A DNA stretch of 64,000 nucleotides from NCBI RefSeq assembly GCF_006345805.1, contig NC_043004.1, positions 59,458,001 to 59,522,000 of the forward strand, written 5' to 3'. Positions within the stretch are counted from its first letter, which is position 1; each line of letters begins with the position of its first letter. This document shows, one piece after another, positions 1-64,000 of the stretch. The notes under the pieces were generated by a model that was not told the DNA's origin, made no database searches, and saw only the letters and a program-made list of their open reading frames with translations. This DNA comes from Octopus sinensis (taxonomy: Eukaryota). The translations under genes and the position numbers were made by a program.

Positions 1-641
1 GACAGGGAGAGAGAATATCTGAAAGGGGGAAAGTGGGTCGGGGAGTGAGGGAGATCACAGATTGATTGTGATAGAGAGGGGATAGAGAGTCAGAGAAAGA
101 AAGAGAGTCAGAGACATAAAGAGTCAGAGAAGAAAGATAGAGAGAGTAAGAGTCAGAGAAAGAAAGAGGGTGAGGCAGAAAAAGAGACAGACATAGATGT
201 GGAGAAAGAGCGAGAGGGGCATAGATAGATATAGAGATAGATAAATAAAAAGAGAGTGGGGATAGAGAGAAAAAAGATAAAGAGAGAGTAAGAGAAAGAG
301 AGAGAGGGTGAGAGGGTGAGAGAAGGAGAGAGACAAAGAAAGTCGCAGATAGAGAAAAACTAAGACAAAAAGACAAGGAGAGAGACTGAAGGATATTGAG
401 AAATATACAAAGAAAAACTGAGGGAGATAGAGAGAGAGAGATAGAGAAAAACAGAGAGACAGATCCACAGACAGAGATGGAGAGAAAGAGAGGGAGGGGG
501 AGAGAATGAGAGAGGGAGAGAAAGACAAAGAGAATGAAAGAAAAACGAATGTATATAGGTGTATGTGTATCTGTGTATGAGAGAGAAAGAGAGAGCGAGA
601 GCGAGTGAGTGATTGTGAGAGAGAAAAAGAAAGGGAGAGAG

Positions 642-682
<41 letters not shown>

Positions 683-720
683 GGAAGAATTTAAGATGAT
701 GAAGAGAAAAGAAAGGAAAC
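1..720. repeat. GA-rich low-complexity / degenerate (GA)n tract
   Basis: Almost purine-only + strand; overlapping ORFs are Leu/Ser/Phe low-complexity translations. Confidence 0.9.
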
Positions 721-853
721 ATTGCAGCATGACAGGCGATGCTATTTGATTGACTAAATTACTTGATCTTCAAAAGAAACAGCAACTTTAATTAAGTGGG
801 AAGATGGATGAAGATGGAGGCTGGAGGCTGCGTAACAATTATGAATGTGTGTG

Positions 854-903
<50 letters not shown>

Positions 904-1158
904 GAGAGAGTGCTCTGTTTGAAGAGTTGGCAAAATTTAGTTGTTTTCTTTGATAATGGGTGCAGCACTTCATTCCATGATTGTGAGGTGTGGTCTTGGT
1001 GTTCAAGCAAAATCATGACAGTCGTAGAGCTGCTGAGGCCTCCGCAGCAGCAGATGCTGCTAGTGATAATGATGGAAATCTCAAAGAGGATGAAGATGGT
1101 AATAATGCTGACATTAAACAGAATGAAATCGATGAGTGTGAGTATAATGAAGGCTGTG

Positions 1159-1186
1159 ATTATTATTATCATTATTATAATTATTA

Positions 1187-1244
<58 letters not shown>

Positions 1245-1258
1245 CATTATTATTATTA

Positions 1259-1343
<85 letters not shown>

Positions 1344-1354
1344 TGTTATTATTA

Positions 1355-1399
<45 letters not shown>

Positions 1400-1442
1400 T
1401 ATTATTATTATTATTATCATCATCATCATCATTATTATTATT
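1159..1442. repeat. (ATT)n microsatellite
   Basis: Direct reading. Confidence 0.95.
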
Positions 1443-1637
1443 AAGGCTTTGAGCTGGTGGAATACTTTGCTTTTCGTCCGCCTTTACGTTCTGAGCTCAA
1501 ATTACACCGAAGTCAACATTGCCTTTCATCCTTTCAGGGTTGGTAAATTAAATACCAGTTGCGTATTGGGGTCGAACTAATCGATCGGCCCCGCTCCTCC
1601 CCAAAATTTCAGGCCTTGTGCCTATAGAAAAAAGGTT
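1443..1637 (+). mobile_element. SINE family B (core GCCTTTCATCCTTTCGGGGTCGATAAATTAAGTACCAG), diverged copy
   Basis: Shares ACGTTCTGAGTTCAAATT..GCCTTTCATCCTTTC..ACCAGTT with copies at 12.4k, 30.8k, 38.9k and 51.6-52.3k; core recalls the Meta/MESC SINE domain (from memory, unverified). Confidence 0.75.
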
Positions 1638-2029
1638 TGTTATTGCTGTTATTATTGTTGTGAAAAGATGTGTGACCGAGGCAAAAATTGTTAGAGTGAA
1701 CGACATTATTCTATGCACCTGTAGACCGGAAGAGGCTCGTGCCTATGGTTGTCAGCGTAATCCGGATCTGAGGTTCCTTGATTGGCCCTAACTGGAGTTT
1801 CTCATGCACCAGGAGGTTTGTAACATTCATGTTATCCCATGCATGGTATACTAAATCTATTTTCATCGCATTCGATCGTCATTTCAATTTTTTCTCCACA
1901 TCCTTTATGTGAATCCCAAAACATATCGTTGTCTTTTCTTGTGATGTCTCCATCTCTGCCCTAGTGGATCATAGAATATCATCATCATCGTCGTCGTCAT
2001 CATCATCATCATCATCATTGCTATTGTTT

Positions 2030-2060
<31 letters not shown>

Positions 2061-2149
2061 TATCATTATTATCATCATCATCATCATCATTATTACTATT
2101 ATTATCATTATTATTAATATTATTATTAGTAGTAGTATTATTATTATTA

Positions 2150-2206
<57 letters not shown>

Positions 2207-2211
2207 TATTA

Positions 2212-5083
<2,872 letters not shown>

Positions 5084-5085
5084 CA

Positions 5086-5210
5086 GTGAGTGAGAGAGCA
5101 GCGCATGAATCAAAGTGACACTGGGTTACAAATATACAAAGCCCAATACGCCCATTATGACCACCCGTCTAATAAGGTTACACCAGGCACATGCATCACA
5201 ACTATTTGCA
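5086..5210 (-). mobile_element. 3' tail (~125 bp) of the ~550-bp (AAT)n-targeted element, joined to an R4/Dong fragment
   Basis: GAGTGAGAGAGCAG..CAAAGTGACACTGGG..CCCGTCTAATAAGG..CCAGGCACATGCATCACAAC matches 47144-47260. Confidence 0.8.
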
Positions 5211-6810
5211 TTAGTTTTCGTTGCTTCTGATGTAGGCATTTCTGTAGTCATATGGTAGCTATTTTGTAATAGTATTGTAGCTGTATAACGCCTCTACCAC
5301 CTTCGACACGTTGTATATATAACATTTCTACATCAGATTTTGAGTGGTGTATCCTAAATCCTGTCATTATTTTTCTTGTTTTCTTGTCTATTTCGATTAG
5401 TTCATTTAGTGTCTAGCTAAGAATATTGTAGCTGTAACTTATAACTGGGACGGCTAGAGTGTTGATAGCTTGTTTTTCACATTAGGTTGTTTCCAGTATT
5501 AATCTAACTCCTCTGTAGTATTATTTTCCTATCTTCTCTTTCATTTGTGTGTGTTTTATCGTATCTAGTTCATTGATTCCTAAAAATCTGTACGTCTGAA
5601 TTTGGTCTAATTCTCTTATTTCATTTGCTTTTTCTCGTGTGATGCTACTCTTAGCTAGTTTTCCTCTTTTCAGTGTTGCTTCGACACATTTTCTAGTTCA
5701 AATTTCATGTTTATTTCTTTGGTAAAGTCATGTGCTGTCTGTAGTAGTGTTTCTAGCTGTTTATCAGTGTAGCATACAGTTTTAGATCACCCATATATAA
5801 GAGGTTGCTGATTGATTTGCCGTAGCAGTTGTATCCACATCCAGTTATGTTTAGCATGTTAGATAAATGTGTCAGTTGCGAGCAGAAAACGAGTGGAGAG
5901 AGTGTGCCTCACTGGAATATTCCTCCTCTGATGGGGATGGCTTTAGTTTTTATGAATCCCGATTTTGTCTAGCGATGTAGCACTGTCTGACATTTATTCA
6001 TGGAATGCTTTATATATTTTATGATTATTGGTGCTACCTTGTTCATGGCTAGTGTTTCTAGGATCCATGTGTGGGGAATACTATCAAAAGCCTTTCAGTA
6101 ATCGATCCAGGCCGTACTTAGACCCTTCTCCTTTCTGTGGCTGTCTTCTGTTATGGGTATATCGATCAGTAGCTGATCTTTACAACCGTATGAGCACGTG
6201 CAGCGTCCCCTGTGCGCTTCTAGAAACAGTTTGTTTTCTTGCAGATTATTGCTCTTTGTCTGTGATATTATTGCAGTAAAGGATTTGTAAATTGTAGGGA
6301 GATTAGTTTGCGGTCCGTAATTTTGTGGATTTGCCGTTTCAGTAGATCCGAGAATTGAGAATTCCCTTCCGTGAACCATTCAGGCATTGTCCCTAATATT
6401 TCATTGTGCTAGTATTTCATTAAATTCCTCAGTTAGCTTTTTATGTGTCCCTGTTAGGTATTCTAACCAGAAGTTGGAGATCTTGTCGTGCCCAGGTTCC
6501 TTCCAGTTGCTCAGTTTTGGGATGACTTCTTAAGTTGTTATATCGGCCCATAGTTGTTCAGGTACTGTGTTTGTTGTTTTGATAGACCTATTTTGAGGTT
6601 GTTTCTTCTCCGACCAGATTCTTTTCTAAAATTCTTCCACTTGTGCTGCTGTTGGTGCTGCATTGATCTCACTTTTGTCAAGTTCTTGGTAGAATCTTTT
6701 GGGGCTTGAGTTGAACTGTTTGTTTTGTTCAAAGAAACATTGGCGTTTCCCACATCGGTGGATTATTTTGCCTTGTGGAGCTGTTGTTTTACTTCAGGTA
6801 TACCTCAAGT
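5211..6810 (-). mobile_element. Second, more decayed R4/Dong LINE fragment (RT region)
   Basis: Collinear nucleotide similarity to 3300-4430; ORF fragment TANPQNYGPQTNLPTIYKSFT..GCKDQLLID..LSTAWIDY covers RT motifs that are deleted in the first copy. Confidence 0.85.
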
Positions 6811-6813
6811 ATG

Positions 6814-6859
<46 letters not shown>

Positions 6860-7049
6860 TATTATTATCATTGTTGTTGTTGTTGCTGTTGTTTTTGTTA
6901 TCATTATTAATAGTAATAATAATATTCAAGGGTCAATACATAGGACGTATTTTCAAACGCTCCAGTTTAGTGCAGCTTAAAACATTTTTTGTGCTTTATT
7001 GCATTATTCATTTTATTCCAAGTTGTCAATAGAAACAGCAAGAATCTAT

Positions 7050-10000
7050 TTACTGGTTTTTAATACTTGTTTCGCCCTGGAGGGGTTATTTTCGGCCCAC
7101 TAAATAAATTTGTTGGGCGTCTAATTTGATTTAAATTAATGAAACAGAACTCAACAAGATGGCGGAGCGAGTCTTGAAAGAGTTGAGATAAAAGAAAATT
7201 GCCCCCTCTCACTAATCTTGTGACTGCTGAAGATTTTCCTCCCCTTCACTCCGTTACTGGCAGCAATAGAGGTGAAGGGAGGAGACAAACGGGACTTTAA
7301 CAGTACAAAGTACACCTCGTAGTAACAGCAGTAGTAGCAGTGACAACAACAGTAGCAACAGCAGCAGCAGCAGCAGCATTAGTAGTAGCAACAGCAGAGG
7401 CAGTAGCCATGGCAACAACAGTAGCAAAAGTGACAACAGCAACGGTAACAAAGCCAACACCAGCATCGACAAAACAACTACAACAACTGTAGCAGAAGCA
7501 ACAGCAGCAACAACTACAGCAACAACAACAACGAGACTATTCCCGGCAGCAACAAATCCTATTCCCGGAAGCAGCAGCGAAAAAGAAGCAACGTTCTACC
7601 GTGGACCTCACAATAAAAAGTACAAACACCACCCACGCAAACGTCTCCTCAATAACACCAACATCAACACAACCAACACCATTGCATCTTAAACTGCAGG
7701 TCCCACACTCAGAGCACACATAGACACAACCGAAATAACAACAAAACCATCACCACTATAGTCAAGGAAGGAGGAGGGGTCAGTAGCTAAATTAGACGAG
7801 GCTATTTGTTGTGGCATTGCAACCGACGTGCTGGCAGCAAGAACGGCATTAGACCAGTTCTTCAATGCAAAACATGAAGGATACATTGTCAGAGCCAAGG
7901 TGCGTGCTCTAAGAAACGAGGGGATCAAGCTATTCCATAGTCCCGAGTGGCGGCGGTGCAGCGTAGTAAGAAAAGCATGATTCCAACGTTGACAGACCGA
8001 GACGGACACTTCTGAGCGATTCCAGGCAGATGTGTGAGGCCTTTCGCCAGCACTTTGCTCGAAAAGTGGCGGGGAGGAGATGGTAATGACTTCAGTCCGT
8101 ACCTACACGGCTTGGCGTGTCTTTCGACGGCCGAAGATGAGCGCTGAGATAAGCCGAACTTCAGCAGAAATTCCGGATACCCTTGTCGGCTGGACGAGGC
8201 GCAATTCACCCAGATTAAATGGTCTGTTCTACAAGCTTTTCGTAAATATGTCTGACAGACTTGTTCTCTGATCTCATCAAGGCTCTCTACTGCAACTGGC
8301 AGCAAAACGGGTGTATTCCAAGTTCTGTGAGCCGGAGTGATGTGACGATGATAAGGAAAGATGAAAGCAAGAGGGACACATTAGATAACTTTAGGCCCAT
8401 AACACTATTTAACACAGAGTTTAAGATTTTGGCCAAAGTGTTCCCGAAGAGGTTGGCGTTTGTCGTCGAGGATTTCGTCAGAGAGGCGCAAACCTGGGCA
8501 ATCCCAACCAGGTCCGTACACGACAACCTCCACCTCATGCGATGCATCATAGAAAGAGTGGGGTGCAAACCTGGTTTTGGTGAGGCGCTGATAAATTTTG
8601 ATCAATCTAAAGTAATTCATTGGGTCAACCATCGGTAGCTGGAGGTTCTGGTCAAGGCGGCTGGCTTCTGCCCCATCTTCAGAGGTTGGACCGCTGCATC
8701 TGCTCGGTAGACAAAGGTAATAGCCACTTCTCGGAACTTTTTCACATCTCACGCACAGTCCATCAAGGGTGCCCACTCTCCCCCCTTCTTTACATATTGA
8801 CTCTTGAGCTTTTACCGAAGAGCTGTGTCGGCTTATTCTGACGACATCACCGTGATGGTGTCGGACTACTCAGAAATAGAGGTGGTCGGCACATCATTGG
8901 AGGAAGTTGACAGGAGCAGAACTTAAGCTAGAAAAGTGGGTTGGCTTGCAACTTGGCATCCAGAGAGGAAAATTCATGCCGTCCAACAGCGTTGTTGGGC
9001 GCTGGATGGACCTGCCGGCAAAGTTGCTTGGGTTTTGGTTCGTACCAGACCTCCAGATGGATAAGATTGGGACGAAGTGGTGAGCAGGGTAGGCAATTTC
9101 AGACGGAAATGTGCTGCGAGGACGCTGTTACTGATAAGTCAGGCGGAGGTGGCAAATGTGTACATCGTGTACACAAATGTGTACATCTACTACCGCTTGA
9201 TCGCCGTGCCTTAGTCCCGTTCGCGCCTCACCAAGTTGGAGCGACTCCTCTTCAAATTCTTGTGGGGTGGGGACAGGTTCCTTGGAGCTGCCTGCAGTTT
9301 CTACGCGGAGGGCTGGGCATACTGTGATTAATGATGTGCAGACAAGCGCTGCAGTATCTCCAGATATTCTGCCTAAACGGTGAACTAGTGCGGTCGCTGT
9401 TTGTCAAACAAGCCATTCCCCAGTTCGTATCAGTAAGTAAGATGCAGTCCTGGGTCAAGAAGAGACTGAGACAGGGTAACTGGCATCTGGAGTGTTGCCA
9501 GGCACTCACCGTGCTCTACGAGTCGGGCAATGCAATCAGTGGATCATCCACCCTCAAGTTCTATAAAGGGTTAATGGAGGGAAAGAGCGATGACTAACTC
9601 GGAGAGGCGCTAGCCATGGACGAGGTCGAACTGACCAGTCTGCTCAGGAGGACTTTCGGGCCGGGACGATGGATAGCTTCCGGAAATTCCTAGCTTGGCA
9701 CTTCCGGTTCGAGATATACTCTACAGATATAGAAAACCTGCCGGTTTGAGATAAACTCTACAGGCATAGAATTGCTGTGAGACGGACTTGCTCGAGATGC
9801 GCGCAGAGCGACGAAAACGCTTTGCACGCACTCGTCTAGTTGCCGTGTATTACTGACTCGTGGAGTTATGTTGAACAGCTGTTATCACGTTTAGAACGGT
9901 TCCAGCTATCGACCGAGTCTATACTGAAGATCGATTCTCCGCCATACATTGTCTCCCCAACATCGCTTGACAACCGATGCTGGTGTGTTTACGTCCCCGT

Positions 10001-10540
10001 AACTTAGCGGTTCAGCAAAAGAGACCGATAGAGTAAGTACTAGGCTTACAAAGAATAAGTCCTAGGGTCGATTTGCTCGACTAAAGGCGGTGCTCCAGCA
10101 TGGCTACAGTCAAATGACTGAAACAAGTAAAAGATTAAAGTGTAAAGAGTAGGGTTAGGGTTAAGGTTTTCCTCTGTCTGATAGCAGTAGCGAAAGAGGT
10201 TGTATTGTGGACCAGGTTGAAAGGACTGAATACACACACTTTCCTTTTTGATCGATTCCTCATCGATTTTTCAAAGTTCCTTTAGAAAAGGAATGTGAGG
10301 GTAGAGAGGTAAGTACTGCTCCCCTATAAGTTTGTTGTGAAAATGTCTCGCGTGGATGGGCCTACTCTGAATATTCGTCTGCAAGCCGGAGCATGTGAGG
10401 GGGAATAGAGCTGCCTACCTGGCATGCCCTTGGCAGTCGGCTTCGTGGGTGCCTGATTGGAACTCCTCATTATATGGGGAATTTTGTTTCATTTTAATTT
10501 TTATTATTTAAACGCTTTCTGTATTTTTTTTAAAATCCCA
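7050..10540 (+). mobile_element. L1/Tx1-type LINE, decayed and internally deleted
   Basis: CAAGATGGCGG motif at ~7155; RT fragments DNFRPITLFNTEFKILAKV, LINFDQSK, VHQGCPLSPLLYILTLE, SAYSDDITV (~8828-8855), GGLG; many stops and frameshifts; boundaries approximate. Confidence 0.85.
9950..10150 (+). mobile_element. SINE family A, 3' half, inserted in the Tx1 LINE
   Basis: CTTGACAACCGATGCTGGTGTGTTTACGTCCCCG..GGCGGTGCTCCAGCATGG..GAAACAAGTAAAAG. Confidence 0.9.
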
Positions 10541-10552
10541 CTTGCCCCTTGT

Positions 10553-11020
10553 TCAAGCTCGGCCGAGATCGACTTTGCCTGTCAATATTTAGGGTCGAGG
10601 TCGATGAAATCGATTTACTCCCTCCTCCAAAATTTCAAGCCTTGTGCTTATAGGAGAAATTATTATTATTATTATTATTATTATTGTTATTATTTTTATT
10701 GTTGTTGTTGTTGTTGCTGCTGCTGCTAATACTAGTAATACTTCTACATTTATTATTATTACTATCATTATTATTACCATCATCATCATCATCATCATCA
10801 TCATCATAATCATCATCATGTTGACGGAATTGTTAGAACATCGGAAAATGCTTTAGAGTATTTGAAGAGCGGGATTTCGTCCTTCTTTACATCTCGAGTT
10901 GAAATACCGCGAAGGTTGACGTTGCCCTTCATCCTTTCCATTTCGACAAAATATGTACCAGTAGAATATTTATGTCGATGTAATCGAGTACTCTTCAGCC
11001 ACAAATTTTCTGCCCTTTTG
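10553..11020 (+). mobile_element. Two diverged SINE family B fragments (10553-10659, 10818-11020) separated by ATT/GTT/ATC microsatellite
   Basis: GCCGAGATCGACTTTGCC; GCCCTTCATCCTTTCC..GTACCAGT. Confidence 0.6.
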
Positions 11021-11663
11021 TTGTTGTTGTTGTTGTTGTAGCCCTCTGTTAGAAATACTTTGTTTTCTTTAATATTTTTGTCATTTCGTAAAAAAAAAAG
11101 CGCTCAATAACTGAAGGCCCTAAAGTCGCATGCTTTTACAACAAAATATATCGCACTATTGCAAATTTCAATTATTGAAAACATCGTGACATTAGAACAC
11201 TTGTTTCCCACACAATATGAACTGGTAGTGAGTCGAAATATTTATCAGATAAGACACTGGATTGTGGTAATTCCTCTTACCTCAAACGTCACCAGTTTAA
11301 AGACATTGGTGGCGGTTGACGAATAAGAGGAGAACTTTGCATATGACAAAACGAACAACATGTACAAAAACAACAAGAAAATTGCAGGAAAGCTGCGCGA
11401 GATGTGACATGCGCATTGCGTTTTTATTCTTCTCTTCTGTTTTCGAATCCCATGTACACATGCACAGAGTGTGTTCGTACTTCCCTTTTCGGTTTCTATT
11501 CAAAACTGTGCTTCCCGCATTCCAATGATTGTGAAATGACGGAAACAATGACAACGGCAAAACTAACAGTAACAATTACACCAAGAGATATAACAAAACA
11601 CTACCAAGATCAATAAGTACATTACCAGTGACAAGAAGAATGATAGAGACAGCAGCAACTGCA

Positions 11664-11860
11664 TGGATGCGCAATGGCCCTGTGGTTAGAGCAGCGGACT
11701 CGCGGTCGTAAATACGCGGTTTCGATTCCCAGACCTGGCATCGTGAGTGTTTATTGAGCAAAAATACCTTAGCTCCACGAGGCTCAGGCGGGGGTGGGGG
11801 GGGGGTGAACCCCGTTGTACTCTTTCACCACAACTTTCTCTCACTTTTTTTTCCTACTTC
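11664..11860 (+). mobile_element. tRNA-derived SINE family C
   Basis: Box A TGGCCCTGTGG and box B GTTTCGATTCC; shares GCAGCGGACTCGCGG..GAGC..ACC..AGCTCCACG with 59982-60240. Confidence 0.75.
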
Positions 11861-12427
11861 GGCCACAAAGCAGAGGAACCATGGTGTAACCCACTATGGT
11901 GTGGTAAATTTCAGATCCTGGTCTAGATTGCTTATCCTCTGTGCCCCAGGATGGTTCAGCTCTCCATCCGTTAAAAGCCACCGTTTACGGAATGAGGTTA
12001 ACAACGTAGCTTTCGCGCCCGTGCAACCGTGAGTTTATTGTGTGTGGTGGGAGGCCACACACATATGCGAAGAGAGATAGAACAACATGACGAGTTAGGT
12101 TGGAGGTCGTCCTGAGGTGGTACCGACGCCTTCATGTAGCTAACATTTTAACGTTTTTTTTTTAGTTAACATTATGGCTTGAACTTGAGCACACCTTGTG
12201 TTTGCTGTTAAATTGTTGTGGCACTCTCAATAACAAAGCCGTTATTTGAAACGATTTCCTTCCTTTCTTTAATAATAAGATATGAATGGTTCCGTAGTAA
12301 AGACATACGTATGATACAGCATTTGTGAAGGTTTGACTACCATTAGTCGCAGTTGCTGTTTACGTTGTTATTATTGTCTTTGTGGAGGTGGTAGTGACTT
12401 TCATGCTTATGCGGTCAATGATTTTGT

Positions 12428-12635
12428 TCGCACGCCGGGCGAAATGCGTGGCCGTATTTCGTCTGCTGTTACGTTCTGAGTTCAAATTCCACCGAGGTCG
12501 ACTTTGCCTTTCATCCTTTCGGGGTCGATAAATTAAGTGCCAGTCATACACTGGGGTCGATATAATCGACTTAATCCGTTTGTCTGTCCTTGTTTGTCCT
12601 CTCTGTGTTTAGCCCCTTGTGGGTAGTAAAGAAAT
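12428..12635 (+). mobile_element. SINE family B
   Basis: Near-consensus core; tail GCCCCTTGTGGGTAGTAAAGAAATA. Confidence 0.9.
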
Positions 12636-12976
12636 ATATATTGTTCGCGTGGAGGACTAATAATAGCTTTCCTTTGTATTACAAGAATCTTTCAGGGTAG
12701 CTCCAAGCTGGTTTTGGTCAATTGTAATCAAGGACGTTCTGGCAGAAATAATAACGTCTCGTTCTTTCTATACATGCTGTATATAAGACTACTTATTTTA
12801 CCTATGTGGACTACATTGTGAAAGACCTTAGGATATTTAGCTGCTGATTCTTGCAATTTGAGTGGCTATCTAGAAGTCACTATGTTGCTTTAGCTGGCAA
12901 TGGTGATAGTAGTGACGGTGGTGGTGCTGTTGCTGGTGAGGTATGTGACGATAACGAAGTTAGTTGCAGTAGTGAT

Positions 12977-13382
12977 ACTCTTTACTCTTTTACTTGTTTC
13001 AGTCAGTTGACTGTGGCCATGCGGGAGCACCGCCTTTAGTCGAGAAAATCGACCCGAGAACTTATTTTTTGTAAGCCTAGTACTTACTCTATCGGTCTCT
13101 TTTGCTGAACCGCTAAGTTACGGGAAAGTAAACACACCAGCATCGGTTGTCAAGCTATGTTGGGGAGACAAGCACAGACATACAAACACACGCACACACA
13201 CACACACGCACATATGTATATAAATATATACGACGGGCTTCTTTCAGCTTCCGTCTACCAAATCCACTCACAAGGCTTTGGTCGGCCCGAGGCTATAGTA
13301 GAAGGCATTTGCCCAAGTTACTACGCAGTGGGACTGAACCCGGAACCATGTGGTTCGTAAGCAAGCTAATTACAACACAGCA
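12977..13382 (-). mobile_element. SINE family A, near full length
   Basis: Reverse-complement match to 17366-17786, including the internal CA/TA microsatellite. Confidence 0.9.
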
Positions 13383-13567
13383 ACTTAATTTTGCGCTTCG
13401 GCAAAGAAACAACGACGGAATAATTATCACGCTTAAAAAGTAATTACTGGGTGTATTTCCTGGAGTAAGCCTGAGAAGGCGGTGCTCCAGCATGGTCGCA
13501 GTCCAACAACTGAAACAGATAAAAGATGCAAGATAAGGATAAAAGATACATATACATAGAGGTACAT

Positions 13568-13626
<59 letters not shown>

Positions 13627-13736
13627 GTACTCACATAGATATATTCATACATACATGTGTATATGTCTTCCTCTGTGTTCCTATATGTATATATGAATAT
13701 ATGAATGAATTTATTATATATATATAAATATATATA

Positions 13737-13767
<31 letters not shown>

Positions 13768-14149
13768 CATACATATATATATATATATATGTGTGTGTGT
13801 ACATATATATAATAAATACATTCATATATTCATATATTCATATATAAATACATTTATACATACATGAATATATGCATATATATGTGTATATACGTACATA
13901 TACACACACACACACACACAATTATATATATATATATATATACATACACGCACACACATGGTGGCCTTTTCACAGCTTTTGCTACTTGTGTTGCATATGA
14001 GGTGATACCATAATAGATGGTTGTTTTCAGCGTATATATATCATAGGTAAGGACAATTATACGGAAGACAGACAAAGGGGATACGTGACGTGACTTCAAT
14101 ACCGAGAACGTCAAAGCACACTGCTTTACTATTTAACATGTTCGTGGTA

Positions 14150-15348
14150 TGACTACGATGATGAAGATATTGGTGTTATTGTTGATGTTGTTGTTGTCGT
14201 TTTTAGCGGCAGTAGTGAAAGGAAGGATGGAGTTGGCGAAGGTGCTGGTGCATAGCAATGCTTATGGTTGTGATTATTGGGACGGTGGTGATTGTAGTGA
14301 TCAATGAGGTGGTGTTCCTAGCTGTTTTGTGTGATATTAGCTCCGAATATTGTAGTGAAGGAAGGTGGTACTACTGTTTGTGACAGCTTTGGTTATAGTG
14401 GTGGTAGTTTTGAAATTTTTGGGGTAGCCACTGATAGGGAATCTAATGGTGGTTGCGGGTGAGTTGGTGCTGTTGTTAATAGTATTAATAGTATTACTTT
14501 TGATGGTGTTGTAGGTGATGGTGATTCTGTAATTGGAGGTAGTGATTACGGTTGTGTTTGTGGTTGTAGTAATGTTGGTGACTGGTTGTGGTAGTGGTTA
14601 TAGTGGTGGTGGTTGTGTTGGTTGTGATAGTTGTAATTGTGGTTGTGGTTGTGATCGTGGTGGTGGTGGTAATTGTGGTTATGGTGGTGGTTATACTGGC
14701 GATGGTTGCTGTAGAGGCGGTGGTGAGTGTAGTTGTGGTGGTGGTGGTGGTGGTGATTGTGGTATTGTTGCTGGTGGTGGAGATTATGGTTGTGGTGATT
14801 CTGGTGGTGGTTGTGATTGTAGATCTGGTGCTGATGGTTGTGATTGTTTTGTAGTGGTGGTGGTGATTGTGTTGATTGTGGTAGTGATTGTAGATTTGGT
14901 ATTGTTGGTGGTAATGCTGGTGGTTAAGTCAGTATTGGCGATATAACGATGAAGATTTATTATGATTTTGACGATGGTGCAAACAGTAAAGGTGAGCGTA
15001 GTGCTTGCGGTGTAACTGGTGATGGTAACTGTCGTAGTGAAGGCTGTTATCCGTGGTAAGAGTGAACATATTAGTATTGCTAATGATCAATTATTTGAGG
15101 TAGTTGAGTGGCAGGTATTGTATATGTTCTAGTGGTCGCGTTATGGGTGAAGCTGTAGGTTTATGGTGGTGGTAGTTTTGGTGGTGTTGGTGGTGATGGT
15201 GGTGGTAGTGGTTGTGGTATCATCTGTGTGTTTGGCATTGCTGCGATGTTAGCAATGTTGCTACTTTCGGTGGTGGTTATGTAGACTTGATGTACGTTTC
15301 GTTGTTCACGGTTGCGTTGACCTTGATACTCTTAAATGGTAGTAGTAA

Positions 15349-15405
<57 letters not shown>

Positions 15406-15440
15406 CAGGAGGAGGAGGAGGTGGAGTTGTTGTTGTAGTA
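14150..15440. repeat. Degenerate GGT/GTT/GTA trinucleotide low-complexity region ending in (AGT)n
   Basis: Direct reading. Confidence 0.85.
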
Positions 15441-17264
15441 GTTGGCTGTCCGTCGTAGGTCGACATTGATGCTCAATTCTTTTCAGTCAAACATCGCTTT
15501 GGACGGTGAGAAAGGCTGTTGGCATCGTCCCACTACCAGACTGCCTCCTTCCGCCCCACACCGGAGATACCAAGTTGTGTACAAGAGTTCAACAAGGATT
15601 GTCGATTATAATGTTGTCTTACATCTCATTTGCTAGTTGAAACCCAACTATTGTGTGAGTGTACAGATCTTCCGCTTAGCCGCAATAAATTTCAAGCTGT
15701 TATATAATTTGACTGTTATCCAGCGCCTTGTTTCTGACGTGATCACTTTATCCCTGGCACGGAAGGCTAGAGATTGCTATCACTTCCCCGAGGTACCACA
15801 CCAGTCTGCGATCGGAAGGAGCAACTTACTCTCCCCTTTAAGTCCGGCCACTGATGTGGATACCGTACCGTCCTCAGTTGTTGTAGTAAGTGATGAATGA
15901 ATGAAAAATAAATATGCCCACCTTTATAACTTGAGACACAGTCACCAACACTCGCTAAACGCTACAAATTCGTCTTTCAGCCCAACTCTCTCTCGACTCC
16001 TTACTGTCTAGTCAATGATGTCAGCACACTCTCTTTGTCGTCCTTATGTAACATTCAAGTCCACTTTCTATCCACCTTGATTCCATGGATATGAGCACAA
16101 AAGTAACTACTGTATGAATCATGGCGTGATTTCCTATGAACAGTCAATGGAATATAAACCTTGGTGGTGCTTCTTTTAAGTTAGTTTAATTCGACGATTG
16201 CTTGAATCAAGTTTCTGTGTGTATACAATGAATAACATGTGAATGAATATGGTTGTTAGTTTGCTTCGTGTGTGCACACGCATGCGCGCTTGTGTGTTTG
16301 TCTATGTGCGTAAATGTTGGCATGTATGCAAGCAGATGTGGAGAGAGATTATTTAATATTTTGGATATAAGAAACAAGAATTGTTAGAAATTAGAGAAAG
16401 TACTGATTAAATTACTATTAAAATAGACCAAGTTACGAGTCCATTTTTGCTTTTATTTCTGTCACAGTATAGGAATGGGAAAAGGGACAGCAGTAATTGT
16501 GCAGAGAAATGCAGAAACCGGAGAAATACAATATTATATATAGATAACATAGATAGATACATAGAAAAACACAAGATTCCTTGTGTCTGGTTATAGGGTT
16601 AGAGAAAGAAAGAATGAGAGAAAGATTGAGAAATCAACGTGGAGAGGGGAAAAGGAAAAGAAAATGTAGGACCCGTTTTCAATTGAGAGAAAACAGGCTC
16701 TTCTTTATATAAATTGTGAAAGATAGAAAATAATGATCTATGAGAGTGAGAGAGAACAATGAGAGTGCGTATTCCAGTGAGTGTGTAATATTAATGAAAT
16801 GAGAGAAAATACTGATCTACTTATATACATAATGAAATATAGCAGACATAATGAAGCAGTGGTAGTAAAAAAAATATGAGCGAGTGAGCGAATGAGTGAG
16901 ACAGTAAGATTATTGAAACGAACAGATTTTTGGCTTACACGAAAGGTCAAGTATATAGAGAAAGTCCAATATAAGAAGAAATTGTCAATCACAGAGAAAC
17001 GGAACTACTAGTCTTGGAAATTCAGGAACAGGATGATGATGATTATTATTATTATTAGAGGGGCGTGAATGTAGGATTTGAGATGAAGCATAGACAAATC
17101 CTGCGGAAGAAAAGACAACAAGAATCAGAAATACACGAAGAATAAAAATAGATAGATGTAAGAAGATATGAGGAAGACATGAGTTTTAAAGGAATGAGAT
17201 TAAGAATTGCTGAAGGGAAACTAAAATAAACGCTGTTAGCTTTTACTAGTTCGCTCGCTGTAAC

Positions 17265-17325
<61 letters not shown>

Positions 17326-17365
17326 TCACACACAAAACACACTCACAAATACACACACACACACA

Positions 17366-17786
17366 GCGCAGGTGTGGCTGTGTGGTAAGTAGCTTGCTAA
17401 CCAACCACATGGTTCAGGGTTCAGTCCCACAGCGTAGCACCTTGGGCAACTGTCTTCTACTATAGCCCCGGGCCGACCAATGCCTTGTGAGTGGATTTGG
17501 TAGACGGAAACTGAAAGAAGCCCGTCCTATATATGTATATATATATGTGTGTGTGTGTGTTTGTGTGTTTGTGTGTCTGTGTTTGTCCCCCTAGCATTGC
17601 TTGACAACCGATGCTGGCGTGTTTATGTCCCCGTCACAAGCGGTTCGGCAAAAGAGACCGATAGAATAAGTACTGGGCTTACAAAGAATAAGTCCTTGGG
17701 TCTAGTTGCTCGACTAAAGGCGGTGCTCCAGCATGGCCGCAGTCAAATGACTGAAACAAGTAAAAGAGTAAAAAAGAGTAATGAGT
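17366..17786 (+). mobile_element. SINE family A, full length (tRNA head, central domain, microsatellite, 3' tail)
   Basis: Box A TGGCTGTGTGG, box B GGTTCAGTCCC, GCCTTGTGAGTGGATTTGGTAGACGGAAACTGAAAGAAG, tail repeats AAAGAGTA. Confidence 0.92.
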
Positions 17787-18125
17787 ATATAAATGTATGT
17801 GTATTTCTTCAAGGTGTACAAGTAACACGGAAAAAAAAAACAGTTACCAGGGTAGCAAAAATTCATAAAGTGCCAAGCATGTTACAGCATACTTATAAAG
17901 GTAGAAATTCCAGGGTTTAGTGAAATATTTTGTATGACATAGATAAATTAAGAAATGGAGGTAAACGAAGGTATTATTCAAATCTTTTTATATCCGACAT
18001 GTACTTCGAAGAAAACATTGGTATTATTCGTGAGGAATTAAAATGATGTAAAATAATGTCATCACCTGAGATGGGATGATTACATTATTTTACATCATTT
18101 TATTCCCTAAGGAATATTACCATTT

Positions 18126-18159
<34 letters not shown>

Positions 18160-19030
18160 CTAGATCTCTGACGATTTGTATCCCTATATTCTTAAATATT
18201 TTTTAATACATCATTACAAGCGTGTCTATATTTGCTGTGCAATTCGTTCCTAATCATAGACTTATATTGTTCAATATCAACAATGTAAATGTTGCTTGTT
18301 TTGTCCGCTGGTACAAGTATCCCCGGAGCTTTCTTGAAGTCGATAAGTAATTTTTGATTTTCTGCAGATGTATATTATAACTTATAGGGTACTTCCTGAA
18401 CTTCCCGTTCTCAACCATACTATATAATTCTTCTTCAAACCTGGTTAGGTGTTGGTTAGTCGGTGGGTTCCTTCTAGATTTGAATATTTTTCTTAGTATA
18501 TCACTATGTTCAGGTTTGTCGTTTGGTTAAAGCTCCTTGTGGAAAAAAATTTTCCAGCTCATTGTACGTACAAATTGTTTCGTTTTCTCCAAAAGATCAT
18601 GTATATAATCCTTCCTACTGGGTATAGGTATGTCCTTTAGCGAAACATCCAGTGTTATTTTATCCATCATCTTGGTACGGTATCGTTTAGCTCCTTCCTC
18701 CCGGAAATCGGAAATTGATTGTGGTTAATGGATAATAAAACTAATGGTTTACACCTGGTACCTTACTGGTAAAGCGCGGTCACTTTCAGAGTCATCATTA
18801 TGTATATGGCAAATGAAAGATGGAAGATGGAATATACGAGAATTTATTATTAATCACGACAATTGTTTCGACACAACGAGCATAAATCCCTCATGAGTGG
18901 GACACTGACCAAATGCTTCAAAGCATCCGGCGGTGTAGATGTATTTCGTCGGGTGATAAATAAATACAACTTGTTAAAATAACAGTTTCGAAATGTAACT
19001 TCTTGTTTTGTAGAAACTCCTTGTTTTGTT
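18160..19030 (-). mobile_element. Penelope-like element 5' fragment (leader + ORF N-terminus)
   Basis: Manual translation from ATG at 18670: MMDKITLDVSLKDIPIPSRKDYIHDLLEKTKQFVRTMSWKIFF; after frameshifts FKSRRNPP..LTRFEEELYSMV and LVPADKTSNIY, typical PLE RT N-terminal motifs; decayed HHR-like motif upstream at 18854-18900. Confidence 0.8.
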
Positions 19031-19035
19031 TTTGT

Positions 19036-19070
19036 AGGAAACTGAAAGAAGCCTGTCGTATATATGTATA

Positions 19071-19106
<36 letters not shown>

Positions 19107-19333
19107 TGTATGTATGTATGTGTTTGTGTGTCTGTGTTTGTCCCCCTAGCATTGCTTGACAACCGATGCTGGTGTGTTTACGTCCCCGTCACTTAGCGGT
19201 TCGGCAAAAGAGACCGATAGAATAAGTACTGGGCTTACAAAGAATAAGTCCCAGGGTCGATTTGCTTGACTAAAGGCGGTGCTCCAGCATGGCCGCAGTC
19301 AAATGACTGAAACATATAAAAGAGTAAAAGAGT
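19036..19333 (+). mobile_element. SINE family A, 5'-truncated
   Basis: Match to 17500-17770. Confidence 0.9.
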
Positions 19334-20356
19334 AGAGAAAGAGATGGCAAAAGAAAAACGAACAAGCAATCTAGCGAGAAAAGTATTAAAAATAACGTAG
19401 CAGATATGGATGTATAAATGCCCTTGGGCATGCTGCATGGCGCGAGTACACACGTTCATATATGCTTCTGTGAAAATGTGCACATACGTATAAACATAGT
19501 TATTTATATGAGATAAGGCATAGTGTGACATTTGGTGTTATTTTTTATACTGATCTATAGAGCGTTGGTGGTTTAAAAGGATCACATTAGTACATGATTG
19601 GCATGAAGAATATTATCTATACCATTGTTATTTATTTCCGTTGATCGAATGTGGTGTTTGTGATTGTCTTAAGATGTTAGTGAACCATTTTGCTTTCGAA
19701 TAGTGTTTTCTATATATCGTTGTGGCTGTTGTAGAGAAATTATAAAGAACTTGTAGTATTTTTGTCTCGCACGACAAGGAATTATTTATCTTCTCTGCTG
19801 GAACCAAGTGTTGAACCATCGAGAAAGATGCAAATTTCTAAGCATTTCTGTTTCTCAACATACTTATTTTTTAGCAATAAATCATGTTATACTTACCATT
19901 GAGTGACTGGTTAAATGGCCGACCTGCAACAATCAACAATTACATCTTGGGTAAAAAAAAAACCCCAAAAGCCCCCAGTAAACTTTTATTGAAATGAGGG
20001 ATTATTTGTTGAAACACAGGAATTCTTTTAACGAGTTGAAGGAAACAAAATTGGGTATTGTCATAGCAAAACAACATGTTTTGCTGGCTTTCTGCTTTTT
20101 CTAAGTGAATGTTGTTAATATCCTTGCATTTAAGATAACGTTAGTCTTAGCTTCACTCTCAATACTAAGGGGTGATCAGGTCATACAATCTTTCTTGTGT
20201 CAGCTTGATCTGAAAGGCATCATTTATGCGCTGTAGTTTGTTGACATATCTCCCTGTTAATGTTACTAACGCGACTGTTATTGCGCTTAACATTTGCATA
20301 CATTTCGAACAAAAAGTCATCGAACATTTATCTTTTTATCGTATTTGTACGTGTCG

Positions 20357-20399
<43 letters not shown>

Positions 20400-21676
20400 G
20401 TATGATGTATGTATGTATGTATGTATGTATGTATGTTGTGTTTGTGTGTCTGTGTTTGTCCCCCTAGCATTGCTTGACAACCGATGCTGGTGTGTTTACG
20501 TCCCCGTCACTTAGCGGTTCGGCAAAAGAGACCGATAGAATAAGTACTGGGCTTACAAAGAATAAGTCCCAGGGTCGATTTGCTTGACTAAAGGCGGTGC
20601 TCCAGCATGGCCGCAGTCAAATGACTGAAACATATAAAAGAGTAAAAGAGTAGAGAAAGAGATGGCAAAAGAAAAACGAACAAGCAATCTAGCGAGAAAA
20701 GTATTAAAAATAACCGTAGCAGATATGGATGTATAAATGCCCTTGGGCATGCTGCATGGCGCGAGTACACACGTTCATATATGCTTCTGTGAAAATGTGC
20801 ACATACGTATAAACATAGTTATTTATATGAGATAAGGCATAGTGTGACATTTGGTGTTATTTTTTATACTGATCTATAGAGCGTTGGTGGTTTAAAAGGA
20901 TCACATTAGTACATGATTGGCATGAAGAATATTATCTATACCATTGTTATTTATTTCCGTTGATCGAATGTGGTGTTTGTGATTGTCTTAAGATGTTAGT
21001 GAACCATTTTGCTTTCGAATAGTGTTTTCTATATATCGTTGTGGCTGTTGTAGAGAAATTATAAAGAACTTGTAGTATTTTTGTCTCGCACGACAAGGAA
21101 TTATTTATCTTCTCTGCTGGAACCAAGTGTTGAACCATCGAGAAAGATGCAAATTTCTAAGCATTTCTGTTTCTCAACATACTTATTTTTTAGCAATAAA
21201 TCATGTTATACTTACCATTGAGTGACTGGTTAAATGGCCGACCTGCAACAATCAACAATTACATCTTGGGTAAAAAAAAAACCCCAAAAGCCCCCAGTAA
21301 ACTTTTATTGAAATGAGGGATTATTTGTTGAAACACAGGAATTCTTTTAACGAGTTGAAGGAAACAAAATTGGGTATTGTCATAGCAAAACAACATGTTT
21401 TGCTGGCTTTCTGCTTTTTCTAAGTGAATGTTGTTAATATCCTTGCATTTAAGAATAACGTTAGTCTTAGCTTCACTCTCAATACTAAGGGGTGATCAGG
21501 TCATACAATCTTTCTTGTGTCAGCTTGATCTGAAAGGCATCATTTATGCGCTGTAGTTTGTTGACATATCTCCCTGTTAATGTTACTAACGCGACTGTTA
21601 TTGCGCTTAACATTTGCATACATTTCGAACAAAAAGTCATCGAACATTTATCTTTTTATCGTATTTGTACGTGTCG

Positions 21677-21734
<58 letters not shown>

Positions 21735-21745
21735 TGTATGTATGT
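19080..21745. repeat. Near-identical tandem duplication, period ~1319 bp (includes a second SINE A 3' half at ~20440-20651)
   Basis: 19141-20380 recurs at 20459-21700 with only single-base indels seen outside microsatellites. Confidence 0.95.
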
Positions 21746-21842
21746 ACATATGTATATGTATATATGAGTATGTGTGTGTATGTATGTGTGCGCACACATT
21801 ACAGTAATGGCTCTAAATCTTATAGAAAATATATGGTTTACA

Positions 21843-21894
<52 letters not shown>

Positions 21895-22999
21895 ATATAT
21901 ATATTAATATTCCGTGTTAGAAGTAGCTTAACAACGTAAGCATTATCATTACCAATTATGTATGCGTGTTGGTAAATGCTGTGAAAACGCACTATTTCGC
22001 CCAGAGACCTATCGTGTTTAAGTAACAGAGCATATCTCAAAACTAGGCAAAGCGAAATCGCCCCGTATGTGAAAGGAAGTGACAACTATGGGTATTCCAC
22101 GGTCATTTCTGCTCTTCAGTATAACACACTACTCTCCCTCGATATTAAAATTATGTGTGTTGGCAATCACTACATCGCTGCTGTATTTCGCCCAGGGGAA
22201 ACCTAATTAAATATGTATTATGCTTAAAAACAGCATATCCCAAAGCTAGGCGAAAAGAGATCAACCCTTGAGAGATTTGACACACTAGTGTGTTGGCCAT
22301 CCTAATTTTAAACAATTGAATCTAATAAAGGGTGAGGAATTGGTATACACAAGTTAACAGATAGACAACCTCGCATTGTTCAAAAATCAAAACGAGTGGG
22401 ATTTTTGTTATGATAGGTCGACAAATAGAGTACCATTCAGTTACTGAGTCGTTACTTTTCTCACTAACTCTCTCTCTCTCTCTTGTTTTTTTTATCTCTG
22501 TCTGTCTCTGTCTCTGTCCCGCTCTCTCTCTTTCTCTCTCACACGTTACCTTTAAATCTGCTAGTTTAGTTTTTGGGAAAAGCCCAGAGACTATTCAGTG
22601 TGTCTTTTAAAGCAGAAATGGATACACGGTGAACAAAGCGTAATTACTCTCTTCTAGTACAAAATTTTATAGGTTATTGCGAAGGAGACATATTTGAAGT
22701 ACTATTAGAGCGTCAGTGGACAAATGTCTAGCAGAATTCATCCTGACTGTCTCTTTCGGCGTTCAAAATCCGACTGAGTCCGATTTTGCTTTGTCAGAAG
22801 GACCCTGTTTGTTGCATTGCCGTACCTGTTGTTGCTCTCTTCGTTTAGCGGCAACACCTCCGACGTTACCGTCACAAATTTGTATCGACTAAGTCGGTAA
22901 ACTTTACCGTTGATAAACATCAGTTGAAAGGTTACCGTTGATAAATTTTACATAAATTTTACATAAAAGCCGACCATCCAGACTTATGTCGAATTATCG

Positions 23000-25930
<2,931 letters not shown>

Positions 25931-26169
25931 GAAAAGATAGGGAGAGACAGAAAGAGTTTTATACTTTGCTAGATAGGTATACACGTGTATATCTTTATAT
26001 TTCATACGAATTATTTATTCCTATGGATTGTTATTCATGGCTTTTATAGACGTTCGCGTCCAATTGGAGCGATGCTATTGATATTCAGATGAGCTACTTT
26101 TAGACAATAAGTGATGGGAAACGAGAGAGAGGTAGAGAGAGAAAGAAAGTTTAAAAGAGCTAGCTTTCC

Positions 26170-26950
26170 ACACGTTTTTTCTTCAAGGGAAAGAAATCAC
26201 TGCAAGATGTCTTTTATGCAAGATTTATAGCACGTTTGAAATATTAAGAAGAGAAGAATCGGGTCAGGTGCATTAAGGATAATGGCTAGAGTTTGTTTAC
26301 CGTTGACACATCAATGGTGAGAGATGAAAATAAAGTGATCATCTTCGTACTAGTGCTGGTAGGGTGTTGATGAGAATAATTTTGATACTTTATAAAGTAA
26401 ATATTGGAGTCACCGAGAGAGGCAGCGTTAAGGGCCATTGCTGGGTTTTCGTCTTTGGTGGCAATGGGTGAGGTAATTATCCTGAAAATGGAATCGTGCT
26501 CATAATCCTTTCAACAGAGTGGAACTCTGCTAAAGAGACACAACGTGGCAGCTGGTTTTATCCTCGGGTTACAATATGAGTAAACTTGAGTGACAACATG
26601 AGTAAACTGTACATGGGCCCTAACTTGTGTGGTGTCTTTATTTCCACGCTCAGTCACTAAGTTGCTTAGAGGTAGGAACGAAATATCTTCCAACGGATTA
26701 CCTAGCAAGAAGTAAAGCAACAGCTTTCTCTCTATAGACACCGAAACTGGTAATGTAACGTGGGTGACGGATGTAGTTCGCGAAGATGTAAGTCTTTGTT
26801 GAAGATGAAGGAAAGAGTATGTGTAATGTCATCAGGATAGCTGTTGATAGAAACACTAACACACATTGCTGAAACACAATTTTTTTAGAATGTAGGCTTA
26901 TAAGATGTAAATCAGCTAAATCAGCGTATACTAATAATAAGATCCTTAAG
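26170..26950 (-). mobile_element. Highly decayed Penelope-type RT remnant
   Basis: Minus-strand remnants in PLE RT order: ISFLPLSNLVT (cf. SFDVxSLFT), FQDNY..PAMA, YEDDHFIF (cf. YVDDIF), LNAPDPIL (cf. LNxxHPxI). Confidence 0.4.
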
Positions 26951-28730
26951 AGAAAAATTCTTATGGTACACACATATACACCCAGGTACGCGCGTAAACG
27001 CACTGTTAGTATACATTACGAAGCATCTGCTGATACCGAGAGTTAGCAATGAGTTCACTGACGATCGTAAGCACATGACACCTATGTTGCTGAAACTATA
27101 AACTCAAGAGTATGTTGGATGTGAGTGGAAACTATGATTATAAACGTTTGACAAGGAAGTGAAGATTGTAACTGTCAACAAATATCTGAAAACTATCGAC
27201 AATGTTGGTATTCGGGGTGAGGAAAGTTTAGATGGCATCGTTGATCTTTTTTCTTTTTCCATAAAAGTGGATATGTTCCGATAAAAAAAAGGCTAATTGT
27301 GAAGCTTCGGGATATGTGGATATAACTCTGGGGTGTCGATATATATATATATATTTATATATACATGAGGCACAAAAGGAAATTCAGCTGATGTTTTACG
27401 TAGGTTTGTATTTCTGTTTATGTAGGTTCAGTAATGCAAAATTTCATAGCATTATTTCAGTTGGCAGACTGGAGAAAATTAATTGTGAACCCCATGAAAT
27501 AATATGAAAAGAAAAAGAACAAGATATGCTTCAACGCAAAATATTTAAATATTGATTCTAATATCATCGTATACTTGAAATAACCTTAGAAAGAGACCAA
27601 GGAAAAAAATCAACTTAAATTTTCAAATTCAAGTTGAATCCTCCGAATTAATAATTTATGCTTTAAAAACTATATTCTGAGGCTTAAATATATAGCTTTA
27701 CGGTCTTAGTCCAAAAGTCGATAAAAACTGACGTTGCCATTCATCTTAGAACATCAGTCGTACACAATAAACGTTGAATTTATATTAACCTTTCCTGGCA
27801 TATATTTCGATTTCTGCAGACATACTCGAACTCCGAATTTCCATATATTATATTTTCGTCTATAAAACATTAGATTTTCCCCCAGGAAAACGCTGTTTCC
27901 TACCTAAATCATTTTGTTTTACTTTCATGCGAAGCCCAATGAATTGTCATGTATGGCTGCATTTGCCTTCCAATTCTCTCTGGGTGAGGATTGATGTGGA
28001 GTTTTCTTATTGTATTCTTCGCTTTCCAAATATTCACCAATGTTCAAAATCCTTCCAATCCATTGGACGTTCGATCGATCAACTTTCATTGCTTTAGTAA
28101 ATTAGTTTCCTTATTTACTCAATCTTTCGTGGAATAATAGATAAAGCAATTACTAATTATCTGTCACCTTTTATTTCTTATCATTAATTGAGTTAATGTG
28201 ATCCTGTGTGTGAACGCGTGTGAATTAAATACGTCTTAAGAACTATACATTTAAGAAAACTTCTAAACGTAGGCAAATATTTTTTCGGAAATCTCAAGCA
28301 AAATTTTCCAATACGAGTCAGTATATTTTTATAATCGATAATCAATACTTACGATGTGGAGAATATTTATCTAGATTACACCAAGAGAGCTTTATTTTCA
28401 ATGAACATTTTTTTTAAAGTAAATCTATGGCATAAACCATTTGAAAAAAAATAATAAAATATTTTTATAAATAATATATAATGAAATAAAGATTTCAGAT
28501 AACGAAAATGTGATTCAAAAATGAAGAATATAATTCTATAGTTATGACTGGGAAGCTAAATTGAGAAAATTTTTGTTTACACAGATTTATTGAACAATTT
28601 TAACCCGGATTGTATATTACCTGTAAACGGCATTTCACGAAATTATCTTTCAAGTCATCTCTTTGATGTCATTTTAAAAATTTATTTCAGAAACAAACAA
28701 GACAAACGTCATATTAACAACGTGAGAAAT

Positions 28731-28732
<2 letters not shown>

Positions 28733-28762
<30 letters not shown>

Positions 28763-28831
28763 GTTGTTGTTGTTGTTGTTATTATTTATCATCATTATTA
28801 TTATTATTTTTTATTATTATTATTATTATTA

Positions 28832-28874
<43 letters not shown>

Positions 28875-29046
28875 GTTGTTGTTGTTGTTGTTATTATTTA
28901 TCATCATTATTATTATTATTATTGTTGTTGTTGTTATTATTTATCATCATTATTATTATTATTATTATTATTATCATTATTATTATTATTGTTGTTGTTG
29001 TTGTTGTTATTATTTATCATCATTATTATTATTATTATTATTATTA

Positions 29047-29092
<46 letters not shown>

Positions 29093-29239
29093 GTTGTTGT
29101 TGTTGTTGTTATTATTTATCATCATTATTATTATTATTATTGTTGTTGTTGTTATTATTTATCATCATTATTATTATTATTATTATTATTATCATTTTAT
29201 TATTATTATTGTTGTTGTTGTTGTTGTTATTATTTATCA

Positions 29240-29271
<32 letters not shown>

Positions 29272-29335
29272 TATTATTATTATTAATATTATTATTATTA
29301 TTATCATTATTATTATTATTATTTATTATGCATAT
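28733..29335. repeat. Compound microsatellite with higher-order unit (ATT)n(GTT)n-ATTATTTATCATC
   Basis: The motif GTTATTATTTATCATCATT recurs about seven times. Confidence 0.85.
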
Positions 29336-30155
29336 TTATAATATAATGCAATGTGATATAATATAATGTAATATACAATATATATCGGCACTTTCGTATA
29401 GATTAGTTTATACATATCTATACATATCGTGTATGTGTGAATGCAGTTATACACACATATACACACGTGCAAACATATATATACACACACAATCTGAGAG
29501 AGGGAGTGTGTGTGTGAGAGCGAGAAAGAGAGAATGAGACAGAGAGAGAGGAATGCGCCTACCAGAGTAAATATGTTTATGTAGATACTGATTCATTTCA
29601 TTAGATATTTACAATCCTACACATATTCTGCTATTAGAGACTACGCTCGTACACATACACTCACACACAAATACACTCACGCACACTTAATATGTTGTAT
29701 GTTTGTGAAATATGCGTGTATACAAACATACACACATTTTCGCACGCATATGTATATATTTAATACTTCTAAAATTTTATGCTTCTGTAAATTAATAAAA
29801 TTGTTAATCAAATTTGTTACGAGGTGACTTTCCTTCTATTAAATATATCTATCAATATATTTGGAAAAAATAATTTTTCTAACTATATATTTTATTATCT
29901 GGTTGTATAAACATTTCTAAATATTTAAACATAAAGATCTAAGGAATACTCAACTTTGATTTCGGGTGTGATCTCAACTTCCTAAACATTTTACGACCCG
30001 AGCTTGAGAATTGTGAATAGATTTATGGAAGAAGACCATTTCGTTTAGCAGCAGGTTATGATGTTAGAATGGCATGATATGCAAGTTTAACCTTATATTT
30101 ACATACATACAGACATACATACAGACAGACAGACATGCATACATACATACATACA

Positions 30156-30191
<36 letters not shown>

Positions 30192-30344
30192 TATATATTT
30201 TATGTAAATATATATATATTTTTTATGTAAATATATATATATATATATACAACATAATAAACAAAAATAGCAACAATTTACTCATCGCACATTTGAGCGT
30301 GTATATATATGTGTATATATATGTGTATATCTATGTGTATATAC

Positions 30345-31797
30345 ATGTGCGATGAGTAAATTGTTGCTATTTTTTATTTTCAATGTCGCGTATGCGCTTG
30401 AGTATTTTTGATTTTGTCGACTGCACAGTATAGTAGGGTCATGTGGGCATCGTCTGTGAGAAAAACAGCACCATGTCACAATTCACTCTTCCAAGCATTT
30501 GGAACCGACATGCAGTACTGCTTGGTATTCGCGCCGAAAGCTTCCAGTACAAACATTTCGGAATGTTTGGGTGTCAGTCTGAGGACAGTGCAGAGGATTT
30601 GGAAAGAGTTGGATGAGTCTAACTGCGTTTACGAAGGTACGGCAGGTCGGAAAACTTATTCTGATCGTTGTGATGAGAAACGAACTCTTGCATTTGTCGG
30701 TGATGATTGACAACCATTCCTCTAAGTTAATCAGGTCCATCGCCAGGGATATAGGGGTGTTTGAATTTCGTGTGGGACAGAGAGTGCATGAAGACATTCG
30801 GTATTCATTATGCATAAGACGGCGAGTAACGTTAGCACGCCGGGCGAAGTGCTTAGCAGTAATTCGTCTGCGTTACGTTGTGAGTTCAAATTCCGCCGAG
30901 GTTGACATTGCCTTTCATCCTTTCGGGGTCGATAAATTAAGTACCAGTTACGCACTGGGGTCGATGTAATCGACTTAATGCCTATGTCTGTCCTTGTTTG
31001 TCCCCTCTGTGTTTAGCCCCTTGTGGGTAATAAAGAAATAGGTATTCATCATCCAAGATATGAAAGGACCAATTTTTTATCCCAAGTCTTCAGGGACAAG
31101 AGGGATGTCTGCAGTATGAAGCTCAAGGGTCTCGTCCAACCGAAAATGCTTTGGTTTTACTCAGACGAGAAAATTTTCTGCGTAGATAAGATGGTGAACA
31201 CACATAAAAACCGTTGGCTAGCCGTGTACTAAAACATGTACCGAGAGTAAACATCATGTTGTTTGGTATGATCACTAGTGATGGTAACGTTATGTTTACA
31301 TTCGTCTTCCCACACGAGAAAGAGGCCTACATCAAGTGCCTGGAGGAAGTGGTGCTACGCTGGGTCAAGAGGGTGGCTGCTGGAAGACACTATGTCTGTC
31401 AACAGGATTCTGGATCATGTCACACAAGCAGGATGGCCCAGTCAAGGCTGTCAGACAATTTCTGCACCCGCATTACTCCTAACAACTGACTACCTAACTC
31501 CCCAGACTGCAATTCACATCATTATTATTTATGGGGGATAGCTGAGAGAGAGACCAACAAAAATCTTTGTAACACCAAAGATGAACTGAAGGCAAGGACA
31601 ATGGTAGCATTCGCAAACTTAAGCAAGGAGACCGCCCAGAAGATTGCAGGCACTGGCAATTTTATTGAATAAATGAACTCTTTAGTATTTCAAGATATTT
31701 TTATTTTATTTTGGTAAATAAATCTGTAAAAATGAGATGTCAGTATTATTTTCATTTTTGCGTAATTTAGGCGGCAATTATAAACACTGCACCTTTT
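30345..31797 (+). mobile_element. Decayed Tc1/mariner-superfamily transposon (maT/DD37D-like)
   Basis: HTH-like NISECLGVSLRTVQRIWKEL; WFYSDEKIF; QQDSGSCHTS; LPNSPDCN; left TIR-like ATGTGCGATGAGTAAATTGTTGC; interrupted by SINE B. Confidence 0.82.
30816..31040 (+). mobile_element. SINE family B inserted in the transposase
   Basis: Consensus core; flanked by similar GGTATTCATTATGCA / GGTATTCATCATCCA (decayed TSD). Confidence 0.9.
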
Positions 31798-31876
31798 ACA
31801 CACAAACACACACACACATATATATATATATGTATACATACATACACAACACACCACATAAATGTGTATGTATATA

Positions 31877-31949
<73 letters not shown>

Positions 31950-31999
31950 AAATCTCTGAACGAGATAAAAACAGTAGCTGCACGACAGTGTGAAGTATA

Positions 32000-32400
32000 T
32001 ATTGCCACTTAAATGTGGCTAACCACTAAGGACGGATGCTATTGTAGATTCTAGCCCCAGGAGAACATCTTTTCCAGCTGGCTATTGATACACTTTTTGT
32101 GCCCTATCATTATTTGCAAAGGGAAGCCATCCTTTCCATCGTCGACCTGGTATATGTATTTGCATTGTGACCCCTTCGCATCGAAGGGCGGTGATTATCG
32201 TGCGCTGACAACGGGTAAATACTCAGAAACCCAAGTCCGTGCGTATCACGTCAGGTTGACGATGGGAGGGATAGCTTCCCTTTGCAAATACTGATAGGGC
32301 ACAGAAAGTGTGTCAATAGCCCGCTGGAGAAGATGTTCTCTTAGGGCTATAAGCTAGAGTAGAATCCACCCTTAGTGGTTAGCCACATTTAAGTAGCATA
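32000..32400. mobile_element. MITE with ~150-bp imperfect terminal inverted repeats
   Basis: CTTAAATGTGGCTAACCACTAAGG..TTTGCAAAGGGAAGC..CATCGTCGACCTG is mirrored by CAGGTTGACGATG..GCTTCCCTTTGCAAA..CCTTAGTGGTTAGCCACATTTAAG; TA-rich flanks; related terminal fragment at ~60881-60925. Confidence 0.85.
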
Positions 32401-32404
32401 TATA

Positions 32405-32445
<41 letters not shown>

Positions 32446-32903
32446 TATACACACACATATAAATGGATGGATGGATAGATATATTGACAGATAGATAGAC
32501 AGACACACACACACACGTATGGATATATAGATAAATATATATATTATATGTGCGTGTGTGTGTGTGCATGTACTTGCATATTTCGACTAGTGCATTTTCA
32601 TATAAGGTGAGTAAGAATTTGATTTATGTACTAAAAGGTTGCAGCACATGTCTGCATGAATCCAGCGCAAGTGGTATAAAAGGACGCATATGAATGGAAA
32701 AACTAACGGAATCCATAGTTTCCCAGGAAGGTGAAAGTGGGGGTTATGGTGTTATTAAGCAACCGATTTTGCGACACCCTGAGAGGAATGTTTCAAAGAT
32801 GCGGATGTAGTTGATGAACAAATTATTTAAGCCAGCATTGTTTTTAGATGCTGTTCCTGTATCTGGCAGAATTGGTTCACCGGAGCCGGTGAGCCTGGTA
32901 TCT

Positions 32904-33346
32904 CTCTCTTTTACTCTTTTACTCTTTTACTCTTTTACTCTTTTACTTGTTTCAGTCATTTGACTGCGGCTATACTGGAGCACCGCCTTTTTTTAGTTGA
33001 GCAAATCGACCCCGGGACTTATTCTTTGTAAGCCCAGTACTTATTCTATCGGTCTCTTTTACCGAACCGCTAAGTGACGGGGACGTAAACACACCAGCAT
33101 CGGTCGTCAAGCAATGCTAGGGGGACAAACACAGACACACAAACACACACACACATACATATATATATACATATACATATATACGACATGCTTCTTTCAG
33201 TTTCCGTCTACCAAATCCACTCACAAGGCATTGGTCGGCCCGGGGCTATAGCAGAAGACACTTGCCCAAGATGCCACGCAGTGGGACTGAACCCGGAACC
33301 ATGTGGTTGGTTAGCAAGCTACTTACCACACAGCCACTCCTGCGCC
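32904..33346 (-). mobile_element. SINE family A, full length, with TSD
   Basis: Head GGCGCAGGAGTGGCTGTGTGG; tail (AAAAGAGT)n; TSD TGGTATCT at 32896-32903 and 33347-33354. Confidence 0.95.
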
Positions 33347-33719
33347 TGGTATCTGTAATATTCTATTTAAACTGCTGCCGGCCAACACATGCAGAAAAAT
33401 CTTGATCAGGCAGAAGATACAAATGTTTTGAAGAAAAATTACAGAGCATAATGTCTAGTGTGGGATCCAAGATGTTTGTTAAACGTAACAATTCTGTCAG
33501 GAGGTGAAGAGAAGTGAATAGATATGAGACCAGCTAGCTCTCAGGAACAGACTCCATTAAGGTAGCGACAGAGTCACGTAGAGTGACTATGGTTCAGAGG
33601 CTGGAGAATGGAAACAAATGTGTAATAAATCTTTTACTAGTAAATAAAGAAAAAATGTAACTTGGATTTACAGTTTGTGGCAGAACATGTATAACATGAG
33701 TATAATCACCATGATGAGG

Positions 33720-34150
33720 CATAAGAAGCTGTGTCATAAAAGAACTAATTCTAGTAAGTGGAAATTCCATACGAGGTGAGCGGACAGTAGGGGAAATCTT
33801 CAGACGGAGGACTCCTGTCAAACAAGTATGTCGGCCTGTTAGCTCCAGGGACTCTAAAAGGGCCGTGCCCAACGTGGTCAACAGATATAATCTAAATGCC
33901 TAGAGGTGTCTATCAAAATCATAACATAACTTATAAACGGACCGTTTAAAGGCTTCCACGTCGGTTAGTAATTGCGTGGAAAGCAATGTATATTCAATTA
34001 GAAATAGTGAAACCAGTTTCAAATGATATCTAAGTGATACTGAAGACGGCATAACACGACAAAGAAATAATGACATATGTACCGATAGGCTGGAGTGAAA
34101 GAAAGAAGAAACAGACACACGGGCATAGGATGAGAGGAACAACAAGTAAA
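33720..34150 (-). mobile_element. Decayed CR1/L2-group LINE 3' fragment
   Basis: Remnants LSYARVSVSSFF and LSTQLLTDVEAFKRSVYKL resemble the C-terminal S(H/Y)RR..VSSL and DLQxFKxxV motifs. Confidence 0.35.
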
Positions 34151-35309
34151 ACAACGAAAAGATACATCTGAAAAGAAAAGAGTAAAACCATCTGGTTTCA
34201 TGTCCAGTTTGGTGCAATTTTATTGCATGGACATTGCCAGCAAGATATAAATACCATATTATATTTATTTCCTCCTAAATAACTTGTAACACTCACAACA
34301 TATCCACGTTAATAAAGGTTTAGATTCTTTGTAACGCAACTTAAAAATAAAGAAGTTATTGGAAAAAAATCAAGCATCACCTCTTTATTAAGACATTGAT
34401 GCGACGCTTACGAATGGCAGTTTTAAAACATATATTCATCTTTCCGTAATTCCATCCGCATTTTCCAAATATCTGATTTCCTTTTCCATTCCGTTTTGTT
34501 TTAAATCCCCAATTTTATACTGTGTTTATGTGTGTACATTCTCGGACCACCACCGCCAAACCAAACTGGCTGAACGAGTTTTTAAACATGGACATGCACG
34601 TATGGACATGTAATGGTAAACATTTATACTTTGGGTATAAATATATAGACAAGTAATTTTTGTCGCAACTTCAATATGGAGTTCCATACGAACTAATGTT
34701 ATTATCATTTTTAACCCCAAGAGTAAACCTCCTTTAGCTGGTTATCGATGCAAGCGGGGGAGCGAACACTTTCCAACTTCTGGCGACTTGGCAGAACAAG
34801 CAGACTGTCCGATTTCGGGCAATTTTTGGCCACTCTCAATGCTGGACACAGCCATTTTGATGTGGTAACAAATATTACTTCTGTGTATAATTACTATTGA
34901 ATATCTTCTAAGTAACTGCTTTGCTTATTTCAAAATCAGTTAGTGATTGTCACTTATTTTCCTATATATTTCGAGCTACTTCTATCTCCGACAACTGTTA
35001 TCTCTTGCCACTGTTATCTCTATCTACTGATATCCCTACATATGTACAGAGAAAGATAGATAAATAAAAAATAAGATAAACAGAACGATAGAGAGGCATA
35101 CTGATAGACACACAGACAGATAGATAAGGAGAGAGAATGGGGATAGAGAGAGACACATAAAGAGACAGACGGAGAGAATGTAATGATGTTTCGATACACA
35201 TTGTTGTAATAACGTGAACCTCATTGTGTCACAACCAAATAAAAAGTCAACGTCAGTGGTTAGTTTGATGTTACAGTAATATATGTACAGGAAGCGCCAA
35301 CCAGTAGTT

Positions 35310-35756
35310 AAGTGACATATCTTAATCGATGGTAGATCTATATTTACCACATTGTTGTTTCTGGTTTGAATTCACCAAACAAGAACTTTCGACATGCAGA
35401 AATGCATGATCTTAGTCCTTGTTTGCTGGAGACCAAAAAAATAATCGTAATTTTTGCCAACATATCTCTGCGACATACATATATTCCCATATTCTGTCGT
35501 TCTTTATTGCAATATATGTATAGCGAAAGCGATGGCAGCAATCCCTTGTGTTGCAAGAAAGAAAAACTTCGGTAATTAATATTGGCATATATTCACCGTT
35601 TGTCAAAATGTGACTTTGCCGTGTCATCATCGCTGTTGTCACTGCGGTGAATGTTTCTGCAGTATTTGCTTATGGCATTGAAATTTACGTTTGGGTACAA
35701 TTAATGATCGCCACTACCTATGACTGCATCATTTGTATGGTCATGCCATTCTACTC

Positions 35757-35760
<4 letters not shown>
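35310..35760 (+). pseudogene. Possible decayed class A GPCR remnant (TM3-TM7 region)
   Basis: Across frameshifts: MVDLYLPHCCF..LSTCRNA, CMILVLVCW, IFPYSVVLYCNICIAKAM, LCRVIIAVVTAVNVSAVFAY; order and hydrophobicity fit TM3-TM6; several stops. Confidence 0.3.
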
Positions 35761-35794
<34 letters not shown>

Positions 35795-35842
35795 TATATA
35801 TATATATATATATACGCGCGCACGCCGCACACACATATATGT

Positions 35843-36660
35843 ATTAGGTTGTCAAGAAAGTTCTTACGGTTTTCATCCTTTAAATTCAGATGCACAATAT
35901 CTCGGCTCAAAAAAAACTTTATTTATCGAAATAAACACCATCAGAATCAATATACCTTTGCCAACGCGAAACAAGTTTATTTATGCAAGTAGCGTAAAAA
36001 TCCTGCGTTCTGGTGGCGATGAAGTCGTTGAAGGCGTGTTTGCCATCGTCTTGGTTTTTGAAGCATTTCTCACGCAGGAAGATGCTTAAAAAAGGGATAG
36101 TCGCTAGGCGAAAGGACTGGTGAGTATGATGGATGAGGCAGAGATACGTAGCCAGATTCGTTCATCCTCTGCAGGGTCAATTGTGCGACGTGCGGCCGAG
36201 CGTTGTCGTGAAGAAGAATTGGTCCTTTTCTATTGACCAATTGTGGCTGTTGTCGGAGTTTCTTATGCATTTCATCCATTTGCTGACAGTACTTCTCCGC
36301 CGTAATGGTTTCGACTGGATCAAAAAAGCTGTGATAGATGAGACCGGCCGCAGACCACCAAACAGTCACTATGACCCTCTTTTGATGCAACTTTGGCTTC
36401 GGGAAGTTCCGTTGAGCGTCGCCGATTGTCGTAAAGAATCATTACAAATCACAACGCGGTCGATAAACGGGTCGTTCTTGTTGCGTAAAAGAAGGGAAGA
36501 CGACACTTCAAAATGACGTTGTTTTTGTTTGTTGTTCAGTTCGTGCGGCACCCATTTCTCAAGTAGTTTTGTTTTTCCAATCTCTTTCAAGTGTTTGGAA
36601 ATTGTCGTATAATATTTACAGAATACAAACGACGAAGGCAGGTGAGGAAACAACAAGCAA
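35843..36660 (-). mobile_element. Mariner (DD34D) transposon remnant
   Basis: WVPHEL, HQKRVIVTVWWS, ILLHDNARPH, HPSYSPVLSPSDYPFFKHL; terminal TA-TTAGGTTG at ~35842. Confidence 0.93.
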
Positions 36661-36802
36661 GTGTGTTAGTTTAACGATCTGGAAGAATGGAAAAGTGTTT
36701 TACGTTTCGAGCATACGTTCTTCGACAGTAAGGAATAAGAGGCGAAAAATTGAGAGCTAACATGAAAAAAAAAAAACGGTAACAAACGGAGAGACGAAAA
36801 TA

Positions 36803-36970
36803 GGCGCAGACGTGACTCTGTGGTAAGAGGTTTGGTTCCAACCACATGCTTCCAGGTTAAGTTCCACTGTATGGCATCTTGGAGAAGTGTCTTCTACTAT
36901 GGCTACGGGTAGACTAAAGACTTGTGAGTGAATTTGGTGGACGCAAACTGAAACAAGAATATTACGTATA
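36803..36970 (+). mobile_element. SINE family A, 5' half, diverged
   Basis: GGCGCAG..TGTGGTAAG..CTTGTGAGTGAATTTGGTGGACGCAAACTGAAAC. Confidence 0.8.
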
Positions 36971-37055
36971 TACATACAAACATATATACATATATATGTT
37001 CACACACATATGAGTATATATATATGTATATATATATATATATAATATATATATA

Positions 37056-37112
<57 letters not shown>

Positions 37113-37114
<2 letters not shown>

Positions 37115-37300
37115 AATCGCAATGCCGGACCGCTGAAATCTACATATGTTTTACATGCTCCCTGTTCCTTTTCTCTTATCCCCTTCTGTTAAAGAGCGTA
37201 GGCTCGAAACGTAAGATACCTGTTTTTTTTCTTGAGCGTCAAACTAAGACGCTTGTTGTTGATACATCTATCTTCGTCTGTTGTTTTTCTATAAATGTAC
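37113..37300 (+). mobile_element. ~190-bp repeat with minimal HHR-like motif (CTGTTAAA-GAGCGTAGGCTC-GAAACGTA)
   Basis: Homologous to 38062-38252 and 55900-56067. Confidence 0.7.
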
Positions 37301-38061
37301 ATATCTATATATATATATGTACATACATACGTGTGTGGGTGCGTGTATGTGTGTTTATCTTTGTATCTGTGCCCTCCCCCCACCGTAGGGGTTCGGCAAA
37401 GCGACCAGTTGTATATGATCTGTAAAAAAGATATATGTACATTCATATATACACACACACATACATACATACATACATACATACATACATACATACATAC
37501 ATACATACATACATGCGTACATACATTTATACACACACACAGGTGAACACATAAGTGGAGAACAAGGTGGAAACATACAGTACTCGAATACAAAAGGAAG
37601 CGGAATATGCTTTTTATGTGAACACTCGACTCCCGTTTCCGCTTCAATATTAATCAATTATAATCAAATAACTAATTTAGTATTTTCTGGATTTTACTCG
37701 ATACTAAGCAAGATTTTATTTGTATCGTACCAGAATATTTATATTTATGCATAAATTACTGTTAACGTCCAATACCCTCACAAACACACAATTGGTGACC
37801 GTTATGTTTTGAAAACGAACCGCCAAATCAAATTCAAATTTATTTAAATTATACTACATGTATCAAAGTAATTTTAATTCAGTTTTCAAAAGCAAGTGTG
37901 TGACGAAAGAGAACAGGAAACTTTGAGGAATAGACCTGTGATAATTTTCCAGCTTCAGTATACATATAATATACACACACATGTATATATACATATATGC
38001 ATGTATAAGTATACGTATACATATATATTCTAATATATATACATAAATACATACATACATA

Positions 38062-38354
<293 letters not shown>

Positions 38355-38914
38355 GTATATGAAATTCTATTATGGGTTATCTTAGCCTCATGAAGAGCTA
38401 TCGTCATAGAAAGAAATATCTAATATTTTCAGGTGTAGCTGATTTCCTTAAAATAATTGATATGTATATAGAAAACTGTAGTTTATAATCATGTAAAGGA
38501 AGAAGAAAAAGGAGACTTTATTATTAACAACAAATCGAACATCATCCCTTACAGCTGTTTCAATCACACAATGTGTCTTAATTAATTCAGAACTTCAAAA
38601 TCCGGAAGAAATTCCAATAACCATTTCTTCGATGAGTTAATATTATATAATCTCGCATTGATACTAACCAAAATAATCTTCCGCTCTTCTTCTTCTTCTC
38701 TTCTCTTCTTCTTTTCTTCTTCTTCTTCTTCTTTTCTTCTTTTCTTCTTTATTCTTCTTCTTCTTATTCTTCTTCTTCTTCTTCTTCTTCTTCTTCTTTC
38801 TTCTTCTCTTCTTCTTCTCCTCCTCCTCCTATTCTTCTTCTCTTCTTCCTTCTGTCTTCTCCTCCTCCTCCCATCATTCTTCTACTCCCTTTGCTCCTTC
38901 TACGTCTACTCCTT

Positions 38915-39087
38915 AAGCGGTATTTACCCCGTCGCTTACGTTCTGCGTTTCAAATTCCGTCGAGGTCGACTTTGCCTCATCCTTTTGGTGTGGAGGTCGA
39001 TAAATTAAGTGTCAGTGAAACACTAGTTTCACTTTATCGACTTATCCCCTCCCTTAAAATGGCTGCCCTTGCGGAAAAATTTGAAAC

Positions 39088-39088
<1 letters not shown>
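38915..39088 (+). mobile_element. SINE family B, diverged
   Basis: CAAATTCCGTCGAGGTCGACTTTGCCTCATCCTTT..GTCGATAAATTAAGT. Confidence 0.75.
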
Positions 39089-39121
<33 letters not shown>

Positions 39122-39312
39122 GTACTGAGAAAACCAAATAGTAAGCGCCTGAATATTGCTATGAAAGCATACATGGTAGAACATAAACGCTATTGCAAAT
39201 CTCGGTATTATCCACAAATAAAACAACTGCGCACTTGAAATATCTTTCTTAAGGGTTAACTTAATATCAACACTATTTTAAAATCAATAAAATCACACAC
39301 AATCAACAAAAG

Positions 39313-39398
39313 CCTATACAAATACTTGATACACCTACAGCATACTGAACCGAGTAATGTTTTGCCAAGAAAGCTGACAGTAAAACTAACCGGAACGA

Positions 39399-39468
<70 letters not shown>

Positions 39469-40418
39469 TAATAAGAAGAGAAGAAGAAGAAGAAGAAGAA
39501 GAAGAAGAAGAAAAAGAAAAAGAAGAAGAAGAAGAAGAAAAAGGAGAAGAGAGTAGCAGTAGCTACACCAGCAACAAGTATAATAACACCAACAGCAGAA
39601 ACAGCAACAACGAATATAATTGCGTGAATGATATCATTAACTAAAAGAAAGATAAGTAAAATGTTTAAATGTCAAATTTGCTAATTTACTTTTGGTATAA
39701 AAGTTTCTAGATTTGATTTTCACCAATGAGAAATCAGATTATTCTAAGAAATCCTCGCGGATATAAAATCTTCTTGAGAGAAAGAATAATACAACATAAA
39801 AAAAACGAAGAAAACAAAAGAAAAGAAAGAAGAAAGAAAGAAGGAAAGAAAGAAAGAAGGAAAGAAAGAAAGAAAAATATATTGTATTTTAATTACGAAG
39901 CGAAAACTACATTTTGAATGGAACGAAACAAACAACATTGGATGTAGTGAATTTGTTTGTGAAAAATATGTGCGTGTATTTATGCTCTCTGTCTTGACCG
40001 ACCACCTACTTTGTAGCAAAGTAGTGGAGGGAAGTATCTTGTTTTAACCATCCTTCGAAATTGAAGAAGAACATGCAGATTTATGCAGTCCCACATATGG
40101 TGATCATTTGTAGAATATATATATATATATATATATAGGGGGGGGGGTATGTAAAATTTCCCCTTATATTTCCACGGGAATTTTTATATTTTTTTTTGTA
40201 ACATATTTCTNNNNNNNNNNNNNNNNNNNNNNNNNNNNNNNNNNNNNNNNNNNNNNNNNNNNNNNNNNNNNNNNNNNNNNNNNNNNNNNNNNNNNNNNNN
40301 NNNNNNNNNNCCTATACAATACTTGATACACCTACAGCATACTGAACCGAGTAATGTTTGGCCAAGAAAGCTGACAGTAAAACTAACCGGAACGAAATAA
40401 TAATAATATATAATAATA

Positions 40419-40458
<40 letters not shown>

Positions 40459-41233
40459 TAATAATAAGAAGAAGAGAAGAAGAAGAAGAAGAAGAAGAGA
40501 AGAAGAAAAGAAAAAGAAGAAGAAGAAGAGAGAAAAGGAGAAGAGAGTAGCAGTAGCAGTAGCTCCCCAGCAACAAGTATTATAATAACACCAAAGCAGA
40601 AACAAGCAACAAACGAATATAATTGCGTGAATGATATCATAATAAAGAAAGATAAGTAAAATGTTTAAATGTCAAATTTGCTATTTACTTTTGGTAGTAA
40701 AAGTTTCTAGATTTGATATTTTCAACAATGAGAAATCAGATGATTCTAAGAAATCCTCGCGGATATAAAATCTTCTTGAGAGAAAGAATAATACAACATA
40801 AAAAAAACGAAGAAAACAAAAGAAAAGAAAAAAGAAAGAAAGAAGAATGGAAAGGACAAGAAGGAAAGAAAGAAAGAAGGAAAGAAAGAAAGAAAAAATA
40901 TTGTATTTTAATTACGAAGCGAAAACTGACATTTGAATGGAACGAAACAAACAACATTGGATGTAGTGAATTTGTTTGTGAAAAATATGTGCGTGTATTT
41001 ATGCTCTCTGTCTCTTGACCGACCACCTACTTTGTAGCAAAGTAGTGGAGGGAAGTATATCTGTTTTTAACCATCCTCGAAATTGAAGAAGAACATGCAG
41101 ATTTATGCAGTCCCACATATGGTGATCCATTGTAGAATATATATATATATAATATATAGGGGGGGGGGGGTATGTAAAATTTCCCCTTATATTTCCACGG
41201 GAATTTTATATTTTCTTTTTGTAACATATTTCT
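39313..41233. other. 100-N scaffold gap (40211-40310) flanked by a ~0.9-kb duplicated sequence
   Basis: 39313-40210 matches 40311-41233; the first copy ends and the second begins exactly at the gap; differences are mostly indels. Confidence 0.95.
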
Positions 41234-41244
41234 ACTATATTATA

Positions 41245-41283
<39 letters not shown>

Positions 41284-41639
41284 GGATTGCAATCTCTCGC
41301 CAAGATCCCAAGTTCAGATATACTTTGCTCCAAAATAATAATAGGTATGAAATGAAAGTGTATCTTTAGTACTAGATTTGCAAACTACTCATCTCAATGG
41401 TCCATAAATTTCCTCTTTCACTTGAAATTTTCTAACAACAATATTTGTGTCTAGATGGCAGCAGTCTTCCGCTACAGAACATAACTTTCCTACACAACTC
41501 TATTTGTCCGGTTGTATTTTAATTTGGTGACTGTTTTAATTTCTAAGTTCCATTAATATCTTTTTGAGGAGTCGGTCTCAACATCATCAACTTGGTTTGT
41601 ACGTGTGTTCGCTTTTTTTCTTTAACCTGTCTTAGAGTA

Positions 41640-42270
41640 TTCCGGCTACTGTGTTTTACCTCATGGGACGACAGTATTTGGAAGCCACTCTTTCACAGTT
41701 TGCAATAATGTGGTTGATGTCTCTAGTAGTAGTCTTGCAAAGTCTATAGCTGTTGTCTGTCAACGATATCTGCTTTTTTGCTGTAGGACTAATTTATGAA
41801 GCATTAGTTCTTGGATTGCATGGATGAAGCTTTCAAAGTGGTATGTCATAAACTTGTCGGTACTTCATGCCAAGCTTTTGACTTGATCAATCCCTGCTAT
41901 GGTTTGGGTTTTAAGTTCATGTACCCATGGAGCATGTTCCCATGAGACTATGTTCTACGGACATTTTTTCTGTTCTGGTAAATAGAGTTTCACAATCCTC
42001 CTTGGGAAGAGACCTGTATCAGCTCTTATTTCATCCCTCTCCTCAATTTTATTAGCTATCGTAATTATATTGTTGGTTTCGCGGTCACACACATGGGCAA
42101 GATAGTTTCTGATCTCTTTCATTTGCTGCAGATGTTGTTTCTGTGTCACAACCTGTGCTTCACATGATATCAATCCGCATATGAGACCATGGCCACCAAA
42201 CTTCCGTGAGAAATATAGCCTGTCTACAATTCGTTTCATGCTGAAGTTCCCTGTAACACAGAGCTGTTTA
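41640..42270 (-). mobile_element. Decayed R4-like LINE fragment (different family)
   Basis: VDRLYFSRKFGGHGLI; downstream remnant LCKTTTRDINHIIANC (CCHC region). Confidence 0.65.
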
Positions 42271-42305
42271 TCTAACATCTATCTATCTATCTATCTATCT
42301 ATCTA

Positions 42306-42379
<74 letters not shown>

Positions 42380-42384
42380 ACAGC

Positions 42385-42540
42385 CAGTATTGTTATATCT
42401 ATGTGCCTGTAACATGGCATTTCGACAAAAGCGATCGATACAATAAAAAACAAGGTTATCAAAATAAGTACTGGGGACAATTGATTCGGATAGAAATTCT
42501 TCAAGGTGACTGCAATCTAATAACAGGAACAAGTAGACAG
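42385..42540 (+). mobile_element. SINE family A-related 3' fragment, old
   Basis: TTCGACAAAAGCGATCGATACAATAA..AATAAGTACTGGGG. Confidence 0.55.
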
Positions 42541-42603
42541 CAAAACACACACGCACACATGCACACAGACACACAGACACAGACACACACAACACACACA
42601 CAC

Positions 42604-42677
<74 letters not shown>

Positions 42678-43879
42678 TATGTATGTGTATCTATGTATAT
42701 CTATATTTGTATTTATATGTATGTATGTATGTATGCATGTTATCTATATATATATATATAATGCACCAATACACAAAGTCTAAGACACATATTAAAGTGA
42801 AGGGTAGTGATTAATGGGGACAGAAAGGGAATGAAATAAATGTATGTGGTAATCAATGAAAATTATTAATATAAAATTATTAATATATAATAAATACATA
42901 TCACATATGCCACTGTGTGTATGATTACAAAAGTGTATGTGTGCGTGTGTGTGTGCGCACCTATGTGAGAGAGAGTCAGTGTAGAGACTGTGAGAGTGAA
43001 AAAGAAAAGAGATTTGGAGGAAGAGTGAGAGGGAATGATGGAAATATACAACAGAAGGTAAATAGAAGTATGACATTATTTGATCAATGAAAATTCGAGC
43101 AAGATCTAGTTGGCATAGCAGTAAACTCTAAAACAAAATTGAATATAAAACAGAACTTAACAACTAAAAAAGAAAAGGCTGTAAAAACATGTTGGTAGTA
43201 GAAAGAAATAAAAGTAGGAATGAAGAAAGGCCAAAAAATAAATTGAAAACACGCGAGATAAAATTTAGGTAAACGTTATAGGAATTAGTGTTTAGAAAGA
43301 GAAAACAACTGTAACTTTAGAAGCATTAAATTTTCCGATTTTCTTGCGAAATAAGTACTTGATAAAATGTCTGACATAAAGCGTTTCCATGTTTCTCTGT
43401 GGCATTTACAACAATTTTCTTAGAAATCAATGAAGAACTACGCAAGTTTTAAACAATTTGTTTTCAAATTGGCTTTTACAAGTCAAGTTACATTAACAAG
43501 GCGTCTGAGTGGAAGAATTTTTGATGTAACTTGTCCATGATTTGATTTGTTAAATTAGTAAGCATAGGTAATATCTAAGGTCTATATACATACATACCAC
43601 TTAACTAAAATTACCCGAGGCAACGCTGGGAAAAGCAAACGCACTTTATTTGTTTATTTTTTCACTTCAACTCTTGTAAGCATGAAAGTGTAAAACCACA
43701 TGTTGATATTTATGTGGGAACCACATTAATTTAACTATGTGATTTAGTGTTTGATAACACTAAGTACTCGAATAACTACTCGATGTATCTAACATACTAA
43801 AGTTATTTGCATTTAAAGAAATTCTTGTAACCTGATTTGATAAAACTAATAATATATTTAGTTCTGCGTTCAGTGCATA

Positions 43880-44430
43880 TCCCATAACTCCCATCGATAT
43901 ATTCTGATGAGTTTGTTGACTGCAGGATCTGCCATGGGTATTTGAATCCAGGATACTTGTTTCTCAGCTTCACCATGGGCATGGATACATTGAAACTCCA
44001 ACGTCTGGCAGCTGACTTGGCAGACACCTATAAAATTATTAACCATCATACAAACAATAACTCTGGGCACCTTTTCAAACTCGACGTATCTAAAACCCGT
44101 GGACATGTTAACAAAGTCAGAAAACAGCACAGCTCCCATGACTTTCGGAAACATGTTTTCACGCTAAGAGTTGCTGAAGTATGGAACAAACTGCCGGCAT
44201 CAGTTGTTAGTTGTCGGAGCACTGCTTCCTTCAAAACTTCCATCTTCCGAGATTCGGCGAACACTACACCTGATTTTCTCCCTCCATACACACGCAAGCA
44301 TGTATCTGACTCATGTACACTGTTCACTTTCCAGACATTTGTACATTACTGCATATGCTTTATACGCACTTTTGACAAGTTGTGGTGCAACTGAACACTG
44401 TATACAATAATTTCATTATCATTATTATAT
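43880..44430 (+). mobile_element. CR1-type LINE 3' end
   Basis: MDTLKLQRLAADLADTYKII..TRGH..FTLRVAEVWNKLPASVV..FK, then a 3' UTR ending in (CATTAT/ATT)n. Confidence 0.88.
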
Positions 44431-44939
44431 TATAACAGTTTTACGTAATGTTTTAATTTCATTTCATCAATGTTAATAATAGAATTTATTTTAGTGGTAG
44501 ACTTCAACTGTCAGCCGGTTGAACATCACCAAATTTTCTTTTAGCCCAGTCCATTCTGTTCTAAATATTAGAATTACGTCACGAGTTAAATAACTTATTA
44601 TAAGTAAGTAATGCATTGCATCGAGAGTGAAATTGCTGAATAAGTAATCACTAACGTTGAAAAAATATTTGATGAAAAGTGAGGTAAAAATTGCTGTCCT
44701 ACTAAACAATAAAATGCAACTATAAGTAATATTTGAGAAAGGTGATTAATGTTCAAATGAACAAACATTAGTAATTACAAGCGAACTATTTGCAATTACT
44801 GGACAAACCTTACATAAATGGCTGCATCCGTATTTAATGAATAAATGATCATTGAAAAAGAAAATCGGCCTTGGATATACGATTAAAAAGTTCGCTTCTT
44901 AGACATATGATTCGGTTTTGTCTGAGTAAGAAAATCTTT

Positions 44940-45075
44940 TGGCGTAGTGGGGCTACTAAACCCCAAATTCCGAGTTCGATTCCAAGCAGTGACCTGAACA
45001 ATAACAATAATAATGATAATGATAATAATGATAATAATAATAAATAAATTATTAATAATAATAATAATAATAACA

Positions 45076-45154
<79 letters not shown>

Positions 45155-45915
45155 TGCAGTACCAGGCAGTGGCTCTCATGGCTTCTGATCTTAACTGATT
45201 GGAAGTGCTATCATGTACATTATTTTGTCTTGGTATAAAAGATGGGCTACAGCAAATATTCTGCTCAGTACCACAGATTTGCTTGTCAGCTGTTTGACCA
45301 TAACCAGTTGAGCATTTCCCTTAGTGGCTGACGATATGTGCATCTCTGATCACGAGCAGAAGTAGTGGGGGAGCATCATAGCCATGTGTTGAGAGGGATT
45401 CTTTGGGGTTTGAATAATTCACCTCTGGAAACACGGGTGGTTTTTCAAACATCCTTAAACAACCCTATTCAGGGACCGTTTGAGCAGGATGGGCTACTCA
45501 ACCTGAAGAAAATTCTAACTGGGCTCCACCTGCAAGGTCATGTGCTGTTTATCTTGATATAAGATCACCATGTCGCGCACATATGGTTGTGATGCATGTG
45601 CCTGGTGTACCCTTATCAGACGGGTATTCATGATGGATATATTGGGCTTCGTATATTTTACCCCAGTGTCACTTTGATGGCATGAACTGCTCTCTCACTC
45701 AATAATAATAATAACAACAACAACAACAGCATCGAAAAATATCTTAGGAACGAGAAACCTGATTCGAAATTTCTCCAAGACAACTGAAGAAGGCTGGAGG
45801 GTATATCAGTCGAAATTTTGTGTTAACAACAAACAAGATGAGGACAGATACCAAATATAAATAATGTAAACAATGTAAATAATGTACATAATTCCTCATC
45901 TCTTAAATATAGAAC
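44940..45915 (+). mobile_element. Composite SINE: tRNA-like head + (AAT)n + hammerhead-bearing tail; hosts a nested insertion at 45154-45700
   Basis: Box A TGGCGTAGTGG, box B GAGTTCGATTCC; HHR motif at 45779-45824; TSD TAAGAAAATCTTT at 44927-44939 and 45916-45928. Confidence 0.85.
45154..45700 (+). mobile_element. ~550-bp non-coding element inserted in (AAT)n
   Basis: High similarity to 47144-47698 (-) and 57848-58399 (+); (AAT)n on both sides. Confidence 0.92.
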
Positions 45916-46059
45916 TAAGAAAATCTTTAATGAACTGTCTTCAATCGTAGCTACATCTTGACCAATGACTATAAGTGGGATTATGTAGAAGGTCATTGTA
46001 CAAAAGTAAGTTTCAGAGATATATGTGTCTGTTGGCTGTGCGTATCACTGTGCATGCAT

Positions 46060-46330
46060 GTTTTGCTTGCTTGCTGATTCATGATGTTGCTTAATGAGGC
46101 TGGGGTTAGCCCGGATTGGTGGCCCTGGAGATGTCACCATTCGTACAGCCAACCAGGACCACTAGTTCTCTCCTTTGATAGCGGTCCCGTGGCAGCCCCT
46201 CTGCATCCTGTTAGGTGACGTTGAGCCCAATCACACCCAGCCATCTGATGCGGGGTCTGACACGAGGCCTCTTCCAATCTAAAGCTGCTGTATCTTCCTA
46301 CCAGGGCCTTTCTCTCATTCGCCTCAACAT
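46060..46330 (-). mobile_element. RTE-type LINE 3' fragment
   Basis: Manual translation DWKRPRVRPRIRWLGV..AEGLPRDRYQRRELVVLVGCT matches the RTE C-terminal WKRPRGRP..W..A.DR..WR pattern. Confidence 0.75.
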
Positions 46331-46596
46331 ACATATCTGTATGCATATATTGCTTTTACAATGTATCCATGAGGAAAATAATACAATGTGAATATGTTAC
46401 AGAATACGAAATACGCGAAAATTACACCATATATAAAAATGGGAAATTTCTTTGGGAAACAGACCAGAATTCTATCCACAGCTAAAGAAAAGTAATTCAG
46501 ATAGGAAGAAAGAGGTTTTAATTCTAAATTGTGTTTGTAATTCTCCCACATTATGTAAATGATGCATATATATATATATATAACATATATACATAC

Positions 46597-46673
<77 letters not shown>

Positions 46674-46961
46674 CTGTTCTCCGTTAAACTCCTATAACTT
46701 ACGTGTTATCCTTCTAATCAAGATAATAGAAATAGGTCAAATGAAGTATCTGAAGGACAGTTCTTTAAGCTTTTAAAACCACAAGATTTACCAAAGGTGA
46801 AAATTCGATGTATCAACAAATGAATTCCTCAATATCTCAGAAAGAAATAAACCATTAATATTGACACTATCATCAGCATCGTCGTCATCGTAGTCACAAC
46901 CACAAACAGCACCACTTCCACTTCCACAACCACCACCGCGTCATCATCATCATCAGCATCA

Positions 46962-47035
<74 letters not shown>

Positions 47036-47099
47036 GTTATTATTATTATTATTATTATTATTGTTATTGTTGTTGTTGTTGTTGTTGTTGTTATCATTA

Positions 47100-47143
<44 letters not shown>

Positions 47144-47697
47144 GAGTGAGAGAGCCGTGCATGCCATCAAAGTGACACTGGGGTAAAATACACGAAGCCC
47201 AATATACCCATCATGACTACCCGTCTGATAAGGGTACACTAGGCACATGCATCACAACCATATGTGCGCGACATGGTGATCTCATATCAAGATAAACAGC
47301 ACATGACCTTGCAGGTGGGGCCCAGTTAGAATTTTCTTCAGGTTCAGTAGCCCATCCCGCTCATAAGGTCCCTGAATAAGGATTGTTTAAGGATGTTGAA
47401 AGAACCACCCATGTTTCCAGAGGTGAACTATTCAAGCCCCAAAGAATCCCTCTCAACACATGGCTATGATGCTCCCCCACTACTTCTGCTTGTGATCAGA
47501 GATGCACGTATTATCAGCCACTAAGGGACATGCTCAACTGGTTAAGGTCAAACAACTGACAAGCAAATCTGTGGTATTGAGCAGAATATTTGCTGTAGCC
47601 CATCTTTTATACCAAGACAAAACAATGCACATGATAACACTTCCAATCAGTTAAGATCAGAAACTATGAAAGCCACTGCCTGGTACTGCATCAGGGC

Positions 47698-47698
<1 letters not shown>
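47144..47698 (-). mobile_element. ~550-bp (AAT)n-targeted element, full length
   Basis: 5' end TGCCCTGATGCAGTACCAGG, 3' end CTCTCTCACTC, (TTA)n on both sides. Confidence 0.92.
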
Positions 47699-47762
<64 letters not shown>

Positions 47763-48114
47763 GACACTTTCAGGCAAATGTCAGCTGTATCATCTGGTAC
47801 ACCTCTATGTTACTGAAACGTGTGCAACATTGCATGTTCTTGTTTTTGTTGCTTTTAAGAGAACGCGGACTCTTCCTGTTGCATCAGTTTATTTCATTGT
47901 GAGGTTTTGGATAGATTATTTTGAGGCTTTGATGTTGTTGCTATTGACTTTGTGTAAGTATAATGCAAGATGTCTTATTATGTTGGATATTCATGTAGAG
48001 TACCAGTTGTGGGGTCTGTTTATGCAATTAGATGCTTAGTGTATACAATGTGTCGTGTGTGGTAATTGTATTATAGGATTGATACTGTAGTGCGTTGGGC
48101 GTGACTTATTCGTA

Positions 48115-48372
48115 ATAAAAAAAATGCGCCGTTTCAAAGCCTAGCCTGGCTCATGGGCCCAGATTCCCGGTTTTAATGGCGCATGTGTAACCCAGCTGGA
48201 CGGGACGCCAGTCCATCGCAGCGTTACTCATTTTTGCCAGCTGAGTGGACTGGAGCAACGTGAAATGAAGTGTTTTGCTCAAGAACACAACGCGTCGCCC
48301 GGTCCAGGAATCCAAACCACAATTTTACGATCATGATGCTGACACCCTAACCACCAAGCCACGCGCCTCCAC
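48115..48372 (-). mobile_element. tRNA-derived CORE-like SINE (family D) with TSD
   Basis: Head GTGGAGGCGCGTGGCTTGGTGGTTAGGG; core CTTGAGCAAAACACTTCATTTCACGTTGCTCCAGTCCACTCAGCTGGCAAAAATGAG; TSD GACTTATT(C/T)GTA at 48103-48114 and 48373-48384. Confidence 0.88.
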
Positions 48373-48429
48373 GACTTATTTGTAGTAAGGATATTTTTAT
48401 GATAGCGTACTATTGTGAGTCAAGTTATG

Positions 48430-49330
48430 GTCTCTACTTATACGTGAATATATCATACTGAATGCTCGAGTTATTAATGGTTGTTCTCTTTCCAATCAAG
48501 AGAGTTTGTTTTGACAGTCTCTCCACTTCTGTTTGGGCACTAGTTTGGTATATTTTGGTCAGAAGTTTGTAATATCTATGAATAAGCATATATTTACCCT
48601 ATGAATAAGCATATATATAGTCCTTGATTATTATGTCTGGGCGATACACTTTGATTCCTTGTTGCTCTGAACATGCATATCCCAGATGATTGTGACCCAG
48701 CAGTTGTTAAGCATCTTGCTTGGAACATGTTTATACGTTTATACGATTTCTTGCTTTTCTTTATGTTGTGGCGGCGGCAATTTGAGCAGTGGATATCACT
48801 GCTTTCTCGGTTATGTCTGTTTATGTATTCAGATTCGGCCGGAATCATCCAACCAAAGAAGATGGGCACAACTGTCTCGTCCTGTCTCGACATTTAATGT
48901 CATGACCTGTTTTCCTTATTTTACATTTATAGTTGTTTGTAATTAGGTATTAGCTTGTGCTGCGATAATCAGTACTTCCGATTAGTCGCGAACTTTTGCA
49001 CCATTGTTGGCCATTACCTAAGCTTACGTTTCTTTAGTCAAACCTTGCAAATATTGCGTTTAGAAGGATTTTTCTCTACATTTCTTTTTTGGTATGTTTT
49101 GCAGTTCTGTGTTTATATTGCATTTAATTTCTTTATTAATTTCTGTTGTGTTTTTATCTGAGTTCTGTGTTTCAATGTAGTTTGATTCTGTTTTGTATTT
49201 TATCACCTCCTTGTGAATTCAGAGAAGCATTTTAATATTTTTCGTGTAGTTTTATTACAAGTTGTTGTCAACCACTTTTTGTTTCTAAGTATGCTTCCAG
49301 TATATTTATCTAGTTGTTGTTGTAGCTGTT
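48430..49330 (-). mobile_element. Decayed Penelope-like GIY-YIG endonuclease region
   Basis: Remnants HNRESSDIHCSNCRRHNIKKSKKSYKRIN (cf. NCxSxxVIYxIxCxxCxxxYIGxT..RxN) and a terminal IYQTS..ERLSKQTLLI..IN. Confidence 0.42.
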
Positions 49331-50386
49331 CTTTTTGTTACTATCATTATTAATTATATTACTTTTAATTATTTCTTCGTTTATTAGTATTCAGTTGCTG
49401 ATAATGATTCGGAAGCCAAAATAAACTTGTCAATTCCGTGAGTCATCTGCGGAAGGAAGTGGCTGGCTGTCTTCTCCGTGATAGTAACAGTGCAGATAAA
49501 GAAGTGTGCAGCAGCAAAAGGATTCCAAATTATTGCAGTAATGATTGCAATAATGTGAGCATTAAAATTTGCAGCATAAAGTCGAAACGCATACATGCAT
49601 TTTTAGTAAATCTCTCTCCTATTTATGCATTTCCCATGCATCAAAATGGCTGTTCATTATTAGGTATGTTGCTAATTGTAAAGGTTTATGGACAGTTGCT
49701 TTACATTTTCATGCAATGTATTTTCTCTCGATGACATTAATCTGCCCAGTAAATGCTGTGATTTATAATCCTCTCTGAAAATAGAAATAAAACCTTTATT
49801 TGGTTCACGTTCTTCTCATATTTGTCATTACCTATACGTTTCCATCGTATAATGACGTCATAAACCTAATTACTAACATCTGTTTGGCAGTATAATTCTA
49901 TACCTTTGATGTTTATTTCTACAGCTTTCTGTTCCAAATATTCTGAGGATTACAGCTAGCCGCAAGATATATCGGTATTAGAGACTAACACTAAATACAG
50001 AGGTAACTTACTAAACATTTGACTGATTATGTCACTGAAAGCGAAAATTGTATTTAAATATTTATTTTATACTGAAGACAAATTCAAGAATTAATGATGT
50101 ATCTTTATAGGTAAGTGATAATTTTAAAAAGATTATTAAATTAAATGAATCGAGTAAATATTTTCAGTTTCAGAAAAAATTAATTAGTACTTATTAGTTC
50201 ATTTAATAAAATTTTATCATGTCTAGACACTTCCTCTTCTCTCTGATCCATATGGGAATAAATGTATAAGGTGGTTATTTTTCATGTCAAAAATTTATAA
50301 TACTATAATCATACGATCGGACTGAGCTAAATTTGGTCTCTAGAGACCTTCCTGTCTCTACGTCTCTTTCTTTGTCTGTTTGTCTG

Positions 50387-50484
<98 letters not shown>

Positions 50485-50863
50485 ACTCTCTCTCTCTCTC
50501 TATCTCTATCTCTTAGTCTGCTTATTTACCACCTATCTATTTTTCTGCCAATATATATCTTGTCTTTATCTACCTGCCAATCCACAACTTCAATTGAAGA
50601 AACAATATATTCAACTAAAGATATGTTTATATATGTTCTAATATTTTTAATCGGTATGAGTTAAAAAGTCATTCAACAGCCAAGAGTTTCTGGTATAGCA
50701 TTTATCATACACGATACTGCTCGCGCTTGAATTGCTTTGTAACTTCTGCCGTGTAGAATTAATAAAATATCTTTCTATCTGAGCCATAATAAATAAAAGC
50801 ATTAACAGTATATTATGATCCTGTCACAGTATGAGAATGACTTGCACGCAAAGAAAAGTATTC

Positions 50864-51159
50864 CAGGTTTATATTTAAGAGATGAGGAATTTACATTATT
50901 TACATTTGACAGATATTTGTCCTCATATTTTTGTTGTTAACACAACGTTTCGGCTAATATACCCTCCAGCCTTCACCAGGTGTCTTGGGAAAATTTCAAA
51001 CCTGGGTTCTCATTCCTAAGGTATTTTTCGATGTTGATGTTGTTGTTGTTGGTGTTTCTATAGCTTTTTTAGAGAAATCTTGTCATCTACTGGTACTACT
51101 ACATCAATTAGAAAGCATTCTTCTTCTTCTTCGTCTTCTTCTTCTTATTATTATTATTA

Positions 51160-51238
<79 letters not shown>

Positions 51239-51338
51239 CAGGTCACTGCTTGTAATCGAACCGGAATCTTGGGGTTAGTAGCCCGCGCTCTTAACCACTA
51301 CGCCATATGCCCGTGACCTGAATAATAATAATAACAAC

Positions 51339-51410
<72 letters not shown>

Positions 51411-51557
51411 AGCAACAACATCGAAAAATACCTTAGGAATGAGAACCAAGGTTCGAAATTTCCCCACGACACCTGATGAATGCTGGGGGCTATGTCAGCC
51501 GAAAGGTTGTGTTAACACCAAAAAAGATGAGGACAACTCATCAAATATAAATAATGT
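50864..51557. mobile_element. Head-to-head pair of the tRNA-head/HHR-tail SINE: full copy on - (50864-51312) plus inverted partial copy on + (51313-51557)
   Basis: tRNA-like head at 51238-51312 (-); HHR motifs at 50939-50984 (-) and 51468-51513 (+); TSD AAGAAAAGTATTC at 50851-50863 and 51558-51570. Confidence 0.85.
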
Positions 51558-51565
51558 AAGAAAAG

Positions 51566-52310
51566 TATTCTTTACTACCCTAAGCACAAGGTCCGAAATT
51601 TGGGGTGGGTGAGCAGGGGGCCAGTCGATTAGATCGAAACCAGTACACAACTAGTAGCTAATTTATCGACTCCGAAGGGATGAAAGCAAAGTCGACCTCA
51701 GCGGAATTTGAACTCAGAACGTAAAGACAGACGAACTACCTATTTATTTACTATCCACAAGGATCTAAACACAGAGAGGACAAACAAGGACAGACAAACG
51801 GATTTAGTCGATTATATCGACCCCACTGCGTAACTGGTACTTATTTAATCGACCCCGAAAGGATGAAAGGCAAAGTCGACCTCAGTGGAATTTGAACTCA
51901 GAACGTAGCGGCAGACGAATTACCGATAAGCATTTCACCAGGCGTGCTAACGTTTCGTATTTCTTTTTTGCACACAAGGGGCTAACCATAAAGGGGACAA
52001 ACAAGGAGAGACAAACGGATTAAGTAGATTATATCGACCCCAGCGTGGAACTGGTACATAATTTATCGACCCCGAAAAGATGAAAGGCAAAGTCGACCTC
52101 GGCGTAATTTGAACTCAGAACGTAGCGGCAGACGAAATACCTATTTCTTTACTACCCATAAGGGGCTAAACACAGAGGGGACAAACAAGGACAGACAAAC
52201 GGATTAAGTCGATTATATCGACCCAAGTGCGACTCAGAACGTAGTGGCAGACGATATACCGCTAAGCACTTCGTTCGGCGTGCTAACGTTTCAGGCAGCT
52301 CCCCACCTTT
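51566..52310 (-). mobile_element. Array of four nested/tandem SINE family B copies
   Basis: ACTCAGAACGTA..CAGACGA occurs four times (~51712, 51896, 52113, 52232); units ~51566-51740, 51741-51956, 51957-52141, 52142-52310. Confidence 0.9.
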
Positions 52311-52809
52311 AGATGCACTAATATTAAGTAATTAAATTCCTAGGATGGCATATCTGAAAAGATAGATTGATAGAAAATTTGTGGACCTAATCGGCAGCAG
52401 TGGAAAAAATATAAAGTGTTTGTCTTGTAAGTATATGAGGACGATTGGAAGGAAATCCTACAGATATAACTTCAAAACGAAAGTAAAAGTAAATAAATGA
52501 CTAACACAATATTTTGCAAATATAATGAGCTAAAACGTGACTACGACATATTTTTAGAAATTTCTGTCGACTAGGAATCATCAATAATTCTGGACTGAAA
52601 GAGGCTCACCCATCTTAAATTATATCGAATGTTGGGTTCTGTTGTAGAAAACAAACTTGATGTCTTCAGCACTCTGGGGCTTAAACTAACACAAAAAGAA
52701 AACAAGTTACAAAAGGAATTATTATTAGAATGGAAATTTCGGACAACTGATGCACCCACAGGTGCAGGTACAGCTGGAGGTGGTGGTGTAACTACTTCTA
52801 TTACTACTA

Positions 52810-52866
<57 letters not shown>

Positions 52867-53196
52867 CACTACTACTACTACTAGTAGTAGTATACAAAAT
52901 GGCTGACGGTATACATTTTGTATACAAAATGGCTGACGGTTAGTAAGGAGAGACACAAGTAAGTGAGAAGAAAACAAAGGACCACTGATGCGGTCACAGG
53001 AGTGTGACGAAAGAACTTTGGCCGAAATAAGATTAAGATTAATGTAAAAAATAATATCACTGAAGCAAATAACACCAATATATAGTGCGTGTGCTTTTAT
53101 TGGCTAAAACTGGCAATATGACCATTCCGAAATATACAATATCTGTTTTTCAACACCGACTTCACATAAAAAATCTTGCACAACAAATATTTAAAC

Positions 53197-53245
<49 letters not shown>

Positions 53246-53247
<2 letters not shown>

Positions 53248-54129
53248 AATTTAAAATTAAGGATTTTATAAGAAATTATCAGTAGTTAGCGTGAAAAACC
53301 TCGTAAGAGAAAAAAATCTGTAAATTTTTCCACTTTGAAAATATTTATTTATATTATATAGAGGGTACTATTATTCATAGGTAGCGCACGCTAGGAGGGA
53401 CTTTTGCAGTCAAAACTACTAAAATAAACAAATTGCACTGAATGCAAAACTTCAAAGCAAGTCATTTAAAAGCGGAATTTAGTTACATATCACCTGTGAT
53501 TTCGCAATCAATGCAGAATATGCATTCTATGCTCTTCAGTGCAACGAACTCAAGACATATAAGAAAAAACACAACATCACAAACCCGACAGCCAACCGTA
53601 GAATTCGCCTAGCGTGCGGTACCTATGAATAATATAGTACCCTCTATATAATATAAATAAATATTTTCAAATTGGAAAAATTTACAGTTGTTTTTTCTTA
53701 CGAGGTTTTTCACGCTAACTACTGATAATTTCTTATAAAGATTTTATCCTTAATTTTAAATTTATATTTTTCACCGGAATTGTTCAATACTGAATTTTTG
53801 TTCCGAGTAGGCAAGTTGGTACCGAAATGCATTGCGAATAAGTCCGCCATTTTCATAGATATGTAAAGATAAACATTCGTACATGGTGCGGCGAATTCTA
53901 CGGTTGACTGTCGGGTTTGTAATGTTGTGTTTTATCTTGAGTTCGTTGCGCTGAAGAGCATAGAATGCATATTCTGCATTGATTTCGAAATCACAGGTGA
54001 GATGTAACTACATTCCGTTTTTAAATGACTTGCTTTGAAGTTTTTCATTCGGTACAATTTGTTTATTTTAGTAGTTTTGACTGCAAAAGTCCCTCCTAGC
54101 GTGCGGTACCTATGAATAATAGTACCCTC

Positions 54130-54137
<8 letters not shown>
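53246..54137. mobile_element. HHR-containing repeat: ~487-bp monomer with terminal direct repeat (53608-54137, +) preceded by an inverted partial copy (53246-53609, -)
   Basis: CCTAGCGTGCGGTACCTATGAATAAT at 53608 and 54095; 53246-53609 is the reverse complement of parts of the monomer; flanked by (TA)n. Confidence 0.85.
53482..53545 (-). ncRNA. Type I hammerhead ribozyme, intact core
   Basis: GUUGCA-CUGAAGA-GCA..UGC-GAAA-UCAC(AG)GUGA-UA^-UGUAAC; the + strand copy at 53945-54008 has lost U16.1 and one stem II pair. Confidence 0.8.
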
Positions 54138-54168
<31 letters not shown>

Positions 54169-55720
54169 TATGTATATGTATATATATATATATATATATA
54201 TGTATATGTATATGTATATATGTATATATATATATATACACATAACCATACACATATCTATCTAGTAGCTATGTGTATATACATATATATAGAAATTGAT
54301 ATGCGTGTGTGTGTGCGTGTTTGTATGCATATACATAGTTACTTATTTACATACATAGAAGAGGAGGTAAAGGAAGAAGAGATTAAGACCGAGCGTAAGA
54401 AGAGAACTTTCTTCCATGGGGAAAGGAAGTTCGTGGAAACTATTACTGTTTATGAGTTTCAATAATGTCTTTACAATAATCTATTGCCATATCTCGGTTC
54501 ACTTATCGCGCACACAGTACATGGATATATGTAAATTTATATTGCGTACTCCCCAGTACAGTGCGGCCGATAGGCAGTTTATATTGTTTTAGACTTTAAT
54601 CATTTCTACGGTTCATGTGTAAGTATGTTAGGTTTTCCATATATCGTCTTATTGCTTCTGTCATTTTATATATATTTGAGCATTCTTTTAGTTTGTGCGT
54701 ATGTGCATTTGTGTGTTCATGTGCATAAACTATAAATAACTGGTCTTAATTTTTATATGTATTTGACGTTATATATCTGTATATATATGTGAGTTCTGCC
54801 CACTCTCGTGGCTTTCTTTATCGTCAGAAATTGCGACAATTGTTTGTATTATGCTGGTATGAAAATCACAATAATTCTTAATTTTGAAGGTTTCGAAATG
54901 CGAACTTGTTTACAGTGTTTTGAAGTACGACGTCCTGCGTCTAAAAGTACTCAAATTGAAGCATTTTAACGCGATTGTTCGTAATTTGTTCTAAAATTAA
55001 CTAAAGCACAACGAATTATAAGTTTTACTGTGGCAGAGTTTACATTAAGTTTTATCTAAAAGCAGATGCATCTCCTTCATCCATCTTTGGTGAATGTAGC
55101 GTGGACCAGGAAGAAATGATACCTACAGATACTGATCAGCTACCATTATACCTCTTGATAGTGAACTGTAGTACATATCTACTTCTTACTTGATAGTGAT
55201 AACCAATCCATTACTAATCTTTCTTGTAATTTAACCCTTATTTTTTCTGCAAACCAACAGTCCTTTTTCTGTCTCTGTCTCTTCCGTTCTGTGCACAGCT
55301 GCCATTTATACGCTTTTATTCTATTAGCTAAAGCATTCACACTTCAATCTGTGTAATGGGTCCTCTGCCGCCTCCCTAATATGAAAATATCTACTCCCCG
55401 CAGACCTAAAATGTTTTGGCCCTTGGATCTATTTCAGTTAATATCTTCATTTTATCCGACCATCCACGGGATTTTAAATTTGATCAAGATTATATTCTAT
55501 GCCTTTAAAAAACTACTAAACCACAGGGTTTTCTGGACGACCAGATGCGGTTGCCCGACTATTGCTTTTCTAACTGGTCTCTCTACATATTATTTACCTT
55601 CTTGTATTAAAACTACTTGTACTTCATGCTGTAGCATATAGCTAGAGTGACAGACAGACACATATATGAATAGATACGTGCATATATATATATATATATA
55701 TAATATATATATATATATAT

Positions 55721-55778
<58 letters not shown>

Positions 55779-55827
55779 ATATATATATATATGTATATAA
55801 ATATATATATATTATGTATGATGTACG

Positions 55828-55899
<72 letters not shown>

Positions 55900-55904
<5 letters not shown>

Positions 55905-56067
55905 GTGAAATTTACAGAAAAAAGACAGGTGTATTAGTTTGACGCTCGGGAAAGTGAGAAAGTCTTTTACGTTGGGAGCCTTCGCTCTAAGAAGAATAGA
56001 ATAAAAGCAAATAAAAAGTGAGGGAATAAAAAAAAAACTTGTGGATTTAGCGATCATGCATGGCGAT
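55900..56067 (-). mobile_element. Third, decayed copy of the ~190-bp HHR-like repeat
   Basis: Reverse strand GAGCGAAGGCTCCCAACGTAAAAGACTTTCTCACTTTCCCGAGCGTCAAACTAATAC; core lost. Confidence 0.65.
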
Positions 56068-56595
56068 ATATATGTATATACGAAGAACTATGCATATATG
56101 AATATATACATATAGATATAAGTATATATGGAGGTATATATACATACCCAGAAGTACATACATATGACAGAGAACACCATCTAATTTTTTATAAATATAT
56201 GGTGAAAGTTATGGCATCTACTGAGCAGCACATGATTATTTCTTTTATGTGTATGTGTATATGTGTATATGTGTGCATCAGATTGTCAGGAAGTGTGTGT
56301 GAGTGTGTAACGTTTTTACATTAAATAAATTAATTTCAGTCTAATTGGATATTTTACCTAATCAGCGTGTACGATTTTCTGTTGCTCTTGATATATTGTT
56401 GTGTTACTTGTCATCTTTATGTGTACATGTATAGTTGCATGCAAACATACATACATACATACATGCCTGCTTACATGCATGCATTATGTACACTTATCTA
56501 TCTATCTATGTATGTGTCTACCTACACACAGACATAAACACGCACACACACACACGTATATATCATTCTCTCCCTATATCCCTAATATACATACA

Positions 56596-56640
<45 letters not shown>

Positions 56641-56801
56641 TATATTATATATATTATGTGTGTATGTATGTATGTATTTATGTGTCTGTGTATACATTTA
56701 TACATACATATAAAATACATGTATGAACATATATACATCCATAAGTATATGGACATGCTTCACTGTGTGTATATGTATCTATATGTATGTATGTATGTAT
56801 G

Positions 56802-56841
<40 letters not shown>

Positions 56842-56842
56842 A

Positions 56843-56893
<51 letters not shown>

Positions 56894-56906
56894 CATCCAT
56901 CCATCC

Positions 56907-56985
<79 letters not shown>

Positions 56986-57794
56986 CATCTATCTATCTAT
57001 CTATCTATCTATCGGTCTATCTATTTATATGTCTGTCTGTCAGTCTCTCTGTTTTTCTGTCTGTTTTCCTGTCTGTCTGCATGTGTGTAAAGAGAGAGAG
57101 AAGTAGAGAGAGAGATTGAAAGAGAAAAGGAGAGAAGGTTAGAGGATGGAGGAAAACGAAATCTTGACGAAAACGGATGTTATGCGAAAAACAAATAGAA
57201 AACAGGAAACTGCTGTAACCAGTGGCAATATTGCAGGGAAACAAACTAGCGTAATGCTTAAAGGTTTTTCAGTTAGCAACGGAAAGCTAATTGAGTTAGT
57301 GTAACAGTAGATCTGCTAAAATGGCGGACTGATTCAATAAAGTCGTATTGTGCAATTGTAGTAGTGTATATATTTCTGTGTCGATGGTGTCGGTGTAAGT
57401 TGTGGTACAGGTGGTGATGTTGATGCTGGAGTTGGAGTAGTGTGCAAGGTCTTAGTAATATTTTTCCTACTGGTTTTAAAGGAAGTAACTGAGTCAAGTT
57501 ATAATGGATATCTGCAAGGTTTCTGGATTTTGGCCACGTGATCACGGTAATATCTTTTGCATACGCATATTTTTCATTCTCCAACTTACTAAACATGACA
57601 ACTTGCTTGGTAAATCAGTTTGAAGTTCACAGGCGGAAATTACATGAAACCCTTTGAAATTACTACTGCTGCTGTTAATAAATGTATTGCTGAAACTACT
57701 ACTACTACTACTACTACTACTACTGCTGCTGCTGCCACTACTACTACAGCTACCGCCACCACCACCACTAATAATAATAATAATGATAATAATA

Positions 57795-57847
<53 letters not shown>

Positions 57848-57848
<1 letters not shown>

Positions 57849-58399
57849 CCTGAAGCAGTACCAGGCAGTGGCTCTCATGACTTCTGATCTGAACTGATTG
57901 GAAGTGTTATCATGTACATTGTTTTGCCTTGGTATAAAAGATGGGCTACAGTAAATATTCTGCTCAATACCAGAGACTTGCTTGTGAGTTGTTTGGCCTT
58001 AATCAGTTGAGTATGTCCCTTAGTGGCTGACGATATGTGCATCTCTGATCACGAGCAGAAGTAGTGGGGGAGCATCATAGCCATGTGTTGAGAAGGATTC
58101 TTTGGGGTTTGAATAAATCACCTCTGGGAACATGGGTGTTTTGTTCAACATCCTTAACCAACCCTTATCCAGGGACCTTTTGAGCAGGATGGGCTACTTG
58201 ACCAGAAGAAAATTCTAACTGGGCCCCACCTGCAAGGTCATGTTTTGTTTATCTTGATATGAGATCACCATGTCGCGCACACATGGTTGTAATGCATGTG
58301 CCTGGTGTACCTTTATCAGACGGGTAGTCATGATGGGTATACTGGGCTTCGTATATATACCCCAGTGTCACTTTGATGGCATGCACTGCCTTTTCACTC
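57848..58399 (+). mobile_element. ~550-bp (AAT)n-targeted element, full length
   Basis: Collinear with 45154-45700; (AAT)n flanks. Confidence 0.92.
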
Positions 58400-58444
58400 A
58401 ATAATAATAATAATAATTATAATAATAATTAACAATAATAATAA

Positions 58445-58755
58445 TATGGTTTAGTGATTAGAACATTCGGCTACGAATAGTGATTTCTATTCCCTTCGCG
58501 TCTCTGTTTTCCTTGAGCAAGACATTATATTTCATATTTTCCAGTCCACTCAGCTGGCAAAATATGAATAATACCTTTATTTGAAAGTGCCAGCCTTGTC
58601 TCACTTTGTGTCACGCTGAGTCACCACCGAGAACTACGTTAAGGATACATACACATGTCTGTGGAATGCTTAGTCACTTGCACGTTAATTTCAAGAGAAG
58701 TCCGTTCCGTTGATTGGATCAACTGGAACCCGCGTCGTCGTTACCGACGGAGTGA
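58445..58755 (+). mobile_element. CORE-like SINE related to family D but with a different 3' region
   Basis: CCTTGAGCAAGAC..TCCAGTCCACTCAGCTGGCAAAA shared with 48115-48372; the tail differs. Confidence 0.7.
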
Positions 58756-59361
58756 ATTTAACTAAATCTACATCGTGGAAATCGACGAAGATCCATTTAC
58801 GTACTTTACATTTTCTTGTTCATTTATATATCGATCGTAATTTACATACCACAATTTTGATTTCACTTTGTGGTTGTTGATTGTTTTATTCAGCACCAGG
58901 TCTATCTTTATAGATCGCAATTATTTTTGCGTTTATTTAGAACTACATTAAGCAAAATGTCACCATTTCTTTAAGATATTGGGTCATAATTTGATAATAT
59001 TTGGATGCTTTTACTAACAGACCAACGACCACTTAGAATCAACTCACTTGGTTTGCTGCTATTGTGCTGTATAATCTGAGAGCCACTATATAACGTTCTC
59101 TTTTGCAGACGAAAATTGCTTTCTTTTAACTAGTCAAAAATTGCATGTTTTTGGATGCTTTGCAAGCAAATTACCTCGGGTTACTTGCATTCTGAACTCA
59201 CTATCCTAATAAAACACCGAAATGGGCAGTTCGTAGATATCTTGTGAAAGCTAAAAGAAAATTACAAAATTATATATGTTGAAAATAACATACAGATACT
59301 CAAAATGTAATAAAGTCAGTTTAAAATAATTAAAAAGTTCAAAAGTTAAATTATATATATA

Positions 59362-59491
59362 CAGGGTGTCCCAAAAAATGTATACACATAGTGGTTCGGC
59401 AAAAGAGAACGATAGAATAAGTACTAGGCTTACAAAGAATAACAAATTTACAATTATTTAAGGTGTGTATACATTTTTTTGGGACACCCTG
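59362..59491. mobile_element. 130-bp Tc1/mariner-type MITE carrying a SINE A fragment
   Basis: TIR CAGGGTGTCCCAAAAAATGTATACAC / GTGTATACATTTTTTTGGGACACCCTG; TA flanks; 59390-59441 matches SINE A. Confidence 0.9.
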
Positions 59492-59499
59492 TATATATA

Positions 59500-59893
59500 C
59501 TAGTAGTATCGCCCGGCATTACTCAGTTTGTAAGGGAAATAACTATATAAGCATTTTTAGAGATGTAAAGTATAATAGCCATCTCAACATGGCTAACTAC
59601 AAAGGGGGGTGTTACCGTAACTTTTTACGTTCTGAGATTTAATAATAAATTTTTAGAGAGTTACTTCCCTTATATATTCCAAAAATGCATTAAAAATGTG
59701 AAAAATAGATGGTAATTTTTTTTTTAAATCGTAGACTCATCGTAGACGCGCGCTAATACCCAGAAGGGCTCGATATGAATCACGACTATAAGATACCCGG
59801 TTTTGGTTACAGTGCACCGCAAAATGTGAGAGTAGTTAGGAATCTAAATCGTAGGAGACAGACAGCACACAAACTTACTTTTATATATAAAGA
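59500..59893 (-). mobile_element. Non-autonomous Helitron
   Basis: On - strand: 5' TCTTTATATATAAAAG ... CTAG 3', inserted between A and T, with a decayed GC-rich subterminal hairpin (CTGAGTAATGCCGGG). Confidence 0.72.
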
Positions 59894-59930
59894 TATATAT
59901 ATAATATATATATATACCACACACACACAC

Positions 59931-59973
<43 letters not shown>

Positions 59974-59981
59974 TGTGTGGA

Positions 59982-60240
59982 GGCAGCGGACTCGCGGGTT
60001 CGAATCTCAGACCGGGCGATGTGTATGTTTATGAGCGAAACACCTGAGCTCCACGCGCCTCCGGCAGAATGTAATGGCGTACTTCTGCTGACATTTTCGC
60101 CACAACTTTTTCTCCCTTTTTCCTCCTGCATCTTGCCGCTCACCTCCGATGGACCGGCGTCCCGTTCAGGTAGGGAACCTATACGCCAAGGAAGTCGGAA
60201 AACCGGCCCTATGAGCCAAGCATGTCTCGAGAATGAACAT
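59982..60240 (+). mobile_element. tRNA-derived SINE family C, 5'-truncated
   Basis: GCAGCGGACTCGCGGGTTCGAATCTCAGACCGGGCG; similarity to 11690-11850. Confidence 0.8.
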
Positions 60241-60250
60241 ACATGCATAT

Positions 60251-60294
<44 letters not shown>

Positions 60295-60445
60295 AAGCAA
60301 TTAAGATTCAAGTAAATTCCAATGAATTTACTTGAATTTGGTACTTAACTTAGATGCACCAGAAAAACTATATGGTGTTATCCATACAGTAAGTGGGGGG
60401 TGATTATAAACGAAAGAAGACAAGAAGCAACAAGAATGGATTAGT

Positions 60446-60536
60446 TTTTAGTACAATTGTTTCATACAAAGACAGGCTTTATTACAAGTTGCAAAAATTG
60501 CAGCAGATAAAAGTATCCCGTACTCATCAGCTAAAA
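60446..60536 (-). ncRNA. Type I hammerhead ribozyme, intact core
   Basis: UUUUAG-CUGAUGA-GUAC..GUAU-GAAA-CAAUUG-UA^-CUAAAA; palindromic stem III. Confidence 0.78.
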
Positions 60537-60818
60537 TACATTTGAGTTCTCTAGACATCTTAGTGGGTGAGGTTATACTCATGAAATATTGGAGATAGTT
60601 CCATTAGAGGCAGCAGATATAGGTTGTAAACAGTTTTCAAAGTTCCTTAATGATGATGGACAGTCTTATCACAGATTTTTAAAAAACTTATTAGTTTCGA
60701 AGAGAAGAAATCAATCCATAGTGTAGATTTAAATTTCCAGAGATATGAGGAGGATGATGCACAGACTTATCACAGGTTTTTAAAGACTTATTAGCTTCAC
60801 ATATATATATACATATAT

Positions 60819-60854
<36 letters not shown>

Positions 60855-60933
60855 ATGATAAATATCAAAGTGAGTTATATACAGTAGCATCCACCCTTAG
60901 GGGTTAGCCATATTAAATGGCAAAAATACGTCA

Positions 60934-60970
<37 letters not shown>

Positions 60971-61550
60971 TGAAATGACGAAGAGAACACAACAAATGGT
61001 TTCAGTTGAAATTTGGTAATCTAACACTCTAGGAACGAGTTATTCAGTTCTAGGTAAAGTACATGCGTTTCAATCATTCAAAAATGAATAAATGACATGA
61101 GAAGCAAATTGGTATAAAAAAAGAAATCCGTCAAGAAAGAAACAAACAAGGTTTAGATGAAATTGTTTTATGCTGGAAGATACCTACGGAGCAAATTTAT
61201 TGCCAGAAGGCAATTGCTTCTAAATTAGAGTTACTTAACAGAATTAACTTGCTAAAGATGTGGATATGTAAACCAGAGTTTAACGAACCATAGTTGAAAA
61301 TGGAAGATTTACTTATCTATTTCTCTAAATGTGTTAGATGATTGGTATGTTAAACTGCATGTGAGTCAAAAGAGGGGGACCTGTGGGATACTTACTTTGC
61401 CCTGCCTATGCTCACACAGACACAGACACAGGTACACACCCGTATACATGCATACGCATAGGTACGCGCATACACACACACGACATTTATAAACCCATAC
61501 ACATATCTATATACGCATACACTTAAGTGCATATATATATATATATATAT

Positions 61551-61612
<62 letters not shown>

Positions 61613-61790
61613 ATGTTGTATAGATATAAGCAAGAACGTAAATATATAAATACAAAAAGATAGATTGAGAAAATAATAGATAGATTCATGGATAGCTTGA
61701 AAGCTACTTACCTTACTTGACAGATAGATAAATAAATAGATAAATAAATAAATAGATAGAGAAATAAATAGATGGAGGGAGAGACTGATT

Positions 61791-61840
<50 letters not shown>

Positions 61841-61865
61841 CACCCAGACAGATAGATACGCAGAC

Positions 61866-61908
<43 letters not shown>

Positions 61909-62354
61909 AGAGAGACACAGAGAGAGAGACAGAGACAGAGAGAGAGAGAGACAGACAGACAGATATATAGTAATGCAAATAAACTCTCTTGTGCGCATGC
62001 AGAATACATACACTAACAGATATACGCACCGAAATGGGCAAATGTGAGCTCCTAGATTTACAACCTGTCAAATTCTTTTCGAGATCATGTGGATTTCAGA
62101 AATTAACTAATCATCTGCCCCTTTGAGTGCTAGAAGTTAAGAAATAAAGATATAATGGAATAGACGTAAATCAGACGCGGATGACTTGGCACAGCACTCT
62201 TAACGTGTGCATTCCAACAACTGGTTACCGCTGCTGTTATACCTAAGACAAATTATAATATATACTTGTATATATACATAGGTGCATTTACTCATTGGTA
62301 TGTATACATCTATTCATATGTGTGCGCTAATATATATATACAAATACATATACC

Positions 62355-62413
<59 letters not shown>

Positions 62414-62555
62414 CATATACATGCATGTATATAAAATGCACATATATACATCACTATATAAGCTCCGGTTTCAGTTCCACTGTGGGTCAAATGTTTAAGT
62501 TCCTTCTACTAAGCTTCGGTTCGAATATAAAACATTATCAAGGAATTTTGTAGAG

Positions 62556-62574
62556 AGACTGAAAGTAACGTGTC

Positions 62575-62618
<44 letters not shown>

Positions 62619-62935
62619 TATAAATATTATATGTGCATGTATGTATGTATATGTATATATACACTCAAACACGCACACACACATATATGTATTTGTGTGT
62701 TTGTGAGTTTTTTTACGCGTGTGTCTTTGTGTCCGTTTTTGCCCTCCGCCACCGCTTTACAGACAATGTTGGAGACCTTACGTCCTCTTGACTTAGTGTT
62801 TTCGCAAAAGTGATCGACAGAATAATTAATAGGCTCTAAAACTGAAATAATTACTGGGTTCGATTCGATTAAAATTCTACAAGGCTGGGCCCCAACATGG
62901 TAGCAGTCTAGCGACTGAAATAAGTAAAAGATTAG
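62556..62935 (+). mobile_element. SINE family A-related copy, old
   Basis: GACTGAAAG..GTCGTG..ACCGCTTTACAGAC..CCCCAACATGG..GACTGAAATAAGTAAAAG. Confidence 0.6.
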
Positions 62936-63100
62936 AGAAAAAAAATATATATGTATACACACACACACTCACACCAACACACACACACACACACACTCAC
63001 GCACACACACACAGACATACACACACACACTCAAACTGATGTATATGTATGTATAAATATATATATATTTAATTATTACATCATCCTCTCTATTTCTCTA

Positions 63101-63163
<63 letters not shown>

Positions 63164-63172
63164 GTATATATG

Positions 63173-63219
<47 letters not shown>

Positions 63220-63239
63220 ATATATTATATATATATATA

Positions 63240-64000
63240 GTAATACTAAGTAATTAAGGGTTTAGCAACGATTTGCCTCACCACACACCGAATTTAGAAA
63301 TAGCAGTTAAAGAGTTATAGCCTTTATTTCTACTAAAAGGGAGATCTCAGTAAAACCACAGCACTTGAAAGGCAAACACACACAGGCAAGAGAGAAAGAA
63401 ATGACGGCAATCTATCCTACAATTTTAAGTCACCTACGGACGTACGTTTCGAAATTAAGTTTTAGGAAAGCATAAGAATTAGATAATCATGTCTTACACA
63501 ACTTCTTTTCTCATCAGCGTAGGACACTACAATTATGAATAATTGTATATTAAATTTCGAGGTACTAGAAGGCATCATCTCAACTCAGTATCAGAGCGAG
63601 CAAAAGCCGTTACCAGTATCACCAAATTCAAAGTGTGAATGAAAGTCTGTGTCACCAACCCCTTCCCACCAGCGTGTAGCCAAGACAATATGTTGTGGTC
63701 ATTTACTTGGATGAAATATGGTTATCAGTAATAATATAGGGTGAAATTAATTAATTTGGAATAATCATTAATTTCACCATTCAAGGAAAGTTTAAGTAAT
63801 ACTAAGTAATTAAGGGTTTAGCAAAGATTTGCCTCACCACACACCGAATTTAGAAATAGCAGTCAAAGAGTTATAGCCTTTCTTTCTACTAAAAGGGAGA
63901 TCTCAGTAAAACCACAGCACTTGAAAGGCAAACACACACAGGCAAGAGAGAAAGAAATGACGGTAATCTATCCTACAATTTTAAGTCACCTACGGACGTA
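63240..64000 (-). mobile_element. Tandem ~556-bp repeat with one hammerhead per unit (runs off the window end)
   Basis: GTAATACTAAGTAATTAAGGGTTTAGCAA at 63240 and 63796; the units are nearly identical over the ~205 bp visible twice. Confidence 0.9.
63433..63523 (-). ncRNA. Type I hammerhead ribozyme, intact core, GUC cleavage site
   Basis: CCUACG-CUGAUGA-GAAA..UUUC-GAAA-CGUACG-UC^-CGUAGG. Confidence 0.87.

Follow-up and report, generated by a model that had tools for sequence, protein, structure and literature searches.

The repeat unit analyzed here, in which a tRNA-like head is followed by an (AAT)n linker and by a tail with a hammerhead motif, is, judged from sequence comparison, the pseudo-LTR of a Penelope-like element (PLE) with an ORF for RT and GIY-YIG domains. 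We consider it moderately probable that this is a PLE with a tRNA-derived head in its pseudo-LTR, that the head likely serves as a built-in promoter, and that the short copies of the unit are made by the element itself. The unit was recognized in two insertions within the window (the whole stretch of 64,000 nucleotides that was analyzed), where a sequence-only reading had described it as a candidate new SINE type, transcribed by Pol III, self-cleaving, and mobilized by a PLE enzyme. Mobilization by a PLE RT/GIY-YIG protein is supported by the adjacency of the head to the ORF, by a complete copy of the element (L261), by PLE-type 3' ends, and by back-to-back pairs and target site duplications (TSDs).

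Two insertions in the window

The first insertion (44927–45928) consists of the following features:

44927–44939, plus strand: left TSD, 13 bp, an exact repeat with only two occurrences within the window
44940–44997, plus strand: tRNA-derived head, 5'-truncated, starting at box A (92% to the family head over 44950–44997)
44998–45154, plus strand: left part of the (AAT)n linker
45155–45700, plus strand: 546-bp repeat nested in the (AAT)n linker and foreign to the unit, with three further copies in the window beside (AAT)n
45701–45729, plus strand: right part of the linker, (AAT)n/(AAC)n
45730–45916, plus strand: pseudo-LTR tail with the long 3' end, containing the first codons of the ORF and the ~30-nt extension (the start of the body)
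45779–45824, plus strand: minimal type I hammerhead motif, damaged, with the predicted cut between 45819 and 45820
45916–45928, plus strand: right TSD, 13 bp, the second of the two occurrences of the exact repeat

The bracketing of this insertion by a 13-bp direct repeat was confirmed, but the notion that the repeat encloses one unit was not, since 546 of the 1002 bp (45155–45700) are a separate, nested repeat. Motifs resembling boxes A and B are indeed present in the window, as are an (AAT)n/(AAC)n tract and the three tail copies described earlier. The head of the first insertion begins at tRNA position 8 and keeps box B; relative to the intact family head, an internal deletion has removed 11 nt of the D-loop region. 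Its hammerhead has lesions in stem I, in stem II, and in the palindromic CG, and each of the three hammerheads in the window carries a core or stem lesion (3/3).

The nested repeat is found at 45155–45700, 47144–47690, 57855–58399, and 5088–5208 of the window, in every case beside (AAT)n, and its copies are 86–94% identical to one another. It yields 6 matches per 400 kb of evenly spaced genome stretches, occurs also within the linker of PLE units at three loci (L051, L114, and L164), and looks microsatellite-targeted.

The second insertion (50851–51570) is an inverted pair:

50851–50863, plus strand: left TSD of the inverted-pair insertion, 13 bp
50864–51035, minus strand: long-ended (3') tail belonging to the minus-strand arm (93% to the majority sequence of the family)
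51036–51237, minus strand: linker of the minus-strand arm, composed of (AAT)n, (AAG)n, ~70 bp of other sequence, and (AAC)n
51238–51312, minus strand: tRNA-like head of the same arm, full-length (96% to the majority sequence of the family)
51313–51416, plus strand: last 9 nt of the head and (AAT)n linker of the plus-strand arm
51417–51558, plus strand: tail of the plus-strand arm, with the short 3' end and no extension (tail positions 1–145, 90%)
51558–51570, plus strand: right TSD of the inverted-pair insertion

The head–linker–tail order previously reported at 50864–51312 is correct, but the unit is not a free-standing copy: it forms one arm of the inverted pair at 50864–51558, which has a 13-bp TSD of its own. 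The tail copies at 50864–51035 (minus strand) and 51417–51558 (plus strand) are 80–83% identical to the first tail (45730–45916, plus strand).

Other repeats were observed in the window and in the fetched loci. At 2558–4030 (minus strand), two pieces of non-LTR retrotransposon ORFs, with RT motifs and a likely restriction-like endonuclease region, lie between (AAT)n/(ATA)n tracts; these may be of the R4/Dong type, and similar coding DNA adjoins the head in L037 and L052. An abundant short repeat (51620–51760, 51806–51927, 52023–52161, 30859–30975, 12454–12571, and 1473–1624; 78–84% between copies) is also frequent in the fetched PLE loci, and we take it to be probably one of the common host SINEs. 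An AT-rich repeat of ~250–300 bp in L062–L090 (query L056:2603-2798), with partly inverted ends and internal repeats of 10–11 nt, is unrelated to the PLE and possibly a miniature DNA transposon.

A coding element with a tRNA-like head

The genome searched amounts to 2.72 Gb, and the loci examined were the best 40 of 97–4176 candidates per search. Because best-scoring matches were used, young copies are over-sampled; segmental duplication accounts for at least one pair of loci (L027/L030), and a back-to-back pair does not provide two independent arms. Head sequence lies 5' of the tail in 34 of 57 tail-selected loci, which bears out the genome-wide linkage of head and tail proposed from the window. 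In three head-selected loci, the DNA 5' of the head translates into the end of an RT and endonuclease protein. A query of the genome with RT-EN DNA gave 1811 candidates, and among the 30 loci fetched from these, the head follows the end of the ORF within ~20–30 nt in 26. A query with the 5' body gave 274 candidates, and the tail runs straight into the ORF body in 12 of the 30 loci examined. The element is therefore ordered as ORF end, head, (AAT)n, tail (the ORF start, with the hammerhead motif and a hairpin), and body, and in the complete copy, L261 (tail, body, head, linker, tail), the tail flanks the body on both sides. The sequence-only reading had suggested looking for an autonomous PLE with a tail-matching pseudo-LTR, and the coding element seen in L261 has such a pseudo-LTR.

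The protein was characterized largely by way of its homologs. RT motifs were found in L103 and L108, and L103 has an open stretch of 551 aa with RT and GIY-YIG-type motifs. This stretch, on which Pfam itself recognized no family, has 1665 homologs at E ≤ 1e-20, the best of which is 68% identical and scores Pfam RVT_1 at 1e-11; RVT_1 was recognized on three homologs. The endonuclease region aligned over the whole query, with one homolog (P0064) scoring Pfam GIY-YIG at 1.6e-5 and another (P0003) weakly (0.23), and we infer the GIY-YIG domain name for the element's own copy by homology. The reading frame that opens at the ATG in the tail is stop-free for 102 codons in the family majority, crosses the hammerhead, and aligns with the N-terminus of P0003 with a score of 189 (natural copy L166); the tail is the start of the ORF. 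The Penelope/Poseidon clade name is assigned by resemblance, in domain order and in pseudo-LTR layout. A second PLE family that could serve as a within-genome control was not found, the three low-identity loci fetched out of 58 matches being of the same family. Internal deletions in four loci (L153, L116, L164, and L262) drop the hammerhead or fuse the head directly to later parts of the tail, which suggests template jumps during reverse transcription.

The head is 72 nt long and contains both boxes, A and B. It can be aligned in register with tRNA genes of the host, its first G falling on position 1 of the host tRNA-Cys and tRNA-Ala genes, and the boxes have been kept where the cloverleaf has been lost. 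In a sample of 40 host tRNA loci (7 isotypes), which is too small to single out one donor, its best partners are Arg(TCT), Cys, and Ala. Measured against 30 distinct host tRNAs, the head-bearing 3' end has a z of 10.2, whereas z is ≤3.0 for 22 related PLE 3' ends, and a tRNA-like segment was found in none of those 22 (from a set of 80 related loci, those with a 3' end readable up to the hammerhead, some of them near-duplicates). The in-register alignment and the z of 10.2 thus support the tRNA derivation first proposed for the head. ARAGORN found no tRNA in the window, and the head was recognized by neither ARAGORN nor Rfam.

The 5' ends of copies are concentrated at the start of this head. 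In 71 head matches that were not selected on the head, starts fall at −10 to +5 in 30 cases, at −30 to −11 in 8, at −299 to −31 in 4, at −300 or beyond in 5, and inside the head in 24, some of the negative starts being artefacts of inverted partner arms; the per-base stop rate is 0.040 at the head start, compared with 0.0017 upstream. The 57 tail-selected loci, counted as one match each, end in the tail (5), in the linker or without a head (18), inside the head (12), at −10 to +5 (15), at −30 to −11 (4), or further upstream (3). Genome-wide counts of exact 32-mers are 3137 for the tail, 578 for the head, 153 for −28 to +4, 315 for −60, and 349 for −160. When scaled by the match rates in sampled copies, the counts fall ~4.7-fold (95% range 1.7–14) from the head to 60 nt upstream and 1.4-fold (0.6–3.4) over the next 100 nt.

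In the explanation that we favor, a tRNA or SINE head would have entered the 3' UTR of an ancestral element, and transcription would begin a few bases before the tRNA-like +1. Transcripts of tRNA genes begin just before the tRNA +1, and Pol III initiation at the head, with which the concentration of 5' ends there is consistent, appears reasonably likely from the sequence. The protein would then cut both target strands and prime at two sites that flank the arm of the hairpin, one site per strand; two-site priming has been shown in vitro for Anolis Poseidon (PMC11167929). The cDNA would extend at most to the 5' end of the RNA, giving SINE-sized single copies or head-to-head pairs, and the hammerhead would leave most templates uncut. 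The promoter of Drosophila Penelope, which is described as LINE-like and TATA-less (PMC2377424), counts against a Pol III head.

It is possible, although on balance unlikely, that this is an ordinary PLE in which the tRNA fragment is a passenger, left by an old insertion into the 3' UTR, and that Pol II transcribes the element, using the pseudo-LTR or promoters in the flanking DNA. The 5' peak would in that case reflect a Pol II start at this place, or stalling or fold-back of the RT at an inverted repeat around +1. Such an inverted repeat is present at −7 to +4 and is overlapped by the peak, which is broad (−17 to +5); the 5' ends span ~20 nt, with 24/71 inside the head. The stem of the inverted repeat, however, is merely 4–5 bp. 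The passenger reading is also favored by the rarity of the head in the 5' repeats that are linked to a body: among those reaching the linker it is present in one of five, vs 34 of 52 tail-selected copies. That single case, L166, starts at +3 and joins the ORF body, and none of the five extends upstream of the head. RNA-seq gives no direct sign of Pol III transcription: on L261, two runs from a related organism show equal depth for the two read orientations, the depth tracks the DNA copy profile, and there is neither a start pile-up at the head nor a head-specific signal. These runs, and two contig sets compared with L261, carry no strand or start information and do not separate the back-joints of circles from matches to other genomic copies, so that they weigh neither for nor against Pol III. 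Furthermore, PLE families normally consist of truncated pseudo-LTRs, both single and inverted (PMC4209133). Against a passenger fragment stand the coincidence of the boundary with the start of a tRNA gene, the first G being position 1 of tRNA-Cys and tRNA-Ala, and the retention of both boxes after loss of the cloverleaf, and a sense strand free of TTTT would have to be a coincidence.

This last feature was evaluated against several null models. The majority sense strand has no TTTT in 2533 nt, where the expected number is 4.4 when bases are shuffled (P 0.005), 2.3 when synonymous codons are shuffled (P 0.05), and 1.85 when dinucleotides of the body are shuffled (P 0.13), so that the absence is significant under one of the three models and borderline under a second. 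Single copies have no TTTT in the body (L262 and L344), one (L261), or two (L103). Not one of 22 related units is free of TTTT, and runs lie between the end of the ORF and the hammerhead in 18 of the 22 related PLE ends; for ORFs, one of 42 related ones is TTTT-free, and the sense strand of the element is T-poor anyway. A related PLE on a metagenome contig (L268) has no TTTT in its 1.9 kb ORF, six runs in its 3' UTR, and no tRNA-like segment, which shows that a TTTT-free ORF can arise without the head.

Because TTTT is absent from the sense strand and L166 joins the head start to the ORF body, the whole unit of ~2.7 kb, together with the short copies, could conceivably be driven by Pol III from the captured head, with an uncapped RNA translated from the ATG just 5' of the hammerhead. 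We regard this extension as doubtful, given the T-poor strand, the one TTTT-free ORF among 42 relatives, and the head in just one of five body-linked 5' repeats. An uncapped message would not be out of the question, since there are reports of translation being promoted by ribozymes at the 5' end of retrotransposon RNAs (PMC13725137). If Pol III did read the whole unit, this would be a coding retroelement run by a small-RNA polymerase, which would run against the expectation stated for LTR elements in PMC10886601.

Insertion ends, short copies and the hammerhead motif

The 3' ends of 222 tail matches form two clusters ~30 nt apart, at positions 140–154 (69 matches) and 170–189 (102 matches), which flank the 3' arm of a 9-bp hairpin. 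PLEs have an optional extension of 30–40 bp (PMC8557442) that sits between two RT start sites (PMC11167929), and the spacing of the two clusters matches this extension. A 9-nt unit in the hairpin loop (tail positions ~130–146) varies in copy number, with 21 insertions of 9 nt and 22 of 18 nt, and these changes preserve the frame of the ORF start.

Back-to-back pairs number 63 in total, of which 17 are unclassed; the 46 classed pairs combine a long with a short 3' end in 42 cases, two short ends in 3, and two long ends in 1. This excess of long–short pairs (42/46; p 5e-9 among classed pairs) suggests that each target strand is primed at a different RT start site, and it provides genomic support for the priming of both strands from two start sites seen in vitro for Poseidon. 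Arms on both strands (inverted 5'-truncated copies) occur in 69 of 170 composites. TSDs of 8–16 bp, with a mode of 12 bp, were detected in 32 of the 170 (26 of the 69 inverted and 6 of the 101 single composites), compared with 3.3 in shuffled pairings, by a method that detects too few of the single copies; the TSD of the first insertion in the window was itself missed, most likely because the head alignment there begins 10 nt late.

Short copies greatly outnumber those linked to a body. Scaled copy counts come to ~14,600 (tail), 8,600 (head), and 1,300–1,800 (body end), and 400 kb of evenly spaced stretches contain 6 insertion sites, of which one extends upstream of the head; from these 6 sites, ~41,000 are estimated genome-wide (range 14,000–75,000). 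Both the ratio of counts and the single site that reaches upstream would be in keeping with an independent SINE, that is, a non-autonomous tRNA-headed family with a borrowed PLE tail that spreads from its own master copies. A copy with an intact head and the long end would also have all that the RT needs, so secondary spread is possible. Nevertheless, a comparison of 60 short with 30 body-linked copies gave no diagnostic difference among 17 variable sites (smallest p 0.012, at a CpG site). The same variants occur in short and in body-linked copies, which gives no sign of a separate SINE lineage, and the original proposal of a SINE that borrowed the 3' end of a PLE is not supported, the head itself being part of the coding element. 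The 3' ends are of the PLE type, moreover, and the simple repeat occupies a central position instead of an end. An independent SINE family is accordingly quite improbable as the source of the short copies.

The intact consensus hammerhead that had been assembled from the three tails of the window holds for the family, in that the minimal pattern is the majority state over the 159 copies that span the motif. It has a stem I of 5 bp, the core, one bulged base, a 6-bp stem II whose first pair is G-C, and a palindromic stem III of two bases, which requires a dimer. By comparison with the published pattern (PMC4209133), the motif fits the minimal type I hammerhead of PLEs and is a predicted ribozyme. 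The core is intact in 65 of the 159 copies, a figure lowered by the sampling of one query, and the only common core variant outside CpG affects N7, a free position, with T in 99 copies and A in 54. A C variant at the U16.1 position was dismissed as a sampling effect of one query, from which 28 of the 33 such copies came. Stem covariation within the family is absent in the 159 copies, as it should be if copies decay neutrally. Seventeen related PLE ends from metagenomes have this pattern in the corresponding place with different paired letters, and stem II has at least 4 bp in 16 of 18 PLE ends, this family included.

Rfam did not corroborate the motif: no hammerhead family matched on the units, a scan of 12 loci at the gathering score gave no match, and narrow scans gave no tRNA or hammerhead family. 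For the whole window, the 150 of 304 matches listed contain only microsatellite-driven microRNA matches below threshold. With both Rfam and ARAGORN silent, the tRNA and ribozyme readings rest on the alignments and on the published minimal-hammerhead pattern.

Thirteen tail matches start at positions 89–99, near the predicted cut (92/93), compared with 11 that start within the 74 positions flanking this interval. Internal deletions explain ~4 of the 13, and the others tend towards 96–99, at the base of stem I, where an RT stall could fit equally well. The whole region 5' of the predicted cut is retained in 141 of the 222 tail matches, from which we infer that most templates are left uncut by the hammerhead, as in vitro for Poseidon. 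A retrozyme-type element, in which RNAs cut at successive hammerheads would circularise and be copied as monomers or tandem arrays, is highly improbable: it would account for starts near the cut, and animal retrozymes have been proposed to derive from PLE pseudo-LTRs (bioRxiv 10.64898/2026.07.22.740005), but those starts include deletions and possible stalls, the region 5' of the cut is mostly kept, and the loci listed hold single copies or inverted pairs with no head-to-tail arrays.

Relation to known systems

Several of the components described here are already known, namely hammerheads in PLE pseudo-LTRs, short truncated PLE copies, schistosome repeats in which a hammerhead accompanies a Pol III promoter, and non-autonomous LTR elements that contain tRNA segments. 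A coding PLE with a tRNA-derived head was not found in the open full-text literature searched, including passages of PMC10886601, PMC6765202, PMC7229834, PMC13282606 and its supplement, PMC8967140, PMC6685494, PMC4758252, and PMC6962438. The family may already stand in Repbase, Dfam, or SINEBase, which lie outside this literature search, as a SINE or as Penelope.

The closest known systems are EN+ PLEs of the Penelope/Poseidon type (e.g., Poseidon_Ac from Anolis). Like this element, they have one ORF in which RT precedes GIY-YIG, pseudo-LTRs arising from partial tandems, inverted 5' copies, and an optional extension of 30–40 bp, flanked by two RT start sites at a stem-loop that lies within the start of the ORF (PMC11167929, PMC8557442), and in Anolis Poseidon the ORF also starts within the hammerhead (PMC11167929). 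The element described here differs in having (AAT)n and a 72-nt tRNA-like segment with boxes A and B between the end of the ORF and the hammerhead, no such segment being present in the 22 related ends, and in the piling up of its 5' ends at the head.

The schistosome repeats SM-alpha and Sj-alpha, which are short and dispersed, likewise have a Pol III-type promoter 5' of their type I hammerhead (PMC6765202). Those repeats, however, are non-coding and often in tandem, whereas here a minimal PLE motif lies in the terminal repeat of a coding element; schistosome genomes are reported to contain thousands of canonical hammerheads beside minimal PLE ones (PMC4209133). TRIMp3 elements (Cassandra, Helenus, and Ajax) also carry a promoter-like segment derived from tRNA or 5S inside the terminal repeat of a retroelement, although they are non-autonomous LTR elements with a PBS, a PPT, and TSDs of 4–5 bp (PMC10886601). 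In the present case, it is the coding element that carries the tRNA segment, with PLE chemistry, TSDs of 8–16 bp, and PLE-type ends. For the autonomous partners of TRIMp3, Kojima (2024) argues that Pol II must be used (PMC10886601). Animal non-LTR retrozymes resemble the short copies in being short hammerhead repeats related to PLE pseudo-LTRs, and they are distinguished by the head-to-tail arrays and circular RNAs that define them (PMC7229834, bioRxiv 10.64898/2026.07.22.740005). Neither "tRNA" nor "Pol III" is mentioned in bioRxiv 10.64898/2026.07.22.740005, nor "Pol III" in PMC7229834.

The short copies share with tRNA-derived SINEs the tRNA-derived head, units of 250–450 bp, TSDs, and a high copy number. 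They are set apart in that their partner is a PLE, of which the head itself is a part. Three octopus families of tRNA-derived SINEs were reportedly described by Ohshima and Okada in 1994, and an octopus SINE is said to have been named "Twin" by Albertin in 2015, a name that did not turn up in the literature search. The tails of SINEs mimic non-LTR partners (PMC10886601), whereas the 3' ends found here are two PLE-type ends at the start of a PLE ORF and not a LINE mimic. The family suggests how a SINE-like repeat can arise inside its own parent, when a tRNA segment in a PLE pseudo-LTR gives rise to short tRNA-headed copies, of which there are tens of thousands in this genome, and that annotation pipelines would split such a family into a "tRNA SINE" and a "Penelope."

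Follow-up and report, generated by a model that had tools for sequence, protein, structure and literature searches.

A head-to-head inverted pair of a tRNA-headed repeat in Octopus sinensis, likely inserted by Penelope-like enzymes

Results and Discussion

Two arms of one non-coding repeat are joined head to head, within a single exact 13-bp duplication, at nt 50851–51570 of the 64 kb stretch of Octopus sinensis DNA analysed here (the window). The pair is probably one old insertion, the product of a single event in which a Penelope-like element (PLE) supplied its reverse transcriptase and GIY-YIG endonuclease in trans, because the locus fits the published PLE scheme point by point, save for a longer target site duplication (TSD) and the lack of a junction palindrome. 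The tRNA-headed repeat itself is likely a SINE-like passenger of PLE enzymes, not of LINEs.

Structure of the inverted pair

The 13-mer AAGAAAAGTATTC is found at nt 50851–50863 and again at 51558–51570 (+ strand), and nowhere else on either strand of the window. A previous sequence-only reading had proposed one TSD around the whole pair, with a left arm at 50864–51312 (– strand) joined to a right arm that begins with GTGACCTG at 51313 (+ strand), and the present analysis agrees on each of these points. The left arm is 449 nt long and the right arm, which ends at 51557, is 245 nt. When non-simple 41-nt stretches lying 300–900 nt apart were paired at random 20,000 times, five pairs shared at least 13 letters; here the repeat also abuts both arm ends. 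No separate TSD was found for either half, as neither arm alone is flanked by a duplication at the inner junction. At the start of the right-hand repeat, two letters coincide with those that come next in the element and may belong to it, so the true TSD is 11–13 bp.

Read in its own sense, the left arm consists of a tRNA-like head of 74 nt with box A and box B motifs (51239–51312), an (AAT)n linker (51147–51238), a foreign piece of about 80 nt (51054–51136), a pLTR-like body of ~143 nt (50893–51035) that includes a minimal type I hammerhead motif (50939–50984), and a 29-nt 3' extension or 'tail' (50864–50892), all on the – strand. The right arm (+ strand) starts with the last 8 nt of the head (51313–51320), followed by an (AAT)n/(AAC)n linker (51321–51419) and the body (51420–51557; hammerhead motif 51468–51513), which stops where the tail would be expected to start. 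That the right arm lacks these last 29 nt, so that the extension is confined to the left arm, was missed in the earlier description; a third copy of the family (see below) does have the tail.

The left arm had been called a full copy on the – strand, and its coordinates are correct, but the foreign piece within it is an unrelated fragment of a LINE endonuclease region, inserted between (AAG)n and (AAC)n and missing from both the right arm and the third copy. It lies in the same sense as the left arm and is 79% like nt 2529–2605 (over 77 nt), within a broken LINE at ~2400–4950. By their motifs, this LINE and the fragment look to be of the R4/Dong type. The fragment may have been captured before or after the insertion.

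The head-to-head junction (51312/51313) has no microhomology, and 8-nt inverted arms flank a 66-nt spacer at the inner junction, with no palindrome or overlap. Poly(A) is absent at all three 3' ends (both arms and the third copy), which are unique sequence. Near the 3' end, the tail is preceded by an imperfect 9-nt repeat, which resembles a LINE-type tandem 3' end. A transcript across the pair is predicted to fold as a long hairpin, at –298 kcal/mol compared to –106 to –115 kcal/mol for 10 controls in which one arm was shuffled; the long hairpin suggested earlier is thus upheld as a prediction only. Two incomplete copies of a further abundant SINE-like repeat, which is related to nt 12426–12636, lie directly to the right of the TSD (51590–51955).

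The tRNA-like head and the hammerhead motif

The 5' end of the repeat has a box A motif at head positions 8–18 and a box B motif at 51–61, which is the spacing of a tRNA. ARAGORN found no tRNA with its threshold lowered as far as 80%, and at 70% gave only an ill-formed one. Rfam gave no matches at the gathering score across the whole window; at E ≤ 10, the region 50800–52000 gave eight chance matches, none of which was a tRNA or a hammerhead. The label 'tRNA-like' is therefore applied on the box motifs alone, since ARAGORN finds no proper tRNA and Rfam no tRNA. Like tRNA-derived SINEs, the repeat has the two boxes spaced as in a tRNA and is dispersed, of high copy number and flanked by TSDs; a LINE-derived 3' end or a poly(A) or simple-repeat tail is absent, the 3' ends being unique sequence. 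The start of the right arm (51313–51319) falls exactly on the strand for which pairing with the first six bases of the head is predicted, as if reverse transcription had halted on entering a tRNA-like fold, and this coincidence may be due to chance.

Each body contains a 5-bp helix I, a CUGANGA-type core, one unpaired base, a 6-bp helix II, GAAA, a two-base helix III and UU. The unpaired base follows A9, pair 10.1–11.1 is G–C, and 15.2–16.2 is palindromic. By these features, this is a PLE-type minimal type I hammerhead motif in a terminal repeat, as judged from the sequence, and they match those of the minimal hammerheads of metazoan PLEs (PMC4209133). Every copy in the window (3/3) has a core or stem defect. 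In the left arm, helices I and II are fully paired and the core, CTGGTGA, carries a private change, at which (place 50976) the majority of the family has the canonical letter. The right-arm motif has an intact core, with pairs 10.1–11.1 and 15.2–16.2 broken, and that of the third copy has two broken pairs.

A third copy in the window

The third copy, including its TSDs, is found at 44927–45928 (+ strand). An exact 13-bp TSD, TAAGAAAATCTTT (44927–44939 and 45916–45928), encloses the element (44940–45915). Its head (44940–44996) is missing the 5' 7 nt and has an 11-nt deletion, and is followed by an (AAT)n run that is split by an unrelated repeat of ~545 nt (45154–45700), then by the body (45731–45885), with a decayed hammerhead (45779–45824), and a 30-nt tail (45886–45915). 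The window holds, then, the inverted pair and one monomer rather than tandem units, and no head-to-tail partial tandems were found among the family copies within it.

The ~545-nt repeat occurs three times (45154–45700, 47154–47700 and 57844–58390). Its copies are 92–94% alike and all three have (AAT)n on both sides, a pattern that marks it as an AAT-targeting element on sequence grounds.

The family in public sequencing runs

Four public runs (X2, X6, X8 and X12, of 24 listed) were compared over nt 50520–51120. The contigs placed on this region numbered 18,449, 21,073, 8,988 and 14,258 in the four runs, with contigs of the foreign piece counted in. In every run the summed depth over the body exceeded the depth of the flank about 10^5-fold (4.8 million versus 47 in X2), which is a ratio of depths and not a copy number. 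This ratio agrees with the presence of three bodies in 64 kb, and the family would comprise roughly 10^5 copies.

Upstream of the body edge at 51035, (AAT)n was found in 164, 145, 75 and 133 contigs of the four runs. At the other end, loose 3' ends were seen at 50889, 50892 and 50870, with at least 420, 143 and 92 cases in X2 and at least 311, 135 and 79 in X6; those at 50889 and 50892 were also among the ends listed for X8 and X12. The places of these ends coincide with an indel and mismatches of the left arm itself, and are partly an effect of alignment, so that only the consensus letters at the loose ends carry weight. The consensus lacks tail letters at 50889, has part of the tail at 50892, and has the last tail letters at 50870. 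Judged by these letters, the family has two classes of 3' end, tail-bearing and tail-less.

Joints between family copies were also found. Two opposite-strand joints are present among the 15 listed of 52, and two among the 12 listed of 48 joints with letters between go back through AAT, i.e. they are head-to-tail partial tandems. Since contigs break at the microsatellite, these counts show presence and not frequency. A 17-letter motif from the body was matched by metagenome sequences at 94 loci, but the best alignment was 33 nt and all were taken as chance.

The same breakage means that contigs cannot link head to body, and their linkage was seen at two loci only. It could be proposed that the head with its (AAT)n, as a small SINE, and the hammerhead body, as a PLE end-piece, are unrelated and meet because both favour AAT runs. 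PLEs do favour AT-rich microsatellites (PMC3846280, PMC8557442), and other elements sit in these AAT runs. This proposal is improbable, given that all three bodies in the window have a head or head remnant and both heads have a body. At two loci (the inverted pair and the third copy) head and body lie inside one TSD, and the third-copy head abuts its TSD directly, with no AAT outside it, unlike the ~545-nt repeat with AAT on either side. In each of the four runs, the body also shows a single sharp 5' edge.

Divergence of the arms and the flanking sequence

Over the body, 147 sites can be aligned between the two arms, of which 128 match and 19 do not (87% identity, 13% divergence). Across 118 columns, private changes number 4 in the left arm, 7 in the right arm and 11 in the third copy, and two columns differ in all copies. 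At four cleanly readable changes of the left arm, the right arm has the letter of the family majority; as far as can be determined, the arms appear to share no derived change. The distance between them is close to what results from adding the separate decay of each arm from the family majority. At a decay of 5–9% per copy, the probability of an unchanged TSD is 0.09–0.26.

This divergence, with its unequal private changes, might be taken to mean that the arms arrived in two events, one arm making the TSD and the other either joining at its 5' edge afterwards, with no TSD, or arising by inverted duplication at the DNA level. The LINE fragment is missing from the right arm, and PLEs tend to insert beside existing copies (PMC6765202), both of which would suit such a history. 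It is nonetheless a poor candidate. Neither arm has a TSD of its own, the divergence is accounted for by separate decay of the two arms, and nothing would make a duplication of DNA stop at the edge of the tail and at the TSD. For PLEs, moreover, this geometry is standard (PMC3846280).

In runs X2, X6 and X8 the left flank runs on into the element, with 0, 5 and 6 differences, respectively, in about 360–370 nt, and reaches 16, 19 and 28 letters into it, which is below the 31-letter bar. The insertion thus seems, on these flanks, to be common to the three organisms. The flank in X12 has 20 differences in ~215 nt (~9%) and departs from the window at 50776, 75 nt before the site, a departure that is best read as an independent insertion or deletion in the lineage concerned. 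No empty site was seen in the four runs over nt 50520–51120, where the X12 flank departs before the site.

An assembly artefact, such as a fold-back read or a mis-join, is very improbable as the source of the pair. The window does include a gap flanked by duplicated sequence (39323–39700 and 40312–40780), but the arms of an artefactual fold-back are identical and lack a TSD, while these arms are 13% apart; the entry of the left flank into the element in three runs, short as it is, also tells against an artefact. The near-identical sequences lie on either side of 100 Ns and are probably an assembly overlap of two haplotypes.

Probable insertion by Penelope-like enzymes

In the published scheme of PLE insertion, an inverted, 5'-truncated copy is found at the 5' end, and a tail of 30–40 bp is often present at one end only (PMC8557442). 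Pen2a_Av of Adineta vaga has inverted pLTRs, a 9-bp TSD and a 31-bp tail on one pLTR, and TSDs of A. vaga PLEs are 8–10 bp long (PMC3846280). According to the same source, a palindrome is common at inverted junctions, and carriage of cargo in trans is possible for PLE pLTRs. The octopus locus shares with this scheme the inverted 3' ends within one TSD, the one-sided tail (29 nt, or 30 nt in the third copy) and the hammerhead in the terminal repeat. Counting against a PLE origin are the missing palindrome or overlap at the inverted junction, a TSD that at 11–13 bp exceeds the 8–10 bp of A. vaga, the 66-nt spacer, the LINE-like imperfect 9-nt repeat, and arms that differ at 19 of 147 sites though the TSD is unchanged. 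Mobilisation by a PLE, as had been suggested from the pair alone, gains from the one-sided tail, the minimal hammerhead, the two classes of 3' end and the tandem joints, and is still a conclusion that we infer.

No ORF with a telomerase-like reverse transcriptase and GIY-YIG domain was detected with Pfam profiles, either in the element or in the 141 window frames searched (5 plus 136 of the 356 frames of at least 62 aa, low-complexity frames being dropped). Matches among these frames were to RVT_1 (twice), zf-RVT, Transposase_1 and DUF7769, plus four weak ones below the cut-off. RVT_1 and zf-RVT matches belong to the broken LINE at ~2400–4950 (– strand), which lies beside an (ATT)n run, and Transposase_1 to a mariner-type transposase remnant at 35922–36760 (– strand). 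The element is not an autonomous PLE, nor is it a canonical LINE-tailed SINE or, at this locus, a tandem retrozyme.

LINE remnants are at hand in the window, and a LINE (of L2/CR1, RTE or Dong/R4 type) could have moved the repeat as an ordinary SINE; the pair would then come either from a tandem transcript that underwent twin priming or from two RNAs used at a single cut. Twin priming leaves inverted 5' segments in one TSD in 18–22% of L1 insertions, with a median TSD of 13 bp (PMC12016303), two L1 cDNAs bridged at their 5' ends are on record (bioRxiv 10.1101/2024.08.27.596794), and the imperfect 9-nt repeat near the 3' end would also suit a LINE. However, the parts of twin-primed L1 copies overlap by a median of 12 bp and inversions of Alu are as rare as 1 in 5936 (PMC12016303), while here the whole body of ~140 nt is doubled. 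The same 3' body at both outer ends tells against twin priming and would need a tandem template. Poly(A) is lacking, movement by a LINE leaves the PLE-type hammerhead and the one-sided 29-nt tail unexplained, and the body resembles no LINE remnant, nor anything else in the window beyond copies of its own family. This origin is regarded as unlikely.

If a PLE made the insertion in a single event, RNA polymerase III would transcribe the unit from its tRNA-like head, and the endonuclease would nick both strands of AT-rich DNA, 11–13 nt apart. One nick would prime cDNA synthesis that starts at the tail end and runs as far as the first base of the head, giving the left arm. The other would prime ~29 nt further in, aided by two nucleotides that match the target, and synthesis would stop 8 nt into the head, giving the right arm. 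The far ends of the two cDNAs would then be joined and the gaps filled in. Two RNA units would be required, supplied by a tandem transcript or by two molecules. Self-priming by fold-back is a less favoured variant; simple fold-back priming from the cDNA end of the left arm was rejected, as the predicted pairing of the 5' end of the head with GTGACCT would drop letters that the junction keeps. After insertion each arm would have decayed on its own, and today the locus is probably inert. The fuller proposition, that this is a true PLE SINE in which a Pol III tRNA-derived head and (AAT)n are joined to a PLE pLTR with hammerhead and tail, present in ~10^5 copies in octopus-like genomes and forming inverted pairs from two RNA templates primed at both nicks, has slightly better than even chances of being correct.

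Target sites

The motif AAGAAAA, noted earlier, is indeed present in both 13-bp TSDs of the family in the window, but with two sites and a comparison made post hoc; a 7-mer is shared by chance in 0.8% of random, and 3.2% of AT-rich, pairs of 13-mers. In one insertion the motif comes after the end with the tail, in the other after the end without it. When hundreds of 3' flanks at loose ends are combined, their consensus is no more than AT-rich (agreement 0.44–0.53), although ragged ends could blur a real motif. The A-rich target preference that had been drawn from AAGAAAA is not supported by these data.

Each target site forms a weak inverted repeat (n = 2): AAGAA-5 nt-TTCTT at 51558–51572 and AAGA-3 nt-TCTT at 45917–45927. 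Such repeats would suit the nicking of both strands at like sequences.

Relationship to known elements

The closest published insertions are those of endonuclease-bearing PLEs, such as Pen2a_Av and Pen3a-NRPS of A. vaga (PMC3846280, PMC8557442). They are alike in having inverted 3' ends in one TSD, a one-sided tail of ~30 nt, partial tandems within the family and AT-rich sites. The octopus repeat differs in that a head with tRNA boxes and (AAT)n take the place of the ORF, the TSD is 11–13 rather than 8–10 bp, and the junction has a 66-nt spacer without a palindrome. The hammerheads in pLTRs of metazoan PLEs (PMC4209133) likewise have a short helix I, a 6-bp helix II, a bulge after A9 and a helix III reduced to a palindromic pair, whereas the octopus motif is attached to a tRNA-box head and is defective in all three window copies. 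Minimal hammerheads of Schistosoma mansoni are found on opposite strands 100–700 bp apart (PMC4209133).

The Sm-alpha and Sj-alpha repeats of Schistosoma (PMC6765202, PMC8490949) are also non-coding, and in them a type I hammerhead comes after a promoter of Pol III type. Sm-alpha, compared here by description only, is tandem-repeated and has an active ribozyme, and the excerpts of these sources name no PLE partner, tail or inverted insertion for it. Animal non-LTR retrozymes (PMC7229834; bioRxiv 10.64898/2026.07.22.740005) resemble the octopus repeat as short non-coding hammerhead units that occur as dispersed monomers, and the same two sources argue that PLEs gave rise to them as non-autonomous derivatives. 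Their definition includes tandem arrays and circular RNAs, and no tRNA head is described for them in the portions available, while the octopus locus is an inverted pair; tandem units with an intact type I hammerhead are not seen in the window, where there are an inverted pair and a monomer with decayed motifs. The inversions that L1 makes by twin priming (PMC12016303) similarly place two opposed cDNAs in one TSD of ~13 bp, but these are adjacent parts of one RNA with one poly(A) end, unlike the octopus pair, which has the same 3' body at both ends and no poly(A).

In the O. vulgaris assembly, PLEs make up 6.83% of the sequence (PMC13282606). The body motif is missing from the single supplement file of that paper, and the excerpted text of PMC10886601, PMC4758252, PMC8967140 and bioRxiv 10.1101/2024.08.27.596794 describes no such element. 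No description of a tRNA-headed, pLTR-tailed SINE of cephalopods was found in the literature, with Repbase, Dfam, SINEBase and subscription journals outside the search. Repeat databases may already carry the family under a SINE or Penelope label.

Implications

By itself the pair is unsurprising, because it is the ordinary footprint of PLE integration, and its geometry is already known. The novelty may lie in what is carried, namely a head with tRNA boxes and a pLTR-like end, fused and moving together at two loci. The pair is of value as a diagnostic, pointing to PLE enzymes and not those of LINEs as the agents that move a tRNA-headed repeat present in very many copies. Inverted pairs of this kind would, if transcribed, be expected to give long double-stranded RNA. 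The origin of the inverted and tandem ends of PLEs, and of their tail, is stated to be unsolved (PMC8557442). Should the present reading be true, tens of thousands of short junctions would be available from which to read the mechanism of PLE integration, and a family so short and so large would allow template number, nick spacing and tail asymmetry to be counted. A PLE SINE would then extend to PLEs the partnership known between SINEs and LINEs.

Follow-up and report, generated by a model that had tools for sequence, protein, structure and literature searches.

The last 761 bases of the 64,000-nucleotide stretch of Octopus sinensis DNA analysed here (contig NC_043004.1, positions 59,458,001 to 59,522,000; hereafter the window) form a direct repeat with a period of 556 bp that carries a hammerhead motif. 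In our judgement, this repeat is quite likely a non-autonomous derivative of a Penelope-like element (PLE), i.e. a non-LTR retrozyme, which obtains its reverse transcriptase (RT) and nuclease from a TA-targeting helper. Going by its sequence features it probably belongs among the metazoan non-LTR retrozymes, and by analogy the helper enzyme probably stems from the Hydra clade. For the whole chain of the mechanism proposed below, circle included, our confidence is lower, and we lean only slightly towards it. The original prediction had called the repeat retrozyme-like, and its anatomy bears this out, with head-to-tail, non-coding and AT-rich units, a type I hammerhead, a palindromic helix III and a joint that recurs in other copies. 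However, the contrast drawn there between a retrozyme and a PLE pLTR turned out to be largely a false choice, as the family has PLE-like insertion marks and a derivation of retrozymes from PLEs has been argued in print.

The window is AT-rich, microsatellite-laden eukaryotic DNA, and the repeat lies at its very end, with 1.37 units inside. Unit 1 (63240..63795, minus strand), as delimited by repeat comparison and an ORF scan, is a complete non-coding unit of 556 bp with its 3’ terminus at 63240. Of unit 2 (63796..64000, minus strand), the 3’ 205 bp are present, and the window edge cuts it inside helix III of its hammerhead, which leaves the hammerhead of unit 1 as the single complete one in view. 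Positions 63240-63444 and 63796-64000 are identical at 201 of 205 bases, and these four mismatches agree with the period and the very few differences reported originally. The reported absence of an ORF held as well: in a six-frame search of 63240-64000, the longest stop-free stretch amounted to 59 codons. Being non-coding, with a GC content of 35.6%, the unit resembles metazoan non-LTR retrozymes, for which GC lies below 45-50%, and the head-to-tail arrangement of 63240-64000 is likewise the one expected of them. No pol III boxes were found in the unit, and we saw no sign of a host function for the 556-bp locus, which is one of very many copies.

The hammerhead of unit 1 (63433..63523, minus strand) is a complete type I motif with every core position intact, three helices and helix I open, and its predicted cut lies between 63439 and 63438. 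Read along the minus strand, the 5’ strand of a 6-bp helix I (63523-63518) is followed by the CUGAUGA core (63517-63511), a helix II domain of 60 nt closed by GAAA/UUUC (63510-63451), the GAA of the core (63450-63448), the palindromic helix III ACGUACGU (63447-63440), C17 of the GUC site (63439) and the 3’ strand of helix I (63438-63433). The closing pair G10.1-C11.1 is present as G63510-C63451. Of the second hammerhead, which had correctly been described as severed, the 3’ 12 nt remain (64000-63989, minus strand), with a predicted cut between 63995 and 63994. A strict hammerhead descriptor was passed by none of 3000 dinucleotide shuffles of the unit and had no match in 30 window shuffles, and a relaxed version gave three matches, where 100 block shuffles averaged 0.04; both descriptors were written for this analysis from the established consensus, after the motif had been seen. 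As such, the complete minus-strand type I hammerhead of the original prediction, with its core, helices and GUC site, is upheld.

The word ‘textbook’ that accompanied it is not. Helix II spans 60 nt, with 52 nt between the two strands of its base, and a search of Rfam returned no hammerhead match at gathering and none among the four matches at E<=10, a miss of which the long helix II is the likely cause. The enlarged helix (63451..63510, minus strand) is predicted to consist of a 4-bp base, a 2x2 loop and an irregular 13-bp hairpin with an 8-nt bulge. With regard to a loop 1-loop 2 tertiary contact, helix I extends past a 2x2 loop, helix II has its own 2x2 loop after 4 bp, and a terminal loop 2 is absent from its usual place. 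In the minimal hammerhead descriptor given in the supplement of PMC4209133, stems may have 3-7 bp and the loop 3-10 nt, with a maximum of 24 nt, and a core-only search reported in PMC8557442 was run with a spacer of 7-17 nt. The predicted long-armed hammerhead at 63433..63523 thus falls outside these published search patterns.

The 556-bp unit belongs to a high-copy family of related copies. Of 24 listed public sequencing runs (four organism labels, ten studies), 20 contain part of the unit, none of them half of its words. Contig-by-contig comparison with the unit, carried out for four of the 24 (among them those labelled X8, X5 and X1), gave 1730, 1429, 82 and 203 matching contigs, at identities from more than 99% to under 90%. 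The ‘young’ age originally proposed therefore suits the duplication, with its 2% divergence, but not the family. Summed depths reach up to 10^6 in runs guessed to be DNA, although copy number is not readable from such depth. None of the runs that contain part of the unit is listed as RNA. Contigs of two runs guessed to be RNA reach 29 of the 30 bins; as this label is a guess and the contigs come without ends or strand, these runs were given no weight either way on expression. No common start or end place was found. Among the variant places listed (40 of 87), six and two insertions fall in helix II and none in the core, and on these sequences helix II is the variable part of the predicted ribozyme within the family. 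The 38 variant places listed all lie outside the 31 positions of the core, helix I and helix III, which is not significant (P = 0.105). A change at 11.3 (63453) is seen in all four runs and a partner change in one loose end; the two are not phased, and together they may represent a compensatory change from A-U to G-C at pair 10.3/11.3. As a separate observation on 63497-63434 (minus strand), the majority letter of the family at 63498 gives the start of helix II a good match to a 5’ splice site, and the same stretch contains a branch-point-like pentamer. An intron inside helix II was considered and dropped, since no skip joint occurs among the family contigs.

The marks left at the 3’ end of the unit resemble those of PLE insertion. 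In print, PLEs are characterised by partial tandems, 5’ truncation, tails, microsatellite targets and non-autonomous head-to-tail multicopies (PMC8557442). The repeat starts exactly at the end of a (TA)n microsatellite of 125 bp with 64 copies of TA (63115..63239), which adjoins the 3’ end of the element and was presumably its insertion target. TA-only loose ends before 63243 in three X8 contigs indicate that further copies have their 3’ end at this point too, and a partial tandem with a fixed 3’ end in a microsatellite is what characterises PLEs, non-autonomous ones included. Furthermore, summed depth is highest at the 3’ end (63259-63315) in all four runs, as 5’ truncation would predict, with the proviso that contig depth is not copy number. 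There is also a hint of a Penelope-type tail in the form of a possible second 3’ end about 94 nt further on. Among the loose ends listed (24 of 213), TA-starting ones lie before 63727 (one contig) and 63729 (two contigs), in X8 only of the four runs, and the termini at 63796 and about 63728 begin with the same six letters. The weak candidate tail between these termini (63728..63795, minus strand) is 68 nt here and about 94 nt in the family, longer than the 30-40 bp given for PLE tails in print. A predicted 16-bp AT-rich hairpin (63741..63779, minus strand, -13.5 kcal/mol) is located 13 nt before the candidate second terminus.

Three more hammerhead families, unrelated in sequence, were observed in the window. 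The first is an element between two (TA)n tracts (60292-60800, minus strand) whose type I motif has its core at 60530. Its helix II measures exactly 60 nt and is closed by a G-U pair, and helix III is again palindromic. A hairpin of 14 bp lies 14 nt ahead of the TA tract, and the 5’ end of the element contains an internal direct repeat of 47 bp. Next is an inverted pair, 92% alike, in (TA)n (53248-54149, both strands), with a 29-nt helix II and a 5-bp helix III, of which the plus-strand copy (core at 53951) is altered at 11.2 and 16.1; such an inverted layout is known from PLE insertions. The remaining family consists of three decayed copies beside (TAA)n/(CAA)n, at 45701-45911 (+), 51390-51567 (+) and 50870-51050 (-). 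Their hammerheads, located at 45784, about 51470 and about 50980, are of the minimal PLE type, with an extra base after A9, a 5-bp helix II and no helix III. That all three reside in microsatellites of the window, one of them with a PLE-type inversion, we count in favour of reading the terminal repeat as a PLE derivative.

Several other repeats share the window. An element of about 560 bp with (TAA)n flanks is present in three copies that are 91-93% alike, at 45155-45726 (+), 47118-47690 (-) and 57855-58416 (+); no hammerhead was found in it by the descriptors used here, and its TAA-targeting hints at a Dong-R4-related passenger. Remnants of other transposable elements are located at 2558-4030 (-), 5202-5968 and 36070-36438 (-), namely a broken RT of the LINE type (RVT_1, zf-RVT), accompanied by a second copy at 80%, and part of a mariner-type transposase. 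A search with an RT fragment yielded no named relative that was close. A 1.2-kb tandem duplication with 99.8% identity occupies 19142-21683, and a 1-kb duplication surrounds a 100-N gap (40211-40310) at 39553-41207; both are possible assembly artefacts.

How might such a unit multiply? In the mechanism that we propose, read-through transcription of the minus strand would yield a multimer, in which the palindromic helices III of two adjacent hammerheads would pair into a duplex of 8 bp (-9.8 kcal/mol, computed), followed by cleavage after GUC. A dimer route via helix III has been described for animal hammerheads (PMC4209133). Cleavage would release unit-length RNA, 556 nt here and about 582 nt in the family, and a host RtcB-type ligase could then close it into a circle. 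Retrozyme circles have been shown in coral, mussel and axolotl, and the mussel and axolotl retrozymes are ligated by RtcB in vitro (PMC7229834). The helper would nick (TA)n and begin reverse transcription internally, at the 63240 site of the RNA, with an alternative start about 94 nt further on giving rise to the tail, much as the tail of an anole PLE has been attributed to RT starting from two internal sites at AT-rich nicks (PMC11167929). The likeliest helper is of the Hydra clade, where 26 of the 27 listed families target (TA)n and canonical hammerheads sit on the sense strand near the 3’ end (PMC8557442). By going more than one round on its template, the RT would produce head-to-tail copies of one donor, together with many 5’-truncated singles. 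It should be noted that a circle closed at the cleavage site would have the same sequence as the tandem joint, and therefore divergent RT-PCR alone would not prove its existence.

Several results speak against the cleavage step. It is conceivable, albeit unlikely, that the same non-autonomous PLE derivative carries its hammerhead as a slow or idle passenger, in which case the linear read-through multimer would be the template and the circle irrelevant. An anole PLE inserts from uncleaved RNA, its hammerhead needs protein, and hammerhead mutants of it are not impaired in insertion (PMC11167929); among predicted Xenopus retrozyme dimers, eight of nine stayed uncut in vitro (10.64898/2026.07.22.740005). 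Both observations count against cleavage. So do the folding predictions for the ribozyme-dependent chain as a whole: in the equilibrium fold of all 761 nt, the probabilities of helices I and II are 0.09-0.10 and 0.04, and within a predicted 556-nt circle, forcing the ribozyme costs 6.5 kcal/mol. The other three families in the window, moreover, have changes in the core or closing pair in several copies. Conversely, all core positions of unit 1 are intact, helices I and II are part of the MFE structure in a local context of 141 nt, where the full ribozyme fold costs 3.2 kcal/mol more, and the unphased change at pair 10.3/11.3 in family contigs is possibly compensatory. The unit itself folds somewhat better than its shuffles, with a z of -3.28 for the linear form (0/100 shuffles as good) and of -2.04 for the predicted circle (0/60 shuffles), which would be 60% paired, a modest version of the self-pairing expected of a retrozyme.

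Since the window ends inside the element, the stretch might instead belong to an autonomous PLE, as its 3’ end (pLTR region), with the ORF beyond 64000. We regard this as rather improbable. Hydra-clade PLEs do share the layout of a hammerhead near the 3’ end and (TA)n (PMC8557442), but the two hammerheads here are 556 nt apart without a coding remnant between them, and other copies, too, have a joint that leads back to 63240, as 63779 to 63240 in two X8 contigs and as 63761 to 63240 in one X1 contig. Behind 63779, sequence departs from the window in all four runs (8, 27, 1 and 4 contigs). The X5 consensus of this loose end finishes with the six letters of window 63777-63782, from which we infer that family copies rejoin the unit after about 26-27 extra bases at 63779..63780 and that the family unit measures about 582 bp. 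Thus, the unit length of ~556 bp originally given holds for the period of this locus, but other copies in the family appear to have about 26 bases more at 63779/63780. Among the 24 of 213 loose ends listed, this is the sole one common to the four runs, and it would rejoin the unit; the X1 loose end at 63779 differs from that of X5 in its last letters and may lead elsewhere.

The ORF with RT and GIY-YIG nuclease that defines an autonomous PLE is present neither in the unit nor in the window. None of 52 scanned ORFs matches the GIY-YIG family (the window total is 106, the rest being mostly microsatellite frames), and a six-frame pattern scan of the window found no PLE nuclease remnant. Six short motifs of the unit gave no match in the consensus files of PMC8557442, in which line breaks may hide matches; these files hold the six Hydra consensi novel to that study and leave out those of Repbase, and the 3’ end of Hydra-1_Obim is represented by a motif table. 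Naiads target (TA)n too and are without canonical hammerheads, with a ‘half-core’ noted for two cephalopod families (PMC8557442). We rejected Naiad as the helper, as the 3’ ends of Naiad_Obim and Naiad_Ovul, compared by eye and by motif search in the available consensi, bear no likeness to the unit. A Poseidon-type ORF from the AUG of the hammerhead core was likewise discarded, because it stops after six codons. An 18-mer scan of the unit gave no matches in viral contigs or in prokaryote genomes, and four exact 18-mer matches in metagenome contigs were set aside as chance, having no hammerhead context and no further likeness.

The two units also record where they came from. At three places (63322, 63323 and 63417) both units have the window letter, although 96% or more of the depth in each of the four runs differs from it; unit 1 alone departs from the family at 63308 and 63326. 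Since the two units have in common letters that the family hardly ever shows, they come from one donor, copied twice in the family register. These shared private letters, and the other near-perfect tandem duplications in the window (19142-21683, 99.8%), would also suit a dispersed SINE-like monomer that DNA recombination duplicated on the spot, or a duplication introduced by the assembly. This is very improbable, given the four differences between the units in 205 bases, of which each unit apparently has two of its own, the exact family register and the presence of the same joint in other runs.

For the PLE derivative that we favour, the novelty lies in a helix II that is oversized in two unrelated families, and in a retrozyme-like unit that bears insertion marks of the PLE type. 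The case for animal retrozymes being non-autonomous derivatives of PLEs has been made in print before (10.64898/2026.07.22.740005). We found no description of long-helix-II retrozymes in the literature; Repbase/Dfam, Lunse et al. 2017 and the supplements of PMC7229834, PMC4209133 and 10.64898/2026.07.22.740005 could contain cases. PLEs as the mobilisers of animal retrozymes are a proposal so far, and a family that ends at a fixed point beside (TA)n, has a terminal hairpin and may have a tail offers a concrete substrate for a TA-targeting PLE enzyme. Furthermore, a helix II of this length implies that descriptor-based censuses, with loop 2 of up to 10 nt, undercount hammerheads in such genomes. 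Speculatively, and with more doubt than belief on our part, this genome may harbour a radiation of (TA)n-targeting retrozymes with a helix II of ~60 nt, missed by Rfam and published descriptors, in which a hairpin 13-14 nt before the 3’ end is the RT start signal for a Hydra-clade helper. As two sequence-unrelated families in the window share both features, a large hidden class of animal ribozymes may exist. If true, the first traceable pair of helper and retrozyme may be readable from this genome.

Compared with known systems, the repeat stands closest in anatomy to the metazoan non-LTR retrozymes described in PMC7229834 and 10.64898/2026.07.22.740005. These are likewise head-to-tail, non-coding, low-GC units, with a type I hammerhead that has a 6-bp helix I, a 4-bp helix II base and a short palindromic helix III; they too occur as dispersed monomers and multimers, with a PLE proposed as helper. 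The unit size of 150-450 bp given in 2020 (PMC7229834) does not accommodate 556 or about 582 bp, whereas the range of 51-972 bp given in 2026 (10.64898/2026.07.22.740005) includes 556 bp, and we do not take size as excluding membership. Of the two complete hammerheads expected in a retrozyme, the window contains one, its edge severing the other. Unlike the metazoan retrozymes described, the repeat has a 52-nt insert in helix II. For its (TA)n-abutting 3’ end and possible tail, no counterpart among retrozymes was found in the portions of these two sources available to us.

Hydra-clade PLEs, Hydra-1_Obim included, are alike in their (TA)n target, a type I hammerhead near the 3’ end and a helix III of 3-4 bp, but their listed hammerheads have loops 2 of 3-10 nt, and the repeat is without an ORF (PMC8557442). 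Non-autonomous Chlamys elements such as MRC1 are also PLE derivatives, present as head-to-tail multicopies in microsatellites and with pLTRs; they differ in being algal and, for most, in the absence of a canonical hammerhead (PMC8557442). Precedent for a long helix II comes from the Selaginella PLEs PLE-X1_sMoe and PLE-X1_sTam (File S2 of PMC8557442), whose type I hammerheads have loops 2 of 28 and 35 nt, the helix II of PLE-X1_sMoe spanning 53 nt. These belong to autonomous, 28S-targeting plant elements, and are marked there as deviating from the canonical structure. In contrast, the repeat described here combines its long helix II with an intact core, in a non-coding repeat of the animal type.
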